Part shown: positions 1 to 23,312 of the stretch, piece after piece
How the letters are laid out: each line of letters begins with the position of its first letter
Position numbering within the stretch: the stretch's first letter is position 1
DNA from: a virus
Taxonomy: Duplodnaviria; Heunggongvirae; Uroviricota; Caudoviricetes
Strand: one strand, 5' to 3'
Length of the DNA: 23,312 nt
Virus record (IMG/VR): IMGVR_UViG_2703718778_000014
The notes under the pieces: model-generated
What the model was told of the DNA's origin: nothing
The model's input: only the letters and a program-made list of their open reading frames with translations
The model's database searches: none
Position numbers and translations under genes: made by a program

Positions 1-204
1 CTCTCCCCGCGCCGCCTTACGCCGGTCTTCTTTAATTTTGAAATACAGGTTCGTCAGATATGTCAGCAGCCCAAACAGCAGACTCCCCAGCACGCCTATT
101 GCCGCCCACTGAGACGGGGAAACCCTGTCCAGCAACTGCAGGAACCAGTAGCCCGTTCCCACCGCTGACGTGGTGTATGACAAACCTGTTGTGATTTTTT
201 CCAT
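1..204 (-). CDS. Holin, phage 21 / Stx-phage S-type (pinholin-like); 5' part only, gene runs off the left edge
   Basis: Reverse-strand ATG at 204-202; the frame reads [68 protein letters not shown] with no stop before position 1; two hydrophobic segments and a charged tail match lambdoid S holins from memory. The ORF-track call 32..229(-) is a different frame. Confidence 0.55.
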
Positions 205-287
205 CTGGTACATACCCCGTCTCCCGCAATCCGGAAGCTCACAACAACAAGTGGGGCATCAGCTCACACCGACACCCCTGCGCATGG

Positions 288-557
288 TTACATCATCATT
301 TCGCCGTCAGGCTGAGGCTCTTCACTACCGTCAGGCTGAGACCCGACGCCATCTGAAACAGCACTGTCATCCGCAATGCCTTCCGGCTCCGGAACAGTCG
401 GTGCGCCCAGCAGTTCATCCAGAATGGCATCCACTTCTGCATCAAGACGCGCCTCAAGATTCTGGCGGAGTTTTTGTTTCAGTGCGCTCAGGACTTCTTC
501 AGAGCGCAGGACTTCCTTCACTGCCTCAGCAGTTACCAGCGATTTTATTTCTGACAT
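288..557 (-). CDS. Hypothetical acidic protein (89 aa) between the esterase and the holin
   Basis: Internal ATG of ORF 288..710(-) at 557 gives MSEIKSLVTAEAVKEVLRSEE...; the upstream extension looks non-coding. Weak RBS. Family not recognised. Confidence 0.4.
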   Translation of the reverse strand: MSEIKSLVTAEAVKEVLRSEEVLSALKQKLRQNLEARLDAEVDAILDELLGAPTVPEPEGIADDSAVSDGVGSQPDGSEEPQPDGEMMM

Positions 558-594
558 AGGATTTTCTCGTTGAAAGGTGTTGTCAAGAAAGTGA

Positions 595-777
595 CTACGG
601 AATGAGCGGATCTTCGGGTTTGCTTCCGGCTGACTGACTGGCGCTGATTTTCTCAGCGGCCCTTTTATCAATCTGCCTGCGCCAGAAATCGCGCACGACT
701 CTGTACCCACCCGAAAGAAGATACAGCACGCATACCACCGTACAGAAGTACAGCATCAGTTGATGAACAAATGTCAT
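595..777 (-). CDS. Possible small membrane protein (60 aa)
   Basis: ORF with a hydrophobic N-terminal segment (LMLYFCTVVCVLYLL) and a basic tail; weak RBS; could be spurious. Confidence 0.25.
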   Translation of the reverse strand: MTFVHQLMLYFCTVVCVLYLLSGGYRVVRDFWRRQIDKRAAEKISASQSAGSKPEDPLIP

Positions 778-870
778 AGTTTCTTACCGTTATGGTTGAC
801 AATGGCGATGACTTTTCAATAAAAGAAAGGCGATATGTGTTACATATCGTTCTCCATGAGGATACTCCTC

Positions 871-920
871 CGCCAGCGTCAGACTTATCCTCCCGTTCTC
901 CTCTGCGCTGGCGTTTTTTT
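871..920 (+). terminator. Putative plus-strand intrinsic terminator facing the 3' end of the esterase gene
   Basis: 8-bp GC stem cgccagcg (871-878) / cgctggcg (906-913) followed by TTTTTTT (914-920); the loop is long (27 nt), so this is uncertain. Confidence 0.25.
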
Positions 921-923
921 GTT

Positions 924-2912
924 TTATGATGAAGAGGTTGCCTGGTTAATGCTTACCATGATACTGCGGAACATGACAGGATAAGATTTTCCCTGATTTG
1001 CGCTGATACCTGTCACTGTGATGTTATCCACCGTAAAGGCAGAAGTGACCGGACCTTCTTTCAGTGCAAAACCTGTTTTCTCTTCTCCGTCAAGTACCGG
1101 AATAACCTGGTGATTGCCGCCTCCTTTATATTTAAAGACAAGCGTGTGCCAGTTGTTATTAACCGCACCGAATGACTCAATTTTTGTATTAGGCTGTGTT
1201 TTACCGTGATACATGACATCCAGGTTACTGGCTTTTGTCTGAGTGAAAAAGGAGGCCATCATATTGCTGCCGTTGCCTTCCTGAGTCCACCCGGAAACTG
1301 GCAGGTAAACACCAAAGAGGTATTTGTCATCTGCAACCTGGGTACCATCCGGCAACCTGAATTCAAGTTTTATTTCACCGCCATTTTCATACAGAGCACG
1401 GGCATCTTCAGCTGATACTCCTGCTGACAGCATCCACGGTCCCTGTTTGCCCTCATGCTGCTTAATCTTCAGCACCTGTCTGCTTTCATCATTAACAAAC
1501 TCGGCGACACCGTCCCGGGCATTCCAGTGCTGGGCTGCCCAGTTACCACCGAGGCTGTCTTTCTCAACAGCTGAATTATACTCAACAACCGTTCTTCTCT
1601 GAGGTGCATCCTGTGATAACGCAGCATCCTCCACAGGTGACGGGAAATTTCCGGATGTAACGTTTTCCCGTTCATCTCCTGCAACTACCGTTTCTGACCG
1701 CCCGGTGATAAACGCCGGGTATTTGCCTGCGTGGGTCAGAATTGCGGTTGCAAGACGATCTGAAATAATTCCACGCCGCGCCCATGAACCGAAATGGCTT
1801 GCCCTGTCACCTGACGTCCAGCTGACAGAACTGTCTCGCCACTTCGAACCGGAGTAGCCAATACCTTCAATATCAGGATCTTCTGCCGGATTATTGGTCT
1901 GCACATTTACCCCGCTTCCATCAACCATGAAAGGGACAAAGTGAATATTCTGCGCTGCCTTATTTTTATATCCACCGTATACAGTTTCATAAGACGCAGC
2001 ATATTTTTCTTTCCAGTAATGCGTCGTATCGCCACAAACCCACGGAACGCTCAGTGCCGAGCCCCCCACGCACTGCCCTGACATATCAGCGATGTCAGCA
2101 CGGAATTTCTGTACCATGCCAGTAAAAAGAGCATTATGACTCTGGCTTCCTGAAGCCAGATCACTCTCCCCCTGCATCCAGATTACCGCCAGCAGGATAT
2201 TTCCGGGATTTTTAGCCAGCGCGACTTTCGTGCGACTTAACAGATCCTGGTACAGCGGCTTATCAGCTCCCCACAATGCAGAATCAGGGCTTGCCCCGGA
2301 AGAGGCGTTAAATGTTCCCTCATTACCTGTAGTCACTCCCGAGCCTCCACGACAGCATGGAACCAGAAGAATGCCCGCATTCGCCGGTATAAACGGTAAC
2401 AGTTTTTTGGCAATATGCAGTCCCTGACCCACACAACCATACTGACCTTTATTGAGGTCTGCCCGGGGGTGATTTTTTTCACTCATATCCATCACATCAT
2501 GAAGACAATGATCTGCCGGAATAACATCGTTATAGGTGCAGGGAACGCCTCGCGGCGTAACGGTACGTCGACGGGCAAGCTGCTTAATTCTCGGATCAGG
2601 GCGATCATAAGAATCAGGTAACGGTACTCCCTCTCCAAAAGACATACCATTTGACTGACCCGCCAGCGCGACAACATAATAATATTCAGGCTCACCGGTC
2701 TTGCTGATAGCCGTCTCCCCGTCACCCGATGGTTTAACCAGCACCGGCGTGGTGACATCACCTTCCGCCGCAATAGCCTGCATCAGGGTATAAGGCGTGA
2801 TGGCGACAGGGCTGCCAAATGGCTGCCACCCCTCCTTCAGTTTTTGTGTCAGTCGTTCAGCAAGGTCTGACGGCGATGCCGCCCTGACCACATCGTAGTG
2901 TTTAAATGCCAT
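924..2912 (-). CDS. nanS: Phage sialate O-acetylesterase, NanS-p-like (SGNH/SASA hydrolase family), 662 aa
   Basis: ATG at 2912 with RBS GGGAGG; GQSN catalytic block (VVALAGQSNGMSFGEG) typical of sialic-acid-specific 9-O-acetylesterases; size and position between tRNAs and holin match the nanS-p genes of Stx-type prophages. Confidence 0.75.
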   Translation of the reverse strand: MAFKHYDVVRAASPSDLAERLTQKLKEGWQPFGSPVAITPYTLMQAIAAEGDVTTPVLVKPSGDGETAISKTGEPEYYYVVALAGQSNGMSFGEGVPLPDSYDRPDPRIKQLARRRTVTPRGVPCTYNDVIPADHCLHDVMDMSEKNHPRADLNKGQYGCVGQGLHIAKKLLPFIPANAGILLVPCCRGGSGVTTGNEGTFNASSGASPDSALWGADKPLYQDLLSRTKVALAKNPGNILLAVIWMQGESDLASGSQSHNALFTGMVQKFRADIADMSGQCVGGSALSVPWVCGDTTHYWKEKYAASYETVYGGYKNKAAQNIHFVPFMVDGSGVNVQTNNPAEDPDIEGIGYSGSKWRDSSVSWTSGDRASHFGSWARRGIISDRLATAILTHAGKYPAFITGRSETVVAGDERENVTSGNFPSPVEDAALSQDAPQRRTVVEYNSAVEKDSLGGNWAAQHWNARDGVAEFVNDESRQVLKIKQHEGKQGPWMLSAGVSAEDARALYENGGEIKLEFRLPDGTQVADDKYLFGVYLPVSGWTQEGNGSNMMASFFTQTKASNLDVMYHGKTQPNTKIESFGAVNNNWHTLVFKYKGGGNHQVIPVLDGEEKTGFALKEGPVTSAFTVDNITVTGISANQGKSYPVMFRSIMVSINQATSSS

Positions 2913-3104
2913 GAATCCTCCCGGCCGGAATAATGTTCTGAGTCAGAGAAGGCTCGGGCTGACCTCCGGAAACACAAAAGTCACACAAAACAGCCCGCAA
3001 AAAAGAAATACGCCCTTACATACAGTTGCGCAATGTGATTACTGTAAGGTATTATTAGGGCGCTGAATAAATTACTTCACGTTTTGTTATTTATTCCTTG
3101 CCAA

Positions 3105-3130
3105 CCGCTCTTCCCTGGAGCGGTTTTTTT
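3105..3130 (+). terminator. Hairpin plus T7 tract (plus-strand half of a bidirectional terminator at the edge of repeat unit A)
   Basis: ccgctc (3105-3110) / gagcgg (3118-3123) stem followed by ttttttt (3124-3130); paired with a second hairpin at 3142-3161 whose T-tract is on the minus strand. Confidence 0.4.
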
Positions 3131-3136
3131 GCATGT

Positions 3137-3304
3137 AAAAAGGCTCCTGCAATGAGGAGCCTGGATGTATGCCTAATCTCTGTATACTACATGGTGCCGG
3201 GTGCCTCCCGGTGAGTTCAGTATCAGCACCTGAACCCGCACAGAAAGGATAGAGTAGAAACACCTGCGCTGATATGCCCCTCCGCTCAGGGGGATTCACC
3301 ATGC
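3137..3304 (-). ncRNA. Candidate structured small RNA, repeat unit A (boundaries approximate)
   Basis: Conserved blocks shared with units B and C; variable 8-bp stem gagttcag (3213-3220) / ctgaaccc (3230-3237) fully paired only on the minus strand (G-U); minus-sense terminator hairpin 3142-3161 plus T-tract; no conserved ORF. Confidence 0.35.
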
Positions 3305-3398
3305 AGAACTTTTTTAACAACTCCCCGTCAGACAGGCAAGCATCAACCATCTGAACTGTGAGGGATTTAACATTTAACAACACAGCCTTTTCCCGCAC

Positions 3399-3563
3399 AA
3401 AAAAAGCCCCTCAGGAGAGGGGCCGATCGCTGTGTATACACCATAAGCAGCATAGTGCCGGGTGCCTCCCGGTAGATTCAGCCTGACTACTGAATCTGCG
3501 TATTGTGACCATCGCTATGGAGACCATGTCAGACGCCCCTCCGCACAGGGGGATTCACTATGC
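3399..3563 (-). ncRNA. Candidate structured small RNA, repeat unit B (boundaries approximate)
   Basis: Same conserved blocks; variable stem agattcag (3474-3481) / ctgaatct (3490-3497) with compensatory changes relative to A and C; strong minus-sense terminator gcccctcaggagaggggc (3406-3423) followed by TTTTTTT. Confidence 0.35.
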
Positions 3564-3779
3564 TGGCTCGTTTTTACAAGACTTCCATCAATCAGACAAT
3601 AGTCCATCAACCGAATTGTGAGTCATTTAACATTTCCATGAGGTAACTGATATCCAGCTAACAATCATCTGCAATGGACGAAGCCAGTTCCAGAACTTGC
3701 CCACACTACAGCAACAACCACTGCATTCCAAAAATGGAATTTTGGGAGATTACTTCTGCAAACAGCTACCGATAAATAT

Positions 3780-3916
3780 ATCCCTGATTGCCTGCGCAGT
3801 CTGTTCAAAACGCCCGGTATCCAGCTCAACGCCTATAGCACGACGCCCCAGCGCCATCGCTGCTTTAACTGCCGAACCCTACCCCATGAAGAAATCTGCA
3901 ACCAGGCCACCCGGCA
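3780..3916 (-). pseudogene. Relic copy of the 3' end of the DNA methyltransferase gene, with an in-frame stop
   Basis: Nucleotide-level match to 5316-5445 (C-terminal codons of the methyltransferase at 5290..6348); the Ser codon of the FFMGSGST motif (tcg) is TAG here (forward cta at 3879-3881); no start codon or N-terminal region present. Confidence 0.5.
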
Positions 3917-4033
3917 GAAGGGAGACTACAGCCCGCAATTCGAAAAAGGCCGCGCAGTTGCGCAGAGTGATTACTATGGGGTATTATTCGCCAGCTGAAA
4001 TATTACTTCACGTTTTATTGTTTATTCCTTGCC

Positions 4034-4061
4034 GCCCGCGTCTCCCAGCGCGGGCTTTTTT
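4034..4061 (+). terminator. Hairpin plus T6 tract (plus-strand half of a bidirectional terminator at the edge of repeat unit C)
   Basis: gcccgcg (4034-4040) / cgcgggc (4049-4055) followed by tttttt; second hairpin gcccctccagagaggggc at 4074-4091 serves the minus strand. Confidence 0.4.
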
Positions 4062-4065
4062 GTCC

Positions 4066-4245
4066 ATAAGAAAGCCCCTCCAGAGAGGGGCTGAAGCCGC
4101 ATTTCTGTATCACCATGAGCATGGTGCCGGGTGCCTCCCGGTGAGTTCAGCCCGGTGACACTAAACCCGCGTATTCTCGCTTACGATCATCAAAGAGATC
4201 ATACCGTTCACCAGTCGCCCCTCCGCACAGGGGGATTCACCATGC
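4066..4245 (-). ncRNA. Candidate structured small RNA, repeat unit C (boundaries approximate)
   Basis: Same conserved blocks; variable stem gagttcag (4143-4150) / ctaaaccc (4161-4168) has two mismatches on the plus strand that are G-U pairs on the minus strand; minus-sense terminator hairpin at 4074-4091. Confidence 0.35.
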
Positions 4246-4380
4246 GAAATTTTTTTAACAAATGCCCAGTCTGACAGGCAACTGTCAACTTACTGAATTG
4301 TGAGGAATTTAACACTTCACAGCACAATATCTTTCCAGCACCCCAAAATCATCTGGACAGGAGAAAATCTTCTCCCCCAG

Positions 4381-4809
4381 TCAGAGTTTAAAATCCAGCA
4401 CGCCATTTCTAAATGCTTTATATACTCCTGAAGACGGTGGTGATGGTATATCAGCATTCTTTACTGCATTCATCGCTTCACGACATAAATCGGGATCACC
4501 GCTTTCTCTTTTAACCTGTAGCAGAAGACCATTCGGGGCCATATACATTCTCAGTGAACACTCTTTTCCTGAATACTTACCCGCATCCTTTAACTGTTCT
4601 TCTATGGCTTCCCTGACCTGAATGGCATACTGCCGGATTTCTTCACTGGCATCAGGGGTACGTTCCGATAAGCTCAAATTTTGCGACTTTATTAATTTAT
4701 CTGAGTGATGCAGCGAAGCATCATAATTATTTGTCGATACATCTTTTGTGCAGCCAGTTGTCAGACTGGCTAATATCAAAACAAGAACCGGTACAGCACG
4801 GCAATACAT
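4381..4809 (-). CDS. Putative lipoprotein (142 aa), cargo gene in the stx-equivalent slot
   Basis: ATG at 4809 with RBS GGAGATGG; N-terminal signal peptide MYCRAVPVLVLILASLTTGC with a lipobox-like LTTGC; AT-rich upstream region suggests its own promoter. Family not recognised. Confidence 0.55.
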   Translation of the reverse strand: MYCRAVPVLVLILASLTTGCTKDVSTNNYDASLHHSDKLIKSQNLSLSERTPDASEEIRQYAIQVREAIEEQLKDAGKYSGKECSLRMYMAPNGLLLQVKRESGDPDLCREAMNAVKNADIPSPPSSGVYKAFRNGVLDFKL

Positions 4810-5087
4810 TTATCCATCTCCATATTAACAAGAACAATTATCTATAAAATATAGTAAATATGCGGGATCCGGGAGGACTTGTAACTATCATCTCCGGATC
4901 AGCATGTAGTTTTTATTTTTCCGGATGATATATGCCGCAATAATACCCCTGCATACAGATGCCTGCAAATATCTACGAAGCATCCGGCGAGAATAAACAA
5001 GGAAATCTGAGACTATCTTATATGATAGCCTGTTGCTCAAAAGACAATGATTCACTCATCAGAGCTAACAACGCATGATGCAGATAA

Positions 5088-5164
5088 TGGACCGCCATCG
5101 AGGACTCGAACCCCGCGCAGCCAGCTCCGAAGGCTGGCGCTCTATCCCGATGAGCTAATGGCGG
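5088..5164 (-). tRNA. tRNA-Arg, anticodon UCG (77 nt including CCA)
   Basis: Manual cloverleaf on the minus strand: acceptor CCGCCAT/ATGGCGG, D-arm GCTC...GAGC, anticodon stem CCAGC/GCTGG with loop CUUCGGA, T-arm CGGGG-TTCGAGT-CCTCG, 3' CCA. C1-G72 pair is unusual. Confidence 0.7.
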
Positions 5165-5173
5165 TATGTGATA

Positions 5174-5249
5174 TGGTGGCCCTTGCTGGATTTGAACCAG
5201 CGACCTGGCGATTATGAGTCGCTCGCTCTCACCACTGAGCTAAAGGGCC
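5174..5249 (-). tRNA. tRNA-Ile2 type with anticodon CAU (ileX/ileZ-like; tRNA-Met not formally excluded)
   Basis: Minus strand reads GGCCCTTTAGCTCAGTGGTGAGAGCGAGCGACTCATAATCGCCAGGTCGCTGGTTCAAATCCAGCAAGGGCCACCA; canonical arms, anticodon loop CUCAUAA; close to E. coli ileX as recalled. Confidence 0.8.
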
Positions 5250-5289
5250 GGGCGCAGGATAATAACGGTACGTAACTAATCCTGCAATA

Positions 5290-6348
5290 TCATCCGTTCT
5301 GGCTGGCTAAATCCTGAACTTCCCTGACCGTCTGCTCAAAACGTTCAGTCTCCAGCTCAACGCCTGTAGCACGACGCCCCAACACCATCGCTGCTTTGAC
5401 TGTCGAACCCGACCCCATGAAGAAATCTGCAACCAGGTCACCCGGACGACTGCTCGCACTGATTATCTGCTGCAGCATTTCTGCCGGTTTTTCGCACGGA
5501 TGTTTCCCGGGATAGTACTGCACCGGTTTATGCGTCCACACATCGGTGTACGGCACCCGCACCGTCACACCGAAATACCGCCGCAGATGCTTATATTCAC
5601 TCTGCAGTTCCGTATACTGCCGGTTCAGTTCACTGTATGTGCTGACCAGTTGGTGATGTGGCTTTTCCAGTTCTCCGCGCTGATGCTTCTCTTCTGCCAC
5701 CCGGGCAAACAGCGCCTGTAATTTCAGATAATCGCTTTCGTCCGGTAACTGCCACTGGCTGGCACTGAACCAGTGCGACACCATATTTTTCTTTCCTGTG
5801 GCATCCACTATCTGTTTTGCCGTTATCCCCAGGGCAGCACGCGCATCACGAAAGTAAGAAATCAGCGGGGCCATCACATGCTGTTTCAGTGCCCTGCCCT
5901 TCGCCTCATACCCGGCATCTTTCGGGCGATACGGCCCCTGATAATGTTCCGCGAACAGAATGCGCTCTGTGGCGGGGAAATACGCCCTCAGGCTTTCCTT
6001 GTTGCACCCGTTCCAGCGTCCGGACGGCTTTGCCCAGATAATATGGTTCAGCACACTGAAGTGTTCACGCATCATGATTTCGATATCAGATGCCAGGCGA
6101 TGGCCACAGAACAGGTAAAGACTTCCGGCAGGTTTCAGCACCCGCCAGAACTGCGCAAGACACTGGTCCAGCCACTTCAGGTAATCATCGTCGCCCTTCC
6201 ACTGGTTATCCCAGCCCTCAGGCTTCACTTTAAAGTACGGCGGGTCCGTGACTATCAGATCAACAGAATTTTCGGGTAACGACCGGATAAATTCCAGGCA
6301 GTCAGCGTTGATTAACTCACAACTGGATATTTTTACAGTGTTAAGCAT
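5290..6348 (-). CDS. DNA methyltransferase, N6-adenine/N4-cytosine family (DPPY motif), 352 aa
   Basis: ATG at 6348; motif IV DPPY near the N-terminus (LIVTDPPYF) and motif I FxGxG near the C-terminus (DFFMGSGST), i.e. beta-class order; position after Q and before tRNAs as in Stx-type phages. Confidence 0.8.
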   Translation of the reverse strand: MLNTVKISSCELINADCLEFIRSLPENSVDLIVTDPPYFKVKPEGWDNQWKGDDDYLKWLDQCLAQFWRVLKPAGSLYLFCGHRLASDIEIMMREHFSVLNHIIWAKPSGRWNGCNKESLRAYFPATERILFAEHYQGPYRPKDAGYEAKGRALKQHVMAPLISYFRDARAALGITAKQIVDATGKKNMVSHWFSASQWQLPDESDYLKLQALFARVAEEKHQRGELEKPHHQLVSTYSELNRQYTELQSEYKHLRRYFGVTVRVPYTDVWTHKPVQYYPGKHPCEKPAEMLQQIISASSRPGDLVADFFMGSGSTVKAAMVLGRRATGVELETERFEQTVREVQDLASQNG

Positions 6349-6486
6349 GGATCATTAAGCCTGTCTCTGATAGGCTCATTCTGCTTTTGCGCAAAGCAGT
6401 GGGCCTGAGGTTTGCTTGTGATCCTGACGCATGAGCAGATGGCTGGTGAGTGCCCCTAACACCCACCAGCCGCCCATTTACCACAA

Positions 6487-6512
6487 ATAAAAAAGCCTTC
6501 AGGACTGAAGGC
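6487..6512 (-). terminator. Intrinsic terminator (minus strand), third of a stack
   Basis: Stem gccttcag (6495-6502) / tgaaggc (6506-6512); minus-sense transcript is followed by TTTTTTATTT. Confidence 0.4.
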
Positions 6513-6546
6513 GTCTGTAACAACCGAACTGATAGTCTGCCAGCCC

Positions 6547-6569
6547 AAAAAAAACCCGCCAGTGGCGGG
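6547..6569 (-). terminator. Intrinsic terminator (minus strand), second of a stack
   Basis: Stem cccgcc (6555-6560) / ggcggg (6564-6569) preceded on the plus strand by A8 (6547-6554), i.e. T8 after the hairpin on the minus strand. Confidence 0.45.
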
Positions 6570-6773
6570 GATCTTTTGATAAAAACGACAAAGGCACCAT
6601 TAAGGTGCCTTTTACACAGGGCAGCAGGCTTGTCATCACCTTATTGCTACTCCTGGCTTCCAGTTCGGAAGTCTCACAAGTCCCATCAGGGTACAGCGAC
6701 AGTATCAGTCAACACTCTATGATTCTGCTGAACAGGCAGTTTCGCACTGTACATTATAACCTGTTAAGCCAAC

Positions 6774-6795
6774 AAAAAACCCGCTCGGCGGCGGG
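6774..6795 (-). terminator. tR'-like intrinsic terminator downstream of the candidate late promoter
   Basis: Stem cccgc (6780-6784) / gcggg (6791-6795), loop tcggcg, followed on the minus strand by TTTTTTG (6774-6779). Confidence 0.4.
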
Positions 6796-6849
6796 GTTTG
6801 CTTACTTTGCCATCGCGAACAAAATCTGCAAAATATCAGATTTACACGG

Positions 6850-6878
6850 AATATATGCTCTTCAGTTCTATTTTGCAA
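6850..6878 (-). promoter_or_regulatory. Candidate late promoter pR' just after the Q gene
   Basis: On the minus strand: -35 TTGCAA (6878-6873), 17-nt spacer, -10 TATATT (6855-6850); about 60-75 nt upstream of the tR'-like terminator, as in the lambda pR'-tR' arrangement. Confidence 0.3.
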
Positions 6879-7551
6879 GATATGGTTCTAAATTAATCGA
6901 CTTTTGCCGTGAACGTACCCGCATTACTGAAATAAGAGCATCCCTGTCCAGCATCTCTGCACTACCCCGCATAGCCAACCAGTGAGGCCTGTGTGTTTTT
7001 GTCCATGTAGATTTAGCAACTCCTATGAACACCGCTAACTCCTGATGTTCATAGGTCTCACGCCCTGCCAGCTCACTCTTCACATCCTGTGCCGCCAGCC
7101 AAATCAGTTTCTTCAGACGATCCAGCGTTTTCCCTGCAATTTTTCTGGTACCAGCCTGAGCTTTAAACTCACCCCATACCCATTGTGTTATAGTGACCTG
7201 ATCTTCCCAGCAAACATTTCCACTGTAGCACCACAGTAACCACGCCTTCTGATGTTCTTCCAGTTCCAGAACGGCACGCCGCCACGATGATGTTGCAAAC
7301 TCAACCGGACTGACCAGCGCAATTGATGAGCCTTTCGCCAGTGATTGTTTACCCGGGATCGGTTGATTATCCCGCGTGATCATTTTTCCGGTTACCTCAT
7401 CGCGATAACGAATTTTTTTGCGTCTGTAACACCCTGTATCGAACAGGGCATTCTCCTGCCAGGCTTCCAGCTGGCCTTTTGTCGCCCCACTGAGATCCGC
7501 AGTGGCAATCATGAGTTGCTCACGAACAAACTGTAAATACTGGTTATTCAT
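6868..7551 (-). CDS. Late antiterminator Q-like protein (QuuQ/YdfT-like family by position and size)
   Basis: ATG at 7551 overlaps the rusA stop (ATGA); sits between rusA and the pR'/terminator region as Q does in lambdoid phages. Family assignment is from gene order and recalled Qin-prophage context, not a motif match. Confidence 0.5.
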   Translation of the reverse strand: MNNQYLQFVREQLMIATADLSGATKGQLEAWQENALFDTGCYRRKKIRYRDEVTGKMITRDNQPIPGKQSLAKGSSIALVSPVEFATSSWRRAVLELEEHQKAWLLWCYSGNVCWEDQVTITQWVWGEFKAQAGTRKIAGKTLDRLKKLIWLAAQDVKSELAGRETYEHQELAVFIGVAKSTWTKTHRPHWLAMRGSAEMLDRDALISVMRVRSRQKSINLEPYLAK

Positions 7552-7907
7552 GCGCACTCCAGTTCTGTGATTTTTATCCCCAGCCGCCCGCCAGGAACAG
7601 GCAGGCCACGCACAATATTGATTTCATCAAACTGCTCATCGTCCATTAACAACCCCGCATGCGTAAGCGCATCCAGCGGCGCTTTCAGAATATTGTCCAG
7701 GTCACGGCGGCGCTTATCCGGTGGCTCTGCAATAATCCTGATTACCAGCCTTCCGGACAGGCTTAATTTCAGCCGCTGCTGGTTAACAATAAGCGCCACA
7801 GCACGGCGATAGCGCTTTCCCTCCTCCGAGATAAAATATGTGCTGCCACGACGACGCCAGTAGGTGTTCACCGTTGGCGGGTAAGGTAAAACCAAATCTA
7901 TGAGCAT
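7548..7907 (-). CDS. rusA: Holliday junction resolvase RusA (119 aa)
   Basis: ATG at 7907 with RBS GAGGTG; conserved RusA blocks PPTVNTYW, DKRRRDLDN and GGRLGIKITE. Confidence 0.8.
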   Translation of the reverse strand: MLIDLVLPYPPTVNTYWRRRGSTYFISEEGKRYRRAVALIVNQQRLKLSLSGRLVIRIIAEPPDKRRRDLDNILKAPLDALTHAGLLMDDEQFDEINIVRGLPVPGGRLGIKITELECA

Positions 7908-7919
7908 CAGTCACCTCTT

Positions 7920-8969
7920 TTACCCGAGCACGCCAGTCGCAAAGGCGTGATCAAGAAAATGAAAAATTAACTCAACCTGGGACCCGTACTTTTTCTCAAA
8001 CTCCAGCGGGTCAGCATGAAGTTCGTTGTGGTGCTCCCGGCACAACGGTAGTGTGAAAATATCGTGGGATTTTGTCCCCATACCGCCCTGCCCATGGCCA
8101 ATCAAGTGATGCGGATCATCAGCTGGCTTTCCACAGCATGCACACGGCTGCGTCTTAACCCAGCGCGTGAACTTTTCATTAACCCAGCGACGACGTTTAG
8201 GCCGTTTCATGAAAGATTCCGGGGACTCCGGATCAACGGCGATGCTTACTACCGTCTTTTCCTGTGGCGTGGTTTGTGGCTGGTGGGCGTGAAGCGGTGG
8301 CGCTATGTTTTTTGTCCGCTGCTTCAGGATGCTGGTGGCGGTCTGCTCTCCCGGTATGATGTCGCTCTCACTGTATACGGAGCGAATTTTTTCCACCGGT
8401 AATCCCAGCGAACGACGCAATACAGATTCCGGAAGCGCATCAGCCACCTGATTGCAGACCGCCCACCAGGATAATTCAGCCAGCGATAATTCACGCTCCT
8501 GTGCGCCATTCATTACGTGACGGATGACGTCAATCATCCAGGCGGCCAGATTCTGTTGAGCAAGTAGCTCCAGTGAATCAGATGTCTGCTCCCGCAGGTG
8601 GTTGTCGCAGTGCCAGCACAACACCATCGCGCCGGTACTGTAACGGTGAATGACGGTTTCGCTGTGATGATAATCGCCGTGTGGCCACTGGCAGGATTTC
8701 ACGTGACGTAATAACCAGTCAGACAGTACACCAGCGCCACCCGCAGCACGGATCACCCGCTCATCGCTGAAAAATGGCAGTAATGATTTATCTTCCGCCA
8801 GCGGCTGGCGAACGGCAGGTACAAACCCGGACGGCAGAGCACGCATGCTTTTCGGTTCCGGCTCCACCAGCACCCTGCCGCAATGAAAAACAGGCAGTGA
8901 TTCGCGTCCGGGCTTAAGGACCACCAGGCCAAGTTCCGGCACCAGAACAGGTCGAAGTAATACCCGCAC
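7920..8969 (-). CDS. DUF968 (YdfU-like) protein with C-terminal HNH-like zinc-finger motif
   Basis: GTG start at 8969 with strong RBS GGAGGT; C-terminus CACCGKPADDPHHLIGHGQGG...LCREHHNELH resembles HNH nuclease signatures; 349 aa as in Qin-prophage YdfU. Confidence 0.55.
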   Translation of the reverse strand: MRVLLRPVLVPELGLVVLKPGRESLPVFHCGRVLVEPEPKSMRALPSGFVPAVRQPLAEDKSLLPFFSDERVIRAAGGAGVLSDWLLRHVKSCQWPHGDYHHSETVIHRYSTGAMVLCWHCDNHLREQTSDSLELLAQQNLAAWMIDVIRHVMNGAQERELSLAELSWWAVCNQVADALPESVLRRSLGLPVEKIRSVYSESDIIPGEQTATSILKQRTKNIAPPLHAHQPQTTPQEKTVVSIAVDPESPESFMKRPKRRRWVNEKFTRWVKTQPCACCGKPADDPHHLIGHGQGGMGTKSHDIFTLPLCREHHNELHADPLEFEKKYGSQVELIFHFLDHAFATGVLG

Positions 8970-8970
8970 G

Positions 8971-9243
8971 TTACCTCCAGATACGTTGCTGGAATGTGCG
9001 GGACGGACGCGGTGGACGTTCGGAATAAGGGAGCCTGACAGAGATTATCCAGTGACGATAATTGAGGCTGAGGGCTTTCTTAACCTCGTATCCGCGCCTG
9101 CGGTAACACTGAATCAGCCATTCGGCCTGTTCTTCAGTGCATGGAGGATGCTGGTACCAGTGGGTTTTAAATACGTGCGAATGCCGCCCCCGCTTAATGG
9201 CCGGGACGGCTTCAGAATTGTGGGATTTTATATGTTGCGCCAT
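8971..9243 (-). CDS. Small phage protein, possibly YbcO-like (DUF1364)
   Basis: ATG at 9243 with RBS GGAGAA (the ORF-track start at 9261 is an upstream GTG); Cys/His-rich 90-aa protein preceding DUF968 and rusA as ybcO does in DLP12. Family call is tentative. Confidence 0.4.
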   Translation of the reverse strand: MAQHIKSHNSEAVPAIKRGRHSHVFKTHWYQHPPCTEEQAEWLIQCYRRRGYEVKKALSLNYRHWIISVRLPYSERPPRPSRTFQQRIWR

Positions 9244-9337
9244 CGGGTTCTCCGGTGACACAGCAGGTGCCAGTTGTTCAGGCTGGCTGGATGATTTTAA
9301 CCAGAATGCGATAAAAAGTGTATAAGACCATCACATA

Positions 9338-9368
9338 TTGCATTCATGCAAAATGATTGTTACATAAT
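9338..9368 (+). promoter_or_regulatory. Candidate sigma70 promoter for the plus-strand two-gene cassette
   Basis: -35 TTGCAT (9338-9343), 17-nt spacer, TACATAAT (9361-9368) in an AT-rich divergent intergenic region. Confidence 0.3.
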
Positions 9369-9415
9369 ATTACTTAATAAGTATAGGTTTTACCGTTTTA
9401 TCATTAGAAGATTGT

Positions 9416-10642
9416 ATGTCAGGAACCATAACAAAAATCAGCACAGGGGAAAATGTTCTGTCAGCAGCAATCCATCGCATTGAATGGTTGTTCGAAACGT
9501 TTAATGAGGTCTGCTTGTCTTTTTCTGGTGGCAAAGACTCTACTGTGCTTTTCCATCTTGTGGCAGAAGTCGCCAGTAGAAAAAAACGTCGTTTTTCGGT
9601 TTTATTCATTGACTGGGAAGCCCAATATCAGTGCACGATTAATCATATCCAAAAGATGAGGGAAATGTACCGGCATGTGACAGACAATTTTTACTGGGTA
9701 GCGCTTCCTCTGACTACGGTAAATGGCGTCTCTCAGTTTCAGCCAGAATGGATATGTTGGGAGCCAGGTGTAGAATGGGTTCGTCAGCCACCAGATGACG
9801 CTATTACAGATATGTCGTATTTCCCATTTTATCGGTATGCCATGACGTTTGAAGAATTTGTTCCGGCATTTTCTTCCTGGTTTGCCGGTAACCGATGTGG
9901 AGTGGGAATACTAACTGGTGTTCGTGCTGATGAATCGCTCAATCGCTTTATGGGACTGGTGTCTCAGCGCAAACTGAGATATGCAGATGATAAACCCTGG
10001 AGCACCGCTTCACCCGATGGTTTTTACTACACCATGTATCCATTGTATGACTGGAAAACAAATGATATATGGACGTATAACTCAAGAACCCGCGCCATCT
10101 ACAATCCCCTGTACGACCTAATGTACCGTGCCGGAGTGTCGTTACGCAACATGCGTGTTTGTGAGCCCTTTGGCCCGGAACAGCGTAAGGGGCTGTGGCT
10201 TTACCATGTTCTGGAGCCGGAAACCTGGGCCAGGATGTGTGAGCGAGTGTCAGGGGCTGCCAGTGGCGCTCTTTATGCCAATGAAAGCGGTGCCTATTTT
10301 GCTCTGCGTAAACGAATCACAAAACCGGCTCATCATACCTGGCGCAGCTACGCAATGTTCATGCTGGATGTTATGCCAGAAAGAACAGCAGAACATTACC
10401 GTAACAAAATTGCAGTCTACCTGCGCTGGTATCAGACGCGGGGCTTCCCGGATGATATCCCGGATGAACAGGAGAATGACCTGGGGAGCCGGGATATCCC
10501 GTCCTGGCGACGTATCTGTAAGACGCTCATAAAGAATGACTTCTGGTGCCGGACCCTCTCCTTCAGTCCGAACAAACCCCGGCACTATGAGCGTTATCTG
10601 CAACGAATGAAGGAAAGGAGGAAAGAATGGGGGATTCTGTGA
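9416..10642 (+). CDS. ibrA: PAPS-reductase-like PP-loop ATP pyrophosphatase (IbrA-like, DndC-like fold), 408 aa
   Basis: PP-loop motif SFSGGKDS near the N-terminus; 3' end overlaps the next gene by 16 nt. Confidence 0.65.
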   Translation: MSGTITKISTGENVLSAAIHRIEWLFETFNEVCLSFSGGKDSTVLFHLVAEVASRKKRRFSVLFIDWEAQYQCTINHIQKMREMYRHVTDNFYWVALPLTTVNGVSQFQPEWICWEPGVEWVRQPPDDAITDMSYFPFYRYAMTFEEFVPAFSSWFAGNRCGVGILTGVRADESLNRFMGLVSQRKLRYADDKPWSTASPDGFYYTMYPLYDWKTNDIWTYNSRTRAIYNPLYDLMYRAGVSLRNMRVCEPFGPEQRKGLWLYHVLEPETWARMCERVSGAASGALYANESGAYFALRKRITKPAHHTWRSYAMFMLDVMPERTAEHYRNKIAVYLRWYQTRGFPDDIPDEQENDLGSRDIPSWRRICKTLIKNDFWCRTLSFSPNKPRHYERYLQRMKERRKEWGIL

Positions 10643-11271
10643 CGCCTGAGATGGATGTACTAAGCAACATGATTCGTCAGTACTTCAGTCGGGAACAGCC
10701 CGAAGAAGAGTCCATACGAGCCCTTAACCATCTGCGCAGGGTACTGCATGAAGTCAGTCCTTTTGCACAGGAGCCTGTAGACTGTGTGCTGTGGGTGAAA
10801 GCGGATGAGGTGGTAGCCAACGATTATAACCCCAATGTCATGGCACCAAGTGAGAAGAAACTGCTGAAGCAGTCACTGGAAAAAGATGGTTTCACACAAC
10901 CGGTGGTGGTGTCAGAGGAGAAGAATCATTATCTGGTGGTGGATGGTTTTCATCGTCAGTTATTGGGCAGAGAATCAGTTACAGGAAAACGTCTGAGGGG
11001 CTGGCTGCCTGTAGCCTGTATTAATCCAGAGAGAAAAGGGCAAGCCGCACGCATTGCCGCAACCATTCGACATAACCGGGCTAGGGGGAAACACCAGATA
11101 GACTCAGTGTCTGATATTGTAAGAGATCTTTCACGCTTGGGATGGGCAGATGAACGCATTGGCACTGAGTTGGGTATGGATCAGGATGAAGTACTGAGAC
11201 TTAAACAAATTAGCGGGCTAACTGAGTTATTTCAGGAAGTGGATTTCAGCCCGGCATGGACAGTTAAATAG
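10627..11271 (+). CDS. ibrB: ParB N-terminal-domain (ParB/sulfiredoxin-like nuclease) protein (IbrB-like), 214 aa
   Basis: Strong RBS AAGGAGG; ParB-box-like HYLVVDGFHR and basic TIRHNRARG block; translationally coupled to the upstream gene. Confidence 0.65.
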   Translation: MGDSVTPEMDVLSNMIRQYFSREQPEEESIRALNHLRRVLHEVSPFAQEPVDCVLWVKADEVVANDYNPNVMAPSEKKLLKQSLEKDGFTQPVVVSEEKNHYLVVDGFHRQLLGRESVTGKRLRGWLPVACINPERKGQAARIAATIRHNRARGKHQIDSVSDIVRDLSRLGWADERIGTELGMDQDEVLRLKQISGLTELFQEVDFSPAWTVK

Positions 11272-11324
11272 CAAGCTCGACTTACTCCCGGCAAGGCAAC
11301 AAAATGATAACTAATACAACTCAA

Positions 11325-11347
11325 GGGCGATTAATATCGCCCCTTTT
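11325..11347 (+). terminator. Intrinsic terminator after the ParB-like gene
   Basis: Stem gggcgat (11325-11331) / atcgccc (11336-11342) followed by TTTT. Confidence 0.5.
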
Positions 11348-11436
11348 ACTGCTCAATTTTCGACCGATACATCTACTTGACTCTCGTTTTACTCCCCCTT
11401 TTTACCCGATATGGAAATTCCCATATCGTAATGAAT

Positions 11437-11541
11437 TCAGCTCCCCAGACGATCCATCAAAAGCACGACCGGGCAGTAAACACCCACAACAACAATAACG
11501 GCCAGAGCGCCTTCCATTGCCAGTGAGATATCATCCGACAT
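11437..11541 (-). CDS. Small hydrophobic peptide (34 aa)
   Basis: ATG at 11541 with strong RBS AGGAGGG; MSDDISLAMEGALAVIVVVGVYCPVVLLMDRLGS; below the ORF-track length cutoff. Confidence 0.3.
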   Translation of the reverse strand: MSDDISLAMEGALAVIVVVGVYCPVVLLMDRLGS

Positions 11542-11576
11542 ATTCCCTCCTTTGGTGTGAATCCCGGCGAACGTTT

Positions 11577-11660
11577 TTACCCCCACCGACAAATAACATA
11601 TATTAAAAAAGCGATAACCATAGCAACGCCTGTAATTGCAAATGCTTCAGGCCAGTTCAT
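11577..11660 (-). CDS. Small hydrophobic peptide (27 aa)
   Basis: ATG at 11660 overlaps the stop of the DUF551 gene (ATGA) with GGAGG upstream; MNWPEAFAITGVAMVIAFLIYVICRWG. Confidence 0.3.
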   Translation of the reverse strand: MNWPEAFAITGVAMVIAFLIYVICRWG

Positions 11661-12169
11661 TGGCGCACCTCCTGCGGCGGTTCTGGTAGCGGCATCCAGC
11701 CGGTTACATTGCGGCTCTGTGTTTCGAAAAATTCATCACCATTACGGACTACATCAAAAAACTCACCGTCTCGATATTGCGCATAAAGAACGAATGCGCC
11801 ATCACATAAAATAATTACGTGCTGACCATCATCCGGCATTCGCTCACTACAGCTTATCCAACCATCCGGAGTTACCGGATAGTTGGTTGACGTTTCCGAG
11901 ATTTCCCGAAAATTATTGGTTGACGACCCCTTATTTTCCCGAAAGTTTCCAGCCTGAAGCATGGCGGCGCGGTGACACCAGATAATCCAGCCAAGCGCCA
12001 TATCCCATGCCATGTATTCTCTATCGCCATTTTTTGCTCTGCGGCGATCTACAGATTCTCCGAAACGCTTCTCCATAAATAATTCATAGGCTGCTCGTTC
12101 ATCCGATACTGCTGCCAGTGATGCCAGCGCAATCCGTGCCAGCTCTTCCGCTTCTTCTGCTGGAAGCAC
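11657..12169 (-). CDS. DUF551-domain phage protein
   Basis: C-terminal block PDGWISCSERMPDDGQHVIIL...GWMPLPEPP typical of DUF551; GTG start at 12169 (an in-frame ATG start further in is possible). Confidence 0.55.
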   Translation of the reverse strand: MLPAEEAEELARIALASLAAVSDERAAYELFMEKRFGESVDRRRAKNGDREYMAWDMALGWIIWCHRAAMLQAGNFRENKGSSTNNFREISETSTNYPVTPDGWISCSERMPDDGQHVIILCDGAFVLYAQYRDGEFFDVVRNGDEFFETQSRNVTGWMPLPEPPQEVRQ

Positions 12170-12240
12170 AACGTTGCTACCCGGTCCGTATGTTTCGCGC
12201 CAATGCTGGATTGTCAGCAGTCAATCTTTGGTAATAGTGG

Positions 12241-12756
12241 TCATGCCGCGTTTCCTTCTTTCTTATTAACAATTACACCGTCATATATTTCATTAAGGTG
12301 CCCTCTCAACTCCATGCGCCTTAATGCAGATAACATGTAATCGCATTCAACCTGCTTATTTCCAGTAAATGGCTTATCGTCAGGATTACCCCAACAGCAA
12401 TTACCCCTGGGCCATCCATGTACTTTCCGTACTCTTCCGTTAACAACGTGAAGTAATCCCCAGCCGGGAGGTAAATCCTCAACTGAAATAATTCCCGGCT
12501 CACTAATAAAGAATCGCCAGTCGCCCATGCCAAGTGAGGGATTTTTACGGAAACGCTTTTTTCTATCTGCCAACAAGTCAGCACGAGAACACTTCGCCTC
12601 TATCAGGCATGATGCTGAATTTCTGAATCCCATAGCATCTGGCTGTTCTCCGGTACTGGTTACAGCAACAAAGCGGTCATGAAAGCAAACCTTGAACCCG
12701 TTGCGCTTAAGGAACTTGTACGCAATCTGACAGAGTTCGTGGTGTGTTAACGCCAT
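12241..12756 (-). CDS. Hypothetical protein with a PD-(D/E)xK-like motif (possible VRR-NUC-type nuclease)
   Basis: ATG at 12756 with RBS AAAGGAG; motif QPDAMGF...CLIEAKCS fits the PD...ExK nuclease core; the fold assignment is an inference. Confidence 0.45.
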   Translation of the reverse strand: MALTHHELCQIAYKFLKRNGFKVCFHDRFVAVTSTGEQPDAMGFRNSASCLIEAKCSRADLLADRKKRFRKNPSLGMGDWRFFISEPGIISVEDLPPGWGLLHVVNGRVRKVHGWPRGNCCWGNPDDKPFTGNKQVECDYMLSALRRMELRGHLNEIYDGVIVNKKEGNAA

Positions 12757-12757
12757 A

Positions 12758-13195
12758 TCACTCTCCTTTGATGCGAATGCCAGCGACGCGTAATGCGTGT
12801 TCTAGGTCAATCAGGTAAAGCCAACTGCCATTTTCTTTAGGTATCATGACTTGTCGCTCATCTGCATTTATCGGGTGTCCATATCGAAGGTCGTAACGAG
12901 TCGGTAATTGAACTTCCCGCGCTTCCAGTTCAGCAATACGCTTGCTCCCATCAGAGATAACGCCTTCGTAATACTCACGCTGCTCGTTGAGTTGTGATTT
13001 TGCTTCTTCCAGTCCATCCAGCAAATCAGCGATAATATCCGCTTCCCGATGACGGATGTGACGCTTAAACGCCGCTAAAGCTGCATCACAATCCTGTTCA
13101 GCGTTTGGACTGTCTGGCTTTTCCTGATACCACGCCAGCGTCGATTGATAGTTTTGTGCTGCCTCACGCAGTGCCTGATAGTCAATCTTGCTCAC
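12758..13195 (-). CDS. Ead/Ea22-like phage protein (145 aa)
   Basis: GTG start at 13195 with RBS AAAGGAGG; N-terminus SKIDYQALREAAQ resembles Ea22-like proteins as recalled; coiled-coil-like middle. Confidence 0.45.
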   Translation of the reverse strand: MSKIDYQALREAAQNYQSTLAWYQEKPDSPNAEQDCDAALAAFKRHIRHREADIIADLLDGLEEAKSQLNEQREYYEGVISDGSKRIAELEAREVQLPTRYDLRYGHPINADERQVMIPKENGSWLYLIDLEHALRVAGIRIKGE

Positions 13196-13499
13196 TGGCT
13201 GCCTCCTTTGCCGGGATTTCTAACTTTTGAGTGGTTGTATCAAATTCAAACAACTTAACCACGTCATCAAACAGGACATAATCACCATCAGGATCTTCAG
13301 TCATATCAGTGCCACAATCCTGACCGCACGAGTCGCAACCACCCATATCAAGCTCGTATCGCTTCAGGTTCGCGATATTTGATAAATTCAGCGCCAGTAC
13401 AGCCAGATCATTAACCTCGTCTGCGGTATACCCTGCACCATGTCCATACATTCCAATGCGGGATATGATTTCTTCTACACGTTGTTTTGTGATCGTCAT
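13182..13499 (-). CDS. Hypothetical acidic phage protein (105 aa)
   Basis: ATG at 13499 with RBS GGAGTGAAGAG; MTITKQRVEEIISRIG...; contains CDSCGQDCGTD and an acidic tail. Confidence 0.45.
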   Translation of the reverse strand: MTITKQRVEEIISRIGMYGHGAGYTADEVNDLAVLALNLSNIANLKRYELDMGGCDSCGQDCGTDMTEDPDGDYVLFDDVVKLFEFDTTTQKLEIPAKEAASEQD

Positions 13500-13770
13500 T
13501 TTTCTCTTCACTCCGATATACAAGGATTACTACGCCCCCTCTGCTGATTGCGCGAGCTGGATCTCCTGGTTCCATACCGTCAATCCCGAAGGCTTCGAAA
13601 AATGCATCCATTGCCTGCTGGCGTTGATCCTGCCTACGGCGTTTATTCCATTTTTTCATGAACAACAGTGACATCCATCGTCCGCTGCAGAACATGATGT
13701 AGAAATAACCAAGAAGTGCCAGGCCGGTATTCAGGGCCGTATCAATCGTTATCGCCGGGTCAATATTCAC
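13411..13770 (-). CDS. Possible small membrane protein; 3' end overlaps the next gene by about 89 nt
   Basis: GTG at 13770 preceded by AGGAGGTGG; hydrophobic segment GLALLGYFYIMFCSG followed by a basic stretch; the C-terminal third looks low-quality, so a frameshift or an earlier true stop is possible. Confidence 0.3.
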   Translation of the reverse strand: MNIDPAITIDTALNTGLALLGYFYIMFCSGRWMSLLFMKKWNKRRRQDQRQQAMDAFFEAFGIDGMEPGDPARAISRGGVVILVYRSEEKNDDHKTTCRRNHIPHWNVWTWCRVYRRRG

Positions 13771-14056
13771 TGACCACCTCCTGAAAAATAACCGCATGAC
13801 CCAGTTTCTCCGTCAGTGCCAGCTCAGTCCTTGCACCTGCCGACTGCTGCCAGCCTTTCAGTATGTAAACCGCATCCACGCAACGGAGCATTGCCATGCA
13901 AATATCCATGTAGTGTGGCTGAGTCAGCCCGTCCGGAAGCACAGCCGGATTTAAAACGGTATGCCCTTCCCGTTTCAGCGCCTCTGCCGCCTTGTGAAAT
14001 GCCTCGCGGTTAAAATTTTCATATCCCGTCATCGGACCGGCGATATAAATCCTCAC
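13760..14056 (-). CDS. DUF4406 (nucleoside 2-deoxyribosyltransferase-like) phage protein
   Basis: N-terminal signature (M)RIYIAGPMTG; GTG start at 14056 overlapping the upstream stop (GTGA). Confidence 0.6.
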   Translation of the reverse strand: MRIYIAGPMTGYENFNREAFHKAAEALKREGHTVLNPAVLPDGLTQPHYMDICMAMLRCVDAVYILKGWQQSAGARTELALTEKLGHAVIFQEVVSEY

Positions 14057-14370
14057 TCCTGAACCCTCCTGTCGAAATAAACGTAGTTATTCACTGCGCC
14101 CAACTTCATCCCAAACTTTTCGGCAATTTCCCGTTGGGGTACGCCACGCTGATGCAGTTGCCGCGCCAGCTCAATATCACGCTGTGAGAATTTGGCTGAC
14201 TGGTGATAATCACCCCGTAACATCATGCTGATCCCCAGTTCCCGCGCTTTCGTCCTGACGGCTGACTCACTACGGCCAATCAGATAACCGATGCTTTCGA
14301 CTCTCATCGTTCCCGCACACTGCCGGAGTATCAGGATTTCAGCCCAACGCCACTTCTTCCAGCCACTCAC
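14053..14370 (-). CDS. Putative DNA-binding protein with two helix-turn-helix-like segments
   Basis: GTG at 14370 overlapping the stop of the 44-aa ORF (GTGA); segments SESAVRTKARELGI and QREIAEKFGMKLGAVNNYV look like HTH motifs; the ORF-track upstream extension to 14457 looks non-coding. Confidence 0.4.
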   Translation of the reverse strand: MSGWKKWRWAEILILRQCAGTMRVESIGYLIGRSESAVRTKARELGISMMLRGDYHQSAKFSQRDIELARQLHQRGVPQREIAEKFGMKLGAVNNYVYFDRRVQE

Positions 14371-14501
14371 CGCTGCTGCTCTCTGGTGGTGGTAATATCC
14401 CGGAGAATATCCCTGTGTTTGTTCAGTTCCCGCAGCGCAGCACAGACTCGCTCCCACTTCTGGACATCACTTTTCGCCCGACGCAGTTCGCGGTTTGCCA
14501 T
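14367..14501 (-). CDS. Small basic protein (44 aa), translationally coupled to the downstream HTH gene
   Basis: ATG at 14501, 6 nt after the preceding gene's stop; MANRELRRAKSDVQKWERVCAALRELNKHRDILRDITTTREQQR; not in the ORF track (short). Confidence 0.3.
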   Translation of the reverse strand: MANRELRRAKSDVQKWERVCAALRELNKHRDILRDITTTREQQR

Positions 14502-14507
14502 ATGCAG

Positions 14508-15083
14508 CTATGGTAAAACCAGGTCATCCGCTTGCGTTTCGGTGAACAGTGGCAACGACTGCACAATATCCACCACAGTTTCTGTTTTAATATCTTCCTG
14601 TGTAGTCGTTTGCTGGACTGGTAACGCAACACCTGCTGGCTGAGGAAGGGCTTTACCATCCGTTTCCGCTACAGATGCGGCTTTCGGCTCTACTGGTAAA
14701 TTATCGCCCGGCATGCAGTAACGAAATTTACCGCCCTGATTCACGCGAATCAGACGCCCTTTGCTGATTGCCATTGCCAGCGATGAATTCGCACGGCGGG
14801 AGGTAATTCCGAACATCAATGCCAGCTCATCCGCCGTTTGTGGGCCATGTTGTTCAATCGCCTCTGTCAGCATTTGCGCCGTCACTTTTGGTGGTTGTAT
14901 CACAGATTCACTTTCCCCTGCCTGAGTCAGCCACCACATCGCCCCCCTGTTATCCGCTTCACCACGGCGTTTCAGTTTCCACAGTTCGTTGACAGCCTCT
15001 TCACGACTGATTCCAAGGCGCGCAGCCACCACATGTGAAGAGGCTTTTTTCAGTGCTTTCAGTGCGTCAGATACGGTTTCCAT
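14508..15083 (-). CDS. Phage protein with N-terminal winged-helix-like domain (191 aa)
   Basis: ATG at 15083 with RBS GGAGGA; N-terminal [34 protein letters not shown]; family not firmly recognised. Confidence 0.5.
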
Positions 15084-15104
15084 TAAAATTTCCTCCGGAC
15101 AAAA

Positions 15105-15851
15105 TTACTTCACAACCCTCATATTGCTGACATTTGGACGCCAGCTATCCCAGTTAAACGTCACCCATCGACCACCGTTCATGGTCATGCGGTCCATAAT
15201 CCTCTCACCAAGAAGCGTACTCATTGCGGCATGATTCAGGTTTGTTAACATCCCGACACTGCACAGTGATGCTGTCCGGCGATCAATTATCTGGTGCAAT
15301 ACCACCTGCTCGTTTTTCGTCTCCCGCTGGACGCCTATTTCATCCAGGACCAGCAAATCAACCCCGCAAAGCTCCTGTAAAAATTTTTCCCCGGATTTGC
15401 CGTTGTCGTAGCTGTCATGCAACACGCTCATGACGTCAGACACGGTGACGATAATCACGCTGCGCCCCTTCACCATCAGCCGGTTGCCCATCGCCGCTGC
15501 AAGGTGATTTTTCCCGGTGCCGGTTTTACCGCTGAACACAAAATTCGTGCACCCGGTCATCAGTTCGTCAGCTATGGATTTGGCCTAGCTCAGCGCGTAT
15601 TTTTGCCCGTCGTTCTGCACCTGATAATTTGCAAACGAGCATTTGCTGTGCAGAGGCTGGATGCCCGAACGATTCAGGATTTTTTCCACCCGCAACTGGC
15701 GATTCTGGCAGTTAATCTCCTCGCTGCGTTTTCGTCCTTCAGCAAGTTGCCATTCCCGCCACTCCTCCACCGTCCGGTACGGTGGAACCGCCCCCAGTGG
15801 TGCAAGTCTGCGAATACATTCAAGAACCCCAACTGCCGCAATGTTTTTCAT
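15105..15851 (-). pseudogene. DnaC-like helicase loader (YdaV-like) interrupted by a single in-frame amber codon
   Basis: N-terminal fragment (15588..15851, ends ...FANYQVQNDGQKYALS) and C-terminal fragment (15105..15560, FSGKTGTGKNHLAAA Walker A) are in one frame separated by TAG at 15585-15587; read-through gives ...KYALS*AKSIADELMTG..., collinear with E. coli DnaC. Confidence 0.7.
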
Positions 15852-15857
15852 GCCACA

Positions 15858-16841
15858 TCACCCCCTGAATCCCGGCGGTATTTCAGTGTCCGGTTCAGAA
15901 ATGTGATTTACGCAACGCTGCGCGGGCGAACGCCCCAGGCGGATAACCAGTTCATCCCATTTTTCCCTGAGTTTTGCCGGACTCATGATGTTTTTTACCC
16001 AGAACGAATCCCGCTGGACACGCCCAAACATTTCACAAATCTGCCGGTGACTACGTCCATCCAGCATACGCATCATGCGCACATCATTCGCCCAGGTCGT
16101 CCAGTTAGGTTCTCTGGGGCGTGACACCTCACCATCATCACTGGCGGCCTGTTCATACAACGCCACAACCCGTCCCCAAATCCACTGCGCACAGGCGACA
16201 TCCTCACGGGTACCCCACTGTCGCTTCGGTACATTCCAGGTATGCGCATCTGGGTGTTTCTCCAGAAATCGCTCAACTGGTGATGATCGTTTTTCGTCCA
16301 GCAGTGAAACGTCCGGACAAGAAGATCTTTTATCTGACGGATCAGGTTTTAATACTGACGGATCGGGGTCAATCATCGCCCCCCTAATACGCAGTTTTTT
16401 ATCAACCGTTGATCCATCAACATTTGACGGGTCAACCGTTGAGGGGGCAATATTTGACGGGTTAACTGTTAACGGGTCATTTTTTGCCGGGCTAATTTTT
16501 CTTTTCGGTTTATATGCCTCACGCGCCGCAGTTGCAGCTGCTTCGAGTTTTTCCACATTAAGCCGATAGATATTGCTTACGTTACGCCCACCGACCTTAC
16601 GCTCTTCCTTCGTCAGCCAGCCCTCTTTCGCCAGTTCTGCAATAGCAGATTTAACGGTGGATTCACTTCTTGCACCGATCTGACGCCGGATAGTTTCAAT
16701 GGCAGGCCATGACACGCCCTCGTCATTGCTGTAGTCTGCAAGACGGGCCATAACCGCCACCCTGGATAAGATCATGCCGGTGAAGGCGCACCCTTCCCAG
16801 ACAAGACCATGAAGCTTGCTGCTCATAAACCCCCCGAACAC
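15858..16841 (-). CDS. Replication initiator, lambda O-like / YdaU-like, with internal iterons
   Basis: N-terminal HTH-like region (VSWPAIETIRRQIGARSESTVKSAIAELAKEGWL); start is GTG at 16841 or ATG at 16826 (G-rich RBS); contains the iteron cluster at 16402-16476. Confidence 0.6.
   Translation of the reverse strand: MFGGFMSSKLHGLVWEGCAFTGMILSRVAVMARLADYSNDEGVSWPAIETIRRQIGARSESTVKSAIAELAKEGWLTKEERKVGGRNVSNIYRLNVEKLEAAATAAREAYKPKRKISPAKNDPLTVNPSNIAPSTVDPSNVDGSTVDKKLRIRGAMIDPDPSVLKPDPSDKRSSCPDVSLLDEKRSSPVERFLEKHPDAHTWNVPKRQWGTREDVACAQWIWGRVVALYEQAASDDGEVSRPREPNWTTWANDVRMMRMLDGRSHRQICEMFGRVQRDSFWVKNIMSPAKLREKWDELVIRLGRSPAQRCVNHISEPDTEIPPGFRG
16402..16476. repeat. Iteron cluster (candidate replication origin) inside the O-like gene
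   Basis: Five tandem roughly 15-bp units of the form TCAAC-NN-TTGA-CGGG (tcaaccgttgatcc, tcaacatttgacggg, tcaaccgttgaggggg, caatatttgacggg, ttaactgttaacggg) followed by an AT-rich tract (16477-16520). Confidence 0.5.
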
Positions 16842-16848
16842 CGTGCTT

Positions 16849-17274
16849 TTAGTGCATCACCACAGCATTCCCTGCCGGGCCGCCGCGATTCATCTGGTCA
16901 TACAAAACAACCGCTGACGCAACAAAATCATCGACATCCTTCACCAGCCGATCCCTCCGTTCGACGATCTCACGGTAATATTCAGAACTGTGGCTGCGCA
17001 TACGGGCCACCAGCAAAGGCGGCATCGCCTTTTCGATCGCCGGTAACAGAGCCTGCATTTTTTCAACAGCATCAGGGGTGTCTTTATCCAGCCAACGGAA
17101 AATTTTCTGTGTATTACGGGCCAGGGCTTCCGGATGGCTGTCGTCGTACAGTTCAGGGAACGTCATCCCCAGTTCGAAATAAGTCCGGGCTATTTCAGCT
17201 GCAGGAACTTTCTCACCGTCCGGATAGGCCCAGGCATTGATCGCCATGCGGATGTGCTCATGCTTGATTTTCAT
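16849..17274 (-). CDS. YdaT-like protein (Rac-prophage-type early gene, 141 aa)
   Basis: ATG at 17274 with RBS AGGAG; position between the Cro-like and O-like genes as ydaT in Rac; assignment by gene order and size. Confidence 0.45.
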   Translation of the reverse strand: MKIKHEHIRMAINAWAYPDGEKVPAAEIARTYFELGMTFPELYDDSHPEALARNTQKIFRWLDKDTPDAVEKMQALLPAIEKAMPPLLVARMRSHSSEYYREIVERRDRLVKDVDDFVASAVVLYDQMNRGGPAGNAVVMH

Positions 17275-17539
17275 GAATCAAGCTCCTAGAAAGTGGTTGT
17301 GTTAACGTTTTGGTATCTTCCAGCTCAGGCCAAATATTCATCCAATCAAAAGGCCTTAGTTGCTGACGTGTAACTTCACCATTACTGGCTCGCTCAATAA
17401 GGACACATAACGATGCCCCTAACACTTGGCCTTTACTCAATGCCTTTCTTAGATAACCGATGCTGGTACCACACTCGCATGCAAACATACGCTGTTCATC
17501 TGACGAAAGAGAATTGAGAAATATTCTTAATTCTTCCAT
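17258..17539 (-). CDS. Cro-like / YdaS-like HTH regulator (93 aa), first gene of the early-right operon
   Basis: ATG at 17539 with strong RBS AAGGAG; HTH-like segment CECGTSIGYLRKALSKGQ; divergent from the repressor gene across the operator cluster. Confidence 0.5.
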   Translation of the reverse strand: MEELRIFLNSLSSDEQRMFACECGTSIGYLRKALSKGQVLGASLCVLIERASNGEVTRQQLRPFDWMNIWPELEDTKTLTQPLSRSLIHENQA

Positions 17540-17564
17540 AGCTACTCCTTAGTAAACACAGCAA

Positions 17565-17646
17565 AGAATACCTATAGGTAAACAAAAGTCAATACCTTTG
17601 GGTTGTTTACCTTACGGTAATCACATCTATTATTTACCTATGGACA
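17565..17646. promoter_or_regulatory. Right operator cluster with divergent pR-like and pRM-like promoters
   Basis: Palindromes TACCTATAGGTA (17569-17580), TACCTTTGGGTT (17593-17604), TACCTTACGGTA (17608-17619), TACCTATGGACA (17635-17646); minus-strand -35 TTGACT (17592-17587) and -10 TATTCT (17570-17565); plus-strand -10 TATTAT (17628-17633) ending 6 nt before the repressor ATG. Confidence 0.45.
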
Positions 17647-18059
17647 AATATGAATTTAGACGACAGCAGCTCATCAAAATTCGTGATGAGAAATGCGATG
17701 GTAAAGCGGTTAACGTAGCCAGAAAGATCGGTCGCGAGCCTTCTTATGTATCAAGAATGTTGTACCCAGAGGGGAAAAAGGGAAAAAAACGGATCGCTGA
17801 TGATATGGTGGAGATTATCGAAGAGTCCTTTGGGTTACCCCGAGGATGGATGGATGGTATCGTTTCATCATCAACGAACACAGCCTCCAATTATGAAACA
17901 AGGGTTCTAACGCCACGACAACGTATTTTTTTAGATCTCTTAGACGAGCTGCCAGAAAGTGAAGCGGATAACTTATTAAAAACTCTTGAAGAGAAAAAAC
18001 AGTATTACAATATGATCTACGAAGAAATCCGTAAAAAGAAAGCACAAAACGCATCATAA
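17640..18059 (+). CDS. Prophage repressor (CI/RacR-like, HTH)
   Basis: HTH-like segment GKAVNVARKIGREPSYVSRML; ATG at 17640 lies just downstream of a -10 element, suggesting a leaderless mRNA; the ORF-track start at 17598 would lie inside the operators. Confidence 0.55.
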   Translation: MDKYEFRRQQLIKIRDEKCDGKAVNVARKIGREPSYVSRMLYPEGKKGKKRIADDMVEIIEESFGLPRGWMDGIVSSSTNTASNYETRVLTPRQRIFLDLLDELPESEADNLLKTLEEKKQYYNMIYEEIRKKKAQNAS

Positions 18060-18104
18060 CTCACCAAACAACCAGTCACCAGTTAAGACGCCTGAAAAAA
18101 AGTT

Positions 18105-18145
18105 ACCCATGGGTATTTACTTTTTGGGTACCCATGGGTATGCTC
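18105..18145 (+). promoter_or_regulatory. Left operator pair overlapping a pL-like promoter
   Basis: Two copies of the perfect palindrome TACCCATGGGTA (18105-18116, 18130-18141) flanking -35 TTTACT (18117-18122) and -10 TATGCT (18140-18145), 17-nt spacer. Confidence 0.4.
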
Positions 18146-18325
18146 CCTTTCATACCAACCCACTCCGCCCCACAGAATGCAGGGCAATACCTCGAGTTAC
18201 CCGGCAGTGGTCAGGGGTTAAGTAGCCAGCCCGAGGCGTATGAACATGACGGCGGGAACACTTTGTATAACAGCGCAGCAGGTTTTTAGTTCCGCTACCC
18301 GGCGTTAAGGGTAAATGGGGTCAAC

Positions 18326-18478
18326 ATGGATACTATCGAGCTTGGCAACAACGAATCTCTGGTGTGCGGAGTATTCCCCAACCAAGACGGCACGTTTACC
18401 GCGATGACGTATACCAAAAGTAAAACGTTTAAAACCGAAGCTGGCGCGCATCGCTGGTTAGCCAGAAACGCTAACTGA
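18326..18478 (+). CDS. Small conserved phage protein (50 aa), possibly YdaF-like
   Basis: ATG at 18326; MDTIELGNNESLVCGVFPNQDGTFTAMTYTKSKTFKTEAGAHRWLARNAN; short, not in the ORF track; family recalled only loosely. Confidence 0.35.
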   Translation: MDTIELGNNESLVCGVFPNQDGTFTAMTYTKSKTFKTEAGAHRWLARNAN

Positions 18479-18746
18479 TTAGCGCCAGTAAAAACAGGTT
18501 TCCACAGGTTAATTTACCCTGAAAAGTCAGGGCATAACACGAAAGCGCACGGCGAGATTCCTTTGCATATAAGGTTAGATTTCTTCGACCGTGCGCTTCC
18601 GGTTGTGGCAATCCGCGAAATGGCGCGGCGGTAAGTATGGCGGGGTTATTCCTTCCCCCGTTGAGGACACCGGGTTGTCAGGTTGACCATACGCTTAAGT
18701 GACACCCCAGCCACAACAACCTCTGTTATCACTTTTCTGGTGATTC

Positions 18747-18773
18747 GGCGGAAATGAATATCCGCCCTTTTTA
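18747..18773 (+). terminator. Intrinsic terminator in the early-left leader
   Basis: Stem ggcgga (18747-18752) / tccgcc (18761-18766) followed by CTTTTT. Confidence 0.4.
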
Positions 18774-18950
18774 AAGTGAATTTTGTGATGCTGTGAATGC
18801 GGCTATGCGCACGCGGAACAGTTAAAGCAGTAAGGCGGTCTTTTACTGGCGTAACGAGCATCAACTAACCCGACGTTAATTGTTAACTGGTTAACGTCAC
18901 CTGGAGGCACCAGGCGCTGCATCACAAAATTCATTGTTGAGGACGCGATA

Positions 18951-19139
18951 ATGGAAACGTTATTACCAAACGTTAATACGTCTGAAGGTTGTTTTGATAT
19001 TGGTGTTCTGCTCAGTAATAAAGCGTTTACTGAGGATGCCATTAATATGCGGAAATATGAGCCTTATCTGCTCAATGATAATTCCATTCTTTCCCGAATT
19101 GCCCTTATTAAACTTGGTATTTTCGGAGAACGTCAATGA
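18951..19139 (+). CDS. Hypothetical protein (62 aa) in an AT-rich insert
   Basis: ORF in a locally AT-rich segment (about 18900-19200); stop overlaps the ATG of a 17-codon hydrophobic ORF (19136..19189, MTSAFALVMTVFLITGE). Confidence 0.3.
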   Translation: METLLPNVNTSEGCFDIGVLLSNKAFTEDAINMRKYEPYLLNDNSILSRIALIKLGIFGERQ

Positions 19140-19419
19140 CTTCAGCATTTGCACTGGTGATGACGGTTTTTCTTATAACGGGTGAATAACAGAATGTGAT
19201 TACCGGAATTTATGCCAGTAAAGAATCCTGCCTCCAGGCAAGAGACGAGCAAAAAATTTCTGGTGAATGCCTACCGGTAAAAAAAGTATCGCTGAACCTG
19301 AATAACGAAACACCGGCTGGATAACCCGCCAGCCATATTAACGCCATACCAACGGATTAAAAATGCCAGCAATAGCAGGGATTCGTTCACCCTGAAATCT
19401 GTAATGAGGTTAAAACACA

Positions 19420-21891
19420 ATGAATAAAATCTTTATTTGCGCTGCTATTCCTGACGAACAGGCCATAGAAGAAGATAGCGCTGTTGCGGTGGCCACTGCC
19501 ATTGAAGCCGGTGATGAGCGTCGCGCACGCGCAAAATTTCACTGGCAATTTCTGGAGCAATTCCCGGCAGCTCAGGACTGCGCTTATAAATTTATTGTCT
19601 GCGAGGATAAACCCAGTATACCCCGCCCTGCCCTCGATTCCTGGGATACCGAATATATGCAGGAAAACCGCTGGGATGAGGAGTCTGCGTCCTTTGTCCC
19701 GGTCGAACCCGAATCCGATCCGATGAACGTCACTTTTGACAATCTGGCCCCTGAAGTACAGAACGCCGTCATGGTTAAGTTCGACGCATGTGAAAACATC
19801 ACTGTTGATATGGTGATTAGCGCTCAGGAATTGTTGCAGGAAGACATGGCAACATTCGACGGCCATATCGTTGAAGCGTTGATGAAGATGCCAGAAGTTA
19901 ACGCCATGTATCCGGAGCTTAAGCTGCATGCCATCGGGTGGGTTAAGCATAAATGTAAACCTGCTGCTAAATGGCCCGAAATTCAGGCAGAGATGCGCAT
20001 CTGGAAAAAACGTCGCGAAAGTGAACGCAAGGAAACCGGGAAATACATATCTGTCGTTGATATCGCCCGTTCCAGAGTAAACCAACAGAACACTGAAAAC
20101 GCTGCTGAAAAAACCGGGGCTGTCACTGTTGCCGTTCGCCGCGAATACAAACAGACATGGAAAACACTCGACAATGAACTGGCCTGCGCCCTCTGGCCCG
20201 GTGATGTGGATGCAGGAAACATTGACGGTACCATCCATCGCTGGGCGACAAATGAGGTTATCGACAAGGATCGCGAAGACTGGAAGCGTATCTCAGCATC
20301 AATGCGCAAACAGCCCGAAGCACTTGCCTATGACCGTCAGACTATTTTTGGCCTTGTTCGCGAACGTCCGATCGATATTCACAAAGATCCCGTTGCACTG
20401 AACAAATATATCAGCGAATACCTGACGACAAAGGGCGTGTTTGAACATGAAGAAACAGACCAGAGCTCTGCTGATGCTCTCCAGTCACCAGCAGCACAAA
20501 CTGCTCCAGTGGAGACGGCAGAATCCGATACTCAAAAAAATGAAATCCTGGTGGAAGCTGAACCATCTGTAGAGCGTGAAGGACCATTTTATTTCGTCTT
20601 TACCGATAAGGGCGGGGAAAAATACGGCAGGGCAAACAAACTTTCTGGTCTGGACAGGGCGCTGGCTGCCGGCGGTACCGAAATCTCAAAAGAAGAATAT
20701 TTTGCCCGAAAAAATGGCACATACACGGGCTTACCGCAAAATGTGGATAGCACTGAAGATTCCGAACAACCAGAGCCGGTAAAAGTTACCGCTGACGAAG
20801 TAAACAAAATTATGCAGGCAGCCAATATCAGCCAGCCTGACGCCGATAAATTGCTTGCTGCATCACGTGGTGAATTTGTTGAAGGGATTAGCGACCCGGA
20901 TGATCCGAAATGGGTGAAAGGGATCCAGAGTCGCGACGCTGAGGACCAGAATCAGCCCAACGTGAAACAAAATGAGCCAGAAGCGGAACAAAACAGCCCG
21001 GATACGCAACAAAACGGGCCAGAAGAACAACAACCAGAACCAGCAGTGCAACAGGAACTGGAAAAAGTTTGCACCGCATGCGGTCAGACCGGTGGCGGCA
21101 ACTGTCCTGACTGTGGTGCGGTGATGGGGAACGCAACCTACCAGGAAACATTCGATGAAGAAAATCAGGCTGAAGCTCAGGAAAATGATCCGGAGGAAAT
21201 GGAAGGCACTGAACATCTGCACAAGGAGAACACTGTCAGCGATCAGTATCACGCCAGCGATAATAAAACTGGCGAAACAGCAAATCCCTTAATTAAAGTG
21301 AACGGTCATCATGAAACCACATCCACCAGCAGGTTGTGGCACCATCTGATGATTGACCTTGAAACAATGGGAAAAAATCCTGATGCGCCAATAAACGCTA
21401 TAGCCGGTAAGTTTTTTGATCCGGCAACCGGAGAGATGGGGCCAGAATTCAGCAAAACTATCGATCTGGAAACCGCAGGCGGGGTCATCGATCGGGACAC
21501 CATTAAGTGGTGGCTGAAACAGTCACGCGAAGCACAATCCGCCATTCTGACCGATGAAATCCCGTTGGATGATGCACTGCTGCAATTCCGGGAATTTATC
21601 GACGAAAACTCCGGTGAATTTTTTGTTCAGGTCTGGGGTAACGGTGCAACTTTCGACAACGTGATTTTACGCCGTTCATATGAACGGCAGGGGATCCCCT
21701 GCCCGTGGCGTTACACCAATGATCGCGATGTAAGAACGATGGTTGCTCTGGGACTGGTGATGGATTTCGACGCAAGAACGACTATTCCATTCGAAGGTGA
21801 ACGCCATAACGCGCTGCACGATGCGCGTTACCAAGCAAAATACGTTTCAGCCATCTGGCAAAAACTGATCCCGAGTCAGGCTGATTTTTAA
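19420..21891 (+). CDS. Large phage protein with C-terminal DEDDh (DnaQ-like) 3'-5' exonuclease domain, 823 aa
   Basis: RBS GAGGT; C-terminal motifs MIDLET (Exo I), WGNGATFD (Exo II), HNALHDARY (Exo III, DEDDh type); acidic low-complexity middle region with a CxxC-x7-CxxC zinc-ribbon-like motif (KVCTACGQTGGGNCPDCG). Confidence 0.65.
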   Translation: MNKIFICAAIPDEQAIEEDSAVAVATAIEAGDERRARAKFHWQFLEQFPAAQDCAYKFIVCEDKPSIPRPALDSWDTEYMQENRWDEESASFVPVEPESDPMNVTFDNLAPEVQNAVMVKFDACENITVDMVISAQELLQEDMATFDGHIVEALMKMPEVNAMYPELKLHAIGWVKHKCKPAAKWPEIQAEMRIWKKRRESERKETGKYISVVDIARSRVNQQNTENAAEKTGAVTVAVRREYKQTWKTLDNELACALWPGDVDAGNIDGTIHRWATNEVIDKDREDWKRISASMRKQPEALAYDRQTIFGLVRERPIDIHKDPVALNKYISEYLTTKGVFEHEETDQSSADALQSPAAQTAPVETAESDTQKNEILVEAEPSVEREGPFYFVFTDKGGEKYGRANKLSGLDRALAAGGTEISKEEYFARKNGTYTGLPQNVDSTEDSEQPEPVKVTADEVNKIMQAANISQPDADKLLAASRGEFVEGISDPDDPKWVKGIQSRDAEDQNQPNVKQNEPEAEQNSPDTQQNGPEEQQPEPAVQQELEKVCTACGQTGGGNCPDCGAVMGNATYQETFDEENQAEAQENDPEEMEGTEHLHKENTVSDQYHASDNKTGETANPLIKVNGHHETTSTSRLWHHLMIDLETMGKNPDAPINAIAGKFFDPATGEMGPEFSKTIDLETAGGVIDRDTIKWWLKQSREAQSAILTDEIPLDDALLQFREFIDENSGEFFVQVWGNGATFDNVILRRSYERQGIPCPWRYTNDRDVRTMVALGLVMDFDARTTIPFEGERHNALHDARYQAKYVSAIWQKLIPSQADF

Positions 21892-21955
21892 TGTTCAACC
21901 CCGGTCGTCGCCCGCAAGCTATAGTGGCGGCGACCATGATTAGCGAACAACTCTC

Positions 21956-22204
21956 ATGGCAAGACTTATTCTTCTCACTGAGTGGGCAAAAGAGGAATTC
22001 AGTGACCCGGTCCCGACTCCGGGCACGTTAAGTAAATACGCTAAAGCCGGAATGATATTTCCTCTCCCCAAAAAAGTTGGAAGACACTGGCGAGTGGATC
22101 CTCGAGCTCGCTTTGTCGGAATGGTAAACAAGCCGGAAGTGATCGCCACAGATCACCCTGCTTTGAAGAGGATACTGGAAGATGGCGCGCCCACGAAAAT
22201 ATAA
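21956..22204 (+). CDS. xis: Excisionase (Xis-like)
   Basis: 82-aa ORF immediately upstream of and overlapping int by 23 nt; MIFPLPKKVGRHWRV resembles the lambda Xis core (IFPPPVKDGREYL). Confidence 0.5.
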   Translation: MARLILLTEWAKEEFSDPVPTPGTLSKYAKAGMIFPLPKKVGRHWRVDPRARFVGMVNKPEVIATDHPALKRILEDGAPTKI

Positions 22205-23312
22205 AACTGAAGTTCCGGGATTATCTCCGTATTTTGACAAAAGAAATAACAAAGTTTACTGGCGTTACAGGCATCCCATAACAGGAAAAAATCACGGACT
22301 CGGCAGTATTGACCAGAAACAGGCAGAAGCTATTGCAGCAGAAGCGAACAGCCGTCTTGCCAGGCAACAAATGGAACAAATGCTCAGTCTGCAGGAGAAA
22401 ATTATTAGTGATACCGGTAGTCCATCAACCGTTTCTGCTTTTCTGAATAGTTACCGAAAAATTCAACAGGAAAGATATGAAAACGGAGAGATCAAACTCA
22501 ACACACTGAAACAGAAAGCATCCCCTCTCAGAGTATTTGATGAACGTTTTGGTACCAGACCATTAGATGCCATAACCGTAAAAGATGTGGTATCGGTGCT
22601 GGAAGATTACAAGGCAAAAGGACATAACAGAATGGGACAAATTTTCAGGAAAGTACTGATCGATGTTTTCCGGGAGGCCCAGCAAACGGGCGATGTCCCG
22701 CTAGGCTTTAACCCTGCAGAATCGGCAAAAAAACCACAGGTACGGATATCACGGCAACGACTGACCTTTGATGAGTGGATGATGATTTATAATGCAGCGG
22801 AAAAGGATGGTTACTTTTTACAGCGTGGTATGCTGCTGGCACTGATGACAGGCCAGCGCCTTTCAGATATTTGCAAAATGAAATTTTCGGATATCAGGGA
22901 TGGTTATCTTCATGTCGAACAGCAAAAAACAGGAACCCGGATTGCCATCCCTCTGGCTCTGCGTTACGATAAATTAAATCTCACCCTGGATGATGTGGTG
23001 TCATCCTGTCGCGATTGCGTTCTTAGTCCGTGGCTATTGCACCACCATCATGCTAAAGGGACAGCTAAGCGCGGCGGGATGGTTAAGCCAGCAACGTTAA
23101 CCGTTGCATTTAAAAAAGCCCGGGATTCTGTGGATTACAACTGGCGTGCTAATGGCACCCCACCCTCTTTCCATGAGCAGAGATCTTTATCAGAACGATT
23201 GTTCAGAGAACAGGGAATTGATACCAAAATTTTGCTGGGCCATTCGAATCAAAAAATGACCGATATTTACAACGACGCACGCGGTAAGGAATGGAAAAAA
23301 CTGGTCATTTGA
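22182..23312 (+). CDS. int: Tyrosine integrase, lambda Int family
   Basis: RBS GAGGA; collinear similarity to lambda Int recalled in several blocks (GQRLSDICKMKFSDIRDGYLHVEQQKTG..., PPSFHEQRSLSERLF, LLGHSNQKMTDIYNDARGKEWKKL); stop at 23310-23312, so the att site should lie just beyond the right edge. Confidence 0.85.
   Translation: MARPRKYKTEVPGLSPYFDKRNNKVYWRYRHPITGKNHGLGSIDQKQAEAIAAEANSRLARQQMEQMLSLQEKIISDTGSPSTVSAFLNSYRKIQQERYENGEIKLNTLKQKASPLRVFDERFGTRPLDAITVKDVVSVLEDYKAKGHNRMGQIFRKVLIDVFREAQQTGDVPLGFNPAESAKKPQVRISRQRLTFDEWMMIYNAAEKDGYFLQRGMLLALMTGQRLSDICKMKFSDIRDGYLHVEQQKTGTRIAIPLALRYDKLNLTLDDVVSSCRDCVLSPWLLHHHHAKGTAKRGGMVKPATLTVAFKKARDSVDYNWRANGTPPSFHEQRSLSERLFREQGIDTKILLGHSNQKMTDIYNDARGKEWKKLVI

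Follow-up and report, generated by a model that had tools for sequence, protein, structure and literature searches.

Three STnc100-family sRNA units with a covarying pseudoknotted core in the late region of a lambdoid prophage

The minus strand of the 23,312-nt stretch of DNA analysed here (the window; IMG/VR record IMGVR_UViG_2703718778_000014) carries three paralogous units, A, B and C (Table 1), which are copies of the catalogued prophage sRNA family STnc100, also known as EcOnc27 and related to PasD. Family membership, a fold supported by covariation, cassette anatomy and genomic context are established here. As to function, the units are probably three complete STnc100 cassettes, arranged head-to-tail on the late strand, each transcribed from its own promoter and acting as an sRNA through Hfq and its linker, in the company of two convergent sRNA genes. 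A sequence-only reading of the same DNA had proposed three structured RNA units on the minus strand at 3137-3304, 3399-3563 and 4066-4245, and these limits coincide with the 5' end GCAUGGUG and with the terminators. The find of three units is thus correct but ordinary, the family being already known (Rfam RF02076; location at the moron site published in 2014).

Identity and anatomy of the units

A covariance search with cmscan, the check suggested by the earlier reading, returned three full-length matches to STnc100 (RF02076) at 121-172 bits, all on the minus strand: unit C at 4274-4062 (172.3 bits, E 1.6e-39), unit A at 3332-3131 (164.1 bits, E 2e-37) and unit B at 3592-3397 (120.8 bits, E 2.4e-26). 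The curated gathering score of this model is 47 bits, and each unit covers model positions 1-206 of 206. The ordered elements of the family, namely a closing helix GCAUGGUG/CACCAUGC, a hairpin CCCC-UNNGCGGN-GGGG, an 8-bp stem, a hairpin CCGGGAGGCACCCGG, a 3' linker and an intrinsic terminator, are all found in A, B and C. Nothing credible other than STnc100 was found over the units in an E-value-mode cmscan of positions 1-5400. The core has a cloverleaf-like appearance; a riboswitch or ribozyme identity was rejected on finding no such Rfam family in the same range, and a tRNA or tmRNA identity on ARAGORN returning only the two true tRNAs.

Each cassette, comprising a CRP-like site, a promoter, an RNA of ~170 nt and an intrinsic terminator, measures ~255-260 bp. 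Both sequence blocks described as shared among the units are present, unit B having catAgtgcc with a compensating change on the other strand, and each unit does end, in the minus sense, in a GC hairpin followed by a T-tract. The minimum free energy (MFE) fold of unit A recovers P1, hairpin 1, the stem, hairpin 3 and the terminator. The linker types differ among A, B and C; that of unit A matches the EcOnc27 Northern probe target at 30 of 34 positions (~88%).

Table 1 Coordinates of sRNA genes, structural elements and promoter motifs in the window
Feature	Position	Strand	Detail or basis
Unit A, STnc100-family sRNA gene	3134-3304	-	Rfam 164.1 bits
Unit A P1	3297-3304/3190-3196	-	core helix
Unit A hairpin 1	3277-3292	-	core helix
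Unit A 8-bp stem	3230-3237/3213-3220	-	core helix
Unit A pseudoknot strands	3268-3274 and 3221-3227	-	
Unit A invariant hairpin	3197-3211	-	
Unit A 3' linker	3163-3189	-	
Unit A terminator	3141-3162	-	plus U-tract
Unit A upstream region	3311-3372	-	-10 TAAAAA 3311-3316, -35 TTGCCT 3334-3339; by eye
Unit A CRP-like site	3357-3372	-	TGTTA-N6-TCACA, centred at -60.5; CRP scan
Unit B, STnc100-family sRNA gene	3397-3563	-	Rfam 120.8 bits; fold; no convergent partner
Unit B P1	3556-3563/3450-3457	-	AUAGUG/CACUAU, compensatory
Unit B hairpin 1	3536-3551	-	
Unit B pseudoknot strands	3528-3533 and 3482-3487	-	
Unit B 8-bp stem	3490-3497/3474-3481	-	
Unit B invariant hairpin	3458-3472	-	
Unit B terminator	3405-3424	-	
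Unit B upstream region	3571-3632	-	-10 TAAAAA 3571-3576, -35 TTGTCT 3594-3599
Unit B CRP-like site	3617-3632	-	centred at -61.5; CRP scan
Unit C, STnc100-family sRNA gene	4062-4245	-	Rfam 172.3 bits
Unit C P1	4238-4245/4119-4126	-	
Unit C hairpin 1	4218-4233	-	
Unit C 8-bp stem	4161-4168/4143-4150	-	
Unit C pseudoknot strands	4209-4214 and 4152-4157	-	
Unit C invariant hairpin	4127-4141	-	
Unit C terminator	4073-4092	-	
Unit C upstream region	4252-4314	-	-10 TAAAAA 4252-4257, -35 TTGCCT 4276-4281
Unit C CRP-like site	4299-4314	-	centred at -61.5; CRP scan
Predicted sRNA gene 1, convergent with unit A	3026-3130	+	plus-strand terminator, aligned homologues
Gene 1 promoter-like motifs	3026-3055	+	TTGCGC 3026-3031, 18 nt, TATTAT 3050-3055; conserved body to CCUUGCC
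Gene 1 terminator	3103-3125	+	T-tract to 3130
Predicted sRNA gene 2, convergent with unit C	3958-4061	+	
Gene 2 promoter-like motifs	3958-3987	+	TTGCGC 3958-3963, 18 nt, TATTAT 3982-3987; body as gene 1
Gene 2 terminator	4034-4055	+	plus T-tract; differs from gene 1 terminator
DNA methyltransferase pseudogene remnant	3750-3914	-	RefSeq annotation, identical prophage of E. coli S19-651

Fold and covariation

The RNA consists of a ~115-nt 5' core, closed by P1 and containing hairpin 1, the 8-bp stem and the invariant hairpin, followed by a single-stranded linker of 25-30 nt and the terminator. The stems read earlier from the sequence (gagttcag/ctgaaccc in A, agattcag/ctgaatct in B, gagttcag/ctaaaccc in C) were confirmed, and the A-C and C-A mismatches of the plus strand become G.U pairs when the minus strand is read. 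Strand assignment is based on these G.U pairs, the T-tracts and the covariance model; MFE z-scores were uninformative on strand (-2.0 to -2.8 for the minus vs. -1.8 to -2.8 for the plus strand).

The proposal that the stem is kept by compensatory changes holds across the family. Over 47 distinct 3' strands the stem forms 7.30 of 8 pairs with its own partner vs. 5.59 with the strands of other units, a value reached in none of 5000 permutations, and changes on both sides were found at all eight pairs. P1 shows both-sided changes in 7 of 8 pairs, and the three nested helices are jointly 94.5% paired, compared with 44-54% when the partner is slid. In addition, the loop of the 8-bp stem covaries with the segment just 3' of hairpin 1 over ~60 sequence classes, forming a pseudoknot. 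Its mean duplex energy with the own partner is -9.12 kcal/mol vs. -4.34 for unrelated loops; the own partner ranks in the top 10% for 43 of 60 classes, and the observed mean was again reached by 0 of 5000 permutations. Taken together, stem and pseudoknot are 89.1% paired (55.3% in shuffles, 32-40% when slid), with both-sided changes at all 15 pairs. PasD2 retains the pseudoknot (AAUGAUC with GAUCAUU).

The stem and pseudoknot tests relied on anchor-based extraction and unfitted permutations, because MAFFT, applied to whole units, places neither the central variable region nor the hairpin 1 variants correctly; the fitted alignment A2 served for the per-pair counts only. Covariation in the hairpin 1 variants (CUUUC..GAAAG, CCAUC..GAUGG) is visible by eye and was left out of the P1 and nested-helix counts. 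A word search of a comparative paper on the family found no mention of a pseudoknot. The nested consensus line of the Rfam matches has none, but such lines cannot show pseudoknots, and the seed alignment may annotate one.

Promoters and CRP-like sites

The elements upstream of the three units are of the sigma-70 type, with 17-18 nt between -35 and -10. Most of the 98 units gathered from diverse homologues have, at the same spacing, an upstream -35 TTG and an A/T-rich hexamer resembling a -10, and the Sakai EcOnc27 promoter shares this layout, with TGTAA-N6-TCACA at -61.5. A simple scanner left the promoter of unit A uncalled because TAAAAA fails its T6 rule. The CRP-like site is a match to the consensus only, and is missing from PasD2. 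An alternative role for TGTTAAATT, as the extended -10 of a distal promoter giving RNAs of ~222 nt, was rejected: Sakai breaks the hexamer (TGTAATCTG) and keeps both CRP half-sites. We favour the CRP reading of this motif, and a second start may exist besides.

The 5' ends of PasD1 and PasD2 listed in Table S6 of PMC8550237 map onto the G of GCAUGGUG, the first base of the core. For the promoters of Salmonella STnc100, RpoD ChIP-exo signal has been reported (PMC10794520).

Convergent plus-strand sRNA genes

Units A and C are each followed by a second hairpin, which had been taken to complete a bidirectional terminator. The sequence points instead to these hairpins being the terminators of conserved, convergent plus-strand sRNA genes of the EcOnc08/21/42 type: among the retrieved loci, all 23 copies of the plus-strand gene lie within 150 nt of an opposite-strand STnc100 3' end, in convergent orientation. 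The EcOnc08/21/42 probe target shows 26 of 31 identities in gene 1 and 28 of 31 in gene 2, and the Fig. S5 fragment of E2348C_1409.E2348C_1408.IGR, a RIL-seq candidate of EPEC, can be aligned over the plus-strand body and terminator. Upstream of gene 2, gaaaaaggccgcgcagTTGCGCag is common to the RACE-mapped AsxR promoter region of Sakai Sp5. The 5' end of gene 1 is uncertain: it would lie at ~3062 with an AsxR-equivalent promoter, predicting an RNA of ~69 nt, or else further upstream, as in the EcOnc08/21 species of ~271 nt seen on Northern blots for Sakai Sp4. We know of no anti-sRNA activity for RNAs of the EcOnc08/21/42 type.

The moron site of EHEC is where Tree et al. (2014) reported "convergent sRNA pairs". 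Like AsxR and AgvB in those pairs, the plus-strand genes run antisense to the late transcripts, converge on an STnc100 unit and are placed just upstream of the esterase ORF, and they share the upstream TTGCGC region; the gene body, however, is unrelated to the conserved 3' 42 nt of AsxR/AgvB. Identity with AsxR/AgvB was rejected, as this conserved 3' end (GUAUCUCAUGC..UUGCCCGAACCCAYUCGGGC) was not found and the covariance-model test failed: cmscan of positions 1-5400 gave no Rfam family, including RF02702/RF02703, at E<=1 over 3026-3130 or 3958-4061. By the same covariance search AsxR in Sakai scores 88 bits.

Genomic context, arrays and distribution

The late region is of lambdoid type, in the order Q (6868-7557), methylase, two tRNAs, TolA-like moron, sRNA cluster, NanS-p-type esterase and lysis genes; Q, the methylase, the TolA C-terminal domain and the SASA esterase were confirmed in the window by Pfam. 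The cluster had been assigned to the stx-equivalent slot. The slot proper is occupied by the TolA-like moron (4381-4809) and the cluster lies just downstream, a position that does agree with that of EcOnc27 and AsxR after stx2B in Sakai Sp5, where the order is stx2B, STnc100 (207.7 bits), convergent AsxR and esterase. The gene order is likewise kept in E2348/69 PP2. IpeX of the K-12 DLP12 prophage, an RNA of ~167 nt in the same Q-to-lysis slot, was considered as a family member and rejected, with no Rfam match at E<=0.1 across quuD-nmpC-essD.

The methyltransferase remnant separates cassette C and plus-strand gene 2 from cassettes B and A, and marks the recombination joint that stacked a second sRNA module into the prophage. 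The B-to-A spacing of 259 bp matches the 253-262 bp of arrays of 3-5 units at IMG/VR loci L011, L021, L032 and L072. Of 5426 complete E. coli genomes, 9 have three units in exactly this layout, which is not seen in any of 50,697 phage records; the STnc100/PasD family as a whole is found in about half of the complete E. coli genomes, with as many as 12 loci in one genome. A scan of the genome collection with a 15-nt GC-rich pattern gave mostly chance matches in high-GC genomes, together with real units at seven loci, including Kosakonia, Pluralibacter, two Enterobacter species and Salmonella diarizonae. The RefSeq records inspected leave these loci unannotated.

Relation to known sRNAs and expression of homologues

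EcOnc27/sRNA103 of EHEC O157:H7 shares its helices, invariant blocks, late-strand orientation and promoter/CRP-like layout with the units, as well as the place between a moron and the esterase ORF, there downstream of stx2B. The locus studied here differs in having three tandem cassettes rather than one, a TolA-like moron instead of stx, and other linker types in units B and C.

PasD1 and PasD2 (EPEC E2348/69; EcOnc13 in EHEC) share with the units the 5' end (GCAUGGUGAAUCC), P1, hairpin 1, the 8-bp stem, the pseudoknot, the core-linker-terminator plan and the Q-to-esterase location. PasD nevertheless scores 41 bits against RF02076, has a truncated hairpin 3 without the 3' half of the invariant hairpin, has no CRP-like site, and has a different linker with the predicted seed UGUGAG. 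The linkers of A, B and C all lack this motif, and the units are also not near-identical to the 172-173-nt PasD; we rejected their identification as PasD and regard them as sister RNAs. The link between PasD and STnc100 has already been made in a preprint (Zhu, Shabalina and Storz, 2026), in which Pas copies are stated to be non-tandem.

In EDL933, 11 copies were found to be transcribed, one of them confirmed by Northern blot (PMC5331693), and discrete Hfq-associated transcripts are known for the homologues EcOnc27, PasD and STnc100_4. The Hfq-crosslink peak of EcOnc27 (PMC4104026 Table S2) maps onto the P1 3' strand, the linker and the terminator, and the 247-nt species is destabilised in delta-hfq (same table). 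Northern sizes of EHEC homologues are 177, 187, 222 and 235/247 nt (PMC4104026 Table S2), above the ~170 nt predicted here, which indicates that a second upstream start or terminator read-through exists. RIL-seq chimeras of PasD1/2 fall mostly in the last ~50 nt and involve many partners, with the predicted seed immediately before the terminator (PMC8550237). Hfq dependence of PasD1/2 was reported from Northern blots, although RNA-seq of delta-hfq under activating conditions gave PasD abundance that was not significantly lower (PMC8550237 Table S2); the two results do not sit easily together.

OmrA/OmrB, PrrF1/PrrF2 and Qrr1-5 are likewise neighbouring sRNA paralogues that have separate promoters and terminators and share some blocks but not others. 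They are, however, Hfq sRNAs of the core genome whose bodies are short and for the most part unstructured, whereas the present genes are prophage-borne and have a 115-nt pseudoknotted core in common.

Functional interpretation

In the account that we consider probable, the RNAs would be made in the lysogen from their own promoters, the linker and terminator would bind Hfq, and the RNAs would act in trans by base pairing of the linker, which differs among A, B and C; the pseudoknotted core would give the RNA a stable 5' domain. Polymerase modified by Q would be expected to read through the three terminators in lytic growth. The three-copy layout probably arose by recombination or duplication of whole cassettes.

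This account leaves one feature unexplained. GGUGAAUCCCC, loop 1 GCG(G), the GCG that precedes the stem and UCACCGGGAGGCACCCGGCACC show no variation or a conservation of 90% or more across 98 units, whose helices otherwise drift freely; near-invariant loops and a pseudoknotted core go beyond the needs of a simple seed-pairing sRNA. It is possible, if rather unlikely, that the four-helix pseudoknotted core is itself the functional part, binding a specific protein or ligand as a decoy, sponge or sensor, with Hfq and linker pairing secondary and the tandem arrangement a matter of dose. The core is conserved far beyond what a scaffold needs, and stem and pseudoknot are each kept by many independent compensatory changes; G.U is the commonest type at the second stem pair (39 of 63), and the pseudoknot strand lies flush with the 3' side of the loop in 52 of 55 classes, a placement that is sterically feasible by our reading of H-type pseudoknot geometry. 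On the other hand, the gene neighbourhood suggests no partner protein or ligand, the core matches no riboswitch, ribozyme or tRNA-like family in Rfam, and PasD, although it lacks the 3' half of the invariant hairpin, is abundant and has many RIL-seq partners through its linker. A functional core is, moreover, compatible with linker-acting cassettes rather than exclusive of them. With similarly modest probability, the near-invariant loops of the core are what a host or phage protein, or else a ligand, specifically recognises; if so, this abundant family would be more than an Hfq seed-pairing sRNA, and CRP-controlled tandem cassettes would tune its dose.

It is improbable that the units work mainly in cis, as stacked terminators or insulators and as 3'-end stabilisers for upstream morons (tolA-like here, stx2 in Sp5), thereby preventing expression of the esterase, lysis and late genes in the lysogen, with the RNAs as by-products. 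Three minus-strand and two plus-strand terminators do lie within 1.1 kb, the region has 14 terminator-like sites vs. 3.6 +/- 1.9 in shuffles, the units are always found between the moron and the first late gene, and EHEC Northern species longer than the unit could start upstream. However, ~30 nt suffices for a terminator, with no need for a covarying 115-nt pseudoknotted core; the units' own -35 and -10 elements recur in divergent homologues, the 5' end of PasD is the first base of the core, and homologues are bound by Hfq and occur in chimeras with numerous trans targets.

The idea from the sequence-only reading that a conserved scaffold presents a variable hairpin, which sets the target specificity of each paralogue, appears very unlikely, although the hairpin does differ between units with near-identical flanks. 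The variation of the stem is structure-preserving drift and its loop is not free, because substitutions on one side are compensated on the other and the loop has its own covarying partner within the RNA, in the pseudoknot; the homologues have their RIL-seq chimeras, Hfq contacts and predicted seed in the 3' linker and terminator, outside this hairpin.

That the units are small-protein genes, or pieces of a coding gene or IS element, can practically be dismissed despite a 103-aa ORF over unit A, hypothetical proteins annotated over homologous loci in some phage records, and ribosome footprints on some EDL933 copies (ribosome coverage value up to 3.2; PMC5331693): the minus-strand frame from the ATG in GCAUGGUG has 71 codons in A and 11 in C and is absent from B, which has AUA, the plus-strand frames of 17, 28 and 10 codons, whose ATG is inside CACCATGC, are likewise not conserved, substitutions obey base pairing and not codon rules, and no transposase or terminal repeats were found. 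The ORF over unit A (3087-3398, minus strand) is a mechanical call.

Relevance of the locus

The discovery value of the locus itself is small, with a curated Rfam model, location and convergent partners published in 2014, and relatives with RIL-seq interactomes. Unannotated loci of this family will nevertheless keep being rediscovered by scans, and should be masked or labelled. The pseudoknot, the CRP-like site at -61.5 and the recurrent arrays offer experimental handles on the STnc100 family. Variants overlapping the STnc100 copy downstream of stx2 have been reported to be predictive of HUS (PMC12711010). By our mapping, the HUS-associated positions +90 and +103 lie in or next to the proposed -10 and start site, which makes an explanation through promoter strength testable.

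Identity and setting of the three units

A cmscan search (Rfam 15) of window 3000-4400 returned three matches to RF02076 (STnc100, "Gammaproteobacterial sRNA"; gathering score 47 bits), all full-length and on the minus strand. The sequence-only reading had described a tandem family of sRNA-like units with conserved blocks around three versions of an 8-bp stem, assigned to the minus strand by mismatches that become G.U pairs there; both points are legible straight from the sequence, and the minus-strand hairpin plus T-tract proposed as terminal element is present in all three units, in a region with 14 terminator-like sites versus 3.6 +/- 1.9 in shuffles. The frames of 17, 28 and 10 codons noted within the units start at a plus-strand ATG within CACCATGC. 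Together with the Rfam matches, these points confirm an observation that is correct and careful, of a family already catalogued and a locus already known; its interpretation is right in part. What the analysis adds is modest: the pseudoknot, the CRP-like site and the arrays of cassettes.

Feature locations in the window and in fetched relative loci (L numbers); CRP-like site positions are site centres relative to the inferred unit start
Feature	Location	Strand	Remarks
Antiterminator Q	6868-7557	-
DNA methylase	5290-6348	-
tRNA-Ile(CAU) + tRNA-Arg	5088-5249	-
142-aa protein, TolA C-terminal domain	4381-4809	-	PF06519, 3.4e-22; moron in stx-equivalent slot
CRP-like site, C	4299-4314	-	-61.5
Unit C	4062-4245	-	Pseudoknot: CUGGUG after hairpin 1, stem loop CACCGG
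RF02076 match, C	4274-4062	-	172.3 bits, E 1.6e-39
Plus-strand element	3958-4061	+
Methylase pseudogene remnant	3750-3914	-
CRP-like site, B	3617-3632	-	-61.5
Unit B	3397-3563	-	Pseudoknot: UCUGAC after hairpin 1, stem loop GUCAGG
RF02076 match, B	3592-3397	-	120.8 bits, E 2.4e-26
CRP-like site, A	3357-3372	-	-60.5
Unit A	3134-3304	-	Pseudoknot: UAUCAGC after hairpin 1, stem loop GCUGAUA
RF02076 match, A	3332-3131	-	164.1 bits, E 2e-37
Plus-strand element	3026-3130	+
DUF1737/SASA esterase (NanS-p type)	924-2912	-
DUF1378, DUF826, holin	below 924	-	DUF1378, 595-777
Cassette array	L011 2254-3392
Cassette array	L021 331-1056
Cassette array	L032 1684-2409
Cassette arrays	L072 4338-5527 and 8338-8583

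The identical prophage carries annotation in E. coli S19-651, and the flanking proteins were verified by Pfam. In Sp5, the stx2 prophage of E. coli Sakai, the order is Q, tRNAs, stx2AB, STnc100 (207.7 bits), convergent AsxR (88 bits) and esterase; the same frame places the window units just downstream of the stx-equivalent moron, the usual STnc100 place. The TolA C-terminal domain is the binding partner of group A colicins and filamentous-phage g3p, and a decoy or exclusion role of the moron is conceivable. The tRNA pair downstream of Q is an arrangement common to Stx phages and the window; the gene at 5174-5249 (minus) is tRNA-Met (CAT) according to ARAGORN and tRNA-Ile in RefSeq for the identical gene, as with ileZ of Sakai (anticodon CAT, presumably lysidine-modified). 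The sRNA loci lack RNA annotation in the RefSeq records inspected (e.g. NZ_CP075852 426287-427687), some phage records have hypothetical proteins annotated over them, and the PasD2 locus of E2348/69 is overlaid by a pseudogene call.

EDL933 has 11 predicted STnc100 copies; RNA-seq reads cover most of them, and a Northern blot has confirmed one (PMC5331693). The "convergent sRNA pairs" of Tree et al. 2014 (PMC4104026) lie between a moron CDS and a conserved downstream ORF in Sp3, 4, 5, 9, 10, 11, 15 and 17, and the Sp5 pair consists of EcOnc27 and AsxR; the 247-nt EcOnc27 species is destabilised without Hfq. Their EcOnc27 Hfq-crosslink peak (1268411-1268490 in their coordinates), once the offset is corrected via AsxR, falls on the 3' strand of the closing helix P1, the linker and the terminator of Sp5 STnc100. 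HUS-predictive variants have been tied to this copy by Paganini et al. 2025 (PMC12711010), who also cite work reporting higher fimZ and espA transcript levels upon overexpression. PasD1 and PasD2 of EPEC (172-173 nt) have been validated on Northern blots, Hfq dependence has been described for them, and their RIL-seq partners are numerous (PMC8550237); Zhu, Shabalina and Storz (2026 preprint) show structural homology of PasD to STnc100, and PasD2, whose 5' start is GCAUGGUGAAUCC, scores 41 bits against RF02076 when checked here. RpoD ChIP-exo signal has been reported at Salmonella STnc100 promoters (PMC10794520).

Fold and covariation

Relatives were taken from IMG/VR loci with CCGGGAGGCACCCGGCAC and a few enterobacterial genomes, and nhmmer located 132 matches, giving an alignment (A1) of 98 distinct units. 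In A1, P1 shows two-sided changes in 7 of its 8 pairs, one of them being G-C 48 times and A-U 40 times, and unit B offers an example of such compensation, AUAGUG/CACUAU. The paired fraction of cells over P1 and hairpins 1 and 3 is 94.5%, versus 44-54% with the partner slid. Hairpin 1 visibly covaries in divergent members (CUUUC..GAAAG, CCAUC..GAUGG), which are misaligned in A1 and were left out of the counts, and the CCGGGAGGCACCCGG hairpin is essentially invariant across the aligned relatives.

The 8-bp stem has 47 distinct 3' strands among relatives, which form on average 7.30 of 8 pairs with their own upstream region versus 5.59 with the strands of other units, a mean reached in none of 5000 permutations. 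At its second pair G.U is commonest (39/63 classes; A-U in 18/63; columns 13/33 of unit alignment A2, 3236/3214 in unit A), and the GCG before and UCA after the stem are nearly invariant, features suggestive of a site of recognition or tertiary contact.

The loop of this stem can pair with the 6-8 nt right after hairpin 1, as it can in PasD2 (AAUGAUC, loop GAUCAUU). Among 60 distinct segment/loop classes, the duplex with the own partner has a mean energy of -9.12 kcal/mol versus -4.34 for unrelated loops, the own partner ranks in the top 10% for 43, and the observed mean was reached in 0/5000 permutations. An anchored 63-row alignment, fitted to the structure whereas the permutation tests are unfitted, has 89.1% of stem and pseudoknot positions paired (55.3% shuffled, 32-40% slid) and two-sided changes at 15/15 pairs; owing to its weak outermost pair, the pseudoknot helix has an effective length of about 6 bp. 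In 52/55 classes the loop strand lies flush against the loop's 3' side; the linker to the stem measures 12 nt or more. By our reading of H-type geometry the pseudoknot would be sterically feasible. The pairing is absent from the nested consensus line of the Rfam matches, covariance models being unable to carry pseudoknots, and the text of Zhu et al. makes no mention of one.

The proposal that the variable hairpin provides a set of target-recognition loops is not borne out: it varies because both its helices accept compensatory change. In homologues it is the 25-30 nt linker between P1 and terminator that holds the sites of Hfq contact and the predicted PasD seed, UGUGAG (PMC4104026; PMC8550237). 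This linker differs among units A, B and C, that of unit A being of EcOnc27 type (30/34 positions identical by comparison with the probe target), so paralogues with different targets are still plausible, through the linker instead of the hairpin.

Putative promoters and convergent elements

Upstream of every unit lie TTGCCT or TTGTCT, 17-18 nt and TAAAAA, from which transcription would start at the G of GCAUGGUG, the position reported for PasD. Every unit is also preceded by a putative CRP site, TGTTA-N6-TCACA, a 9/10 consensus match, in the region of the classical class I position of CRP (-61.5, lac promoter). The Sakai EcOnc27 copy has TGTAA-N6-TCACA at -61.5 (L242, upstream of 6452), and a survey of 135 distinct upstream regions yields 32 sites matching at 8/10 or better, 30 of them at -60.5 to -62.5; the PasD2 upstream region has no CRP-like site. 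Northern sizes in EHEC (177-247 nt; PMC4104026) exceed the roughly 170 nt predicted for the window units.

The second hairpins at units A and C, read earlier as making the terminators bidirectional, are present, and their T-tracts are on the plus strand: they terminate a conserved plus-strand element consisting of TTGCGC, 18 nt, TATTAT and a common body (...UUACUUCACGUUUUNUUGUUUAUUCCUUGCC), with terminators unrelated between the two copies. Each of the 23 copies in the fetched loci converges on an STnc100 unit at most 150 nt away. The elements have no Rfam match by cmscan; they align with the EPEC RIL-seq candidate E2348C_1409.E2348C_1408.IGR, match the target of the EcOnc08/21/42 probe, and share with AsxR the upstream region but not the transcribed sequence. 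Use of the AsxR-equivalent promoter predicts an RNA of about 69 nt, its 5' end being uncertain. In Sakai the EcOnc08/21/42 Northern probe detected about 271 nt (PMC4104026); it lies upstream of the AsxR-equivalent start, over the apparent -35 to -10 region of the elements. A long isoform (window 2860-3130) would overlap, in antisense, both the ribosome-binding site of the esterase gene and its start codon (2912).

Distribution of the cassettes

Of 5426 complete E. coli genomes, 9 contain the 1.4-kb stretch in its exact layout and 2697 contain parts of it, in up to 12 locations each; of 50,697 phage records, none has the full layout and 321, mostly of Stx phages, have parts. In other IMG/VR viral contigs, divergent STnc100-like cassettes are repeated in arrays of 3-5, one every 253-262 bp; the B-to-A spacing in the window is 259 bp. 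The L072 array has a 216-aa ORF and a DUF968 protein on one side and the holin, lysozyme and Rz genes on the other, four cassettes lying directly upstream of the latter three. Recombination of whole modules is suggested by the methylase remnant that separates C from B.

A further small antisense gene is located at window 796-922 (+), between DUF1378 and the esterase stop (924), with a perfect -35 TTGACA (796-801) and a terminator GCCAGCG..CGCTGGC + T7 (872-919). Its Esr41 match is below threshold (31.8 bits versus a gathering score of 102); it agrees with PasA of E2348/69 in place, orientation and architecture, with weak sequence similarity.

Follow-up and report, generated by a model that had tools for sequence, protein, structure and literature searches.

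A predicted lipoprotein with a TolA-like domain occupies the toxin slot of an Escherichia coli prophage laid out like a Shiga-toxin phage

The DNA analysed here (the window: the whole stretch of 23,312 nucleotides of virus record IMGVR_UViG_2703718778_000014) comes from an E. coli prophage that shares its late-gene layout with Shiga-toxin (Stx) phages. On the minus strand, Q is followed by a terminator cluster, a DPPY methyltransferase, tRNA-Ile(CAU), tRNA-Arg(UCG), the gene of a 142-aa lipoprotein, three RNA units, a NanS-p-like esterase, DUF1378, DUF826 and a holin. This bears out the gene order from Q to holin proposed in a preliminary description of the window, to which the two small ORFs separating the esterase from the holin (DUF1378 and DUF826) have to be added. 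The features are:

6868..7557, minus strand: late antiterminator Q, 229 aa (PF06323 Phage_antiter_Q, E 4.6e-88, full profile covered; RefSeq: antitermination protein Q)
6495..6878, minus strand: candidate pR' and cluster of terminator-like hairpins (tR' region), consensus matches only
5290..6348, minus strand: DPPY (N6/N4) DNA methyltransferase, 352 aa (PF01555, E 1.1e-42; TDPPY motif in the translation)
5174..5249, minus strand: tRNA with anticodon CAU, ileZ-type tRNA-Ile2 (ARAGORN; Rfam tRNA, 72.5 bits)
5088..5164, minus strand: tRNA-Arg (UCG), argN-type (ARAGORN and Rfam)
4304..5061, minus strand: cargo cassette, AT-rich leader and lipoprotein gene (gap between two homology blocks with Stx2a phage Stx2_95)
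4381..4809, minus strand: 142-aa lipoprotein (PF06519, lipobox; match to phrog_5772, function unknown)
4062..4274, minus strand: STnc100 sRNA copy 1 (Rfam RF02076, 172.3 bits)
3750..3914, minus strand: methyltransferase 3'-end pseudogene fragment, 165 nt (RefSeq pseudogene: internal stop, no N-terminus)
3397..3592, minus strand: STnc100 sRNA copy 2 (Rfam RF02076, 120.8 bits)
3131..3332, minus strand: STnc100 sRNA copy 3, directly upstream of the esterase (Rfam RF02076, 164.1 bits)
924..2912, minus strand: NanS-p-like carbohydrate esterase, 662 aa (DUF1737, SASA and DUF6645 domains; phrog_143)
595-777, minus strand: DUF1378 (Pfam)
288-557, minus strand: DUF826 (Pfam)
1-213, minus strand: class II holin (RefSeq annotation of the identical locus; stop codon beyond the window edge)

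The CAU tRNA is called tRNA-Met(cat) by ARAGORN and tRNA-Ile by RefSeq, and the equivalent gene is named ileZ in the Lahn2 phage record. As consensus matches, the pR' candidate is a promoter-like TTGCAA-17-TATATT (6878-6850), followed by four minus-strand hairpins with T-runs (6795-6780, 6612-6590, 6569-6555 and 6512-6495). Terminator-like hairpins were enriched across positions 2800-7000, where 19 were found compared to 4.0 +/- 1.7 in shuffled sequences.

We compared this region with Stx phages. The Stx2a phage Stx2_95 (LC567838) has the order Q, a 65-aa ORF, methylase, tRNA(CAT), two tRNA-Arg genes, stx2A, stx2B, esterase, DUF1378, DUF826 and holin, and the late region of the window is colinear with it. 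The esterase occupies the position of yjhS/NanS in Stx phages. The toxin genes of Stx2_95 lie between the tRNAs and the esterase, where the preliminary description had placed them, and in one Stx1c phage stx1AB is likewise located between Q and the esterase; the late regions of 933W and Sp5 presumably follow the same plan as Stx2_95. By blastn, window positions 5062-6546, including the methyltransferase, correspond to 6836-8321 of the Stx2_95 locus (L004) at 95% identity, and positions 3913-4303 correspond to 5001-5395, the stx2B-esterase spacer, at 93% identity. The synteny with Stx phages that had been claimed for this region is thus confirmed. Three further differences from Stx2_95 were apparent: the Q of the window is of another type (PF06323), 270 bp present between Q and the methylase in strain S19-651 and Stx phages are deleted, and an extra truncated module carries a methylase fragment and two more STnc100 copies. 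The layout in itself is ordinary, as E. coli frequently harbours lambdoid prophages that follow the Stx-phage plan without being Stx phages.

The two homology blocks define what replaced the toxin genes. The segment between them, 4304-5061, substitutes for argO and stx2AB, so that a cassette of 758 bp with exact breakpoints stands in for 1,440 bp of Stx2_95. The window contains no stx gene, where Stx phages carry stxA and stxB between the tRNAs (or Q) and the esterase, and the third Stx-phage tRNA, argO (Arg, anticodon UCU), is missing as well; the preliminary description had listed two tRNAs, whereas Stx phages carry three. With this segment swapped for argO and stx2AB, the toxin slot is occupied by the lipoprotein cassette alone. 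The cassette has a GC content of 38-43% compared to 50-57% in its flanks, and the region upstream of the lipoprotein ORF (38-41% GC) is as AT-rich as initially described. The cassette displays two hallmarks of a phage moron, a base composition unlike that of its flanks and insertion between conserved genes. We would read the interval as the variable cargo slot of the lambdoid late operon, in which a low-GC cassette would have taken the place of argO and stxAB.

The lipoprotein had originally been assigned to the slot together with the repeated RNA units; the first part of this assignment holds, the second does not. Each of the three RNA units is a copy of the known sRNA STnc100, scoring above the RF02076 gathering threshold of 47 and spanning model positions 1-206. 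STnc100 downstream of stx2 is a published arrangement (PMC12370729), Rfam also finds it in the spacer of Stx2_95, and copy 1 is orthologous to the one behind stx2B; the RNA units are for this reason ruled out as cargo of the slot. In many prophages the related sRNA PasD immediately precedes the esterase gene, and matches to STnc100 are frequent near PasD/esterase loci (bioRxiv 10.64898/2026.05.13.724894). The methylase fragment at 3750-3914 shares 86% identity with the 3' end of the methylase in the Stx phage and 89% with the intact copy at 5330-5445. STnc100 copies 2 and 3 arrived with a second, truncated late-region module, of which the methylase fragment is the recombination scar. Relatives of the locus contain up to five STnc100 copies.

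We then analyzed the lipoprotein itself. It consists of a signal peptide with a lipobox (LTTG/C20), a linker of about 34 residues (21-54) and a TolA domain III (55-142), which is matched by the Pfam profile of the TolA C-terminus (PF06519, E 3.4e-22). Residues 55-141 align end to end with residues 334-420 of E. coli TolA (E 7e-25), with 44 of 87 positions identical (51%). Both disulfide cysteines (C363 and C388 in TolA numbering) are kept, as are E381, A391 and the beta3 motif LDFK including D418, F419 and K420; g3p, colicin N and TolB all engage TolA through strand beta3 (PMC4339652; PMC7391070). The lipoprotein thus carries a complete copy of domain III from the host envelope protein TolA. 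Half of the domain residues differ from E. coli TolA, however, and the colicin A box is altered from LLDIKP to LLQVKR, so that the ligand specificity may have shifted. The structure model was of low quality (mean pLDDT 60, built on a 23-sequence alignment, with residues 1-52 below 50); its best structural matches were TolAIII structures, and it confirms the TolAIII fold and a disordered N-terminal half only. A role of the linker as a flexible tether is consistent with the low pLDDT of residues 1-52 in this model.

The preliminary description had named two findings that would refute it, namely that stx normally lies elsewhere relative to these genes, or that the ORF lacks homologues and a cleavable signal peptide. 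The toxin genes of Stx phages lie where it had placed them, homologues of the ORF were found and a lipobox is present, so neither of these findings was made. The lipobox (MYCRAVPVLVLILASLTTG/C) passes the PROSITE PS51257-type pattern, which also finds a lipobox in 73 of 104 short family representatives, and G19 and C20 are almost invariant in the family alignment (A1). The residue following the lipid-modified Cys, at position +2, is Thr and not Asp, and under the Lol rule Thr at this position predicts sorting to the outer membrane. We accordingly predict an outer-membrane location, on the inner face, for the protein, which would be lipidated and cleaved by signal peptidase II. A true TolA paralogue is ruled out, since domains I and II are missing: neither the N-terminal transmembrane domain I nor the helical domain II of TolA (full length ~390-420 aa) was found in the 142-aa protein, and its gene sits in a prophage late operon, not in a tolQRA-tolB-pal cluster. 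Profile matches were restricted to positions 270-361/362 and 298-386/387 of the TolA models TIGR02794 and NF007065. The score lay under the cut-off for NF007065 (99.8 against 213) and over it for TIGR02794 (72.6 against 59.45); the latter is probably the source of the name 'tolA' that RefSeq gives to family members.

A homologue is carried by 897 of 5,426 complete E. coli genomes (about one in six), with at least 80% of the gene present in 894 of these. A scan of GTDB species representatives returned a single locus, in Shigella flexneri, so that the close family is confined to Escherichia and Shigella. In every context examined, the gene was located in the Q-to-holin interval, in late orientation and after the tRNAs, irrespective of which of three Q types precedes it and of whether the methylase and esterase are present. 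Among 50,697 sequenced phage records only one carries the gene, mEp460_ev081; it is thus encountered chiefly in resident prophages, of which many may be defective. Distant full-length relatives occur on 1,301 plasmids, including conjugative IncF plasmids.

The alleles, which are 62-71% identical, are constant in length, and dN/dS between them is 0.26-0.39 at dS 0.5-0.7; the lipoprotein gene is under purifying selection. These values bear on whether the gene is a functionless passenger, that is, a piece of tolA captured by illegitimate recombination, carried along with a mosaic late region and possibly unexpressed. The scrambled neighbouring interval, with its methylase fragment and duplicated sRNA units, would fit such an origin, as would the defective state of the prophage (a near-identical one in strain S19-651 is defective) and the failure to identify a promoter. 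The domain has nevertheless gained a signal peptide with a lipobox, as well as a ribosome-binding site; the length of 142 aa is maintained at a dN/dS of ~0.3, and dozens of 50%-identity clusters show the same combination of lipobox and TolA domain. We therefore consider a passenger very improbable.

Because the gene lies exactly in the stx slot, and because most isolates with the window allele are STEC of human and bovine origin, we also considered that it might be virulence-type cargo like Shiga toxin, freed at prophage induction and directed at the animal host or at colonisation. Toxin, enzyme and adhesin domains are absent from the protein, which is a lipid-anchored copy of an interaction domain from the bacterial periplasm, the commonest allele spans avian, environmental and commensal E. 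coli, and relatives are present on Klebsiella plasmids. Such a role is highly improbable, and nothing in the analysis suggests that the cargo is a toxin.

No functional study of the family was found, and searches of the literature on a phage or prophage TolA-like protein, a TolA decoy or a TonB-like lipoprotein returned nothing relevant. One paper ties the ciprofloxacin-induced EDL933 prophage gene EDL933_2012 to 'TolA'; the EDL933 prophage region that we examined shares this backbone, its slot being empty and a tolA-like gene absent. Among known anti-phage defence systems, no PADLOC profile matched at E <= 0.01.

We also searched for the signals from which the gene could be transcribed; a phage moron would typically bring both a promoter and a terminator. 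No convincing promoter of its own was found: the region contained 7 promoter-like matches compared to 5.0 +/- 2.4 in shuffled sequences, and one 9/12 match upstream of the lipoprotein (4969-4940) was not conserved in the 71%-identical allele. Alignment of the leaders of three alleles showed ~100 nt shared by the window and 71% alleles and no conserved -35/-10 pair. The nearest strong terminator downstream of the gene is that of STnc100 copy 1. Transcription through Q is plausible, given the late orientation of the gene and a chain of terminators for late transcription to read through. As terminator-like hairpins precede the lysis genes, antiterminated transcription must cross the lipoprotein gene; lying behind Q, pR' and the terminators and sharing the direction of the late operon, the gene would be read each time Q-modified polymerase continues into the lysis genes.

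This arrangement could also suit a helper of lysis or release, expressed only late, whose domain III would titrate TolB, disable Tol-Pal and loosen the outer membrane before holin, endolysin and spanin act, with faster lysis, vesicle shedding or periplasmic release as the predicted effect. The gene shares the orientation of the late operon, in which it lies a short way ahead of the lysis cassette, and has no convincing promoter of its own, and mEp460_ev081, the sole sequenced free phage with the gene, has it between Q and the holin. Moreover, tol mutants overproduce vesicles (PMC7391070), and PMC6195910, citing Wan & Baneyx 1998, describes the use of periplasmic TolAIII to make the outer membrane leaky and free periplasmic proteins. 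However, the ORF is intact in prophage remnants that no longer have their lysis and structural genes (L012 and L013), in which a helper of lysis would serve no purpose, and likewise in S19-651; the plasmid-borne relatives cannot be lysis genes, and almost every sequenced lambdoid or Stx phage lyses in the absence of the gene. We regard a lysis helper as unlikely, if a serious contender.

Our best explanation, to which we give an even chance, is that the product of the cassette in the Stx slot is a lipid-anchored periplasmic TolA decoy, expressed from the Q-driven late operon. In favour of this reading we count the domain identity with its conserved residues, the lipobox and linker, the purifying selection, the prevalence and constant position of the gene, its retention in degraded prophages, the distant relatives on plasmids and a lipoprotein of similar design in the same prophage. 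The lipoprotein would be anchored at the inner face of the outer membrane, where the flexible linker would tether a free TolA domain III. This domain could vie with cellular TolA for the TolB N-terminus and for those segments of group A colicins and filamentous-phage g3p that bind TolA, and by acting as a decoy of the Tol import hub it may confer tolerance to Tol-dependent colicins and phages. The cost would be a somewhat loosened outer membrane; PMC6195910, citing Wan & Baneyx 1998 and Levengood-Freyermuth 1993, reports that TolAIII exported to the periplasm leads to a leaky outer membrane. Several points speak against a decoy: protection requires expression in the lysogen, yet no convincing promoter of its own was found, and a constitutive tol-like phenotype would be costly in bile. 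The divergence of the domain with its altered colicin A box, the low quality of the structure model, the lack of a PADLOC match and the presence of the gene in a single sequenced phage record count against it as well.

With the RNA repeats accounted for as described sRNAs, it is the cargo that deserves attention, a conserved gene labelled as a second 'tolA'. If it encodes a Tol decoy, it would affect the susceptibility of STEC and commensal E. coli to colicins and filamentous phages, possibly also outer-membrane leakiness and vesicle release on prophage induction, and it would change how the annotation 'tolA' in prophages and plasmids is read. The same prophage also encodes a 108-aa lipoprotein with a TonB C-terminal domain (PF03544). 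More tentatively, enterobacterial lambdoid prophages and IncF/IncR-type plasmids might widely carry lipid-anchored TolA or TonB C-terminal domains as import-hub decoys that protect against group A/B colicins and Tol- or TonB-dependent phages, a generalization that we think possible but doubtful. If it is true, such decoys would also guard against the pilus-specific filamentous phages to which conjugative plasmids expose their hosts, and they would form a so far unrecognised class of entry-blocking immunity, masked by the automatic names 'TolA' and 'TonB family protein'.

Compared to known systems, the locus shares with the late region of Stx2 phages the backbone of Q, terminators, DPPY methylase, ileZ, argN, slot, STnc100, nanS-p, DUF1378, DUF826 and holin, and differs from it in lacking stxAB and argO and carrying the 758-bp lipoprotein cassette in their place. 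Its three full-length RF02076 matches take the positions published for the prophage sRNAs STnc100 and PasD, but the window packs three copies into one interval. The lipoprotein resembles domain III of E. coli TolA (PDB 1S62, 3QDP and 1TOL) across the whole globular domain, with the same end position and shared cysteines and beta3 motif. Unlike TolA, it is encoded outside the tol-pal operon and has neither the helical domain II nor domain I, the membrane anchor that couples TolA to TolQR; with a lipobox anchor in place of domain I, it cannot transduce energy. The recombinant periplasmic TolAIII described in PMC6195910 is likewise an isolated domain III exported to the periplasm, whereas the natural protein is predicted to be lipid-anchored and has diverged from TolA. 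The closest counterpart in design is the lipoprotein with the TonB C-terminal domain found in phage 21, some Stx1a phages and the prophage of the window, which also combines a lipobox with the C-terminal domain of an energy transducer in a lambdoid late region; it has a different domain (PF03544), sits downstream of Rz and is also uncharacterised. Finally, T5 Llp, phi80/HK022 Cor and F TraT are phage or plasmid envelope lipoproteins that block entry. As small mobile-element lipoproteins altering envelope susceptibility, they may offer an analogy for the mode of action, not for the family: they have no sequence kinship to the lipoprotein described here and act on outer-membrane receptors, while a Tol decoy would imitate an import hub of the periplasm.

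The preliminary description had placed a lipoprotein gene and RNA units in the toxin position of a late region like that of Stx phages, and all the elements it listed are present in the window, whose late region contains:

6868-7557, minus strand: Q (PF06323, E 4.6e-88)
6878-6850, minus strand: promoter-like site, the pR' candidate (consensus scan)
6795 to 6495, minus strand: four terminator-like hairpins after the promoter-like site (hairpin scan)
5290-6348, minus strand: DPPY methyltransferase (PF01555)
5174-5249, minus strand: tRNA with anticodon CAU (Met by ARAGORN, Ile in RefSeq, ileZ in a phage record)
5088-5164, minus strand: tRNA-Arg(UCG)
4381-4809, minus strand: lipoprotein ORF, 142 aa
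upstream of the lipoprotein ORF: AT-rich stretch, 38-41% GC vs 50-57% in the surroundings
4062-4274, minus strand: STnc100 copy 1 (Rfam)
3750-3914: methyltransferase 3'-end fragment, 165 nt with an internal stop, between STnc100 copies 1 and 2
3397-3592, minus strand: STnc100 copy 2 (Rfam)
3131-3332, minus strand: STnc100 copy 3 (Rfam)
924-2912, minus strand: NanS-p-like esterase
downstream of the esterase: DUF1378, DUF826, then the holin at the window edge

We compared this region with the Stx2a phage Stx2_95, in which Q is followed by a 65-aa ORF, methylase, tRNA(CAT), two tRNA-Arg, stx2A, stx2B, esterase, DUF1378, DUF826 and holin. By blastn, window 5062-6546 matched Stx2_95 at 95% and window 3913-4303 matched its stx2B-esterase spacer at 93%, and between them 758 bp (4304-5061) stand in place of 1,440 bp with argO and stx2AB. 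Because these breakpoints flank the position of argO and stx2AB, the lipoprotein cassette does occupy the toxin slot. In an Stx1c phage, stx1AB also lie between Q and the esterase, and an EDL933 prophage with the same backbone has just 523 bp from tRNA-Arg to the esterase, an empty slot.

The RNA units, in contrast, are not toxin-replacing cargo but part of the conserved flank of the slot. All three are full-length Rfam STnc100 matches (172, 121 and 164 bits; threshold 47), and copy 1 is orthologous to the STnc100 directly 3' of stx2B in Stx2 phages, a site already published (PMC12370729). The related sRNA PasD lies directly 5' of the esterase gene, and STnc100 matches are common around these prophage loci (2026 preprint, 10.64898/2026.05.13.724894). 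The methyltransferase fragment was left by recombination between two variants of the late region, and since it separates copy 1 from copies 2 and 3, the interval seems to consist of two late-region modules fused by recombination. In the prophages of STEC1589 (L002, 6694-9644) and STEC1587, the corresponding interval holds an extra 726-nt helix-turn-helix gene. These close relatives carry up to five STnc100 copies; thus, the sRNA array grows and shrinks.

The window belongs to an E. coli lambdoid prophage whose integration site adjoins ompW and whose late operon is on the minus strand. It is identical to the S19-651 prophage (NZ_CP075852) except for a 270-bp deletion at window 6546. The missing sequence (23635-23904 of L001, the S19-651 prophage locus) is retained there and in related prophages and Stx2 phages; its loss takes away most of a conserved ORF of 65 aa that lies between Q and the methylase. 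The prophage is probably defective because, in S19-651, a DUF1627 gene and an ATP-binding replication gene (window ~14367-15851) are RefSeq pseudogenes with internal stops and, beyond the window, the portal gene is interrupted by IS600 and the tape-measure gene carries a frameshift. RefSeq annotation of S19-651 also places divergently oriented PAPS-reductase-like and IbrB-like genes in the nin region (window ~9416-11271, plus strand).

The lipoprotein begins with a signal peptide (residues 1-20) that ends LTTG/C and passes a PROSITE-type lipobox pattern. Residues 55-142 make up the whole of a TolA C-terminal domain (PF06519, E 3.4e-22); its gap-free alignment with E. coli TolA 334-420 has 44 identities in 87 positions, and the protein lacks TolA domains I and II. 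In TolA numbering, the disulfide cysteines C363 and C388, E381 and A391 are conserved, as are D418, F419 and K420 of the beta3 strand that contacts phage g3p, colicin N and TolB (PMC4339652; PMC7391070). The colicin A box, LLDIKP in TolA, is LLQVKR here. AlphaFold gave a weak model (pLDDT 60) with a disordered N-terminal half, and the top structural matches of the model are TolAIII structures. The protein falls below the NF007065 cut-off and exceeds that of TIGR02794 on domain III alone (72.6 vs 59.45), which is probably the source of its RefSeq label, 'tolA: cell envelope integrity protein TolA'; owing to this label, carrier genomes seem to hold two tolA genes.

A second lipoprotein of 108 aa (lipobox LVMG/C) is encoded about 2 kb past window position 1 (L001 14863-15189, minus strand). 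Its domain is TonB C-terminal (PF03544, E 5e-15), and it occurs also in phage 21 and Stx1a phages. Thus, TolA and TonB are each represented in this prophage by a lipid-anchored copy of the C-terminal domain.

Homologues of the TolA-domain lipoprotein were found in 897 of 5,426 complete E. coli genomes, the window allele in ~123 and an allele of ~79.5% nucleotide identity in 761. Among 50,697 phage records only mEp460_ev081 carries the gene, again between Q and holin. Alleles of 71% and 64% identity occupy the same interval in the same orientation, 3' of tRNA-Ile2 and tRNA-Arg, irrespective of Q type and of the presence of methylase and esterase, and the gene keeps this position even in prophage remnants lacking lysis genes. 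At loci with the 71% allele (L012-L016), genes for an AraC-type (HTH_18) regulator and a TfpB-domain protein (5826-6539) precede it within the Q-to-slot interval. Between alleles, dN/dS was 0.26-0.39. Among GTDB species representatives, a close relative was found in Shigella flexneri only. A profile-free search of 1.8 billion representatives gave 292 matches, many of 115-160 aa and like design, and 73 of the 104 short matches passed the strict lipobox pattern. Furthermore, full-length relatives of ~32% identity are carried by 1,301 of 72,556 plasmids (Klebsiella 660, Escherichia 546), labelled 'tolA' throughout among the matches listed. On the IncR plasmid and the IncF plasmid whose gene context was inspected, the homologue (6001-6435) lies directly 3' of a thioredoxin-fold gene. 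PHROGs lists the family as of unknown function, a PADLOC search with the lipoprotein gave zero matches, and literature searches on the family found no paper.

TolA domain III is a hub to which the N-terminus of TolB, colicins A and N, and the g3p of filamentous phages bind (PMC7391070; PMC4339652). Export of the isolated domain III to the periplasm gives a leaky outer membrane (Wan & Baneyx 1998 and Levengood-Freyermuth 1993, cited in PMC6195910). Thr at +2 after the lipidated Cys predicts sorting to the outer membrane, where a lipid-anchored domain III with an intact binding strand could compete for TolA ligands. Judged from its sequence, the lipoprotein would most simply be a competitor for the TolB, colicin or g3p ligands of TolA. 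We rank a protective decoy function first because the gene is kept in degraded prophages and on plasmids, is under purifying selection and shares its prophage with a TonB-domain lipoprotein. Ranked second is a late-acting destabiliser of the outer membrane. This second reading is favoured by the position of the gene inside the late operon and by the failure of a consensus scan and a comparison of allele leaders to show a promoter of its own. Terminator-like hairpins are enriched ahead of the lysis genes (19 vs 4.0 +/- 1.7 in shuffles), and this chain together with gene orientation leads us to predict transcription of the lipoprotein gene through Q.

The late-region architecture and the RNA units are both already known. 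The cargo itself is a widespread, uncharacterised design in which a domain of a host import hub is lipid-anchored, and the lipoprotein can be classed with the envelope lipoproteins carried as phage cargo.

Follow-up and report, generated by a model that had tools for sequence, protein, structure and literature searches.

Introduction

Lambdoid phages are mosaics, and the concept of gene-fragment scars at their novel joints, in the moron region downstream of Q and pR', is cited in PMC4104026 after Juhala et al., 2000. The same paper reports convergent sRNA pairs between a moron coding sequence and a conserved downstream ORF, in which an EcOnc27/STnc100-type sRNA is transcribed from the late strand and an anti-sRNA, AsxR or AgvB, from the opposite strand (Tree et al., 2014; PMC4104026). 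STnc100 itself is known just downstream of stx2 in Stx2 phages (PMC12370729) and is related to PasD (bioRxiv 10.64898/2026.05.13.724894). Stx phages and lambdoid prophages also carry DNA methyltransferases of the Pfam family PF01555 between Q and the tRNA genes.

Here we analyze a 23,312-nt stretch of viral DNA (Caudoviricetes; IMG/VR record IMGVR_UViG_2703718778_000014), referred to throughout as the window. An initial annotation had described at positions 3780-3916 a relic duplicate of the methyltransferase 3' end with an in-frame stop, and had attributed it, together with duplicated terminator blocks, to duplication or illegitimate recombination of late-region segments. The relic is an ordinary pseudogene; features of this kind are well known, and this instance is already annotated in RefSeq. 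It is homologous to the C-terminal 54 residues of the phage methyltransferases, including the AdoMet-binding FxGxG region, and differs from functional PF01555 enzymes in having no start codon, no DPPY motif and a stop inside motif I. In our assessment it is very probably a non-functional scar, left when the late regions of two related lambdoid phages recombined illegitimately and out of register. It shares with the mosaic scars known from lambdoid phages its abrupt homology boundaries, a joint with 2 nt of microhomology, a truncated gene between exchangeable modules, and a site in the cargo region between pR' and the lysis genes. Nothing essential sets it apart from those scars; in this case both single-module parents can be identified and a second deletion can be resolved.

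Results

Layout of the late region

Over the part compared, the window does not differ from Escherichia coli S19-651 (NZ_CP075852.1). The region is the late region of a lambdoid prophage, transcribed from the minus strand (Table 1). In the order of late transcription, Q is followed by a small ORF, the resident methyltransferase gene, tRNA-Ile(CAT)/tRNA-Arg(TCG), a TolA-like gene, the sRNA STnc100 C and a block that we call block 2. Then come the relic, STnc100 B, STnc100 A, block 1 and the esterase gene, with holin and lysozyme genes beyond. Positional comparison with an Stx2d phage shows that the 142-aa TolA-like gene occupies the slot that stx2AB and a third tRNA fill in Stx2 phages; the segments on either side of it (window 3913-4303 and 5062-5500) are 93-95% identical to the Stx2d phage. 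The N-terminus of the TolA-like protein is lipoprotein-like (LTTGC), and the protein could act as a decoy for TolA-dependent colicins or phages.

Two other loci of the window are of separate interest. Among the minus-strand phage genes, positions 9416-11271 hold two plus-strand genes. One product, of 408 aa, is a PAPS-reductase/DUF3440 protein, and the other, of 214 aa, matches ParB_N weakly; the pair may resemble IbrA/IbrB. Close to the integrase end of the prophage (integrase at 22182-23312), the product of a gene at 19420-21891 (+), 823 aa in length, has an Rv2179c-like 3'-5' exoribonuclease domain (PF16473, E = 7e-62) at its C-terminus.

Table 1. Features of the window around the relic, in the order of late transcription
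Feature	Position	Strand	Basis or remark
Q	6868-7557	-	
Resident DNA methyltransferase, intact, 352 aa	5290-6348	-	Pfam PF01555, E = 1e-42; PGAP
tRNA-Arg(TCG) and CAT-anticodon tRNA (tRNA-Ile per PGAP), module 1	5088-5249	-	
TolA C-terminal-domain protein, 142 aa, module 1 cargo	4381-4809	-	Pfam PF06519, E = 3e-22
STnc100 C, module 1	4062-4274	-	Rfam RF02076, 172 bits
Spurious 153-aa ORF, antisense across relic, joint, block 2 and 3' end of STnc100 C	3697-4158	+	
Block 2, normally just upstream of the esterase gene; sRNA-like unit	3915-4061	+	
Novel joint 1, 2-nt microhomology (CC, minus strand)	3913-3914		Esterase-upstream sequence of parent 1 / codon 302 of parent 2 methyltransferase
Methyltransferase pseudogene (relic)	3750-3914	-	PF01555 allele, last 54 codons; lacks start codon and N-terminal 301 codons
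In-frame TAG for TCG (Ser), motif I FFMG-S-GS	3879-3881	-	Relic versus resident translations
3' flank of parental methyltransferase, 23 nt	3727-3749	-	Collinear with SMBL and JNE131328 past the stop codon
Novel joint 2, 2-nt microhomology (AT)	3725-3726		1,279-bp deletion relative to JNE131328-type arrangement
STnc100 B, module 2	3397-3592	-	Rfam RF02076, 121 bits
STnc100 A, module 2	3131-3332	-	Rfam RF02076, 164 bits
Block 1, paralogue of block 2 in the normal place upstream of the esterase	3018-3134	+	
NanS-p-type sialate O-acetyl esterase, 662 aa, conserved gene downstream of the moron site	924-2912	-	Pfam SASA, DUF1737, DUF6645; PGAP

A methyltransferase pseudogene between two sRNA genes

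Window positions 3799-3914 align without gaps to the 3' end of the resident methyltransferase gene (5330-5445) with 90% identity over 116 nt. The minus-strand translation of the relic reads LPGGLVADFFMG, an internal stop, then GSAVKAAMALGRRAIGVELDTGRFEQTAQAIRDIFIGSCLQK and a terminal stop; the resident gene reads RPGDLVADFFMGSGSTVKAAMVLGRRATGVELETERFEQTVREVQDLASQNG before its stop codon. The internal stop is the replacement of the Ser codon of the FFMGSGST motif by TAG that the initial annotation had pointed out, and the relic does lie between units B and C, both of which are STnc100 sRNAs. The methyltransferase-derived stretch is slightly longer than first noted: from 3914 it runs down to a TAA of its own at 3750-3752 and then continues through 23 nt of 3' flank to 3727.

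With the internal stop read as Ser, the relic scores 40.5 bits (E = 4e-10) against the Pfam N6_N4_Mtase profile (PF01555) and covers only positions 181-219 of 221, while the resident gene covers positions 1-219; the relic does not amount to a whole domain. It retains 54 of 355 codons, about 15% of the gene. DPPY (catalytic motif IV), which in the SMBL protein discussed below occupies residues 34-37, is missing from the relic, which begins at codon 302, and motif I (FxGxG) is broken as F-M-G-TAG-G. No start codon is present upstream of the TAG within the homologous stretch. In NZ_CP075852.1 PGAP labels the interval a pseudogene, 'DNA methyltransferase; internal stop; incomplete; missing N-terminus', and a pseudogene call by PGAP was found in every relic carrier inspected. 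The best phage match of the relic is the methylase of phiP27, with 80% amino-acid identity.

The ORF at 3697-4158(+) is an artefact, as the initial annotation held. It crosses both novel joints and two terminators, and its start lies beyond joint 2; it has no Pfam match and no PGAP annotation, and in the closest relatives its counterpart is only 117 aa long with other ends, as in JNE131328.

Joint 1: the relic meets block 2

We mapped joint 1 by a three-way comparison of the window, the Stx2d phage and the resident methyltransferase gene. In the direction of late transcription, the window and the Stx2d phage have identical sequences as far as ...GTAGTCTCCCTTCTGCC. Past this point the Stx2d phage reaches the ATG of the esterase 71 nt later, and the window goes on as GGGTGGCCTGGTTGCAGATTTC..., which is methyltransferase sequence; at the corresponding point the resident gene reads ...GTCGTCC/GGGTGACCTGG. 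Joint 1 therefore comprises 2 nt of microhomology, and homology to both parents ends at the same nucleotide. In strain G1/2, too, the esterase start codon follows 71 nt after the sequence adjoining the joint.

The joint is spanned in 88 of 5,426 complete E. coli genomes, with identities of 94.9-100%, and another 449 complete genomes match only from 3913 onward and thus hold the unrearranged block. The BLAST boundary at 3913/3914 is sharp, with hundreds of genomes and 70 phage records matching only to the right of 3913; in Stx2 phages this right-hand segment sits between stx2B/STnc100 and the esterase gene. An identical joint was present in all six relic-bearing genomes and all ten IMG/VR contigs examined. 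The TAG is likewise common to the six aligned genomes and the ten contigs (intact alleles have TCG), and this shared pair of characters points to a single origin of the relic-bearing prophages.

Joint 2: loss of an AraC-type gene

The second joint lies on the other side of the relic. The two JNE131328 flanks read ...ACTGCAT/ACACAT... and ...AGTATAT/TCCAAAA..., and the window reads ...ACTGCAT/TCCAAAA.... The 1,279 bp missing from the window contain a gene for a 241-aa AraC-type protein (Pfam HTH_18/HTH_AraC). In the JNE131328-type arrangement, found in about 80 genomes, the relic stands immediately upstream of this gene; the deleted arrangement of the window occurs in nine complete genomes and in two of the ten IMG/VR contigs.

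The AraC-type gene is located at 4237-4962 of the compared JNE131328 stretch and is absent at window 3726/3727. Phage phiSTEC1575-Stx2k has a homologue that is 59% identical (6001-6714 of the compared stretch) between Q and the tRNAs, in the slot that the methyltransferase fills in other Stx phages.

The parental allele and the parental architectures

Initial database searches returned no intact gene with a tail of the relic type. We then used a chimeric query that combined the relic-type 3' end with methyltransferase sequence from upstream of the breakpoint, and exactly one complete genome, E. coli SMBL, matched over its full length. The SMBL methyltransferase is intact (355 aa), has TCG at the Ser codon, ends in ...GVELDTGRFEQTAQEIRDVFSGSGLQK and has the same 3' flank as the relic. 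It is directly followed by the AraC-type HTH gene, two STnc100 copies and the esterase gene, with neither tRNAs nor a TolA-like gene at the locus. JNE131328 3261-5190 and SMBL 4321-6251 are 98.2% identical, from the sRNA array up to exactly joint 1, and the exact SMBL protein is encoded on 60 public contigs.

Over 188 nt, tail and flank included, the JNE131328-type relic differs from the SMBL allele at 6 positions (96.8% identity) and the relic of the window at 15 (92% identity). The tail and 3' flank cannot be aligned to the resident gene, and in the JNE131328-type relic they are identical to SMBL. Judged by these alignments, the relic does not derive from the neighboring gene but is what remains of a second, different allele that another phage would have introduced. 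The other unrearranged architecture (Q, methyltransferase, tRNAs, TolA-like gene, one STnc100, block, esterase) is found in 35 genomes. Among them is G1/2; this strain and JNE131328 encode identical TolA-like proteins. Comparison with related prophages has thus recovered both single-module arrangements outside the recombinant, one in SMBL and the other in G1/2 and 34 further genomes.

Whether SMBL itself descends from the second parent is a separate matter. All six differences between the JNE131328-type relic and SMBL fall within 54 nt of joint 1 (window 3860-3914), and the next 134 nt are identical. Three of the six occur in both relics and in neither of the two intact alleles compared; at these sites, and again at a variable codon next to the joint, SMBL resembles ordinary resident alleles. 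SMBL may therefore not be a direct descendant of parent 2, and could be a later homologous recombinant between a resident methyltransferase gene and the relic, with loss of module 1. Alternatively, the 54-nt cluster may possibly consist of substitutions that accumulated close to joint 1. As a query, the 5' part of the SMBL gene matched a great number of alleles at 98.3-98.5% identity, both in prophages that bear the relic and in others. Under either reading of SMBL, a parent of SMBL architecture must have existed to account for the tail of the relic and for its place next to the AraC-type gene. In exact-pattern scans, relic-type sequence with either TCG or TAG was absent from GTDB species representatives, and IMG/VR yielded relics with TAG only and no intact allele with the relic-specific substitutions.

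Terminator blocks and convergent sRNAs

The duplicated terminator blocks of the initial annotation are homologous, as pairwise alignment confirms: 3023-3067 and 3955-3999 are 80% identical, 3071-3160 and 4002-4091 are 73% identical, and the mean column identity is 82%. At 73-80% identity the two blocks are not recent copies of each other; each came in with the module to which it belongs. Block 2 shares 98.6% identity with the blocks of Stx2 phages, where it adjoins the esterase gene yjhS.

The term terminator is too narrow for these blocks, which make up the convergent-sRNA junction of the lambdoid moron site. Facing them on the minus strand, units A, B and C all score above the RF02076 gathering score of 47, and the minus-strand STnc100 terminators fall within the blocks at 3162-3141 and 4092-4073. 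On the plus strand, block 2 has a predicted promoter (-35 TTGCGC at 3958-3963, an 18-nt spacer and -10 TATTAT at 3982-3987), from which a putative transcript would run to a terminator at 4034-4055 followed by a T run. The corresponding elements of block 1 are at 3026-3031 (-35), 3050-3055 (-10) and 3103-3125 (terminator). A nearly invariant stretch of about 32 nt, ATTACTTCACGTTTTRTTRTTTATTCCTTGCC, precedes each plus-strand terminator and is itself preceded by TTGCGC-N18-TATTAT. The GC-rich terminator stems of the two paralogues differ in sequence yet are fully paired. RNAalifold gave no useful consensus for four plus-strand block variants, in which the two terminator stems were out of register in the MAFFT alignment, and our terminator calls rest on a scan of each sequence separately.

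In position these units correspond to AsxR and AgvB, being convergent with STnc100, placed between the cargo gene and the esterase gene and antisense to late transcription from pR'. The -35 TTGCGC and 18-nt spacer are as in G1/2, where the position of the plus-strand unit (3747-3799 of the compared stretch) is occupied by an Rfam match to AsxR (63 bits) on the same strand and behind TTGCGC. Unlike members of the AsxR and AgvB families, however, the plus-strand unit of the window has a transcribed body that matches neither Rfam model: searches of window 2900-4400 with the AsxR (RF02703) and AgvB (RF02702) covariance models, which capture a conserved 3' region of about 42 nt, returned no match at E <= 1. 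A full-text search of the literature found no text match for the block sRNA sequence. The plus-strand unit may be an unnamed sRNA variant. A bolder reading, which we hold only tentatively and think rather unlikely as a whole, is that the block units are an undescribed third type of sRNA body at the AsxR/AgvB locus and that the repeats formed by relic and resident gene may permit cassette loss. The third-type sRNA may then extend over about 3993-4061 and 3061-3131, with ATTACTTCACGTTTTRTTRTTTATTCCTTGCC as its own seed and terminator stems that are fully compensated between the paralogues. Homologous recombination between the direct repeats made by the relic and the resident 3' end may remove the tRNA-TolA-sRNA cassette, and the SMBL allele may be such a product.

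The number of STnc100 copies varies among the prophages compared: two plus one in the window, four plus one in JNE131328 (2600-3579 and 5339-5551 of the compared stretch), two in SMBL (4191-4640), and one each in G1/2 (3804-4013) and the Stx2d phage. This variation suggests unequal homologous recombination within the tandem sRNA arrays.

Function of the relic and duplication within one prophage

We considered whether the relic might have been kept for a function, as promoter or 5' leader of the AraC-type gene, as source of a short C-terminal peptide, or as a homology patch through which the tRNA-TolA-sRNA cassette is lost or gained by recombination with the resident gene. It does stand immediately upstream of the AraC-type gene in about 80 genomes, as the intact gene does in SMBL; it forms direct repeats with the resident gene around module 1; and the SMBL pattern is what a crossover between resident gene and relic would be expected to give. 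However, the relic persists in the window although the downstream AraC-type gene has been deleted, no promoter-like site was found in it on either strand, and a peptide would have to do without a start codon upstream of the TAG. The window copy has moreover acquired 10 further substitutions relative to the JNE131328-type copy, some of them non-synonymous. Between the two arrangement types the relic has diverged by 5.3% and its surroundings by 3.0%, a difference that is not significant (Fisher p = 0.08); the adjacent STnc100, TolA-like and tRNA genes, at 0.6-1.4%, have diverged less than the relic. We infer that the relic has no function, and regard retention for one of these roles as very improbable.

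Slightly less probable still is a tandem duplication within a single prophage, of a segment reaching from the methyltransferase 3' end to the terminator block, with later divergence of the two copies. Such an event would account for the direct repeat of the methyltransferase 3' end (116 nt, 90% identity, spacing 1,531 nt) and for that of the blocks. A tandem duplicate should resemble the adjacent gene most closely, but the tail and 3' flank of the relic fail to align with that gene and, in JNE131328-type prophages, equal the SMBL allele. Block 2 is far closer to the blocks of Stx2 phages than to block 1, the two modules carry different cargo, and both single-module architectures are found separately. 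The earlier proposal of 'duplication or illegitimate recombination' thus stands as regards illegitimate recombination of late-region segments; 'duplicate' was inexact, the allele being a different one of the SMBL type, and the terminator blocks, though rightly paired, are not recent copies of each other.

Finally, chance similarity or low-complexity sequence is excluded: the match between relic and resident gene was found by blastn (E = 7e-40) and again by megablast with the low-complexity filter on, and is therefore neither chance nor simple sequence, and its frame is conserved with a PF01555 match at E = 4e-10.

Discussion

We reconstruct the history of this locus as two illegitimate crossings. 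Two lambdoid phage genomes would first have recombined in the cargo ('moron') region downstream of Q and pR'. Parent 1 would have had the order Q, methyltransferase, tRNA-Ile/Arg, TolA-like gene, STnc100, block and esterase, as in G1/2, an architecture that also occurs in Stx2 phages with stx2AB in place of the TolA-like gene. Parent 2 would have had the SMBL order of Q, its own methyltransferase allele, AraC-type gene, STnc100 array, block and esterase. A crossover with 2 nt of microhomology would have connected parent 1, at a point 71 nt before the start codon of its esterase gene, to codon 302 of the parent 2 methyltransferase gene. The recombinant would carry both cargo modules in tandem, with the second methyltransferase reduced to its last 54 codons between them. 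A single novel joint suffices for this, because everything upstream of it corresponds to parent 1 and everything downstream to parent 2, and one crossover of the two parents would yield a prophage of the JNE131328 type.

The TAG in the AdoMet-binding FxGxG would have been acquired at once or soon after the crossover. A further illegitimate event in the lineage that led to the window, again with 2 nt of microhomology, would then have removed 1,279 bp including the AraC-type gene, and would have left the relic directly upstream of STnc100 B.

The relic matters little in itself. Its value is that of a marker, which dates and delimits one out-of-register illegitimate crossover. By our reconstruction, this crossover stacked tRNAs, a TolA-like gene and an sRNA pair onto an AraC-type regulator and an STnc100 array. 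About 1.6% of complete E. coli genomes, a good many of which are STEC, now carry the prophage lineage that bears the relic, and the relic is a convenient PCR or sequence marker of this lineage. The locus illustrates clearly how Stx-like prophages gain morons and sRNAs.

Follow-up and report, generated by a model that had tools for sequence, protein, structure and literature searches.

The two adjacent tRNA genes on the minus strand of the DNA analysed here (a stretch of 23,312 nucleotides, referred to as the window) are ileZ and argN, two of the three members of the ileZ-argN-argO cassette found in Stx-type lambdoid phages, a cassette that would probably raise the decoding of rare codons. The pair is already known, as it is annotated in the record of phage 933W and, automatically, in RefSeq. 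Because ileZ and argN have long been known in Shiga-toxin-type lambdoid prophages, the finding is an ordinary one; the only local peculiarity of this copy is a rare A37G allele of argN. An ileX-like tRNA was reportedly found beside stx2 in 1997, and the three-gene cassette is said to have been described with the 933W genome in 1999. A later paper cites the 1997 report on the ileX-like gene near stx2.

Several complete E. coli chromosomes, such as that of strain S19-651, show 100% identity to the window over positions 4300-6400; in S19-651, an ompW-adjacent prophage matches the whole window save for three substitutions and a 271-bp indel. According to the PGAP annotation, the portal gene of the S19-651 copy is split by IS600 and three further genes are pseudogenes, so this copy is probably defective and selection on phage functions may be relaxed. 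The stx genes were not found in the window, and a gene for a TolA-domain lipoprotein occupies their slot. The prophage that carries the pair is thus stx-negative and probably defective, a lambdoid prophage of E. coli that is integrated beside ompW.

Gene order and identity of the two tRNAs

Read along the minus strand, Q comes first, followed by a pR'-like promoter with several terminators, the methyltransferase gene, the two tRNAs, a 142-aa ORF, three copies of the STnc100 sRNA, nanS-p and the lysis genes. Q was identified by Pfam Phage_antiter_Q (295 bits), and the tRNA genes start 41 nt past the methyltransferase stop codon. The features of the region are the following.

6850..6878, minus strand: pR'-like late promoter, located where the Q gene ends (consensus scan)
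6780-6795, 6590-6612, 6555-6569 and 6495-6512, minus strand: terminator-like hairpins after the pR'-like promoter (consensus scan)
5290..6348, minus strand: DNA methyltransferase of 352 aa, immediately upstream of the tRNA region (Pfam N6_N4_Mtase, 146.9 bits; PGAP annotation)
5259..5287, minus strand: putative tRNA promoter pT, TTGCAG - 17 nt - TATTAT, followed by CCTGCGCCC, a G+C-rich stretch that extends to tRNA position +1 (the 29-mer is that of 933W pT)
5174..5249, minus strand: ileZ, tRNA-Ile2 type, anticodon CAU, which would read AUA after lysidine modification of C34 (ARAGORN; Rfam, 72.5 bits; PGAP tRNA-Ile)
5165..5173, minus strand: 9-nt spacer TATCACATA from ileZ to argN (identical to 933W; relatives have 7-nt or 9-nt versions)
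5088..5164, minus strand: argN-type tRNA-Arg, anticodon UCG, with C1-G72, U73, A20 and the rare G37 at base 5127 (ARAGORN; Rfam, 53.2 bits; PGAP tRNA-Arg)
5075..5087, minus strand: 13-nt spacer TTATCTGCATCAT from argN to the argO stub (differs from 933W at 5077 only; more frequent among the listed relatives than any other spacer variant)
5062..5074, minus strand: argO stub, the first 13 nt (GCGTTGTTAGCTC) of a tRNA-Arg(UCU) gene (alignments with Stx2a_1447 and 933W; 933W homology ends here)
5033..5048, minus strand: what may be a degenerate remnant of the argO anticodon arm, with ATTGTCTTTTGAGCAA aligned to ATTGCCTTCTAAGCAA (13/16 identical; weak evidence)
4381..4809, minus strand: 142-aa lipoprotein with a TolA C-terminal domain, the cargo in the stxAB slot of Stx phages (Pfam PF06519, 78.9 bits)

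The original prediction placed two adjacent minus-strand tRNAs after the methyltransferase gene, and both ARAGORN and the Rfam tRNA model recover them at the same coordinates. ARAGORN, which had been proposed as a check, calls exactly two tRNA genes in the 23.3-kb window: Arg(tcg) at 5088-5164(-) and 'Met'(cat) at 5174-5249(-), thus with the anticodons UCG and CAU. Against a gathering score of 29, and with E-values that apply to the whole window, the Rfam model gives 53.2 bits for the Arg gene (E 4.9e-9) and 72.5 bits for the CAU gene (E 2.3e-14). In a RefSeq genome that is 100% identical here, PGAP, which relies on tRNAscan-SE, annotates a tRNA-Arg and a tRNA-Ile without a pseudogene flag.

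The CAU gene is 76/76 identical to the ileZ of both 933W and Stx2a_1447. It had been described as tRNA-Ile2-like, which is borne out by an identity of 68/76 to K-12 ileX as against 54/77 to metT/metU. In E. coli, TilS and IleRS recognise C4-G69, C5-G68, U12-A23, C29-G41, A37, A38 and A73, and each of these elements can be read in the ileZ sequence; the anticodon loop CUCAUAA, C4-G69, C5-G68 and A73 are common to ileZ and the chromosomal ileX and ileY. Eight substitutions separate ileZ from ileX, among them a compensatory change at pair 6-67 (U6-A67 in ileZ, C6-G67 in ileX) and the combination A27/C43 where ileX has G27-U43. Unlike ileX and ileY, ileZ is phage-borne with its own putative promoter. 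Host TilS would turn C34 of ileZ into lysidine, after which IleRS would charge the tRNA and AUA would be read.

The same gene could be taken for an additional tRNA-Met, of the elongator or the initiator kind, since the anticodon leads ARAGORN to call it tRNA-Met and several phage records list the homologue under that name. We consider this highly improbable: the gene is 89% identical to ileX and only 70% to metT/metU, it has the C4-G69 and C5-G68 pairs for TilS together with the IleRS elements, and both PGAP and the authors of the 933W record name it tRNA-Ile. It is not an initiator tRNA, because it has a G1-C72 pair.

For the Arg tRNA, the predicted anticodon UCG and C1-G72 pair were confirmed by reading the sequence and by ARAGORN. 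The acceptor stem is made of seven Watson-Crick pairs (C1-G72, C2-G71, G3-C70, C4-G69, C5-G68, A6-U67 and U7-A66), and all pairs of the tRNA are standard in the Rfam alignment, with a single G-U pair in the T stem. The anticodon loop is CUUCGGA, the discriminator is U73, CCA is encoded, and the D loop AUCGGGAUA puts an A at position 20. The gene is 75/77 identical to argN of 933W and 73/77 to argN of Stx2a_1447. A C1-G72 pair is indeed unusual: among 13 distinct K-12 tRNA sequences sampled, only proM starts in this way, and to our knowledge the pair is otherwise confined to tRNA-Pro in E. coli. In the argN family it is a fixed feature, with C1, G72 and U73 invariant in 116 copies among the IMG/VR matches listed. 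The U73 discriminator was not mentioned in the original prediction.

Compared to the host Arg tRNAs, argN is divergent, with at most 55/77 positions (71%) identical to any of those compared. The hosts' G1-C72 is replaced by C1-G72, and their purine discriminator (A73 in argQ/V and argW; G73 in argX and argU, and likewise in phage argO) has no counterpart in the U73 of argN, which holds for the whole argN family. What argN has in common with host argX and argQ is A20, C35 and G36. The loop of argX (CCG), CUCCGGA, differs from the CUUCGGA of the window argN at position 34 only, and in the argQ/V/Y/Z type (ACG, read as ICG) the argQ loop CUACGAA differs only at position 34 from the common A37 argN loop CUUCGAA. 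The U34 anticodon of argN is absent from the four K-12 Arg isoacceptor types compared (ACG, CCG, UCU and CCU), and we know of no K-12 Arg tRNA beyond these types. The identity set of E. coli ArgRS is A20, C35 and G36 or U36, and argN has A20 and the anticodon UCG. ArgRS would be expected to charge argN through A20, C35 and G36 despite U73; the efficiency of charging is uncertain, because neither U73 nor C1-G72 is found in any of the four host Arg isoacceptor types.

To see whether argN stems from a chromosomal tRNA of some other species, its anticodon-arm pattern was run against 185,579 species-representative genomes; this gave 64 matches and identified no source for the gene. As the pattern is a near-palindrome, 63 of these matches were not tRNAs, and the last proved to be a copy of argN itself, carried by a MAG contig of 2.9 kb.

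The cassette in 933W and its relatives

The earlier statement that 933W carries ileZ-argN-argO at the homologous place is correct: GenBank AF125520 gives the order pT, ileZ (AUA), argN ("CGH; CGG?"), argO ("AGA; AGG?"), terminator and stxA2. From 5287, in the pT -35 hexamer, to 5062, only three bases differ from 933W, namely 5144 (argN position 20a, U here and C in 933W), 5127 (argN position 37, G here and A in 933W) and 5077. The placement between the Q/pR'/tR' region and the cargo slot is the same as in 933W, VT2-Sakai/Sp5 and other Stx phages. There are also differences from 933W: argO breaks off after nt 13 and lacks the terminator that follows it there, a TolA-domain lipoprotein has taken the place of stxAB as cargo, and the methyltransferase gene upstream of pT is complete, while 933W has retained only its 3' end. 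Set against the complete ileZ-argN-argO cassette, the pT sequence is present here, while an intact argO, the terminator and stxAB are absent; a consensus scan of the minus strand from 5088 to 4810 yielded no terminator-like site. In the phages SfI, Sf6, ST64T and 21, tRNA-Asn/tRNA-Thr genes lie between Q and the lysis genes and have been proposed to decode phage-preferred codons (PMC3636060); their niche and proposed role are the same as those of the pair studied here, but the tRNA species are different and the sequences are unrelated.

The cassette is widespread. An argN-like gene is found in 854 of 5426 complete E. coli genomes, or about one in six, and in 270 deposited phage records, and a pattern scan of IMG/VR returned at least 120 contigs. 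Among the IMG/VR matches listed, 82 have all three tRNAs and 31 have ileZ and argN only. The cassette is not a marker of Stx phages, because stx follows it in only 21 of the 99 listed loci with enough downstream sequence. Among the listed matches, nucleotide diversity (pi) is 0.002 for ileZ, 0.047 for argN and 0.026 for argO, compared to 0.31-0.47 for the mosaic flanks, and the cassette is a low-diversity island between them. Stem polymorphisms in the 116 listed argN copies keep pairing (C/U at 5 opposite G69, C/U at 64 opposite G52), a broken pair is seen in only seven of them, and 11 of the listed argO copies have a C-G to G-C double change, which points to constraint on the tRNA structure and to a functional family.

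The putative promoter is also preserved, as the pT 29-mer matches at 29/29 positions the 933W feature annotated as 'pT; putative tRNA promoter' (GenBank AF125520). Among the IMG/VR matches listed, the TTG and TATTAT hexamers occur at the same spacing across four otherwise different upstream sequences. In a simple consensus scan, the putative pT scores under the threshold. For a Stx2a prophage, a primary transcription start has been mapped upstream of the tRNAs and appears to drive them (PMC7547250). We infer that the tRNAs are likely transcribed from their own promoter pT, and would therefore be available in the lysogen. After induction they may also be made by Q-dependent read-through from pR'. 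Maturation of both tRNAs, in which CCA is encoded, would fall to host RNase P and 3' trimming.

Codon usage, position 37 and the proposed role of the tRNAs

Codon usage was compared between 41 intact PGAP genes of the sister prophage and 42 K-12 genes, with the following frequencies per 1000 codons.

AUA: late genes 7.5, early genes 8.5, K-12 sample 2.4
CGA: late genes 5.5, early genes 7.3, K-12 sample 2.6
CGG: late genes 14.7, early genes 12.5, K-12 sample 3.5
AGA: late genes 5.8, early genes 9.2, K-12 sample 1.2
AGG: late genes 5.8, early genes 8.7, K-12 sample 0.7

When over-use is expressed within each amino-acid family relative to the K-12 genes, the top four codons are AGG (8.1x), AGA (4.6x), AUA (4.0x) and CGG (2.9x), with GGA fifth and CGA ninth (1.7x). 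The G+C content is nearly equal, at 51.8% for the prophage and 52.9% for the K-12 genes. The top four codons are a clean match to the three-tRNA cassette, and the match extends to the occasional fourth tRNA, tRNA-Gly(UCC). It had been predicted that the tRNAs supply rare codons, with enrichment to be sought in late genes such as nanS-p and the lipoprotein gene. The counts fit the idea of rare-codon supply, in that AUA, CGG, AGA and AGG lead the list of codons over-used by the prophage. Enrichment is, however, equally strong in the early genes, and the codon bias is prophage-wide rather than specific to late genes. Of the two genes singled out, nanS-p is only mildly enriched (2 AUA, 4 CGA and 5 CGG in 662 codons), and the cargo lipoprotein gene, with 4 AUA in 142 codons, is rich in that codon but lacks CGA.

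We see in this agreement between anticodons and over-used codons an unusually clean support for the idea of codon supply. K-12, without a tRNA of anticodon UCG, would read CGA through its I34 tRNA and CGG only through the minor CCG tRNA; argN would read both CGA and CGG. The cassette as a whole would thereby raise the decoding capacity for codons that lambdoid genes over-use. For the alleles present in the window, this function is deduced from their sequence.

The G37 allele that sets this copy apart is rare, being found in 5 of the 116 argN copies among the IMG/VR matches listed. The exact argN sequence of the window occurs in 13 of 857 E. coli records and in none of the deposited phages. Because of G37, the anticodon loop of argN resembles that of host argX. 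The change also creates a G36-G37 motif, the type that TrmD methylates. A thermodynamic prediction for unmodified RNA gives a C32-G37 pair around UUCG a probability of 0.48 and a gain of 0.8 kcal/mol. That G37 inactivates the tRNA by trapping its anticodon loop as a c(UUCG)g tetraloop was considered and rejected: the gain is small, and the functional host argX has the same C32 and G37, so the pairing potential is not read as inactivation. In argO, A37G has arisen independently and is seen in 14 of 85 copies, including 933W, and the two changes never occur together in one locus among the IMG/VR matches listed. Rather than being neutral, these independent changes in argN and argO might conceivably be under selection, either because they make the tRNA depend on TrmD or because they let it escape an anticodon nuclease.

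A rival reading would make the phage Arg tRNAs a means of counter-defence, in which nuclease-insensitive stand-ins replace host tRNA-Arg cleaved by anticodon nucleases such as colicin D-type toxins or tRNA-targeting defences, and the odd acceptor end and the variation at position 37 reflect an arms race. Substitute tRNAs are known to defeat tRNA-cleaving defences in T5-like phages. The identity of only 71% between argN and any host Arg tRNA compared, its distinct acceptor end, and the independent recurrence of A37G (5/116 in argN and 14/85 in argO among the matches listed, never both in one locus) are consistent with such a role. We nevertheless judge it very unlikely. No feature of the window connects the tRNAs with a nuclease, the anticodon loops are ordinary and like those of host argX and argQ, the position-37 polymorphisms are rare, and a tRNA-Ile has no obvious nuclease rationale, whereas the match to codon usage is both specific and strong.

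Truncation of argO and replacement of the cargo

The third tRNA had been flagged as missing, and as a gene it is: the first 13 nt of argO alone remain. Rfam found no third tRNA in 4800-5320 at E<=10, and ARAGORN found none in the window. A methyltransferase relic at ~3770-3920 was also checked for a second set of tRNAs; its homology ends at the promoter region, with no tRNA after it. Since homology ends 13 nt into argO, the 'missing third tRNA' is a truncated stub. BLAST searches against Stx2a_1447 and against a locus of a second truncated class (class B, described below) returned nothing past the 26 nt of spacer and stub. The possible trace of the argO anticodon arm further on is in register within 1 nt, with a shuffle p of 0.02-0.04, which is marginal. 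Folding of the remnant gave z = -0.1, and MFE z-scores are uninformative for tRNAs. The remnant was also considered as a diverged full tRNA with intact relatives elsewhere; this was rejected, as distant blastn searches of the 5426 E. coli genomes returned only full-length copies of the same module.

The tRNA lost here, argO, is the decoder of the two most over-used codons, AGA and AGG. As these codons are the most over-used and argO is nonetheless lost, codon supply is not strictly required here, and it appears that argO can be lost without a shift in codon usage. We infer that the AGA/AGG decoder may have been lost as a by-product of cargo exchange. The lipoprotein that now follows the stub has the lipobox LTTGC, and its match to structures of TolA domain III from E. 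coli has an E-value of 7e-25.

The loss of argO raises the question of whether the other two genes are themselves decaying relics in a defective prophage, unexpressed or useless, with A37G and the argO truncation as steps of decay. The reduction of argO to 13 nt would fit this, as would the rarity of the G37 allele and the state of the sister prophage with its IS600-split portal gene and three further pseudogenes. Decay of this kind is also seen elsewhere: in a related ompW prophage an argN-derived gene is degraded and called 'tRNA-Lys(UUU)', and in stx2i prophages one cassette tRNA is annotated as a pseudogene (PMC13641118). However, ileZ and argN form perfect cloverleaves with encoded CCA behind an unchanged promoter sequence, ileZ is identical to the copy in inducible phages, and the combination of C32 and G37 is found likewise in the loop of host argX. 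In addition, the stub junction is present in 123 complete E. coli genomes, where the module of stub and lipoprotein is kept at 92-100% identity, so the arrangement is stable and not a one-off decay. Overall, we consider decay of the pair unlikely.

Truncated argO occurs in two independent forms, namely the 13-nt stub, with a faint trace to about position 45, and a clean cut after position 43. Among the IMG/VR matches listed, the stub type of the window, one of two main classes of two-tRNA loci, is represented by 16 loci, and a TolA-domain lipoprotein follows in all 14 of those with enough downstream sequence. In the 13 listed loci of class B, the other main class, argO is preserved as far as position 43, where it gives way to unrelated sequence with an STnc100 copy and nanS-p further on. 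Truncation in class B by a simple deletion of stx is unsupported, because the sequence that follows the cut does not occur in the 6.2-kb stx region of Stx2a_1447. In one further listed locus, the third slot is taken by a degenerate glyT-like tRNA, before a lipoprotein gene of 69% identity. No deposited phage covers 80% or more of the region that runs from the tRNAs over the stub to the lipoprotein gene.

It is conceivable, though we regard it as quite doubtful, that argO is a recurrent breakpoint for the exchange of the cargo ('moron') slot in lambdoid late regions. If it is true that the tRNA gene directs such exchanges, for example through its anticodon arm as a site of recombination, then the cassette would act as a joint for cargo swapping as well as a translation aid. 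The junction between the tRNAs and the cargo is a mosaic boundary, and it could help to type stx-negative relatives of Stx phages.

Variation in the third tRNA slot of related prophages

A second type of argO truncation is found at positions 5431-5480 of the IMG/VR relative L075 and at 12 similar loci. Here argO is complete through position 43, on the 3' side of its anticodon stem; the DNA fused to it there is unrelated and runs on to a copy of STnc100 and to nanS-p. This cut is independent of the truncation that produced the argO stub in the window. These loci carry neither stx nor the lipoprotein gene. In another IMG/VR relative, L115, the third slot downstream of argN holds a degenerate glyT-like tRNA-Gly(UCC) sequence, for which ARAGORN made no call, followed by a TolA-domain lipoprotein gene that is 69% identical. 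One further locus combines ileZ-argN-argO with an intact tRNA-Gly(UCC), and GGA ranks fifth among the codons over-used by the prophage.

Another ompW-integrated prophage, PPompW_699 (LC567826.1), carries a derivative in the argN slot.

L195 2501-2576: gene called as tRNA-Lys(UUU), 76.6% identical

On one side of this gene is ileZ, which is intact, and on the other a copy of argO with a length of 75 nt in the ARAGORN call; an ISEc20 insertion lies downstream of the cassette. The gene appears to be an argN that has decayed or been re-assigned.

Position 37 also varies in argO. The 933W copy (L194 1987-2063) has G37, not A37, and the same replacement is seen among the IMG/VR relatives (14 of 85 argO copies). 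The G37 alleles of argO and argN never occur together. Being next to U36, G37 in argO would preclude the t6A37 modification that is expected on host argU.

The Q-methyltransferase interval and an early-region gene pair

The window lacks 271 bp at 6546/6547 that are present in the S19-651 sister prophage (L002 20248-20517). This indel falls between Q and the methyltransferase gene, in a region with four terminator-like hairpins; the two prophages are otherwise 99.98-100% identical.

6495-6512 (-): terminator-like hairpin
6555-6569 (-): terminator-like hairpin
6590-6612 (-): terminator-like hairpin
6780-6795 (-): terminator-like hairpin

The early region includes a divergently oriented gene pair, named by PGAP.

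9416-10642 (+): phosphoadenosine-phosphosulfate-reductase-family gene
10627-11271 (+): IbrB-like (ParB-type) gene

sRNA copies, a methyltransferase relic and the lipoprotein cargo

Between nanS-p and the lipoprotein gene, the prophage sRNA STnc100 (Rfam RF02076) occurs in three copies arranged in tandem. A 2026 preprint (10.64898/2026.05.13.724894) relates STnc100 to PasD sRNAs.

3131-3332 (-): STnc100, 164 bits
3397-3592 (-): STnc100, 121 bits
4062-4274 (-): STnc100, 172 bits
about 3770-3920 (-): relic of the 3' end of a second methyltransferase, PGAP pseudogene
4381-4809 (-): 142-aa lipoprotein gene

The relic shares roughly 85-90% identity with window positions 5300-5450. Its homology stops at about the point where pT, the putative tRNA promoter, would be expected to start, and no tRNAs follow it. 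We suggest that several late-region modules have left stacked remnants here.

The lipoprotein gene occupies the position of stxAB in Stx phages. Its product has a signal peptide with the lipobox LTTGC and a Pfam TolA match of 78.9 bits, with residues 55-141 matching TolA domain III of E. coli; PGAP names it TolA, and in PHROG 5772, to which it belongs, it is listed under 'unknown function'. Structures have been solved of TolA domain III bound to g3p of filamentous phages and to colicin A (PDB 1tol, 3qdr). The lipoprotein could plausibly act as a periplasmic TolA-III decoy that excludes colicins or filamentous phages.

Follow-up and report, generated by a model that had tools for sequence, protein, structure and literature searches.

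Antiterminators of the Q type fall into three unrelated families, namely those of lambda, 21/933W, and 82 (2019 preprint, 10.1101/651190), and the Q-binding element (QBE) has been placed between the −35 and −10 hexamers of the late promoter (PMC4914094). At the phage 82 late promoter pR', the transcript starts with AAA, an extended −10-like pause element is nearer to consensus than that of lambda, the discriminator at +15 to +17 is GCC, positions +18 to +25 are AT-rich, and the pause, at +25/26, leaves a U as the last RNA base (PMC5001585). Short pR' RNAs that end at the terminator tR' include StxS of Stx phages, IsrK of Gifsy-1, and the lambda 6S RNA (PMC7547250; PMC4825925). Extra cassettes and small RNA (sRNA) genes are known to insert 3' of a Q-antiterminated PR' (PMC4104026), and independent small transcription units that lie downstream of Q and ahead of the lysis genes have been described in lambdoid prophages (PMC4104026; Zhu et al. 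2026 preprint).

The window analyzed here, the whole 23,312-nt stretch of IMG/VR record IMGVR_UViG_2703718778_000014, is a lambdoid, Stx-phage-like Escherichia coli prophage with its late region on the minus strand. Judged from its sequence, the late switch of this prophage is an ordinary phage-82-type switch consisting of promoter, pause site, and terminator, and it is followed by three further terminators that look like fossils of cassettes once inserted downstream of pR'. One of these cassettes includes a structured RNA, here called X, that is linked to a toxin gene.

Genomic Setting and the Q Gene

The features of the window are listed in Table 1. The 3' ends of the three STnc100 RNAs were called by the terminator scan as three further terminators (4092–4073, 3424–3405, and 3162–3141), which late transcription must also cross downstream of T1–T4.

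Table 1. Features of the late region and its surroundings in the window
Feature	Coordinates	Strand	Details
DUF968	8969-7920	-	upstream of RusA
RusA	7907-7548	-	between DUF968 and Q
Q antiterminator gene, Q82 family	6868..7557	-	229-aa ORF from GTG; TAG stop 6870-6868
Late promoter pR'	6850..6878	-	-35 TTGCAA 6878-6873, 17-nt spacer, -10 TATATT 6855-6850
Initial transcribed region	6819..6843	-	predicted start A6843 to predicted pause +25 = T6819
Predicted pR'-tR' leader RNA, ~71 nt	6773..6843	-	from start site and T1
T1, cognate tR' of Q82-type module	6795-6774 (hairpin 6795-6780)	-	CCCGCCGCCGAGCGGG + TTTTTTG
5' flank remnant of PemK/MazF-toxin cassette	6723..6773	-	common to L002 up to ...CAGAATCAT
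Orphan X copy	6581..6706	-	-10 GATACT 6706-6701, RNA body 6694-6581
T2, X helix 5 and U-tract	6612-6582 (hairpin 6612-6590)	-	AAAGGCACC-TTAAT-GGTGCCTTT + GTCGTTTTT
T3, tR'-type terminator	6569-6547 (hairpin 6569-6555)	-	CCCGCC-ACT-GGCGGG + T8
65-aa gene 3' remnant and T4	6487..6546	-	last ~15 codons, stop TGA 6501-6499
T4, terminator of the 65-aa gene	6512-6487 (hairpin 6512-6495)	-	GCCTTCAG-TCC-TGAAGGC + TTTTTTATTT
N6/N4 DNA methyltransferase	5290..6348	-	first intact gene past terminator stack
tRNA(CAT) and tRNA-Arg	5249-5088	-	after methyltransferase
TolA-C-like ORF	4809-4381	-	after tRNAs
Three STnc100 RNAs	4274-3131	-	after TolA-C-like ORF
DUF1737/SASA sialate-esterase-domain ORF	2912-924	-	after STnc100 copies
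DUF1378 and DUF826	777-288	-	last in listed order

The antiterminator carried by the prophage can be assigned to the phage 82 family of Q. Its predicted product matches Pfam PF06323 with 295 bits and PHROG 304 (anti-termination protein Q-like), and is 69.3% identical to Q of phage 82 (X92588) and 69.6% identical to Q of phage 434, which is annotated as "Q82-like". These matches bear out the Q-like gene that an earlier note on this DNA had placed directly upstream of the late promoter. The start annotated for Q in relatives corresponds to an ATG at 7551, as against the GTG of the window ORF. A comparison with solved structures in the PDB gave no sequence match at E ≤ 1. The C-terminal third of the window protein diverges from that of phage 434 and of E. 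coli 2012EL-2448 (L002), in parallel with differences in the pR' spacer.

Late Promoter, Pause Element, and Predicted Leader RNA

The minus-strand promoter TTGCAA-17-TATATT that had been read after Q is present, with its −35 hexamer beginning within the final Q codons and the Q stop codon lying inside its spacer. Nine of its 12 hexamer positions match consensus, which taken alone is at chance level (five such sites against 3.0 ± 1.9 expected); the significance of the site therefore comes from its position and homology, not from the consensus match. The promoter aligns hexamer by hexamer with those of phage 434, PPompW, and other Q82-type prophages, and conservation with phage 434 and PPompW-type prophages extends from the −35 TTGCAA and the −10 TATAYT through the first part of the transcript to the terminator (alignment A2). 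The same scan found the phage 434 promoter, TTGCAA-17-TATACT, at the homologous site. The assignment of pR' and tR' is thus based on homology to phages 434 and 82, beyond the match to consensus. The QBE is presumed, by analogy with the literature, to lie in the 17-nt spacer, which at several positions is unlike that of phage 434 and 2012EL-2448.

Counted from the predicted start at A6843, the initial transcribed region carries AAA at +1 to +3, TG at +6/7 (6838–6837), TATTTT at +9 to +14 (6835–6830), and a GCA discriminator at +15 to +17 (6829–6827), past which an AT-rich tract leads to a T at +25. This region was read from the sequence and is conserved in alignment A2. A search for a pause site near the promoter, as the earlier note had proposed, has thus recovered the extended −10-like element, the discriminator, and the T at +25, which match a sigma70-dependent pause element at the expected positions and predict pausing there. 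Homology to phage 434 and agreement with the published features of 82 pR' together uphold the identification of this promoter as pR'. The sole difference from those features is a natural +17A (GCA vs. GCC), a change that halved the pause half-life at 82 pR' (PMC5001585). The likeness to the phage 82/434 late switch extends from Q (69% identical) and a promoter that overlaps the end of Q to the AAA start, the extended −10-like element (+6 to +14), the G/C discriminator, the U at +25, and a terminator giving a leader of approximately 60–70 nt.

Termination at T1, which lies approximately 70 nt downstream of pR', would yield an RNA of approximately 71 nt that can be grouped with StxS, IsrK, and the lambda 6S RNA, a class of similar size (74–77 nt) whose members are likewise short RNAs of an antiterminated late promoter with a U-rich tract and a terminator. 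This leader is predicted to be made constitutively in the lysogen. It falls below the Rfam gathering scores of both isrJ (RF01393; 21.5 bits for the leader against a gathering score of 37, with an identical 5' UGUAAAUCUGAUAU) and isrK (RF01394; 14.1 and 19.8 bits for the leader region against 50), and it differs from StxS in belonging to another Q family. The suggestion that the interval could encode a short RNA is supported by the predicted leader and by the copy of X.

Four Predicted Terminators Downstream of pR'

Terminator prediction had been proposed in the earlier note, and our scan called four minus-strand sites consisting of a hairpin and a T-run (T1–T4), with hairpin energies of −11.0, −16.2, −11.3, and −10.5 kcal/mol, respectively; z-scores of the isolated hairpins are −5.4 for T2, −2.4 for T3, and −3.4 for T4. 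The tR'-like terminator reported earlier corresponds to T1 and has its homologue in the terminator annotated for phage 434 (L003 2239–2264), and the two other minus-strand terminators were located by the scan exactly where they had been drawn (T3 and T4). For the hairpin at 6593–6609, which is part of T2, the stem and the minus-strand T-run are present, but its description as bidirectional is weak because the plus strand offers only TTTTAC and no plus-strand site was called.

Simple scans give false positives (19 are expected per 20 kb of shuffled sequence), and the hairpins could in principle have arisen as inverted repeats by chance, or belong to generic repeat elements, and play no part in termination. 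We find this hardly credible, as positions 5500–8000 contain nine terminator-like sites against 2.2 ± 1.3 in shuffles, and as the hairpins all have long T-runs, T1 matches the phage 434 terminator, T2 covaries as a helix, and T4 comes directly after a stop codon in relatives. In lambda, the scan calls nothing between pR' and S and hence misses tR', which makes it unusable for a comparison with the single tR' of lambda. Tandem terminators in the lambda late operon were reportedly described by Luk and Szybalski in 1983. In phage 434, whose Q is of this type as well, just one terminator precedes the next gene, a membrane-protein gene, at the place where the window has cassette remnants and three more terminators.

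Probable Mosaic Origin of T2–T4

In the best E. coli matches, coverage of the interval is broken into two or three segments. Strain S19-651 (L001) is 99.8% identical to the window, with 271 extra bp between T3 and T4 (alignment A1). This segment carries a 65-aa gene (WP_000917768, PHROG 331) whose stop codon lies inside the T4 hairpin, and of which the window retains the 3' remnant, with the deletion junction at approximately 6546/6547. A PADLOC search with the 65-aa protein gave nothing meaningful.

In strains 2012EL-2448 and SE11 (L007), a PemK/MazF-like toxin gene (PF02452, 133 aa) lies between tR' and the T2 segment. After the flank common to both, 2012EL-2448 runs into the toxin gene, whereas the window jumps to the spacer of the X promoter; the junction of this deletion of approximately 540 bp lies at a CAT microhomology (6721–6719), and no toxin gene was found in the window by tblastn. 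The remaining flank holds a perfect TATAAT at 6758–6753 that has no −35 hexamer.

In sequence and 3' flank, T3 is homologous to the tR' found in lambda-family-Q (PF03589) prophages, as shown by alignment with the strains O157 SS TX 313-1 (L010), Ecol_517 (L009), and E9 (L008) (alignment A4). E9 encodes a lambda-family Q (PF03589) and has the late promoter TTGATT-16-TAAATT with the lambda pause element AACGATGGG; in O157 SS TX 313-1 and Ecol_517, the same promoter leads into a leader of approximately 66 nt that ends in the tR' hairpin aligning with T3. The window shares with this module the terminator only and lacks its promoter, pause element, and lambda-family Q. As to whether the approximately 66-nt lambda-family pR' RNA might be the published HnrS, duplex prediction against hha was uninformative.

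From the truncated gene and the promoter remnants we infer deletion in the window, as opposed to insertion in the relatives. The adjacency of T1–T4 is thus attributed to two deletions, of approximately 540 bp and 271 bp, and accordingly gives no evidence of selected design; the stacking of T2–T4 looks like a by-product of decay. The earlier note had seen in the stack a multi-terminator barrier that makes late expression strictly dependent on Q. All four terminators do lie on the late strand within 310 nt, each with a good stem and T-run, and terminators in tandem would cut leak-through in the lysogen. However, each of the extra terminators forms the 3' end of its own module, and these modules are found independently, and alone, elsewhere, and in the closest relatives the 271-bp and approximately 540-bp segments that separate the terminators bear genes. 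The same contiguous arrangement across independent relatives, as would mark an adaptive tandem-terminator array, was not found, as none of the 5,426 complete E. coli genomes has an uninterrupted T3–T4 junction. Together with the single terminator of phage 434, this makes a barrier selected to tighten Q dependence improbable. Every lambdoid late operon is normally under strict Q dependence, for which no stack is required. T2–T4 probably still terminate, and the methylase and tRNA genes would therefore be somewhat better insulated in the lysogen.

A Q82-type switch (pR', pause, tR', and Q read-through) followed by T2–T4 as fossils of decayed cassettes is, in our judgment, very likely the correct account of the interval. 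The predicted promoter activity, pausing, termination efficiencies, and Q read-through would then combine as follows. Transcription from pR' would fire constitutively from A6843; sigma70 would re-bind at the extended −10-like element (+6 to +14), causing RNA polymerase to pause near +25. Without Q, polymerase would stop at T1 (approximately 6774) and release the leader RNA. With Q, bound at its promoter-embedded site and loaded onto the paused polymerase, the enzyme would ignore T1 and every later terminator, T2–T4 and those of the three STnc100 RNAs alike, so that antiterminated transcription would cross the methylase, tRNA, and STnc100 genes into the lysis and structural genes. T2 would be the end of X, whose partner toxin gene and −35 hexamer were removed by the larger deletion, T3 a linker terminator of the tR' type as in lambda-family-Q prophages, and T4 the end of the 65-aa gene that lost 271 bp.

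The terminator stack itself is accordingly of little weight, consisting of a standard Q82-type promoter and terminator to which cassette decay has added the rest. It may serve to illustrate clearly how small units accumulate in the insertion-prone region downstream of pR' and then decay while their terminators remain, and it cautions against inferring regulation from terminator counts.

The Structured RNA X and Its Link to a Toxin

Whereas the late switch itself belongs to the known Q82 type, X looks new, as does its linkage to a toxin without an adjacent protein antitoxin gene; nothing else in the locus does. X is a structured RNA of approximately 113 nt, and segment 6694–6581 of the window folds at z = −5. 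A covariance model (R1) built from nine distinct sequences (alignment A6) describes a five-helix fold with a conserved unpaired ACUUGUGAGA, a GAUGACAA loop, and a terminator of its own; the window copy conforms to it with 137.6 bits (E about 1e-30). In an 18-sequence alignment, 98.4% of cells are paired, and compensatory changes occur in 19 of 29 pairs, against 5.3 ± 1.8 in shuffles (0/500) and 4–7 in slid controls. Six of the eight pairs of helix 5 covary, and in divergent homologues this helix is a GC-rich stem followed by UUUGUUUUU. Helix 5 and its U-run are the intrinsic terminator of X itself, which is T2 of the window.

X was found in 37 of the 5,426 complete E. coli genomes. It was not found in phage records, an exact-pattern scan of one genome per species gave no match, and Rfam gave none at gathering or permissive thresholds. 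A literature search with X sequence strings returned nothing, and one on toxin–antitoxin (TA) systems returned only general reviews, none of them on a toxin–X module. A pattern scan of viral contigs and a toxin-protein search yielded 25 toxin loci, with toxin identities from 100% down to 44%. X was present on the same strand in every toxin locus searched with model R1 (18 loci, 47–145 bits), and, the others being near-identical duplicates, all 25 appear to carry it. Where measured, X starts 16–81 nt past the end of the toxin match. These observations point to X as a real RNA family that is linked to the toxin.

A promoter of the form TTGAC[AT]-17-[GA]ATACT lies at a fixed distance from X, ending 6–7 nt before the RNA, with a diverged spacer. 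It is clear in six of 10 loci inspected (L030, L043, L039, L040, L045, and L046), degenerate in L049 and L050, and reduced to its −10 hexamer in L047/L048. Strong covariation, a promoter conserved in most relatives, a terminator of its own, and absence from Rfam make X the useful by-product of this analysis.

In the window, no PemK/MazF-like gene lies upstream of X; the −10 GATACT is kept, the −35 hexamer is replaced at the deletion junction, and no minus-strand promoter was called. The S19-651 type is like the window in having kept the −10 hexamer and the X body and lost the toxin gene and the −35 hexamer. The orphan X may still be made and functional, as an sRNA or as an antitoxin-only "anti-addiction" element, which would be compatible with the decay of cassettes set out above. 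It could then be supplied by read-through of tR', by the retained −10 hexamer (6706–6701), or by the TATAAT at 6758–6753. Its body is intact at 137.6 bits, −10 hexamer and terminator are retained, and the toxin-less arrangement occurs in nine complete E. coli genomes (H127–H135), among the matches listed, and in three viral contigs, indicating that the arrangement has persisted. The replaced −35 hexamer, the lack of a called promoter, and a one-base deletion beside helix 3 relative to most homologues speak against a functional orphan, which we regard as possible but doubtful.

Small proteins are a very improbable product of the interval. ORFs of 53–126 aa do exist on the minus (6878–6717 and 6523–6341) and plus (6450–6722 and 6605–6985) strands, a GTG ORF lies inside X, and in some relatives PGAP has annotated an ORF of 65 aa within X. 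Yet the two minus-strand ORFs have no Pfam match, the interval ORFs carry no annotation in relatives, the ORF inside X is frame-shifted by a 1-nt indel between close relatives, and the substitutions in X are compensatory in stems and not codon-like. Based on the Pfam search and on the annotation and alignment of relatives, we have judged these small ORFs to be non-coding.

X and the PemK/MazF-like toxin could tentatively be viewed as a two-part module in which X acts as antidote or regulator, that is, a non-repetitive, type-III-like system in a lambdoid late-region cassette, with the window copy as a toxin-less, promoter-crippled relic or "antidote-only" form; we hold this to be conceivable, albeit rather unlikely. 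If X does neutralize or control the toxin, it would be a new pairing of a MazF-fold toxin with an RNA. No protein antitoxin gene is present in the 100–160 nt upstream of the toxin (2012EL-2448 and L018), and PADLOC gave no meaningful match for the toxin. X resembles type III TA systems (ToxIN, CptIN, and TenpIN) only in that an endoribonuclease-like toxin lies beside a separately terminated structured RNA. By definition, the RNA of a type III system is a tandem-repeat array upstream of the toxin, whereas X is present once, has no repeats, lies downstream of the toxin, and has a promoter of its own.

Antisense pairing between X and the toxin mRNA was also considered. Whole-RNA duplexes were no better than shuffles. 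In the E. coli type, the X seed and the toxin 5' untranslated region share a 13-bp match (E = −17.5, reached by about 1% of shuffles), but divergent loci do not conserve it, and antisense pairing was therefore rejected as a general mechanism.

Similar to the AgvB/AsxR, STnc100/PasD, and HnrS cassettes, of which STnc100 is present in three copies in the window, X is a small unit with its own promoter and terminator. It differs from them in that it matches none (no Rfam match), is rare, and is tied to a PemK-like toxin in the toxin loci tested. Two further settings have X without a toxin gene: in E9 it lies within the lambda-type leader, and in strain A34 it is flanked by a Panacea-domain gene and parDE.

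Promoter-Proximal Elements and Toxin–RNA Modules

The pause discriminator of the predicted late promoter pR' (window 6829-6827, minus strand) reads GCA, and the relatives L002 (E. coli 2012EL-2448) and PPompW carry GCC, the published pause discriminator of phage 82 (PMC5001585). A +17A mutation in the phage 82 pR' halved the pause half-life in vitro (PMC5001585). Just 3' of tR', the window contains a perfect TATAAT (6758-6753, minus strand) with no recognisable -35 element. Its counterpart in relatives stands ahead of the PemK-like toxin gene and may serve as the promoter of that gene; in the window, predicted transcription from this TATAAT would run into orphan X, the structured RNA that elsewhere lies downstream of the toxin gene.

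Copies of X were also identified in other settings (Table). In E. coli A34, a Panacea-domain gene and parDE flank a diverged copy of X that scores 103 bits, and a second, weak X-like match (22 bits) is found 150 nt upstream; a PemK-like gene was not found near this X copy. In the divergent toxin–X locus L018, the toxin ORF (2023-2421) is broken by an internal stop codon and X is intact, a further case of toxin decay with the RNA kept. The toxin–X copy of another divergent locus, L047, may belong to another type of phage because a C4 antisense RNA (RF01695, 52 bits; L047 2757-2867) lies about 750 nt 3' of the module.

In prophages whose Q belongs to the lambda family (PF03589, 273 aa), the late promoter is a lambda-like pR' (-10 TAAATT, pause element AACGATGGG) with a predicted leader of roughly 66 nt. 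The first 98 nt of this pR' have matches in 2,525 of 5,426 complete genomes. The leader in strain E9 is lengthened to about 190 nt by an insertion of X within it.

Late Region Beyond the Terminator Stack

The segment that adjoins T4, the last of the four successive terminators, lies directly upstream of the leader (window 6486-6349, minus strand) of a DNA methyltransferase gene; over 1,400 of the complete E. coli genomes contain a match to this segment. Folding of the methyltransferase leader gave long hairpins (-59 kcal/mol, z -4.3), and it may represent a structured 5' UTR. Farther along the late region, the prophage sRNA STnc100, which has been linked to PasD in a 2026 preprint (Zhu et al.), occurs as three tandem copies flanked by a TolA-like ORF and a sialate-esterase-domain ORF. 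Each copy ends in an intrinsic terminator of its own, and the late transcript has to pass these terminators in addition to T1–T4. The ORF with the TolA C-terminal domain is itself part of the prophage's late leader region.

Table. Coordinates of features in the window and in other E. coli loci.
Feature	Location	Strand	Remarks
Lambda-like pR'/leader region	L008 (E9) 1420-1646; L010 (O157 SS TX 313-1) and L009 (Ecol_517) ~1215-1290		
X copy; weak X-like match	L006 (A34) 1490-1600; 1249-1342		
tRNA, anticodon CAT	window 5249-5174	minus	Met by ARAGORN; tRNA-Ile in RefSeq (homologue in relatives)
tRNA-Arg(TCG)	window 5164-5088	minus	
142-aa ORF, TolA C-terminal domain	window 4809-4381	minus	PF06519, 79 bits
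STnc100 (RF02076), copy 1	window 4274-4062	minus	172 bits
STnc100 (RF02076), copy 2	window 3592-3397	minus	121 bits
STnc100 (RF02076), copy 3	window 3332-3131	minus	164 bits
PAPS-reductase/DUF3440 protein, then ORF with sub-threshold ParB-N match	window 9416-11271	plus	
823-aa protein, C-terminal Rv2179c-like 3'-5' exoribonuclease domain	window 19420-21891	plus	

Plus-Strand Genes

The ORF that follows the PAPS-reductase/DUF3440 gene matches ParB-N at no more than 20 bits, below the cut-off of 26.3. Both plus-strand features, including the gene of the exoribonuclease-domain protein, belong to the prophage's early region.

Follow-up and report, generated by a model that had tools for sequence, protein, structure and literature searches.

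An IbrA/IbrB-family gene pair in a lambdoid prophage of Escherichia coli and its comparison with known ParB-like and PP-loop partner systems

The closest described relatives of the locus presented here belong to the IbrA/IbrB family, which is already named and annotated in RefSeq, where the second protein is called "IbrB-like domain-containing protein", and which is widespread among bacteria and phages. IbrAB activates the expression of eib, an effect reported to depend on both genes; the source is Sandt et al. (2002), which PMC7649339 cites. The preliminary description of the locus considered the biochemical activity of such pairs not to be established, and this agrees with our search of the searchable full-text literature, which returned no biochemical function for IbrA/IbrB, YbdN/YbdM or DUF3440, but only genome reports and comparative papers. 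It has been reported that ibrB is enriched in liver-abscess Klebsiella isolates, and the pair reportedly occurs in Asgard archaeal viruses. With regard to related enzymes, a 4Fe-4S site with three cysteines, together with a cysteine dyad, defines the PP-loop enzyme of phosphorothioation (PMC10853773), and PMC10853773 and PMC12839542 describe earlier cases of a DNA modifier with a ParB-like partner.

The locus is located in a stretch of viral DNA of 23,312 nucleotides (IMG/VR record IMGVR_UViG_2703718778_000014), referred to here as "the window". The element that carries it is a Rac/Qin-like lambdoid prophage of E. coli, located at ompW, and the segment is a prophage-borne ibrAB copy: cargo with an orientation of its own that occupies a variable slot. 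The earlier suggestion of a resemblance to IbrA/IbrB is exceeded by our comparison, as the pair shares 92% and 87% protein identity with IbrA and IbrB of phage PhiR5_2, and on this identity it is a family member, beyond mere resemblance. The identities with the full-length paralogues YbdN and YbdM of K-12 are 58% and 56%. The allele of the window is rare, being found at an identity of at least 99% in 9 genomes.

Both open reading frames are intact and lie on the plus strand: the ibrA-type gene (9416-10642, 408 aa, ATG start) encodes a PP-loop domain followed by DUF3440, while the ibrB-type gene (10627-11271, 214 aa, ATG start) encodes a protein with a putative ParB/sulfiredoxin-like N-domain. 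The described layout of two overlapping plus-strand genes set against a minus-strand early operon is borne out by the reading frames and by the strands of the flanks, since every flanking gene is on the minus strand, i.e. the DUF968/YdfU gene (7920-8969) and a 96-aa ORF (8971-9261) on one side and the DUF551 gene (11657-12169) on the other. The GC skew is positive only across about 9000-11000. In related ompW prophages, the slot that follows ydfU is occupied by rem, gef(hok) and paa/adfO in place of ibrAB, and the right flank of the cassette returns to 97% identity with a Stx phage. Neither direct nor inverted repeats were found around the cassette, and thus nothing points to a transposition footprint. 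As for a partition context of the parS type, neither the window nor any of the surveyed loci contains a ParA-like gene.

The two genes overlap by 16 nt, an overlap that is kept in close alleles, and a Shine-Dalgarno sequence of ibrB (AGGAGG, 10616-10621, plus strand) is located within the 3' end of ibrA, 5 nt ahead of the ATG; the internal AGGAGG and the overlap together suggest that ibrB is translationally coupled to ibrA. Both genes are under purifying selection, with dN/dS values relative to the PhiR5_2 allele of 0.045 for ibrA and 0.057 for ibrB. The upstream spacer (9262-9415, plus strand, 154 nt, 67% A+T) is a putative promoter/operator region, where about 75 nt ahead of the ibrA start codon are common to the window and to the PhiR5_2-type allele; this conserved segment contains TTGCAT, a 19-nt spacer and CATAAT, as well as the palindrome TTGCATTCATGCAA at 9338-9351, which has no second copy elsewhere in the window. 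The candidate promoter that had been assigned to the cassette was not confirmed, as the promoter scan gave no match to the sigma-70 consensus in the spacer. The "clean" terminator survives in part: the G+C-rich hairpin GGGCGAT-TAAT-ATCGCCC (11325-11342, 7-bp stem, 4-nt loop, strand undefined) has a stability of -12.2 kcal/mol (z = -3.4) that was equalled by none of 200 shuffles, but the plus-strand T run after the stem consists of only 4 T, and the terminator scan, taken as a whole, yielded 3 candidates, no more than chance would account for (2.5 expected). The hairpin is located between the convergent ibrB and minus-strand genes, either strand could use it, and it is possibly a weak bidirectional terminator. 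No RNA family of Rfam was found within or beside the cassette.

The N-terminal part of IbrA (about 240 aa) is a PP-loop ATP-binding domain of the PAPS-reductase family, with the SGGKDS loop at residues 37-42; the Pfam match to PAPS_reduct (PF01507) reaches 60.8 bits (cut-off 22.5, 2e-16), and the earlier call of a PP-loop enzyme is thus upheld. At the C-terminus follows the helical DUF3440 domain (PF11922, 115.7 bits, cut-off 25, 3e-33), for which there is no structural match, and the protein matches PHROG 2302 (1.4e-85). The fold of the PP-loop part is that of the adenine-nucleotide alpha-hydrolases, PAPS-reductase subgroup, with FAD synthase, CysD and APS reductase as the closest structures. 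IbrA is predicted to be an ATP-using PP-loop enzyme, because the SFSGGKDS loop, which is degenerate in CysH, is invariant across all IbrA-type sequences. The cysteines tell a different story from that of the sulfur enzymes: close relatives have only C249 and C378 in common, and neither persists across the distant phage homologues. With no universally conserved cysteine, IbrA is neither CysH nor DndC, and its chemistry cannot be transferred from DndC, CysH or TtuA. We had also considered a two-cysteine persulfide relay (C249/C378), which was dropped owing to the absence of these residues in the homologues of Streptococcus, Mycobacterium and Faecalibacterium phages.

The ParB N-domain signal of IbrB is weak but consistent: the ParB_N match (20 bits, 7e-4) is below the Pfam cut-off of 26.3, and the same sub-threshold match is seen in 14 of 14 diverse family members, while the IbrB family profile matches H. 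pylori ParB in the PDB (3e-5) and also Noc (0.014) and Spo0J. The assignment of the fold rests on profiles, as the AlphaFold model, built on a 19-sequence alignment, has a pLDDT of 46.5 and is unusable. The motifs of IbrB are NDYNPN, DGFHR (residues 106-110) and TIRHNRARGxH (residues 146-156), with DGFHR aligned to, and replacing, the GERR of the ParB arginine patch GERRxRA; the conserved C-terminus, LGMDQDEVLRLKQ, is helix-turn-helix-like. The protein matches PHROG 2159 (4.5e-83), and its residues 56-192 resemble the N-terminal domain of the phage DNA methyltransferase family PHROG 498 (1.4e-8). Of the ParB/sulfiredoxin-fold nuclease domain that had been announced, the ParB-like part is retained by the profiles, with the Pfam score sub-threshold, whereas "nuclease" is an annotation label that finds no support here.

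The description of the pair as self-contained is confirmed by the neighbourhood survey: ibrB adjoins ibrA in 79 of 79 genome loci and in 76 of 76 assessable viral contigs, as well as in every context inspected (the ST131 island, the O157 island and an IS-flanked plasmid), and no third gene was constant across the surveyed loci. The pairing is maintained even where the gene order is inverted (B-x-A), and it looks obligatory. Among cultured phages, 220 records match IbrA and 221 match IbrB, with near-identical genus counts; these phages span four phyla (Bacteroidota, Actinobacteria, Firmicutes and Proteobacteria) and include one described as non-lysogenic. In bacteria, approximately 39% of complete E. 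coli genomes, those of ST131 and O157:H7 among them, have a pair with 80-90% DNA identity. Plasmids with the pair number 740 in total, some of them from Klebsiella. The neighbours in phages are DnaB, a C5-methyltransferase, NinG, the beta clamp and RecT; an SNF2-related helicase is located directly upstream of the pair in Streptococcus phage PY1 and in Flavobacterium phage FCV-1; in FCV-1 the pair lies between TerL and portal, and in Pipefish and Taranis it adjoins the terminase. The moron layout that had been proposed fits the E. coli arrangement but not the module in general: in many phages, among them the one described as non-lysogenic, the pair runs in the same direction as the replication or packaging genes. 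A GNAT acetyltransferase occurs between or beside the two genes in a Ralstonia megaplasmid and in four viral contigs. No sulfur or amine donor gene accompanies ibrAB. The search for fusions in 150 distant representatives returned only two short chimeric fragments (P0344 and P0347), longer homologues have no extra Pfam domain except for one ABC_tran fragment, and for the small ORFs of "cluster 2" and "cluster 12", companions of the pair in distant phages, the window has no homologue.

We tentatively propose, at somewhat less than even confidence, that ibrAB is an obligate unit that modifies nucleic acid, with IbrB targeting DNA and IbrA performing an ATP-dependent adenylylation or other modification. 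IbrB, through its ParB/sulfiredoxin-type nucleotide-pocket domain and its helix-turn-helix, would bind DNA and position or activate IbrA; IbrA, having the CysD/FAD-synthase/PAPS-reductase fold, would use ATP to adenylylate a target on DNA, or a DNA-bound substrate, leading to the modification. The pair would be a stripped-down analogue of the known pairings of a ParB-like protein with a DNA modifier (DndB/DndC, DpdB/DpdA and the ParB-methyltransferase fusions). In phages, it would be expressed with replication or packaging genes and would serve the phage's own DNA, while in lysogens and islands its effect would surface in the sole reported output, the switching on of otherwise silent prophage genes (eib). 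We infer the DNA target, the adenylylation chemistry and the link to gene activation, as well as, from genomics only, the physical cooperation of the two proteins.

As evidence for the obligate unit, we count the pairing numbers, the overlap, the internal Shine-Dalgarno sequence and the dN/dS of about 0.05; for the use of ATP, the invariant SFSGGKDS loop; for the direction towards DNA, the ParB/Noc/Spo0J profile matches, the helix-turn-helix-like C-terminus and the PHROG 498 match of IbrB, together with the DNA-centred phage neighbours; and for modification, the GNAT acetyltransferase as an extra partner of modification type. The precedents of ParB-like partners and the eib phenotype also count in favour. 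Against modification, we count that no modified base or backbone is on record for any IbrAB/YbdNM system, that the sole experimental phenotype is transcriptional and would be explained equally well by a pure regulator, that there is no family-wide cysteine, donor gene or DndD/E-type partner, and that the ParB assignment comes from sub-threshold sequence scores.

The pure regulator deserves the most attention among the alternatives, although we regard it as improbable: the two proteins may be transcription co-activators that make no covalent modification, IbrB being a ParB-family regulator and IbrA making, consuming or sensing its nucleotide ligand. ParB-family regulators of the VirB or KorB kind spread on DNA and oppose silencing, and IbrB has both a helix-turn-helix-like C-terminus and a ParB-type pocket. 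The sole phenotype published for IbrAB, the activation of the prophage eib genes, points in this direction, as do the report of DndB, of the ParB superfamily, as an ATP-dependent transcriptional regulator, the co-induction of ibrB in STEC with an adjacent perC-family regulator upon host-cell contact, and the large regulon changes that coincide with the derepression of ybdNM in K-12. However, a co-activator leaves unexplained the invariant catalytic PP-loop of a 408-aa protein that is kept together with IbrB at a dN/dS of approximately 0.05, the placement in replication or packaging modules, including that of the phage described as non-lysogenic, and the occasional GNAT enzyme beside the pair. 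We consider it unlikely that the pair is prophage cargo for anti-phage defence or superinfection exclusion. This reading draws on the antisense, self-contained layout in a slot that holds hok/gef, rem and paa in sister prophages, on the mobility of ibrAB (islands, IS-flanked copies and the 740 plasmids) and on the distant similarity of IbrA to BrxP and DndC, but the PADLOC match is confined to an 80-residue PP-loop stretch (BrxP, 4e-8, 30 bits), ibrAB has no linked effector such as a nuclease, the pair is placed within core early or packaging modules in the phage described as non-lysogenic and in many others, and the K-12 chromosome has a paralogue that is core and controlled by a LysR repressor.

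A slightly less likely candidate again is a pair that modifies RNA (tRNA), altering decoding or RNA stability, with indirect effects on gene expression; the closest folds of IbrA are those of the PAPS-reductase subgroup, not those of tRNA enzymes, its partner is ParB/HTH-like in a context of DNA metabolism, and the domain search detected no THUMP, PUA or other RNA-binding domain in the pair. A genuine auxiliary metabolic gene for sulfate assimilation, as the RefSeq and PHROG names and the PAPS-reductase fold would have it, is very improbable, and we have rejected it on equivalog scores and missing residues: the scores for TIGR02057 (33.9 against 254.2 bits) and NF002537 (37.6 against 154) fall far short, IbrA has a canonical ATP-type PP-loop where the loop of CysH is degenerate, the C-terminal ECGLH cysteine of CysH has no counterpart in the alignment, where no cysteine is family-wide, and the ParB-like partner and the DUF3440 domain are always present.

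The cassette itself is ordinary, and it is the IbrAB family that constitutes the unsolved problem. Speculatively, and with considerable doubt, the modification reading may be extended to IbrAB/YbdNM as a minimal two-protein nucleic-acid modification system of an undescribed kind, where a nucleotide-dependent DNA binder with the ParB/sulfiredoxin fold would direct a PP-loop adenylyltransferase, acting independently of cysteines, to mark DNA, and a GNAT acyltransferase would assist in some lineages. Phages from at least four bacterial phyla, and reportedly Asgard archaeal viruses, would use it during replication or packaging, while E. coli (approximately 39% of genomes) and Klebsiella hypervirulence plasmids would have co-opted it to switch silent prophage and virulence genes epigenetically. 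According to the present analysis, the database labels "PAPS reductase", "partition protein" and "auxiliary metabolic gene" are misleading for ibrAB; viral-ecology papers count the pair as sulfur metabolism, and knowledge of its chemistry would correct such annotations and might uncover a DNA mark, or a route to the activation of prophage genes, that is new.

In comparison with known defence and modification systems, neither protein has a full-length match to a defence model of PADLOC-DB 2.0. BrxP of type 4 BREX is, like IbrA, a PAPS-reductase-family PP-loop protein in a system based on DNA modification, but the match is local (residues 17-96, against a model of 779 positions), and PglZ, BrxC or other BREX genes are not near the pair; the second match, PglX, is at 0.004 over 39 residues, and the only PADLOC match among the neighbour genes is an orphan methyltransferase. 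The pair shares with DndB/DndC the juxtaposition of a ParB-superfamily protein and a PP-loop ATP pyrophosphatase of the PAPS-reductase family, whereas IbrA has neither the three-cysteine Fe-S site nor the cysteine dyad of DndC. The assignment of IbrA as DndC was rejected, as its TIGR03183 score of 16.6 bits is far from the cut-off of 290.4, the PADLOC DndC match (6e-5) is local only and the defining cysteines are missing; DndA is absent, and neither the window nor any of the surveyed neighbourhoods contains DndD, DndE or SspB/SspC partners. The link to DndC/SspD that had been drawn in the preliminary description therefore stands at the superfamily level only. CysD, the small subunit of ATP sulfurylase, and the PAPS domain of the eukaryotic FAD synthase (FMN adenylyltransferase) share the fold of IbrA, which adds DUF3440 and, unlike CysD, has no CysN-type GTPase partner. 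DpdB/DpdA (7-deazaguanine DNA modification) and the PHROG 498 fusions combine a ParB-like domain with an enzyme that modifies DNA and in this resemble the proposed IbrAB unit, with the differences that IbrA is a PP-loop protein in place of a transglycosylase or methyltransferase and that IbrA and IbrB are unfused. YbdN/YbdM of K-12 have the same gene order and overlap as the pair, but ybdNM is chromosomal, core and adjacent to the LysR repressor YbdO/CitR, while the copy of the window has no adjacent regulator. The nearest likeness is that to the E. coli IbrA/IbrB described from the IbrAB island of ECOR-9 and to the alleles so annotated in phages and genomes, where the two-gene architecture, the domains and the overlap are the same; the location differs, as the allele of the window lies antisense in a nin-type slot of a prophage and not on a chromosomal island or a plasmid.

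By sequence, the cassette pair belongs to the IbrA/IbrB family, since its two proteins are 92% and 87% identical to the annotated IbrA and IbrB of Escherichia phage PhiR5_2 and, over their full length, 58% and 56% identical to the K-12 chromosomal paralogues YbdN and YbdM, and since RefSeq names them "phosphoadenosine phosphosulfate reductase" and "IbrB-like domain-containing protein"; the preliminary description, where the pair "resembles" IbrA/IbrB, was thus an understatement. The PP-loop and ParB-like relationships that it proposed were recovered as well: the first protein scores above the Pfam thresholds for PAPS_reduct and DUF3440 and falls into PHROG family 2302 (1e-85), while the second falls into family 2159 (5e-83) and scores just under the threshold for ParB_N, a match that recurs across its family. 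The family has carried its name since 2002, and RefSeq annotates it; the window adds only a new allele and its placement, antisense, in a cargo slot of a prophage.

The ibrA-type ORF (9416-10642, plus strand, 408 aa) and the ibrB-type ORF (10627-11271, plus strand, 214 aa) overlap by 16 nt, and their neighbours are all encoded on the minus strand, as had been described. The ribosome-binding site of ibrB (AGGAGG, 10616-10621, plus strand) is strong and located within the 3' end of ibrA, whereas that of ibrA is weak; positive GC skew in the window is confined to the cassette. The cassette had also been credited with its own candidate promoter and a clean terminator. A promoter scan of the 154-nt, 67% A+T spacer upstream of ibrA found no sigma-70 consensus; approximately 75 nt of this spacer, common to the window and PhiR5_2 alleles, contain TTGCAT, a 19-nt spacer and CATAAT, plus a 14-nt palindrome, and a promoter here is putative, at the level of a guess. 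At 11325-11342, a G+C-rich hairpin folds with significant stability (-12.2 kcal/mol, z = -3.4), but it is followed by only four T and is situated between convergent genes; a weak terminator, possibly for either strand, is plausible, rather than a clean one. The same hairpin is common to ibrB and a convergent, minus-strand ORF of 34 aa (11437-11541), which has an AGGAGG site, no Pfam match and a strongly hydrophobic product (MSDDISLAMEGALAVIVVVGVYCPVVLLMDRLGS), by appearance a small membrane peptide that may be toxin-like.

On the left, the minus-strand neighbours are antiterminator Q (6868-7557), RusA (7548-7907), DUF968/YdfU (7920-8969) and a 96-aa ORF (8971-9261); beyond ibrB, the 34-aa ORF is followed by DUF551 (11657-12169), an Ea22-like gene and replication genes, all on the minus strand. 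The cassette and its flanks are 100% identical to a lambdoid prophage located beside ompW in Shiga-toxigenic E. coli, e.g. S19-651; this prophage may be defective, because RefSeq marks two of its early genes, the DUF1627 and DnaC-like ATP-binding replication genes (window ~14367-15083 and 15105-15851, minus), as pseudogenes with internal stops. Several other minus-strand features were observed in the window: a 171-aa ORF (12241-12756) with no match in Pfam or PADLOC, where RefSeq has a frameshifted fragment only; a 352-aa orphan DNA methyltransferase (5290-6348; PADLOC MTase_II, 5.6e-162), which has no restriction partner nearby and is the sole cassette neighbour that matches the defence library; two phage-borne tRNA genes (5088-5164 and 5174-5249), i.e. 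tRNA-Arg (tcg) and a CAT-anticodon tRNA that is Met by ARAGORN and Ile in the near-identical RefSeq prophage, in a stretch where the window is offset by ~271 bp relative to the S19-651 record; three copies of an sRNA of the STnc100 family (3131-3332, 3397-3592 and 4062-4274; 121-172 bits, where the gathering score is 47), located downstream of antiterminator Q with the tRNA genes on one side and an esterase gene on the other; and, in the late region, this 662-aa SASA-family carbohydrate esterase (924-2912), named after RefSeq's matching 1,989-nt gene.

Homology to the window ends at 9263 on the left and restarts at ~11667 on the right. Sister prophages at ompW hold rem, gef (hok family) and the adhesin gene paa/adfO after ydfU and a small ORF, and further relatives hold "toxin to Rem", "host killer" and IS elements in the same slot; for E. 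coli, the moron layout that had been proposed is therefore supported, as cargo of a variable slot, and no flanking repeats were found around the cassette. Megablast recovers the pair, with a DNA identity of 80-90%, from 2094 of the 5426 complete E. coli genomes, and the window's own allele (at least 99%) from only nine. Its contexts include an island beside cobU in ST131, an island in O157:H7 after which a PerC-family regulator comes, and an IS-flanked position in one plasmid; 740 plasmids carry the pair, 323 of them from Klebsiella, and ibrB is reported as enriched among liver-abscess Klebsiella isolates.

The two genes form an obligate unit: an ibrB homologue immediately follows ibrA in all 79 species-representative genome loci, and the pair is complete in 76 of 76 assessable IMG/VR contigs (four more, cut at a contig end, were left out). 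Distant viral contigs (45-50% identity) have the inverted order ibrB-(small ORF)-ibrA; adjacency has therefore outlived rearrangement. IbrA matches 220 of 50,697 cultured phage records and IbrB 221; except for one unclassified record, the genus counts listed for the two agree (Flavobacterium 90, Mycobacterium 60, Streptococcus 21, Arthrobacter 12, Bacillus 8 and Microbacterium 5, among others). The system is not specific to lysogens; Flavobacterium columnare phage FCL-2, which carries both genes, is reported to have neither integrase nor lysogeny, and a paper on Asgard archaea places the pair in a Heimdallarchaeal virus. The whole family comprises ~1100 clusters (50% identity, E <= 1e-10).

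In the phages surveyed, the pair usually runs in the same direction as genes for DNA handling: proteobacterial viral contigs have DnaB, C5-cytosine methyltransferase, NinG, DUF1376, beta clamp and RecT, Streptococcus phage PY1 and Flavobacterium phage FCV-1 have an SNF2-related helicase immediately upstream of the pair, and mycobacteriophage Nebkiss has an upstream PD-(D/E)XK protein. Packaging genes repeatedly adjoin it in unrelated phages: Pipefish (locus L169, 1-5341: IbrA gp4, IbrB gp5, TerL gp6), Faecalibacterium phage Taranis (L171, 2818-7927: IbrA, IbrB, TerS, TerL) and FCV-1 (L174, 404-8201: TerL, SNF2, IbrB, IbrA, portal); Pipefish and Taranis also have a second, ordinary ParB-like gene nearby. 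Two additional partners, both absent from the window, recur in certain lineages. A conserved ~130-aa ORF ("cluster 2"; motifs EW..scE, N..AW.G.A, pEd.tR.AW and AN..Ad..I..W), with no Pfam or PHROG match, lies between ibrB and ibrA in 33 distant phage contigs (e.g. L113, 7616-8008; also L106, L109, L112 and L122). A GNAT acetyltransferase lies between or beside the homologues in a Ralstonia solanacearum megaplasmid (L173, 7203-7640, order A-GNAT-B) and four IMG/VR contigs (L106, L114, L153 and L161), an arrangement that points to a version of the system with three enzymes.

IbrB consistently appears, from profile comparison, to be a ParB N-terminal-domain-like protein: the Pfam domain is matched by 14 of 14 diverse members (best E-value 2.7e-5), and the PDB matches are H. 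pylori ParB (3e-5), Noc (0.014) and, weakly, Spo0J and SbnI, with DGFHR of IbrB aligned opposite the ParB GERR motif. The signature NDYNPN / DGFHR / T(I/V)RHNRA(R/K)GxH / LGMxxDE is retained at 34-43% identity across phyla and is missing from the ordinary ParB-like proteins that these phages encode as a second type; nothing in this analysis supports the nuclease activity once attached to the domain. Residues 56-192 also align (1.4e-8) with the domain at the N-terminus of one family of phage DNA methyltransferases, a fusion precedent for an IbrB-type domain as the guide of a DNA-modifying enzyme.

The structural matches of IbrA are the FAD synthase PAPS domain (14.9), APS/PAPS reductases (13-14), CysD (13.4), TilS (12.0) and TtuA (11.6), with no match for the DUF3440 half. 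The ATP-type PP-loop SFSGGKDS is invariant, while the CysH loop is degenerate; the motifs D66/E68, R170xxES174 and D217/W219 are kept. Only C249 and C378 are conserved among close relatives, and one or both are lost in Streptococcus, Mycobacterium and Faecalibacterium phage homologues. CysH-type chemistry, which requires a catalytic cysteine, is thereby excluded (34 bits against 254 with the curated model), as is DndC-type chemistry (16.6 against 290), which, in contrast to IbrA, relies on a three-cysteine Fe-S site and a cysteine dyad (PMC10853773); the suggested kinship with DndC/SspD holds no further than the superfamily. With both chemistries excluded, the adenylyl-transferring CysD and FMN adenylyltransferase would be the nearest mechanistic analogues.

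Papers citing a 2002 study state that ibrA and ibrB switch on prophage eib genes; ibrB and an adjacent perC-family gene are induced in STEC on contact with epithelial cells, and K-12 ybdNM is repressed by YbdO/CitR (ybdO/citR-ybdNM, locus L003, 4748-7619). Deletion of CitR raises ybdN by log2 5.5 (PMC9068703, Table 1), the whole CysB sulfur regulon (cysDNC, cysJIH, cysAWU, tcyP, yeeE) by log2 1.7-3.1, and flagellar genes too; its authors draw no link to YbdNM, and the changes are compatible both with a drain by YbdNM on a donor of sulfur or adenylyl groups and with a regulatory role. The searchable literature reports no enzymatic activity for IbrA/IbrB or YbdN/YbdM, in agreement with the preliminary description.

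That the sole known phenotype is transcriptional favours IbrA and IbrB as pure co-activators, which we find doubtful, as the conserved enzyme would be left unexplained. A defence module is improbable, having neither a PADLOC match nor an effector, and residing within core modules of many phages, the one described as non-lysogenic included; an RNA modification system, too, has little likelihood, given that the nearest folds of IbrA are of the PAPS-reductase subgroup and its partner is of DNA type. A true PAPS reductase is barely credible, with failed model scores and the catalytic cysteine missing. Common labels, "PAPS reductase", "partition protein" and "sulfur AMG", are corrected by this survey.

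Tentatively, and with some way to go to even confidence, we prefer a DNA-binding IbrB paired with an ATP-using IbrA that modifies a target on DNA: IbrB would bind DNA, and probably a nucleotide, and recruit IbrA, which would use ATP to adenylylate, and so modify, the target; phages would apply this to their own DNA, and its visible outcome in lysogens would be the activation of silent prophage genes. Against this stand the transcriptional phenotype, the lack of a known adduct and of an accompanying donor gene, and a chemistry that is transferable from no characterised relative. The DNA-modification reading is favoured by the obligate pairing, by a catalytic loop that is invariant and kept under strong purifying selection (dN/dS between the window and PhiR5_2 alleles, 0.045 for ibrA and 0.057 for ibrB), by the DNA-metabolism and packaging context, which extends to a phage described as non-lysogenic, by the occasional GNAT partner and by three precedents, DndB/DndC, DpdB/DpdA and the ParB-methyltransferase fusions, in which ParB-like proteins serve DNA modifiers, as we propose that IbrB may do.

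Follow-up and report, generated by a model that had tools for sequence, protein, structure and literature searches.

In lacI, amber hotspots that are about 10-fold over-represented reflect G:C-to-A:T changes at the second C of CCAGG (Coulondre et al. 1978, reviewed in PMC12606429). The explanation given for them is that 5-methylcytosine deaminates to thymine, which cannot be removed by uracil glycosylase (PMC12606429). Vsr acts on T:G mismatches in CTWGG/CCWGG (PMC2715241). A second system relevant here is the E. coli helicase loader DnaC, whose DnaB-binding domain (HBD) comprises residues 1-75 and whose Walker A lysine is residue 112. The isolated HBD loads DnaB on circular single-stranded DNA in vitro at about half the wild-type level, and it comes close to full-length DnaC in activating unwinding (PMC8213410). 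A third is the Rac-type ydaS-ydaT-ydaU-ydaV module, which serves replication and immunity in cryptic prophages of E. coli. Here, we compare with these systems a DnaC-like gene of an E. coli prophage that is interrupted by an amber codon.

The window, which is the whole stretch of DNA that was analyzed (23,312 nucleotides of a Caudoviricetes virus, IMG/VR record IMGVR_UViG_2703718778_000014), carries on its minus strand a DnaC/YdaV-type AAA+ helicase-loader gene of 248 codons, now a pseudogene (15105 to 15851), recognized by translation, by its match to DnaC and by PGAP. Minus-strand translation of 15851 to 15105 revealed a sole internal stop, which follows DGQKYALS and precedes AKSIADELMTGCTNFVFSGKTGTGKN. 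This stop is amber codon 89 (TAG at 15587 to 15585, minus strand; CTA on the plus strand), equivalent to DnaC residue 87. When the stop was restored to Gln, a phmmer search of the PDB matched the protein to E. coli DnaC (6qel_G) with an E value of 1.7e-72, query residues 9-242 corresponding to DnaC 7-241. The loader also matched the Pfam family IstB_IS21 (PF01695) with a score of 66 bits (3.5e-18), where the cutoff is 24.1. In the alignment with DnaC (PDB 6QEL/6QEM), the two proteins are collinear over loader residues 9-242 and the motif columns are conserved: Walker A (GKTGTGKN, versus GKPGTGKN with K112 in DnaC), Walker B (LVLDEIG, versus LVIDEIG with E170), the sensor I asparagine (MLTN in both, N203), and the arginine finger (GERIMDR, versus GERVMDR with R216 and R220), where DnaC motif residue numbers are those of PMC8213410. 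Translation and the 6qel_G alignment thus confirm the first-pass annotation in its central claim, a single in-frame amber codon in a gene collinear with DnaC. The locus has the helicase-binding domain, the AAA+ fold, and the motifs of the DnaC/DnaI family, and its frame is interrupted; judged on sequence, it is a member of that family by descent, but a pseudogene. RefSeq (PGAP) labels the copy in E. coli S19-651 "ATP-binding protein, pseudo, internal stop." Unlike DnaC, the loader is a truncated prophage paralogue of the YdaV type that presumably partners its own O-like initiator.

The stop divides the gene into two open reading frames. The N-terminal frame (15588 to 15851, minus strand; 88 codons) aligns to DnaC 7-86 and encodes the DnaB-binding domain plus about 11 residues. 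The stop falls 11 residues past the end of the HBD, and the 88-residue product resembles the DnaC HBD construct used in vitro. The C-terminal frame (15105 to 15560, minus strand), found in the open reading frame list, has 151 codons counted from the ATG at codon 98 (15560 to 15558). It contains the Walker A motif GKTGTGKN, the Walker B motif DEIG, the sensor I asparagine, and the arginine finger, and it is without the HBD; gene callers predict it on 353 contigs.

The surroundings of the loader reproduce the order of the Rac-type module, with a Cro-like regulator, a YdaT-family gene, a helix-turn-helix initiator, the DnaC-like ATP-binding protein, and DUF1627, and like the Rac-type module they belong to a decaying, chromosomally fixed lambdoid prophage. 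In contrast to that module, the integration site is ompW, the cargo consists of Stx-phage-like late-region genes together with adhesin, SPATE, and IbrAB-like genes, and the loader is about 78% identical to the gene of strain R1 that PGAP names ydaV (162 differences in 747 nt). The upstream O-like/YdaU-like initiator gene (15858 to 16841, minus strand; HTH_36 and a weak DnaD_N match), for which the annotation gives a helix-turn-helix domain-containing protein, is intact, with a stop codon 6 nt before the loader ATG. A repeat search located an iteron-like array inside this gene (16402 to 16491), composed of five overlapping 30-nt copies of the TCAACnnTTGAnGGG type at 15-bp spacing. The array appears intact and, as a candidate, is probably the prophage replication origin. 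Downstream, the loader adjoins a DUF1627 gene (14367 to 15083, minus strand; Pfam DUF1627 at 6.5e-89; flagged "internal stop" by PGAP) with an in-frame amber codon of its own at 14510 to 14508. That codon changed from TCG (Ser) to TAG by a C>A transversion and is not a Dcm site.

A prophage integrated at ompW in E. coli S19-651 (NZ_CP075852.1) is near-identical to the window. The two differ by a 270-bp deletion at window position 6546, one mismatch at the deletion edge, and two single-nucleotide polymorphisms (SNPs), and they are identical across the loader region. The 270 bp absent from the window correspond to 429834-430103 of the S19-651 record; their loss removes most of a 65-residue hypothetical gene between a methyltransferase gene and the Q antiterminator gene. 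Other full-length matches to the window also span about 270 bp more, consistent with the presence of this segment in those genomes. The genome from which the window comes would accordingly be a close relative that is not among the complete RefSeq genomes. The prophage is about 60.6 kb long and has at least five lesions besides the loader amber: its portal gene is split by IS600, its tape-measure gene is frameshifted, a methyltransferase gene is reduced to a fragment, a hypothetical gene is frameshifted, and the DUF1627 gene carries the amber codon described above. From these lesions, the prophage is predicted to be unable to form particles whatever its replication status. Its cargo (window 9416-11271, plus strand; S19-651 record 387191-393642 and 403702-404796) includes genes for an OmpC-like porin, a YadA-like trimeric autotransporter adhesin, and an S6-family (SPATE) protease, together with a PAPS-reductase-like gene and an IbrB-like gene that form a pair of the IbrA/IbrB type. 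At the position that stx occupies in Stx phages, between the tRNAs and the SASA esterase gene, there are instead a "tolA"-like open reading frame and a methyltransferase fragment.

A trivial explanation for the stop would be a sequencing or assembly error, which nothing beyond the prior and the single-base nature of the difference favors. A 35-nt probe centered on the TAG had an exact match in 9 of 5,426 complete E. coli genomes, namely, S19-651, STEC17-183, STEC2018-607, LZSFT34, the Japanese strains JNEC-KY179, KY208, KY203, and KY177, and GN02050 from the USA. These nine genomes come from independent laboratories and trace to Switzerland (S19-651, the one record read), China, Japan, and the USA. 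LZSFT34 is from a hospital-sewage study (PMC10667442), and serotypes among the carriers include O91:H14, OgN4:H18, and O48:H45 (PMC13534694). The allele is also found on hundreds of public contigs: in a collection of 15 billion proteins, the exact 88-residue fragment occurred on 222 contigs in the form found in the window, on 64 in the KY203 form, and on 23 in the GN02050 form. An error of sequencing or assembly is almost certainly not the source of the stop. Two other 88-residue proteins labeled partial (P0017 and P0024) were considered as further independent origins and rejected, since they are proteins cut short at contig ends rather than products of TAG alleles.

The stop is nevertheless rare when set against the intact gene. 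The CAG version of the same 35-nt probe matched 1,285 places in 1,159 genomes, and TAG accordingly accounts for 9 of about 1,294 copies (0.7%). Codon 89 is CAG (Gln) in each of the four intact alleles that were read (FDAARGOS_1290, SCU-106, SCU-387, and R1). The first-pass annotation had placed the stop one base from a sense codon, naming AAG and CAG as examples, and had called for an alignment of intact homologues; that alignment identifies CAG as the ancestral codon. It had also pointed out that homologues naturally encoded as two genes would undo its reading. Instead, the loader is one continuous gene in 1,159 genomes and in Stx phages. The nearest phage homologues, which are about 82% identical and full length, are those of the inducible Stx phages POCJ13, 75/02 Stx, and phiSTEC1589-Stx1c, and a search of the phage collection for a near-identical loader copy returned none, its best matches being these of about 82% identity. 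A naturally split, two-gene loader was therefore rejected: no split homologue was seen among the 1,159 genomes and the Stx phages, and no Shine-Dalgarno (SD) sequence precedes the ATG at codon 98.

The comparison of alleles places the mutation at a Dcm site. Intact alleles read GAGCCAGGCC where the window reads GAGCTAGGCC; the ancestral context is AGC-CAG-GCC, and the change is a C>T at the second C of CCAGG, gene position 265, which leaves CTAGG at 15584 to 15588 on the minus strand (CCTAG on the plus strand), the deaminated form of the Dcm site. CCWGG occurs only twice in the 747 nt of the intact gene. A stop can be reached in this gene by 80 single-base routes, exactly one of which falls on a Dcm 5-methylcytosine, and that one is the observed change; the other three Dcm-borne transitions in the gene would be silent. 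The S19-651 annotation includes both dcm (1,419 nt, without a pseudogene flag) and vsr, both intact, and the dcm-vsr pair is present in 5,359 of the 5,426 complete genomes. The locus thus combines a C>T at the second C of CCWGG, a host with an annotated dcm, and recurrence at the same base, as detailed below. In the mechanism we propose, codon 89 was originally CAG within CCAGG, and host Dcm would have methylated the second C. Spontaneous deamination of 5-methylcytosine would then have produced thymine, and a T:G mismatch missed by Vsr very-short-patch repair would have become fixed as CTAGG, creating the amber codon. Vsr repair of T:G at such sites is probably incomplete. From the sequence context we infer deamination, not polymerase error, as the cause of the C>T, although an error of replication could also yield this transition. 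Taken together, the data make it likely that the loader was pseudogenised by a true nonsense mutation, that this TAG originated by deamination of a Dcm 5-methylcytosine, and that it is one of several lesions in a decaying prophage.

The parallel with lacI is close: the same G:C-to-A:T change at the second C of CCAGG converts CAG to TAG in a Dcm-encoding host, with repeated hits. Unlike the lacI hotspots, which come from a laboratory mutant collection, the amber allele occurs naturally in wild E. coli prophages, deamination is read from the alleles, and Vsr is present, such that the site is only partly protected.

CTAG as a whole is scarce in the 23.3-kb window, where five occurrences were observed versus about 90 predicted from composition. 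All five (11081, 12802, 15585, about 17285-17286, and 22701) lie in a CTAGG/CCTAG context, which is the sequence that Dcm-site deamination leaves. Two of the four sites other than codon 89 were covered by alignment. At 12802, SCU-106, KY203, and KY177 match the window and FDAARGOS_1290 is without alignment; at 17285, all four relatives match the window.

A mutational hotspot would be expected to produce the same stop repeatedly, in different prophages, and the GN02050 allele suggests that it has done so at least twice. In GN02050, the TAG is found in another prophage, whose repressor is of the LexA type, whose DUF1627 gene is intact, and which shares about 91.5% identity with the window in this region. 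The GN02050 allele lies on the common haplotype 34C/56A/142C/522T, in contrast to the window haplotype 34T/56T/142T/522C. SCU-387, which has the same prophage as GN02050, differs from it across the 747-nt gene only at position 265, where it has C and GN02050 has T. Because the GN02050 TAG stands on another haplotype in another prophage and SCU-387 differs only at position 265, the amber appears to have arisen at least twice independently, unless a patch of less than 380 bp was transferred. Such a short recombination patch, rather than a new mutation, could in principle account for the GN02050 allele. The probable origin of the amber at a Dcm 5-methylcytosine hotspot, apparently hit at least twice, is what this analysis adds to the earlier description of the stop, which had also passed over the DUF1627 amber and the other disabling lesions.

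Both GN02050 (locus L005, 3050-3796) and SCU-387 (locus L009, 3151-3897) have a Gly-to-Arg change in Walker A, giving GKTGTRKN. That the SCU-387 gene, intact in other respects, also has this change suggests that the loader of this prophage was impaired already before the amber arose. Short-read contigs from five NCBI assemblies (L015-L019), which carry intact-type alleles of two haplotypes, have ends at gene position 264-266, which is the hotspot base. Such ends may reflect a fork in the assembly graph caused by C and T copies in one genome, or a k-mer effect of the nearest upstream SNP.

Within the ompW prophage family, the history of the allele is more complex. Twelve flanking sites unite the window with SCU-106, to the exclusion of KY203 and KY177. 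At the loader, SCU-106 has CAG and 522T, whereas the KY strains have TAG and 522C, as does the window. Because SCU-106 falls with the window-type prophage at these flanking sites yet has CAG and the common base at 522, the history of the allele in this family, as read from these sites, is not tree-like and involves recombination or reversion. Conversion of a short tract, with a second ydaV-type copy as donor, would be the simplest way for SCU-106 to have regained CAG, since that genome has two matching places. A Vsr-stimulated change of CTAGG to CCAGG is also on record (PMC2715241). At the DUF1627 amber, window-type prophages and SCU-106 read TAG, and KY203 and KY177 read TCG. The DUF1627 and loader ambers are 1.08 kb apart and occur in all four combinations, which indicates recombination or conversion between the two sites.

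The first-pass annotation had left two escape routes by which the loader might still be made, host amber suppression and reinitiation at the ATG at 15560, and neither gained support. An amber suppressor tRNA, or readthrough, would restore the full-length loader, and the residues involved are suited to it: the ancestral residue, Gln, is what a supE-type tRNA would reinsert, and the amber of the adjoining gene replaced a Ser that supD could restore. A CTA-anticodon probe further showed that supE alleles exist in 155 genomes of the collection. However, the 60 of these 155 genomes that were listed are of K-12 size (4.5-4.8 Mb), many of them named K-12, and no TAG carrier is among them. In S19-651, glnV and glnX (the supE locus) read CTG and serU (the supD locus) reads CGA, all wild type, and ARAGORN found no tRNA with a CUA anticodon in the whole S19-651 prophage plus its flanks, where the only tRNAs are tRNA-Arg(tcg) and tRNA-Met/Ile(cat). 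The suppressor check covered the prophage and the supE and supD loci of S19-651 alone, and all tRNAs of the prophage as well as glnV/glnX and serU are nonsuppressor. The pattern is also not that of a conserved recoding site, for 99% of copies lack the stop (9 TAG versus 1,285 CAG) and a cognate tRNA is lacking at the loci examined. We consider restoration of the loader by suppression or readthrough highly improbable.

Translation could alternatively restart at the ATG of codon 98, 24 nt downstream of the TAG, which would make the locus a two-polypeptide gene with a 151-residue, AAA+-only second product. E. coli shows short-range reinitiation after nonsense codons. The ATG is only 8 codons past the stop, and the frame that it opens runs to the natural end of the gene with all AAA+ motifs. 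The 25 nt before the ATG at 15560 contain no SD-like sequence, however, and the product would be without the DnaB-binding domain and about 20 residues of the start of the AAA+ fold, leaving the two pieces untethered. Furthermore, no homologue seen in the 1,159 genomes is split here, and in JNEC-KY177 (locus L008, 3106-3856) a 4-bp insertion has already frameshifted the AAA+ part downstream of the amber. A functional two-polypeptide gene is very unlikely on these grounds; low-level reinitiation at codon 98 may occur, and the resulting fragment is predicted to be unable to bind DnaB. The KY177 frameshift would mark a later step in the decay of this pseudogene, of the sort that a remnant free of constraint should undergo.

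Translation would thus end after residue 88, giving a DnaB-binding domain without the AAA+ ATPase/single-stranded-DNA-binding module. With no suppressor seen at the loci examined, the full loader would not be made. The prophage is likely replication-defective, as the first-pass annotation had suggested. Because the 88-residue product equals the HBD, which is active alone in vitro, we infer this defect rather than take it as given. Nor is the loader amber the sole reason that the prophage is defective, because the prophage has other disabling lesions.

By analogy with the DnaC HBD, the 88-residue product could retain activity on host DnaB. The truncation might then be functional, with a stand-alone HBD that remains able to open and load host DnaB, or to act on it in some other way, and an allele that is tolerated or selected, so that its recurrence and wide distribution would reflect selection as well as mutational bias. 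Several observations fit: the fragment (DnaC 7-86) covers the whole HBD (1-75), the isolated domain is active in vitro (PMC8213410), the allele occurs in three serotypes and on about 300 contigs, and the KY177 frameshift lies downstream of the stop and leaves the 88-codon frame open. We nevertheless regard a functional truncation as unlikely. The stop is present in only 9 of about 1,294 copies, a mutational hotspot alone explains its recurrence, and the prophage cannot make particles anyway, its portal gene being split by IS600 and its tape-measure gene frameshifted. The more specific proposal, that the 88-residue HBD opens host DnaB and keeps the origin partly functional or modulates host helicase loading, and that selection maintains the allele, rests on the same analogy and is quite unlikely; if it were true, the persistence of the allele across serotypes would reflect selection and not simple decay.

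On the preferred reading, a nonsense mutation from Dcm-site deamination, the locus would be a case of ordinary gene decay, a nonsense pseudogene, already flagged by RefSeq, in a decaying prophage, and would exemplify two familiar phenomena, the pseudogenisation of prophage genes and amber hotspots at Dcm sites. Its value is modest: it would be a clean case, from nature, of what lacI showed in 1978. It also calls for caution in annotation, as the truncated product matches a domain that is biochemically active alone, and "replication-defective" is not to be assumed. As for the prophages themselves, those of wild E. coli appear to have taken, at least twice, the only Dcm-borne route to a stop that the loader gene offers. 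As far as the alleles can tell, this shows how Dcm methylation would shape which prophage genes go first.

Follow-up and report, generated by a model that had tools for sequence, protein, structure and literature searches.

A predicted lambda-like immunity switch with TACC-N4-GGTA operators and a probable leaderless repressor mRNA in an Escherichia coli prophage

The PaaR2-YdaS-YdaT system of CP-933P, a cryptic prophage of E. coli O157:H7, is known from two sources (PMC8630535, PMC9986795). There, 5' RACE and N-terminal sequencing placed the start of the paaR2 transcript at the A of the ATG (PMC8630535), and the footprinted site of YdaT is TTGATT-N6-AATCAA (PMC9986795). In paaR2 the hexamer GATAAT is followed by 6 nt and the ATG.

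Here we present the analysis of a related region in a window of 23,312 nt, the window being the whole stretch of DNA that was analysed. With a probability of about 0.82, as judged from the sequence, this region serves as the immunity switch of a lambdoid prophage inserted beside ompW in E. coli, with TACC-N4-GGTA operators and a leaderless maintenance mRNA. The evidence consists of the enrichment of the sites, the conservation of their position and arms, homology, and geometry. The region is contained in 822 of 5,426 complete E. coli genomes.

The locus shares with CP-933P the order ydaT, ydaS, an intergenic region of about 100 bp and the repressor gene, a near-identical YdaT, an identical YdaT operator (OM), a short helix-turn-helix plus DicA-like helical architecture of the repressor, a second operator set at a pL-like promoter, and the geometry of a -10 element, 6 nt and the ATG. 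The operators are TACC-N4-GGTA here, whereas those of CP-933P are repeats with a GTTTAGTAA half-site, and three sites at distances of 24 and 15 bp are found in place of four equally spaced 18-bp repeats. The toxin-antitoxin pair paaA2-parE2 follows the repressor gene only in CP-933P, whereas here pL directly follows. The N-terminal domain of the repressor belongs to the family of the phage mEp043 type, unlike that of CP-933P PaaR2.

Gene arrangement and the repressor protein

The coordinates of the genes, promoters and operators are summarized in Table 1. The genes downstream of pL were taken from the annotation of an identical record. For comparison, 41 loci of other genera and species that encode the same N-terminal DNA-binding domain were used; some of the counts given below refer to 43 or 42 loci.

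Table 1. Features of the predicted immunity region (positions in the window)
Feature	Coordinates	Strand	Details
YdaT gene, CII functional equivalent	16849..17274	-	near-identical to CP-933P YdaT, PDB 8bt1, E 1e-88
Cro-like gene, YdaS family, 93 aa	17258..17539	-	Pfam YdaS_toxin, PHROG 35
YdaT operator OM, TTGATTTTCATGAATCAA	17264..17281	.	exact match to TTGATT-N6-AATCAA; only one in the window
pR-like promoter for Cro-like gene	17565..17592	-	-35 TTGACT 17592-17587, -10 TATTCT 17570-17565; spacer 16; promoter scan 9/12
OR1 operator (predicted), TACCTATAGGTA	17569..17580	.	exact match; overlaps pR spacer and -10
OR2 operator (predicted), TACCTTTGGGTT	17593..17604	.	one-mismatch match; imperfect right arm; abuts pR -35
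pRM-like promoter for repressor	17606..17633	+	-35 TTTACC 17606-17611, -10 TATTAT 17628-17633; spacer 16; promoter scan 9/12
OR3 operator (predicted), TACCTTACGGTA	17608..17619	.	exact match; overlaps pRM -35 and spacer
Repressor gene, 139 aa	17640..18059	+	N-terminal helix-turn-helix domain (residues 1-73), disordered linker, C-terminal helical domain DicA/PaaR2-like
OL2 operator (predicted), TACCCATGGGTA	18104..18115	.	exact match; directly upstream of pL -35
pL-like promoter	18116..18144	+	-35 TTTACT 18116-18121, 17-bp spacer, -10 TATGCT 18139-18144; read by eye
OL1 operator (predicted), TACCCATGGGTA	18129..18140	.	exact match; overlaps pL spacer and -10

The Cro-like protein shares 36% sequence identity with YdaS of CP-933P. 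The repressor gene is mostly annotated as 'hypothetical protein'. By its sequence the repressor is a distant homolog of CP-933P PaaR2 (BLASTP E 9e-9, 23% identity over 90 aa), its N-terminal domain belonging to another subfamily. This domain has the form MDKYE..REPSYVSRMLY..KKRIADDM..LPRGWMDG and shares 64-79% identity with 15 family members, with 31 invariant columns. The architecture of the protein is that of an N-terminal helix-turn-helix with a C-terminal oligomerisation domain. The NCBIfam DicA model NF007257 scores 24.1 bits against a cut-off of 101, and only residues 84-136 align. A comparison with the PDB, in which the query was either the single protein or a domain profile, delivered nothing significant, only chance-level matches to Z-alpha, and no homology to RacR was found.

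The Pfam search of the repressor gave no hits, and with that no S24 (LexA-type) self-cleavage domain in its 139 aa, although relatives with the same N-terminal domain do contain PF00717. Because of this lack of a LexA-type cleavage domain a lambda-like induction is not possible. No antirepressor gene was found among the ten large open reading frames in the left part of the window.

No genes for RelB or ParE are present; behind the stop codon of the repressor gene at 18059 come OL and pL and then ydfA. No DicF RNA was detected in the pL operon at the gathering threshold, nor at E values up to 1. The prophage is defective, with internal stops in the P-like ATPase gene and in the DUF1627 gene according to the annotation of the identical record, so that silencing of toxic genes may be the only function left to the switch.

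Promoters and the start of the repressor mRNA

The motif tCAA-TACC (reverse complement GGTATTGA) at pR is conserved in relatives. The pL-like promoter is weak, with 8 of 12 consensus matches, and lies below the threshold of the promoter scan; its geometry matches that of pR and that of the OL regions of relatives, for which the family design of OL is GGTA-TTGACn-7 nt-TACCnnnnGG-TAnnnT. Common to pR and pL is the succession of an operator, the -35 element, 6-7 nt and a further operator overlapping the -10 element. Predicted targets of pL would be ydfA (18326-18478), dicB (18951-19139), exonuclease, xis and int. No intrinsic terminator was predicted between the stop codon of the repressor gene and pL, which leaves read-through from pRM into dicB without explanation.

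The first-pass annotation had placed a TATTAT -10 element 6 nt before the repressor ATG and proposed a leaderless repressor mRNA. The sequence and the promoter scan both confirm the element at 17628-17633, followed by 6 nt and the ATG at 17640. The Cro-like gene possesses a Shine-Dalgarno sequence (AAGGAG, 17550-17545), whereas the repressor gene has none. With the -10 element of pRM 6 nt from the ATG and no Shine-Dalgarno sequence, the maintenance transcript should start at the A of the ATG. This geometry and the homology to the leaderless paaR2 support the proposal. All 43 loci use ATG as the start codon of the repressor gene and Shine-Dalgarno-like motifs are almost absent among them; in 29 of the 43, a strict filter finds TTTACC together with a -10-like hexamer whose end lies 6-7 nt upstream of this codon. 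In view of the sequence and of the analogy to paaR2, the repressor mRNA made from pRM for maintenance probably starts at the A of the ATG at 17640.

The OM operator at the ydaS-ydaT junction, whose sequence is identical in the CP-933P-type locus (L050), implies on sequence grounds a pRE-type establishment promoter reading toward the repressor gene. A long-leader transcript is therefore predicted beside the leaderless one, as in lambda and CP-933P, so that the term leaderless applies only to the maintenance promoter, and the mere existence of a long-leader transcript would not refute a leaderless maintenance mRNA. A different, rather unlikely reading accepts the operators as real and takes the steady-state repressor transcripts from an upstream promoter, either YdaT-dependent and of the pRE type or located within the cro gene; translation would then begin at an internal ATG that lacks a Shine-Dalgarno sequence, aided by an AU-rich leader. 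An upstream promoter toward the repressor gene is indeed made likely by the exact YdaT operator at 17264-17281 (PMC8630535, PMC9986795), and the -35 element of pRM is merely TTTACC and buried in OR3. However, the spacing of promoter and ATG is conserved in at least 40 loci, the start codon is ATG in all loci, and paaR2, a homolog with identical geometry, was shown by experiment to be leaderless (PMC8630535). Moreover, a repressed prophage should make no YdaT, so that a pRE-type promoter cannot maintain the level of the repressor. The leaderless transcript from pRM remains our preferred reading for maintenance.

Operator sites and their conservation

The search of the window for the operator motif, suggested by the first-pass annotation as a check, delivered four exact copies of TACCNNNNGGTA (starts at 17569, 17608, 18104 and 18129) against 0.13 expected by chance, and all of them flank the repressor gene. 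A one-mismatch match, TACCTTTGGGTT, starts at 17593. The copies at 18104 and 18129, which had been described as two perfect copies around a pL-like promoter, are indeed both the perfect palindrome TACCCATGGGTA; they are 25 bp apart. The gap of 100 bp between the repressor and cro genes holds three predicted sites, at -71, -47 and -32 from the repressor ATG, which overlap pR and pRM. The centre of OR2 lies at -41.5 relative to the inferred start of pRM. OR3 has perfect arms and a non-consensus centre.

Four 12-bp sites had originally been assigned to the intergenic region, of which three stand on enrichment and conserved position. The fourth candidate, TACCTATGGACA (17635-17646, strand '.'), overlaps the ATG GAC of the repressor gene and was rejected. 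It has two mismatches in its 4-bp right arm, its right half consists of the conserved Met-Asp codons of the repressor, and a counterpart is absent in the 41 other-species loci and in phage mEp043, i.e. the site is not conserved outside the E. coli lineage. Given the arm mismatches and this lack of conservation, support remains for three intergenic sites and not for four.

In the 41 other-species loci, 59 exact sites were counted in 3.6 kb upstream of the repressor gene compared to 55 in 242 kb elsewhere, and most of the latter are OL pairs. The layout OR1-25-OR2-15-OR3 at constant offsets from the ATG (about -72, -47 and -32) occurs in about 34 of the 41 loci and in phage mEp043, and its taxonomic spread comprises Enterobacterales, Neisseria, Burkholderiales and Xanthomonas. 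At least 34 of the 41 related loci, and mEp043 as well, have an equivalent of OR1 whose offset from the repressor ATG is -71 to -75; OR3 is conserved in relatives at -32 to -35. The equivalent of OR2 is imperfect across the family (GGTT, GGGA or GGCC), its distance always being 24-25 bp to OR1 and 15 bp to OR3. In 31 of 43 loci a pair of sites with a spacing of 24-26 bp follows the repressor gene, with a spacing of 25 bp in 22, 26 bp in eight and 24 bp in one of them; the OL pair of the window has a spacing of 25 bp. Loci without sites or with another layout are L026, L037, L042, L046 and those of Klebsiella, the Klebsiella loci L007 and L010-L012 having sites at -73 and -33 and one downstream, and no divergent cro gene. 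By this conservation in sequence and position, the five predicted repressor sites are genuine, and their conservation reaches from enterobacteria as far as Neisseria and Xanthomonas.

The arms of the sites are invariant in relatives, whereas the central 4 bp are variable, and the family consensus is tTACC-YRYR-GGTAa. The centre of OR1 fits the YRYR of the family; OR3, alone among the sites, has a centre that is degenerate across the family. Within E. coli the centres change far more often than other intergenic positions while the repressor protein stays identical: among 11 intergenic haplotypes, 9 of 12 centre positions are variable compared to 1 of 24 arm positions and 11 of 64 others (Fisher p 2e-5). 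Different operator centres also occur among loci with an identical repressor protein. One and the same N-terminal domain, together with the same sites, is paired with S24 peptidase, DicA-like or other short C-terminal domains, which indicates that the sites track the N-terminal domain.

A distinct operator specificity had been claimed for the locus in the first-pass annotation, and this is supported: across gamma- and beta-proteobacteria the sites go together with a single repressor DNA-binding domain and a single Cro family. CP-933P-type GTTTAGTAA operators are absent; a search of the window for GTTTAGTAA delivered one-mismatch matches at chance level only, and no array in the intergenic region.

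A reading in which the Cro-like YdaS or a host factor is the chief protein on these sites, with the 139-aa protein regulating something else, is very improbable. In 31 of 42 other loci the same Cro family is encoded divergently from the repressor, and its association with the sites is nearly as close as that of the repressor domain. However, the Klebsiella loci L007 and L010-L012 keep sites without a divergent cro gene, and the spacing between the sites and the repressor ATG is fixed, with further sites behind the repressor gene. The sharing of operators by repressor and Cro in lambda, 434, P22 and CP-933P likewise speaks against this reading, and the spread of the sites over two bacterial classes makes a host factor unlikely. 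The preferred reading, in which the repressor would bind the sites, is retained. A chance or compositional origin of the cluster in an AT-rich intergenic region is practically negligible: one-mismatch matches in the window exceed those in shuffles (19 compared to 5.2), which hints at a compositional bias toward the arm sequences, but at least four exact sites were reached in 0 of 100 shuffles, and chance is ruled out by sites that hold their position in 41 independent loci while their centres vary.

Proposed mechanism and comparison with known systems

In the proposed mechanism, binding, occupancy order, activation, transcript start and induction route are inferred. A dimer of the repressor would bind the 12-bp sites through the invariant TACC and GGTA arms, with little constraint on the 4-bp centre between them. 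From OR1 and OR2, which are 24 bp apart, the bound repressor would shut off the transcription of cro, ydaT and the replication genes and could activate pRM, and occupancy of OR3 would limit repressor synthesis. Since the arms of OR3 are perfect, the sequence gives no clear sign of an occupancy order like that in lambda (OR1, OR2, then OR3), for which only the non-consensus centre of OR3 speaks. Cro is expected at the same sites as the repressor. OL1 and OL2, which bracket the -35 element of pL and overlap its -10 element, would keep ydfA, dicB, exonuclease, xis and int silent. The maintenance transcript from pRM would begin at the A of the ATG, and an establishment promoter activated by YdaT near 17264-17281 would yield the long-leader transcript. 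Induction is expected to proceed via an antirepressor, because the repressor has no S24 self-cleavage domain.

A literature search for the operator 12-mers delivered only unrelated primer matches and, in the papers covered, no description of a TACC-N4-GGTA specificity. The switch is a heteroimmune member of a well-known kind and brings no new principle. The immunity type is common, with the domain, the operators and Cro travelling together across gamma- and beta-proteobacteria. With the consensus tTACC-YRYR-GGTAa and the layout of three plus two sites, such immunity regions can now be recognised and annotated, and homoimmunity between prophages and phages such as mEp043 becomes predictable. 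Furthermore, more than 40 loci are now available as a second, independent collection whose repressor genes have the leaderless geometry.

A further and doubtful interpretation concerns the 4-bp operator centres, which might be a fast-evolving tuning element of the switch and not mere spacers, with one DNA-binding module joined to SOS-cleavable and non-cleavable C-terminal domains. In phages 434 and P22 the operator centres set affinity through DNA shape. If this were true here, lineages would re-tune the thresholds of their switch by substitutions in the centres, and one module with both types of C-terminal domain would give natural pairs of homoimmune phages with differing induction routes.

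The repressor Rep of Salmonella phage SPC32H (PDB 5d50) has no significant HMMER sequence match to the repressor described here, and its C-terminal domain and tetrameric binding mode are unlike those of the latter.

The locus resembles lambda in the divergent repressor and cro genes with three shared sites, here predicted, overlapping pR and pRM, in the distance of 24 bp between OR1 and OR2, in the second operator cluster at pL beyond the repressor gene, and in the leaderless maintenance mRNA and the CII-type establishment promoter, both likewise predicted here. The middle operator of lambda is centred near -42 from the repressor start. The OR/OL logic of lambda that had been ascribed to the locus is borne out by the three OR and two OL sites, the divergent pR and pRM and the fixed offsets from the ATG. 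Differences from lambda are sites of 12 bp with an unconstrained 4-bp centre instead of 17 bp, a distance of only 15 bp between OR2 and OR3, and two OL sites instead of three. In addition, the repressor has no S24 domain, so that RecA-mediated induction is not expected, the analogue of CII is YdaT, whose fold is unrelated to CII, and there is no N or nutL, pL driving ydfA and dicB.

In phage mEp043 (PV340537.1, NC_019706.1) the N-terminal 86 residues of CI share 65% identity with the repressor. Sites at -72, -47 and -32, an OL pair 25 bp apart, and TAGAAT as -10 element followed by 6 nt and the ATG are further similarities, whereas CI of mEp043 has 228 aa with an S24 peptidase domain, its cII is of another type, and N is located downstream of pL. 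No operator study was found in a literature search on mEp043.

DicA of prophage Qin in E. coli K-12 has an N-terminal domain unrelated in sequence, and DicF RNA, as noted above, was not detected here. The C-terminal 46 residues of the repressor are 33% identical to DicA, and as in the DicA/DicC-dicB region of Qin, ydfA (DUF1391) and dicB follow the repressor gene. This flags the repressor as a likely silencer of the division inhibitor dicB in carrier strains, a role comparable to that of DicA and RacR in K-12. By analogy, the repressor probably protects the host, like DicA, by keeping the division inhibitor silent.

Putative operator sites and their conservation

An exact TACCNNNNGGTA occurs four times in the 23,312 bases of the window, as the putative operators OR1, OR3, OL2 and OL1 (see the table), with a chance expectation of 0.13; none of 100 shuffles reached four. 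OR2, TACCTTTGGGTT, is added once one mismatch is permitted. The three upstream sites lie at -71, -47 and -32 from the repressor ATG. The two perfect copies that the first-pass annotation had placed downstream of the repressor gene were both recovered, as identical palindromes 25 bp apart. Of the four sites it had placed between the repressor and cro-like genes, OR1, OR2 and OR3 stand. The fourth, TACCTATGGACA at 17635, was rejected: it has two mismatches within one 4-bp arm, the repressor's Met and Asp codons make up its right half, and it is without counterpart in every locus beyond the E. coli lineage. One-mismatch matches are overall above shuffles (19 versus 5.2), and three such sites with a GTTA arm are located in the pL leader and dicB.

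Coordinates of predicted features in the window
Feature	Position	Strand
Three tandem sRNA STnc100 copies (121-172 bits) and two tRNA genes	3131-4274 and 5091-5249	-
ORF with TolA C-terminal domain	4381-4809	
DUF1627 gene	14508-15083	
P-like (DnaC/IstB-like) ATPase gene	15105-15851, leftward of O-like gene	-
O-like replication gene	leftward of YdaT gene	-
Repeated GGGTCAACCGTTGA / GGTTAACTGTTAACGGG-like motifs	16400-16470	
YdaT gene	16849-17274	-
YdaS-type cro-like gene	17258-17539	-
YdaT operator, TTGATTTTCATGAATCAA	17264-17281	
OR1	17569-17580	
OR2	17593-17604	
OR3	17608-17619	
pRM -10 element TATTAT	17628-17633	+
Repressor gene, 139 aa, annotated 'hypothetical protein'	17640-18059	+
OL2	18104-18115	
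OL1	18129-18140	
GTTA-arm site TACCTCGAGTTA	18188-18199	
GTTA-arm site TACCCGGCGTTA	18296-18307	
GTTA-arm site TACCAAACGTTA	18964-18975	
dicB	18951-19139	+
ydfA (DUF1391), dicB, exonuclease, xis, int	rightward of repressor gene	+

A profile of the repressor N-terminal domain, searched against one genome per species (GTDB), gave 41 loci from Enterobacterales, Aeromonas, Arsenophonus, Neisseria, Burkholderiales, Nitrosomonadales and Xanthomonadales. The 89 bp 5' of the repressor ATG (3.6 kb summed over the 41 loci) contain 59 exact TACCN4GGTA sites, and the other 242 kb of these loci contain 55, mostly downstream pairs. About 34 of the 41 share a common architecture, with an exact site at -71 to -75 from the ATG, a second 24-25 bp on with an imperfect right arm (GGTT, GGGA or GGCC), and a third exactly 15 bp past the second, at -32 to -35. 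Phage mEp043 has the same operator layout as the window. A downstream pair with 24-26 bp spacing is present in 31 of 43 loci, and one Cro family, with the motif CGT(S/T)IGYLRKA, is divergently encoded in 31 of the 42 other loci. Hardly any variation is seen in the arms; the centres at OR1, OR2, OL1 and OL2 read Y-R-Y-R (consensus tTACC-YRYR-GGTAa), and the OR3 centre is degenerate. Because the same N-terminal domain and sites are paired with S24, DicA-like (window, Yersinia pekkanenii and Arsenophonus) or other short C-terminal domains, the sites track the N-terminal domain.

Loci L026, L037, L042, L046 and a Klebsiella group deviate from the common layout. Klebsiella L007, L010, L011 and L012 keep sites at -73 and -33, with a conserved TTTGCTATATTTTAG between them, and are without OR2 and a divergent cro gene. 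In Advenella (L042, L046; domain 38-42% identical) TACCGC-N8-GCGGTA-type palindromes replace the 12-bp sites at about -55 to -30. Wide-spaced arms, TACCTG-N10-CAGGTA, occur in mEp043 (L004, 3553-3574) just 5' of its OL pair.

The immunity region is present in 822 of 5,426 complete E. coli genomes. Across 11 sampled haplotypes, the 100-bp intergenic region is variable at 9 of 12 positions in the centres, 1 of 24 in the arms and 11 of 64 elsewhere (Fisher p 2e-5), and E. coli loci with an identical repressor protein differ in their operator centres. The arms therefore vary as contacted bases would, and the centres as loosely constrained positions.

Promoters and the probable start of the repressor transcript

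A consensus promoter scan of 17200-18700 delivered two promoters only, TTTACC-16-TATTAT (+) and TTGACT-16-TATTCT (-). The predicted pR and pL are built to one design. At pR (-) OR2 is directly followed by TTGACT, 6 nt and OR1, the last two bases of which open the -10 TATTCT; at pL (+) OL2 is directly followed by TTTACT, 7 nt and OL1, the last two bases of which open TATGCT. The version in relatives is GGTA-TTGACn-7 nt-TACCnnnnGG-TAnnnT. The pRM -35, TTTACC, consists of two T residues and the OR3 left arm. Provided that transcription starts at 17640, the OR2 centre is at -41.5, the same position as that from which lambda CI, bound at its OR2, activates pRM (textbook value). Between the repressor stop codon and OL2/pL (18059-18104) the prediction gave no intrinsic terminator.

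The TATTAT, six bases and ATG on which a leaderless repressor mRNA had been proposed are present. The start codon is ATG in all 43 loci; in 29 of them a -10-like hexamer, called by a simple consensus filter that requires A as its second and T as its sixth base, ends 6-7 nt short of the ATG and is preceded at 16-18 bp by TTTACC, and the remaining loci mostly have an nnnAAT hexamer at the same position. Shine-Dalgarno-like motifs are nearly absent before the repressor ATG in the 43 loci; in the window AAGGAG lies eight bases 5' of the cro ATG and the repressor gene is without such a motif. Protein conservation begins at Met-1 (MDKYE), and the in-frame stretch upstream is operator DNA.

The strongest argument is homology to PaaR2 (MQKKE..., 123 aa) of the cryptic prophage CP-933P; its alignment to the window repressor begins at the recognition helix and extends through the C-terminal domain (E 9e-9). 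In the CP-933P-type locus, taken from an O157:H7 genome, paaR2 has GATAAT, 6 nt and ATG, a promoter-to-ATG geometry identical to that of the window. 5' RACE placed the paaR2 transcript start on the A of its ATG, and the PaaR2 N-terminus was confirmed by protein sequencing and mass spectrometry (Jurenas et al., PMC8630535). We infer that the window repressor transcript likewise starts at the ATG and is leaderless.

In CP-933P, TTGATT-N6-AATCAA is OM, a footprinted YdaT site of high affinity, which covers an alternative start of the repressor operon that YdaT activates (PMC9986795, PMC8630535). The window has one exact copy, on the ydaS-ydaT junction and spanning the ydaT start codon; the sequence is the same as in the CP-933P-type locus, and the window YdaT is near-identical to the crystallised YdaT. 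Establishment is therefore expected to involve a repressor transcript with a long leader. The first-pass annotation took a long leader starting further upstream as refuting the leaderless mRNA; given this expectation that criterion is insufficient, and such a leader would not by itself contradict a leaderless maintenance transcript. In genomes whose cro is of another type, BLAST matches to the ydaT segment break off at 17280-17286, and a mosaic recombination junction is therefore placed directly after OM. Rac-type genomes have only about 36 bp around the YdaT operator in common.

Repressor, proposed switch and prophage setting

The repressor has no Pfam match and matches PHROG 5736 'transcriptional regulator' (E 5e-70). 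In a search of 5.8 billion proteins its first ~75 residues were 50-85% identical to the N-terminal domain of many 221-242-aa repressors with a LexA/S24 peptidase domain from Salmonella, Edwardsiella, Yersinia, Pantoea, Klebsiella and others; identity to mEp043 CI is 65% over 86 residues. The last ~50 residues are similar to the DicA C-terminus. The AlphaFold model (mean pLDDT 84) has a helix-turn-helix domain (helices 3-18, 23-30, 34-40, 54-63), a disordered linker (77-87), a short helix (92-102) and a long helix (106-138). The E. coli variants P0016 and P0019, with the N-terminus MNLDDSNSSKFV... from a +1 frame ATG at 17650, re-enter the repressor frame near residue 50; they are frameshifted genes with the helix-turn-helix domain destroyed.

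The repressor is proposed to bind as dimers to the TACC and GGTA arms. With OR1 and OR2 occupied, pR would be blocked and cro, ydaT and replication kept silent; with OL1 and OL2 occupied, pL would be blocked and ydfA-dicB-exo-xis-int silenced. OR2 may stimulate pRM and OR3 would limit it, with Cro as the expected competitor for the same sites. Arm binding, the pR/pL block and OR2/OR3 control of pRM are suggested by conserved architecture; binding itself, cooperativity, activation, occupancy order and the induction route we infer. Since the repressor is without an S24 domain, it is not expected to undergo RecA-stimulated cleavage. The inducer is likely to be an antirepressor, as is reportedly the case for SPC32H Rep; a check of ten large ORFs in the left part of the window yielded no antirepressor gene.

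The window belongs to an E. coli lambdoid prophage; the 1.3 kb tested is 100% identical to E. coli S19-651, where the prophage adjoins ompW. The P-like ATPase and DUF1627 genes are annotated in the identical RefSeq record (L001, 3168-4652) as pseudogenes that carry internal stops; the prophage is therefore probably defective and looks replication-defective. At present the switch probably serves mainly to hold dicB silent, as DicA does in Qin. In Qin and phage Tritos dicF lies between ydfC and dicB, whereas no DicF RNA was detected upstream of dicB in the window (18480-18950); a sub-threshold STnc100-like match only (18756-18970) was obtained in this search region. The STnc100/tRNA cluster is flanked by Q antiterminator/DNA methylase genes and a NanS-like esterase gene. 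Repeats inside the O-like gene look like origin iterons.

Comparison with known systems

No description of TACC-N4-GGTA operators was found in the searchable literature. By sequence comparison, both the DNA-binding domain and the operators belong to the mEp043 immunity type, which is uncharacterised. Among characterised systems the PaaR2-YdaS-YdaT switch of CP-933P comes closest: it has in common with the window YdaT and its operator, the Cro family, the promoter-to-ATG geometry, and a repressor that is distantly homologous and of the same architecture. The two differ in operator sequence and in number and spacing of sites, and CP-933P has a paaA2-parE2 pair, which is absent from the window. 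The switch is a new heteroimmune case of a well-known switch type, tidy rather than surprising to the specialist.

Follow-up and report, generated by a model that had tools for sequence, protein, structure and literature searches.

The 1360 nt between the end of the repressor gene (18059) and the start of the gene for an 823-aa exonuclease (19420) very probably constitute a dicBF early-left operon, complete and minimal, from an E. coli lambdoid prophage integrated at ompW in a Shiga-toxigenic host. The window referred to here is the whole stretch of phage DNA that was analyzed, 23,312 nt, and the region in question is 18060–19419. From left to right, it contains two operators with a weak pL-like promoter, ydfA, the pre-DicF leader, a DicF-type RNA that is also a terminator, a spacer, dicB, and ydfD, followed by the exonuclease gene, xis, and int. 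The dicBF operon is already known, and the one in the window, the smallest natural form, is ordinary apart from a shortened DicF allele and a stop codon in ydfD. Annotated STEC chromosomes that have dicB and genes for DUF1391, DUF1482, and the exonuclease match the stretch with 100% identity, and 4746 of 5426 complete E. coli genomes and 85 phage records, among them mEp460_ev081 and PPompW phages, match parts of it. The same order of repressor, ydfA, a variable cassette, DicF, dicB, ydfD, and exonuclease, with conserved junctions, is found in K-12 Qin, O157:H7 ATCC 43889, and STEC299, as well as in the deposited phage genomes Tritos, mEp460_ev081, and HannyBb; DicF is annotated in Tritos, and the gene order there matches that of the window. 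Every feature picked out in a preliminary description of this region is present at or near its coordinates.

The repressor is a DicA-type prophage protein of 139 aa (17640–18059, plus strand), encoded divergently from a cro-like gene at 17258–17539. Over its full length, it matches PHROG 5736, 'transcriptional regulator' (E = 4.7e-70), and it resembles K-12 DicA in its C-terminal 46 aa, with 33% identity (E = 1e-7). A Pfam scan of the protein gave no match and no LexA-type peptidase domain. The palindrome TACCCATGGGTA occurs as a distal OL operator at 18104–18115, directly upstream of a putative −35 hexamer, and as a proximal OL operator at 18129–18140, where it overlaps the promoter spacer and the −10. 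Exact copies of TACCNNNNGGTA are found at only four places in the 23.3-kb window, these two and 17569 and 17608 in the gap between the cro-like and repressor genes. With up to one mismatch, there are 19 matches to the palindrome, compared with 5.2 expected, and this number was reached in no shuffle. The operators were also detected as repeat D9/I8. Reading the K-12 sequence shows the same geometry at dicBp, with one operator upstream of the −35 and one over the spacer and −10. We place a putative pL-like promoter, equivalent to dicBp, at 18116–18144 on the plus strand (−35 TTTACT at 18116–18121, a 17-nt spacer, and −10 TATGCT at 18139–18144) on the basis of this operator geometry and of the analogous dicBp, a lambda PL-like promoter repressed by DicA (PMC10448788). 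It agrees with the consensus at 8 of 12 positions, below the scan threshold of 9 of 12, and hence was not called by the scan. The region has the DicA-type repressor, the divergent cro-like gene, and the operator-controlled promoter upstream of ydfA that characterize dicBF, the promoter being putative, weak, and of the sigma-70 type. The TACC-N4-GGTA sites are seen in the sequence, and binding of the repressor to them would keep the operon silent in the lysogen. Derepression would then give a transcript running from about 18151 through a 175-nt leader and ydfA.

The 5′ untranslated leader of the operon (18151–18325, plus strand) is C-rich and unstructured at its start, and its folding z-score of +1.38 (18151–18335) means that it is no more structured than shuffles. 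It is nearly identical in O157 ATCC 43889, despite the different LexA-family repressor and operators there, and of the 12 phage records with a match to the leader, 11 show 86–89% identity. Prophages of different immunity types have this leader in common. The start of a 51-aa ORF (18134–18289), which gave no Pfam match, is upstream of the putative −10. The first gene of the operon is the ydfA homologue (DUF1391, 50 aa, 18326–18478, plus strand), which is the conserved 50-aa ORF of the preliminary description. Its product matches PF07151 (E = 3.5e-29), is 88% identical to K-12 YdfA, and is annotated in RefSeq as WP_000379611.1. The ydfB and ydfC genes, which lie between ydfA and dicF in K-12, are both absent from the window. 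This slot varies among relatives, being empty in O157 ATCC 43889 and holding other genes in STEC299, and ydfB is missing in ATCC 8739 (PMC5069750). Thus, ydfB and ydfC are not universal in the family.

The stretch of about 290 nt that had been described as having no credible ORF (18479–18772) indeed has no supported ORF; the small ORFs on both strands are without Pfam match, and the sole one on the plus strand, at 18591–18686, contains a 1-nt indel relative to K-12. The suggestion that this leader might encode a regulatory RNA is borne out by homology, since it corresponds to the K-12 DicF precursor followed by a DicF-type RNA and terminator. A hairpin at 18540–18601 (plus strand; inverted repeat I9, with arms 18540–18552 and 18589–18601, 92% complementary) is present in the minimum-free-energy fold and is equivalent to the RNase III site for the long DicF 5′ end. 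A long DicF species of about 190 nt is made in K-12 in an RNase III-dependent manner (PMC10448788), and alignment places its 5′ end at about 18596 in the window. The noncoding body of the leader (18596–18733, plus strand) is almost invariant among relatives, with column conservation of at least 90% in 92 unique related sequences, while the flanks vary; K-12 and the window align almost without differences between the RNase III hairpin and the 5′ end of DicF, and once more downstream of the terminator. The analysis of covariation in the leader gave only a handful of compensatory cells, as the sequences are too similar. By analogy with K-12, RNase III cleavage at the 18540–18601 hairpin and RNase E cleavage just before 18734 would cut the precursor to give a long product of about 175 nt and a short one of about 35–40 nt, both ending at the terminator at 18747–18772.

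Could this leader instead be a cis-acting element for processive antitermination, nut-like or similar to put of HK022, that allows RNA polymerase to pass the DicF terminator and transcribe dicB, the exonuclease gene, xis, and int without N? The operon has an intrinsic terminator at its middle and yet no N gene, and the roughly 140 nt before DicF are not only almost invariant but have a folding z-score of −3.66, in favor of such an element. There is also a boxB-like hairpin, CCCUGA-AAAG-UCAGGG, to be read at 18517–18532 on the plus strand, and its CCCUGAAAAG is similar to the 5′ half of lambda boxB. However, in K-12 and about half of the 92 related sequences, the 3′ arm of this hairpin is CAGACC, with no compensating change, so the stem is broken there, and a search of the plus strand of the region for boxA found none. 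No arginine-rich N-like gene follows the promoter; the only conserved ORF is ydfA, and the other small ORFs have no Pfam match and are not annotated in RefSeq. BLASTN against HK022 24000–32000, a stretch that we assume to contain pL and put since the record does not list cI, nun, pL, or put features, gave a best match of 14 nt (E = 0.08). [quoted passage not shown] We consider antitermination by the leader very unlikely, and the 18517–18532 hairpin is probably not a nut site, contrary to the other suggestion of the preliminary description. The reading as a DicF precursor also agrees with K-12, where most transcripts stop at DicF (PMC10448788).

The DicF-type RNA itself is short (18734–18772, plus strand), with 13 single-stranded nt on the 5′ side, UUUCUGGUGAUUC, followed by a 6-bp hairpin and U5, and it is at the same time the intrinsic terminator that had been noticed at the end of the untranslated stretch. 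The stem at 18747–18766 has 6 pairs, 5 of them G-C, with a loop of 8, and is followed by T5 at 18768–18772. The terminator scan counted 4 in comparison with 2.4 expected, which is not significant alone; the significance of this hairpin comes from its homology to the DicF terminator rather than from the scan count. Like dicF, the locus is bounded by the pre-DicF leader and the leader of dicB and has an intrinsic terminator at its end, and its position, its upstream flank with the context of the RNase E site, and its downstream flank are homologous to those of K-12 dicF. Compared with K-12 DicF (RF00039), the window allele has the same first 10 nt, UUUCUGGUGA, the same terminator stem base (GGCGG/CCGCC) and U-tail, and the same position between the same flanks. 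However, it is 34 nt long before the U-tail rather than 53 nt, and so 19 nt shorter, positions 11–15 are altered, and the K-12 apical segment UAUCAGUUUUACUCCGUGACUGCUCUG is replaced by AAAUGAAUAU. The Rfam model RF00039 does not match 18000–19500 even at E up to 10, nor any part of the window at the gathering threshold, whereas the K-12 positive control scored 76.7 bits against a gathering score of 48. At the gathering threshold, the model also misses the near-identical short copy of O157 ATCC 43889, and it misses the short, 64-nt, Stx, and Rac-type versions alike.

DicF in K-12 represses ftsZ, xylR, pykA, and manX; its seeds have been assigned, and pairing with the ftsZ ribosome-binding site is required (PMC5069750). 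Unconstrained RNAduplex predictions for the DicF variants and target leaders contained huge internal loops, with energies no better than those of shuffles. With 22-nt windows, which give simple predictions that leave out a null distribution, accessibility, and Hfq effects, the K-12 duplexes recover the published pairings, with xylR by nt 4–18 (−20.3 kcal·mol−1), ftsZ by nt 31–52 (−21.9 kcal·mol−1), and pykA by nt 29–50 (−23.0 kcal·mol−1). The best duplexes of the short allele are −11.4 kcal·mol−1 with ftsZ and −13.0 kcal·mol−1 with pykA, and for xylR the best site draws on nucleotides of the terminator. The K-12 seed CUGGUGACGUUUGGC pairs with xylR +7 to +21; the window has CUGGUGAUUCGGC, in which only GGUGA is still contiguous. 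The 3′ segment complementary to ftsZ is deleted or replaced. Thus, the apical segment for pairing with ftsZ and pykA is missing from the short allele, these pairings are predicted to be lost or weakened, and the xylR seed is interrupted. As judged from its sequence, it lacks two features that define DicF, the match to the Rfam model and the ftsZ complementarity, and it is its position and flanks that earn it the name 'DicF' here.

Of the 5426 complete E. coli genomes, 470, about 9%, carry the short allele, counted where at least 80% of a 121-nt query designed for it was covered; the K-12 type is present in 3997. It occurs also in O157:H7 and E. albertii. The loop variants AAATGAATAT, AAATGGATAT, and AAACGGATAT recur, with the stem kept, and at least five different hairpin and seed versions (K-12, short, 64-nt, Rac/kil, and Stx types) are found at the DicF position between conserved flanks. 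A scan of genome contigs with the terminator flank found Escherichia and Shigella loci only, plus chance matches in unrelated genomes. A literature text search for 'DicF-like', partial in its coverage, returned nothing relevant; Melson & Kendall 2019 and Faubladier & Bouché 1994 may describe variants.

What is the function of this short RNA? It most likely acts mainly as the terminator or attenuator of the operon, and at most as an sRNA with a different set of targets. The alternative is that the hairpin is a functional trans-acting, Hfq-dependent sRNA with targets of its own, and that the DicF position is a cassette at which seeds and loops are exchanged between prophages. It has the minimal architecture of an sRNA, in which a single-stranded 5′ end of 13 nt precedes a G+C-rich hairpin with a U5 tail. 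Conservation covers its first 10 nt and the RNase E context upstream of it, the allele has been kept in the roughly 470 genomes as well as in O157:H7 and E. albertii, and several versions of hairpin and seed share the one position. However, the known DicF pairings are lost or weakened, a plain terminator would also be conserved, and variation in the loop with a constant stem is equally well explained by a pure terminator. On balance, we regard a trans-acting role as possible, though rather unlikely. A stronger form of this idea, in which the DicF position is a swap site for alternative sRNAs on a common terminator scaffold and the short allele is a separation-of-function DicF with distinct targets, is offered only as a speculation that we think will probably prove wrong.

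Downstream of the terminator, the spacer before dicB (18777–18933, plus strand) is strongly structured, with a folding z-score of −3.75, and is closed by a perfect 15-bp helix of 18777–18791 with 18919–18933 (inverted repeat I3, 100% complementary). The dicB Shine–Dalgarno sequence, GAGGA, follows at 18939–18943. RNAalifold with 39 sequences keeps the closing helix, with compensatory changes in 4 of 37 pairs and a covariation term of −0.72, at low sequence diversity. The same element is located upstream of kil in Shigella phage 75/02 Stx. The terminator would stop part of the transcription, and the read-through RNA would carry the helix-closed spacer, which is likely a further site for RNase III or for translational control. 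The invariant pre-DicF leader and this spacer may be RNA domains that gate a toxic division inhibitor. The spacer was also considered as a copy of STnc100/PasD (RF02076), with which it has in common a 23-nt hairpin motif, CACCUGGAGGCACCAGGC, and an overall layout in which a long closing helix surrounds inner hairpins. This assignment was rejected, at 21.8 bits compared with a gathering score of 47 (E = 0.034) and with a BLAST similarity that is limited to the single motif. Three true copies of STnc100 are present elsewhere in the window.

The 62-aa ORF at 18951–19139 (plus strand) is dicB, the gene for a cell-division inhibitor. It matches PF05358 over 62 of 62 positions (E = 1.3e-35), its product is 65% identical to K-12 DicB, and RefSeq annotates it as WP_000449168.1, the same protein that is annotated in O157 ATCC 43889. 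It lies downstream of the DicF locus, as in K-12. By analogy with K-12 Qin, the source of the roles given here to RNase III, RNase E, partial termination, and DicB, this protein would inhibit division via MinC and exclude phages that depend on ManYZ. The start of ydfD, a homologue of DUF1482 lysis proteins (19136–19324, plus strand), overlaps the dicB stop in ATGA at 19136–19139, and a ydfE-type exonuclease gene follows, as expected for dicBF, though ydfD carries an in-frame TAA at 19187–19189 that splits it into 17 and 42 codons. The 17-codon hydrophobic peptide that had been seen coupled to the 62-aa ORF (19136–19189) is the N terminus of YdfD, cut short by this TAA. In the alignment, the window has GAA TAA CAG where O157 has GAA TCA CAG, a C to A change at 19188. 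The remaining 42 codons are annotated in RefSeq from a GTG at 19196, and this C-terminal part matches positions 19–57 of the DUF1482 profile (E = 2.3e-8). The intact YdfD of O157 ATCC 43889 is 47% identical to that of K-12. Lysis requires intact YdfD (PMC8835842), and the single TCA to TAA mutation seen in the sequence inactivates this IspG-targeting lysis gene. A G+C-rich hairpin over the ydfD stop codon (19314–19335), flagged by the scan on the minus strand, may mark where the dicB-ydfD transcript ends or is processed; the longest transcript detected in K-12 stops after ydfD (PMC10448788). The junction between ydfD and the exonuclease gene (19325–19419) is conserved in K-12, O157, and STEC299. 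The 823-aa exonuclease (19420–21891, plus strand), followed by xis and int in an order that is seen directly in the sequence, is the full-length counterpart of the truncated K-12 ydfE. It matches PHROG 2082, 'exonuclease', over its full length and has a Pfam Rv2179c-like 3′-5′ exoribonuclease domain at residues 641–813 (E = 7e-62).

The region had been described as a decayed lambda-like early-left region that lost N, cIII, kil, gam, and bet by deletion and then acquired an AT-rich insert of foreign origin, its tiny ORFs being without meaning. Several of the observations behind this description are correct. An N-like ORF is lacking, as are Bet, RecT, Erf, and a Red-type exonuclease; the annotation of the whole prophage segment includes no annealase, and the domain of the exonuclease is of the DEDD-type Rv2179c-like class, not PD-(D/E)XK. 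The GC profile confirms the AT-rich segment, with 0.365 for dicB and 0.418 for ydfD in comparison with a window mean of 0.491 (SD 0.040, 400-nt windows). However, 7% of the 400-nt windows have GC of 0.42 or less, and the cro/repressor segment is equally AT-rich (0.40–0.41), so the dip is not unique. The nonsense codon in ydfD, two pseudogenes in the replication region of the prophage, and the absence of the ydfB and ydfC of K-12 and Tritos would also be in keeping with decay. Against it, the layout and junctions are identical in genomes deposited as complete phages and in many prophages of different immunity types, which contradicts deletion of a recombination module; since the layout is the same in the deposited phages and in O157:H7, the absence of N and Red genes, and likewise of cIII, kil, gam, and bet, is normal for this phage family and does not reflect a deletion. 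The conservation of the ydfD–exonuclease junction extends back to K-12, and the ydfB/ydfC slot is a variable one, with unrelated genes in STEC299. The tiny ORFs are a full-length dicB and a ydfD mutated once, and these AT-rich genes are at their family-typical position, contrary to the proposed acquisition of foreign DNA. Homology has largely refuted the proposal of decay, which we now find scarcely credible. The genuine decay is limited to the one nonsense codon in ydfD and the two replication-region pseudogenes, which are outside the region.

With the dicBF reading, the annotation changes from a degenerate region with junk ORFs to a defined, experimentally studied module, a repressor-controlled operon with DicB, which inhibits division and excludes ManYZ-dependent phages, an inactivated ydfD, and a short-DicF sRNA/terminator locus. 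The absence of N and Red becomes a trait common to this family of STEC prophages. Only the short DicF allele merits follow-up, and the wider interest of the region lies in it alone. A link of DicF to virulence has been made in EHEC, for which 'four copies' are given (review PMC7873438). An allele that keeps the locus without the known pairing regions and escapes Rfam annotation could confound reasoning from copy number, and it may have other targets. If the DicF position were a swap site, the 'DicF copies' of pathogens would be functionally different, yet counted as equal or overlooked, and the short allele would no longer repress ftsZ, pykA, or xylR.

The closest known system is the dicBF operon of K-12 Qin (dicA/dicC, dicBp, and ydfA-ydfB-ydfC-dicF-dicB-ydfD-ydfE). 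Gene order and orientation match those of the window, a DicA-type repressor has its operators around a pL-like promoter in both, the pre-DicF leader, DicF 5′ end, terminator flank, and dicB leader are near-identical, and the same exonuclease gene is downstream. The two differ in immunity, that is, in the repressor N terminus and the operators. The window has a longer 5′ leader, no ydfB or ydfC, a nonsense codon in ydfD, and the short DicF; in Qin, ydfE and intQ are pseudogenes interrupted by IS2, whereas the exonuclease gene, xis, and int of the window are intact. The early-left operon of lambda (OL/pL, nutL, N, tL1, cIII, kil, gam, bet, exo, xis, and int) occupies the same place on the lambdoid map, downstream of the repressor and toward xis and int. 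Both have an operator-controlled promoter, an internal terminator, and a host division inhibitor, which is Kil in lambda and DicB in the window. However, the window is without N, nut, cIII, gam, bet, and the Red exonuclease; its exonuclease is the 823-aa protein with the DEDD-type Rv2179c-like domain, and its DicA-type repressor does not have the LexA-like cleavage domain. Finally, Rac-type prophages and Stx phages carry DicF-like hairpins upstream of kil. Their 5′ part and loop differ from those of the window, they are followed not by dicB but by kil or another gene, and in the Stx phage copy the pre-DicF leader is largely absent, but the terminator flank CCGCCCTTTTTAAAGTGAATTTT is the same, and, as in the window, a structured spacer precedes the gene for the division inhibitor.

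The 1360 nt that separate the repressor gene (17640-18059) from the exonuclease gene, which starts at 19420, were read in the preliminary description as a degenerate early-left region. The inventory of features given there is accurate. A 50-aa ORF at 18326-18478 (+) matches DUF1391/YdfA (Pfam, 3.5e-29) and is followed on its 3' side by about 290 nt without any supported ORF. At the end of this stretch the terminator scan placed a hairpin with its stem at 18747-18766 (+), followed by T5 at 18768-18772. Further downstream are a 62-aa ORF, dicB, at 18951-19139 (+), which matches the whole Pfam DicB profile (1.3e-35), and a 17-codon hydrophobic ORF that overlaps the dicB stop (ATGA). The AT-rich segment is also real: in the GC profile, dicB has a GC content of 0.365 and ydfD of 0.418, and the window averages 0.491 (sd 0.040, 400-nt windows). 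The segment of cro and the repressor is equally AT-rich.

We found that 17550-19500 is 100% identical to the chromosomes of several Shiga-toxigenic E. coli, and parts of it are matched in 4746 of the 5426 complete E. coli genomes, in which dicBF-like loci number roughly 11,000. RefSeq gives the order as a hypothetical protein (the repressor), DUF1391 protein, dicB, DUF1482 protein, exonuclease, excisionase and integrase, adjoining ompW. Pfam matches confirm these assignments, including those for the ORF at 19196-19324 (+; DUF1482/YdfD, 2.3e-8) and for the 823-aa exonuclease from 19420 (+; Rv2179c-like 3'-5' exonuclease domain, 7e-62). Judged by sequence, the region is thus the dicBF operon, a system already known.

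The exact palindrome TACCNNNNGGTA has four copies in the whole window. Exact matches at 17569 and 17608 lie between cro and the repressor, and identical copies, TACCCATGGGTA, are at 18104 and 18129 downstream of the repressor (exact match; repeat D9/I8). A putative promoter at 18116-18144 (+), with -35 TTTACT, a 17-nt spacer and -10 TATGCT, can be read between and over the two downstream palindromes; it agrees with the consensus at only 8 of 12 positions, and the scan did not call it. This operator-promoter geometry is that of dicBp in E. coli K-12, which has been described as PL-like and DicA-repressed. The repressor matches PHROG 5736, its C-terminus resembles DicA (E 1e-7), and no peptidase domain was found in it with Pfam; by these similarities it is DicA-type. 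The 175-nt leader 3' of the promoter is shared with a prophage of O157:H7 ATCC 43889 that has a different repressor and operators, and the folding test found no unusual structure in it. A 51-aa ORF of this leader has its start upstream of the -10 and no Pfam family match. The conserved leader also contains, at 18240-18308, a possible upstream ORF of 22 codons (MNMTAGTLCITAQQVFSSATRR), with GAGG 3 nt 5' of its ATG. The annotated ydfA-like ORF of phage Tritos is 78 aa long; it begins within the corresponding leader, in frame with the ydfA-equivalent start and 81 nt 5' of it.

Two stretches are near-identical in the alignment with K-12: about 18580-18743, and 18762 up to the dicB start codon, the latter with the exception of a variable block of roughly 55 nt at about 18812-18866. 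The corresponding K-12 stretch is the DicF precursor: an RNase III cut in the polycistronic dicBp transcript sets the 5' end of a 190-nt species, an RNase E cut makes the 53-nt DicF, and transcripts of 1146 nt, ending at DicF, and 1608 nt, reading through to ydfD, are known (PMC10448788). The 5' end of the 190-nt species aligns to about 18596, within the 3' arm of a hairpin (arms 18540-18552 and 18589-18601, +) found by both the repeat finder and the minimum-free-energy fold, and the DicF 5' end aligns to 18734. From the mapped ends and the hairpin, the previously described leader with terminator is the dicF locus, which bears out the suggestion that it could encode a regulatory RNA.

The DicF of the window (18734-18772) reads UUUCUGGUGA-UUCGGCGG-AAAUGAAUAU-CCGCCC-U5. 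It has 34 nt before the U-tail, whereas K-12 DicF has 53; the apical hairpin part UAUCAGUUUUACUCCGUGACUGCUCUG of the K-12 RNA is absent, and positions 11-15 differ. K-12 DicF scores 76.7 bits with the Rfam DicF model (gathering score 48). At E up to 10 the model gave no match to this short allele, and it also missed three other versions of the locus. The short allele is the only element of the region missed by known annotation resources. DicF pairs through its 3' region with the ftsZ ribosome-binding site and through its 5' end with xylR (PMC5069750). In windowed duplexes, taken as raw predictions without a shuffle control, K-12 DicF nt 4-18 pair with xylR +7..+21 (13 contiguous pairs, -20.3 kcal/mol), nt 31-52 with ftsZ (-21.9 kcal/mol) and nt 29-50 with pykA (-23.0 kcal/mol). 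The short allele gives -11.4 with ftsZ, -13.0 with pykA and -18.7 with xylR, but terminator nucleotides are used at the xylR site. The allele recurs in viral contigs, O157:H7 ATCC 43889 and E. albertii, in three loop variants with an unchanged stem. By query coverage it is present in 470 of 5426 complete genomes (121-nt query around the allele, coverage ≥80%), and the K-12 type in 3997. To judge from these occurrences, the short allele is not a private lesion. At least five hairpin/seed versions occupy the DicF position between the same flanks, among them a kil-upstream Stx-phage copy and Rac-type copies.

Between DicF and dicB, the fold and the repeat finder gave a long-range helix of 15 perfect base pairs (18777-18791 with 18919-18933, +). 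Several hairpins lie inside it, and its end is 5 nt 5' of the dicB Shine-Dalgarno sequence. The element persists in 39 distinct sequences, kil-upstream copies among them, with compensatory change in only 4 of 37 pairs and a covariation term of -0.72. We infer that this spacer may be a processing or translational-control element, e.g. a second RNase III site. Membership of the STnc100 family was rejected, as the likeness is confined to one 23-nt motif.

The 17-codon ORF is the hydrophobic N-terminus of ydfD, and the RefSeq 42-aa DUF1482 protein from GTG 19196 is the remainder in the same frame. Codons 17-19 read GAA TAA CAG in the window and GAA TCA CAG or GAG CCA CAG in the relatives, O157:H7 ATCC 43889 and E. 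coli STEC299; the alignment thus gives a single C>A at 19188, creating an in-frame stop at codon 18. Action of the lysis protein YdfD on IspG requires the intact protein (PMC8835842), so the ydfD allele of the window is most likely inactive. A 10-mer within ydfD, TTTCTGGTGA at 19257-19266, is identical to the DicF 5' end and is not kept in K-12 ydfD; being in the same sense and non-complementary, it implies no pairing. The DicF 5' 13-mer has three matches with ≤2 mismatches in the window, against 0.77 expected.

The preliminary description ascribed the region to deletion of the recombination module and acquisition of foreign DNA. The absence of N and Red genes and the AT-richness on which this was based hold: the small-ORF search found no N-like ORF in the region, and neither boxA in the plus-strand search of the region nor a conserved boxB in the alignment of relatives was seen. 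There was also no similarity to an 8-kb HK022 stretch presumed to contain put. Deletion and a foreign insert do not hold, as the same module stands directly 5' of the same exonuclease in phage genomes deposited as complete. Phages with this arrangement are Tritos (DicF annotated), mEp460_ev081, HannyBb and the PPompW phages, and the ydfD-exonuclease junction is kept in K-12, O157:H7 ATCC 43889 and STEC299. On these comparisons the region is not degenerate. Genuine decay is the ydfD stop codon and two replication-region pseudogenes outside the region, and nothing more. The latter, a DUF1627 gene (14367-15083, -) and a DnaC-like ATP-binding replication gene (15105-15851, -), are RefSeq pseudogenes with internal stops, so the prophage is probably defective in replication.

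Elsewhere in the window, downstream of the region with the Q antiterminator and the tRNAs, are three tandem copies of STnc100 (Rfam RF02076; 3131-3332, 3397-3592 and 4062-4274, -), with scores of 164, 121 and 172 bits (gathering score 47). A 2026 preprint connects STnc100 with the PasD small RNAs found in pathogenic E. coli. Two phage-borne tRNA genes (5088-5164 and 5174-5249, -) lie between Q and these copies. The ARAGORN calls are tRNA-Arg(tcg) and tRNA-Met(cat). In RefSeq the second is a tRNA-Ile, an annotation that would agree with lysidine modification of the CAT anticodon. A PAPS-reductase-like and IbrB-like (ParB-like) gene pair on the opposite strand (9416-11271, +), inside the nin/Q-proximal region, has the look of a moron cassette. 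The window and strain S19-651 (NZ_CP075852.1) are collinear at 99.98-100% identity, but the strain has 271 extra bases at about 6275-6546, by their appearance a duplication or indel close to the Q-upstream region; the window thus comes from a different, very close strain.

The dicBF operon of the cryptic prophage Qin in K-12 reads dicC, dicA, ydfA, ydfB, ydfC, dicF, dicB, ydfD, ydfE, which is the order of the window. YdfA of the window is 88% and DicB 65% identical to the K-12 counterparts, and K-12 YdfD shares 47% identity with the intact YdfD of a close relative. Gene content differs from K-12 only by the missing ydfB and ydfC. Their slot is empty in O157:H7 ATCC 43889 and holds unrelated genes in STEC299, where the interval from ydfA to the pre-DicF leader (L124, 2442-3033) contains a pair of unrelated hypothetical genes, one on each strand. 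Thus, this position is a variable cargo site, and the window has the minimal form of the operon.
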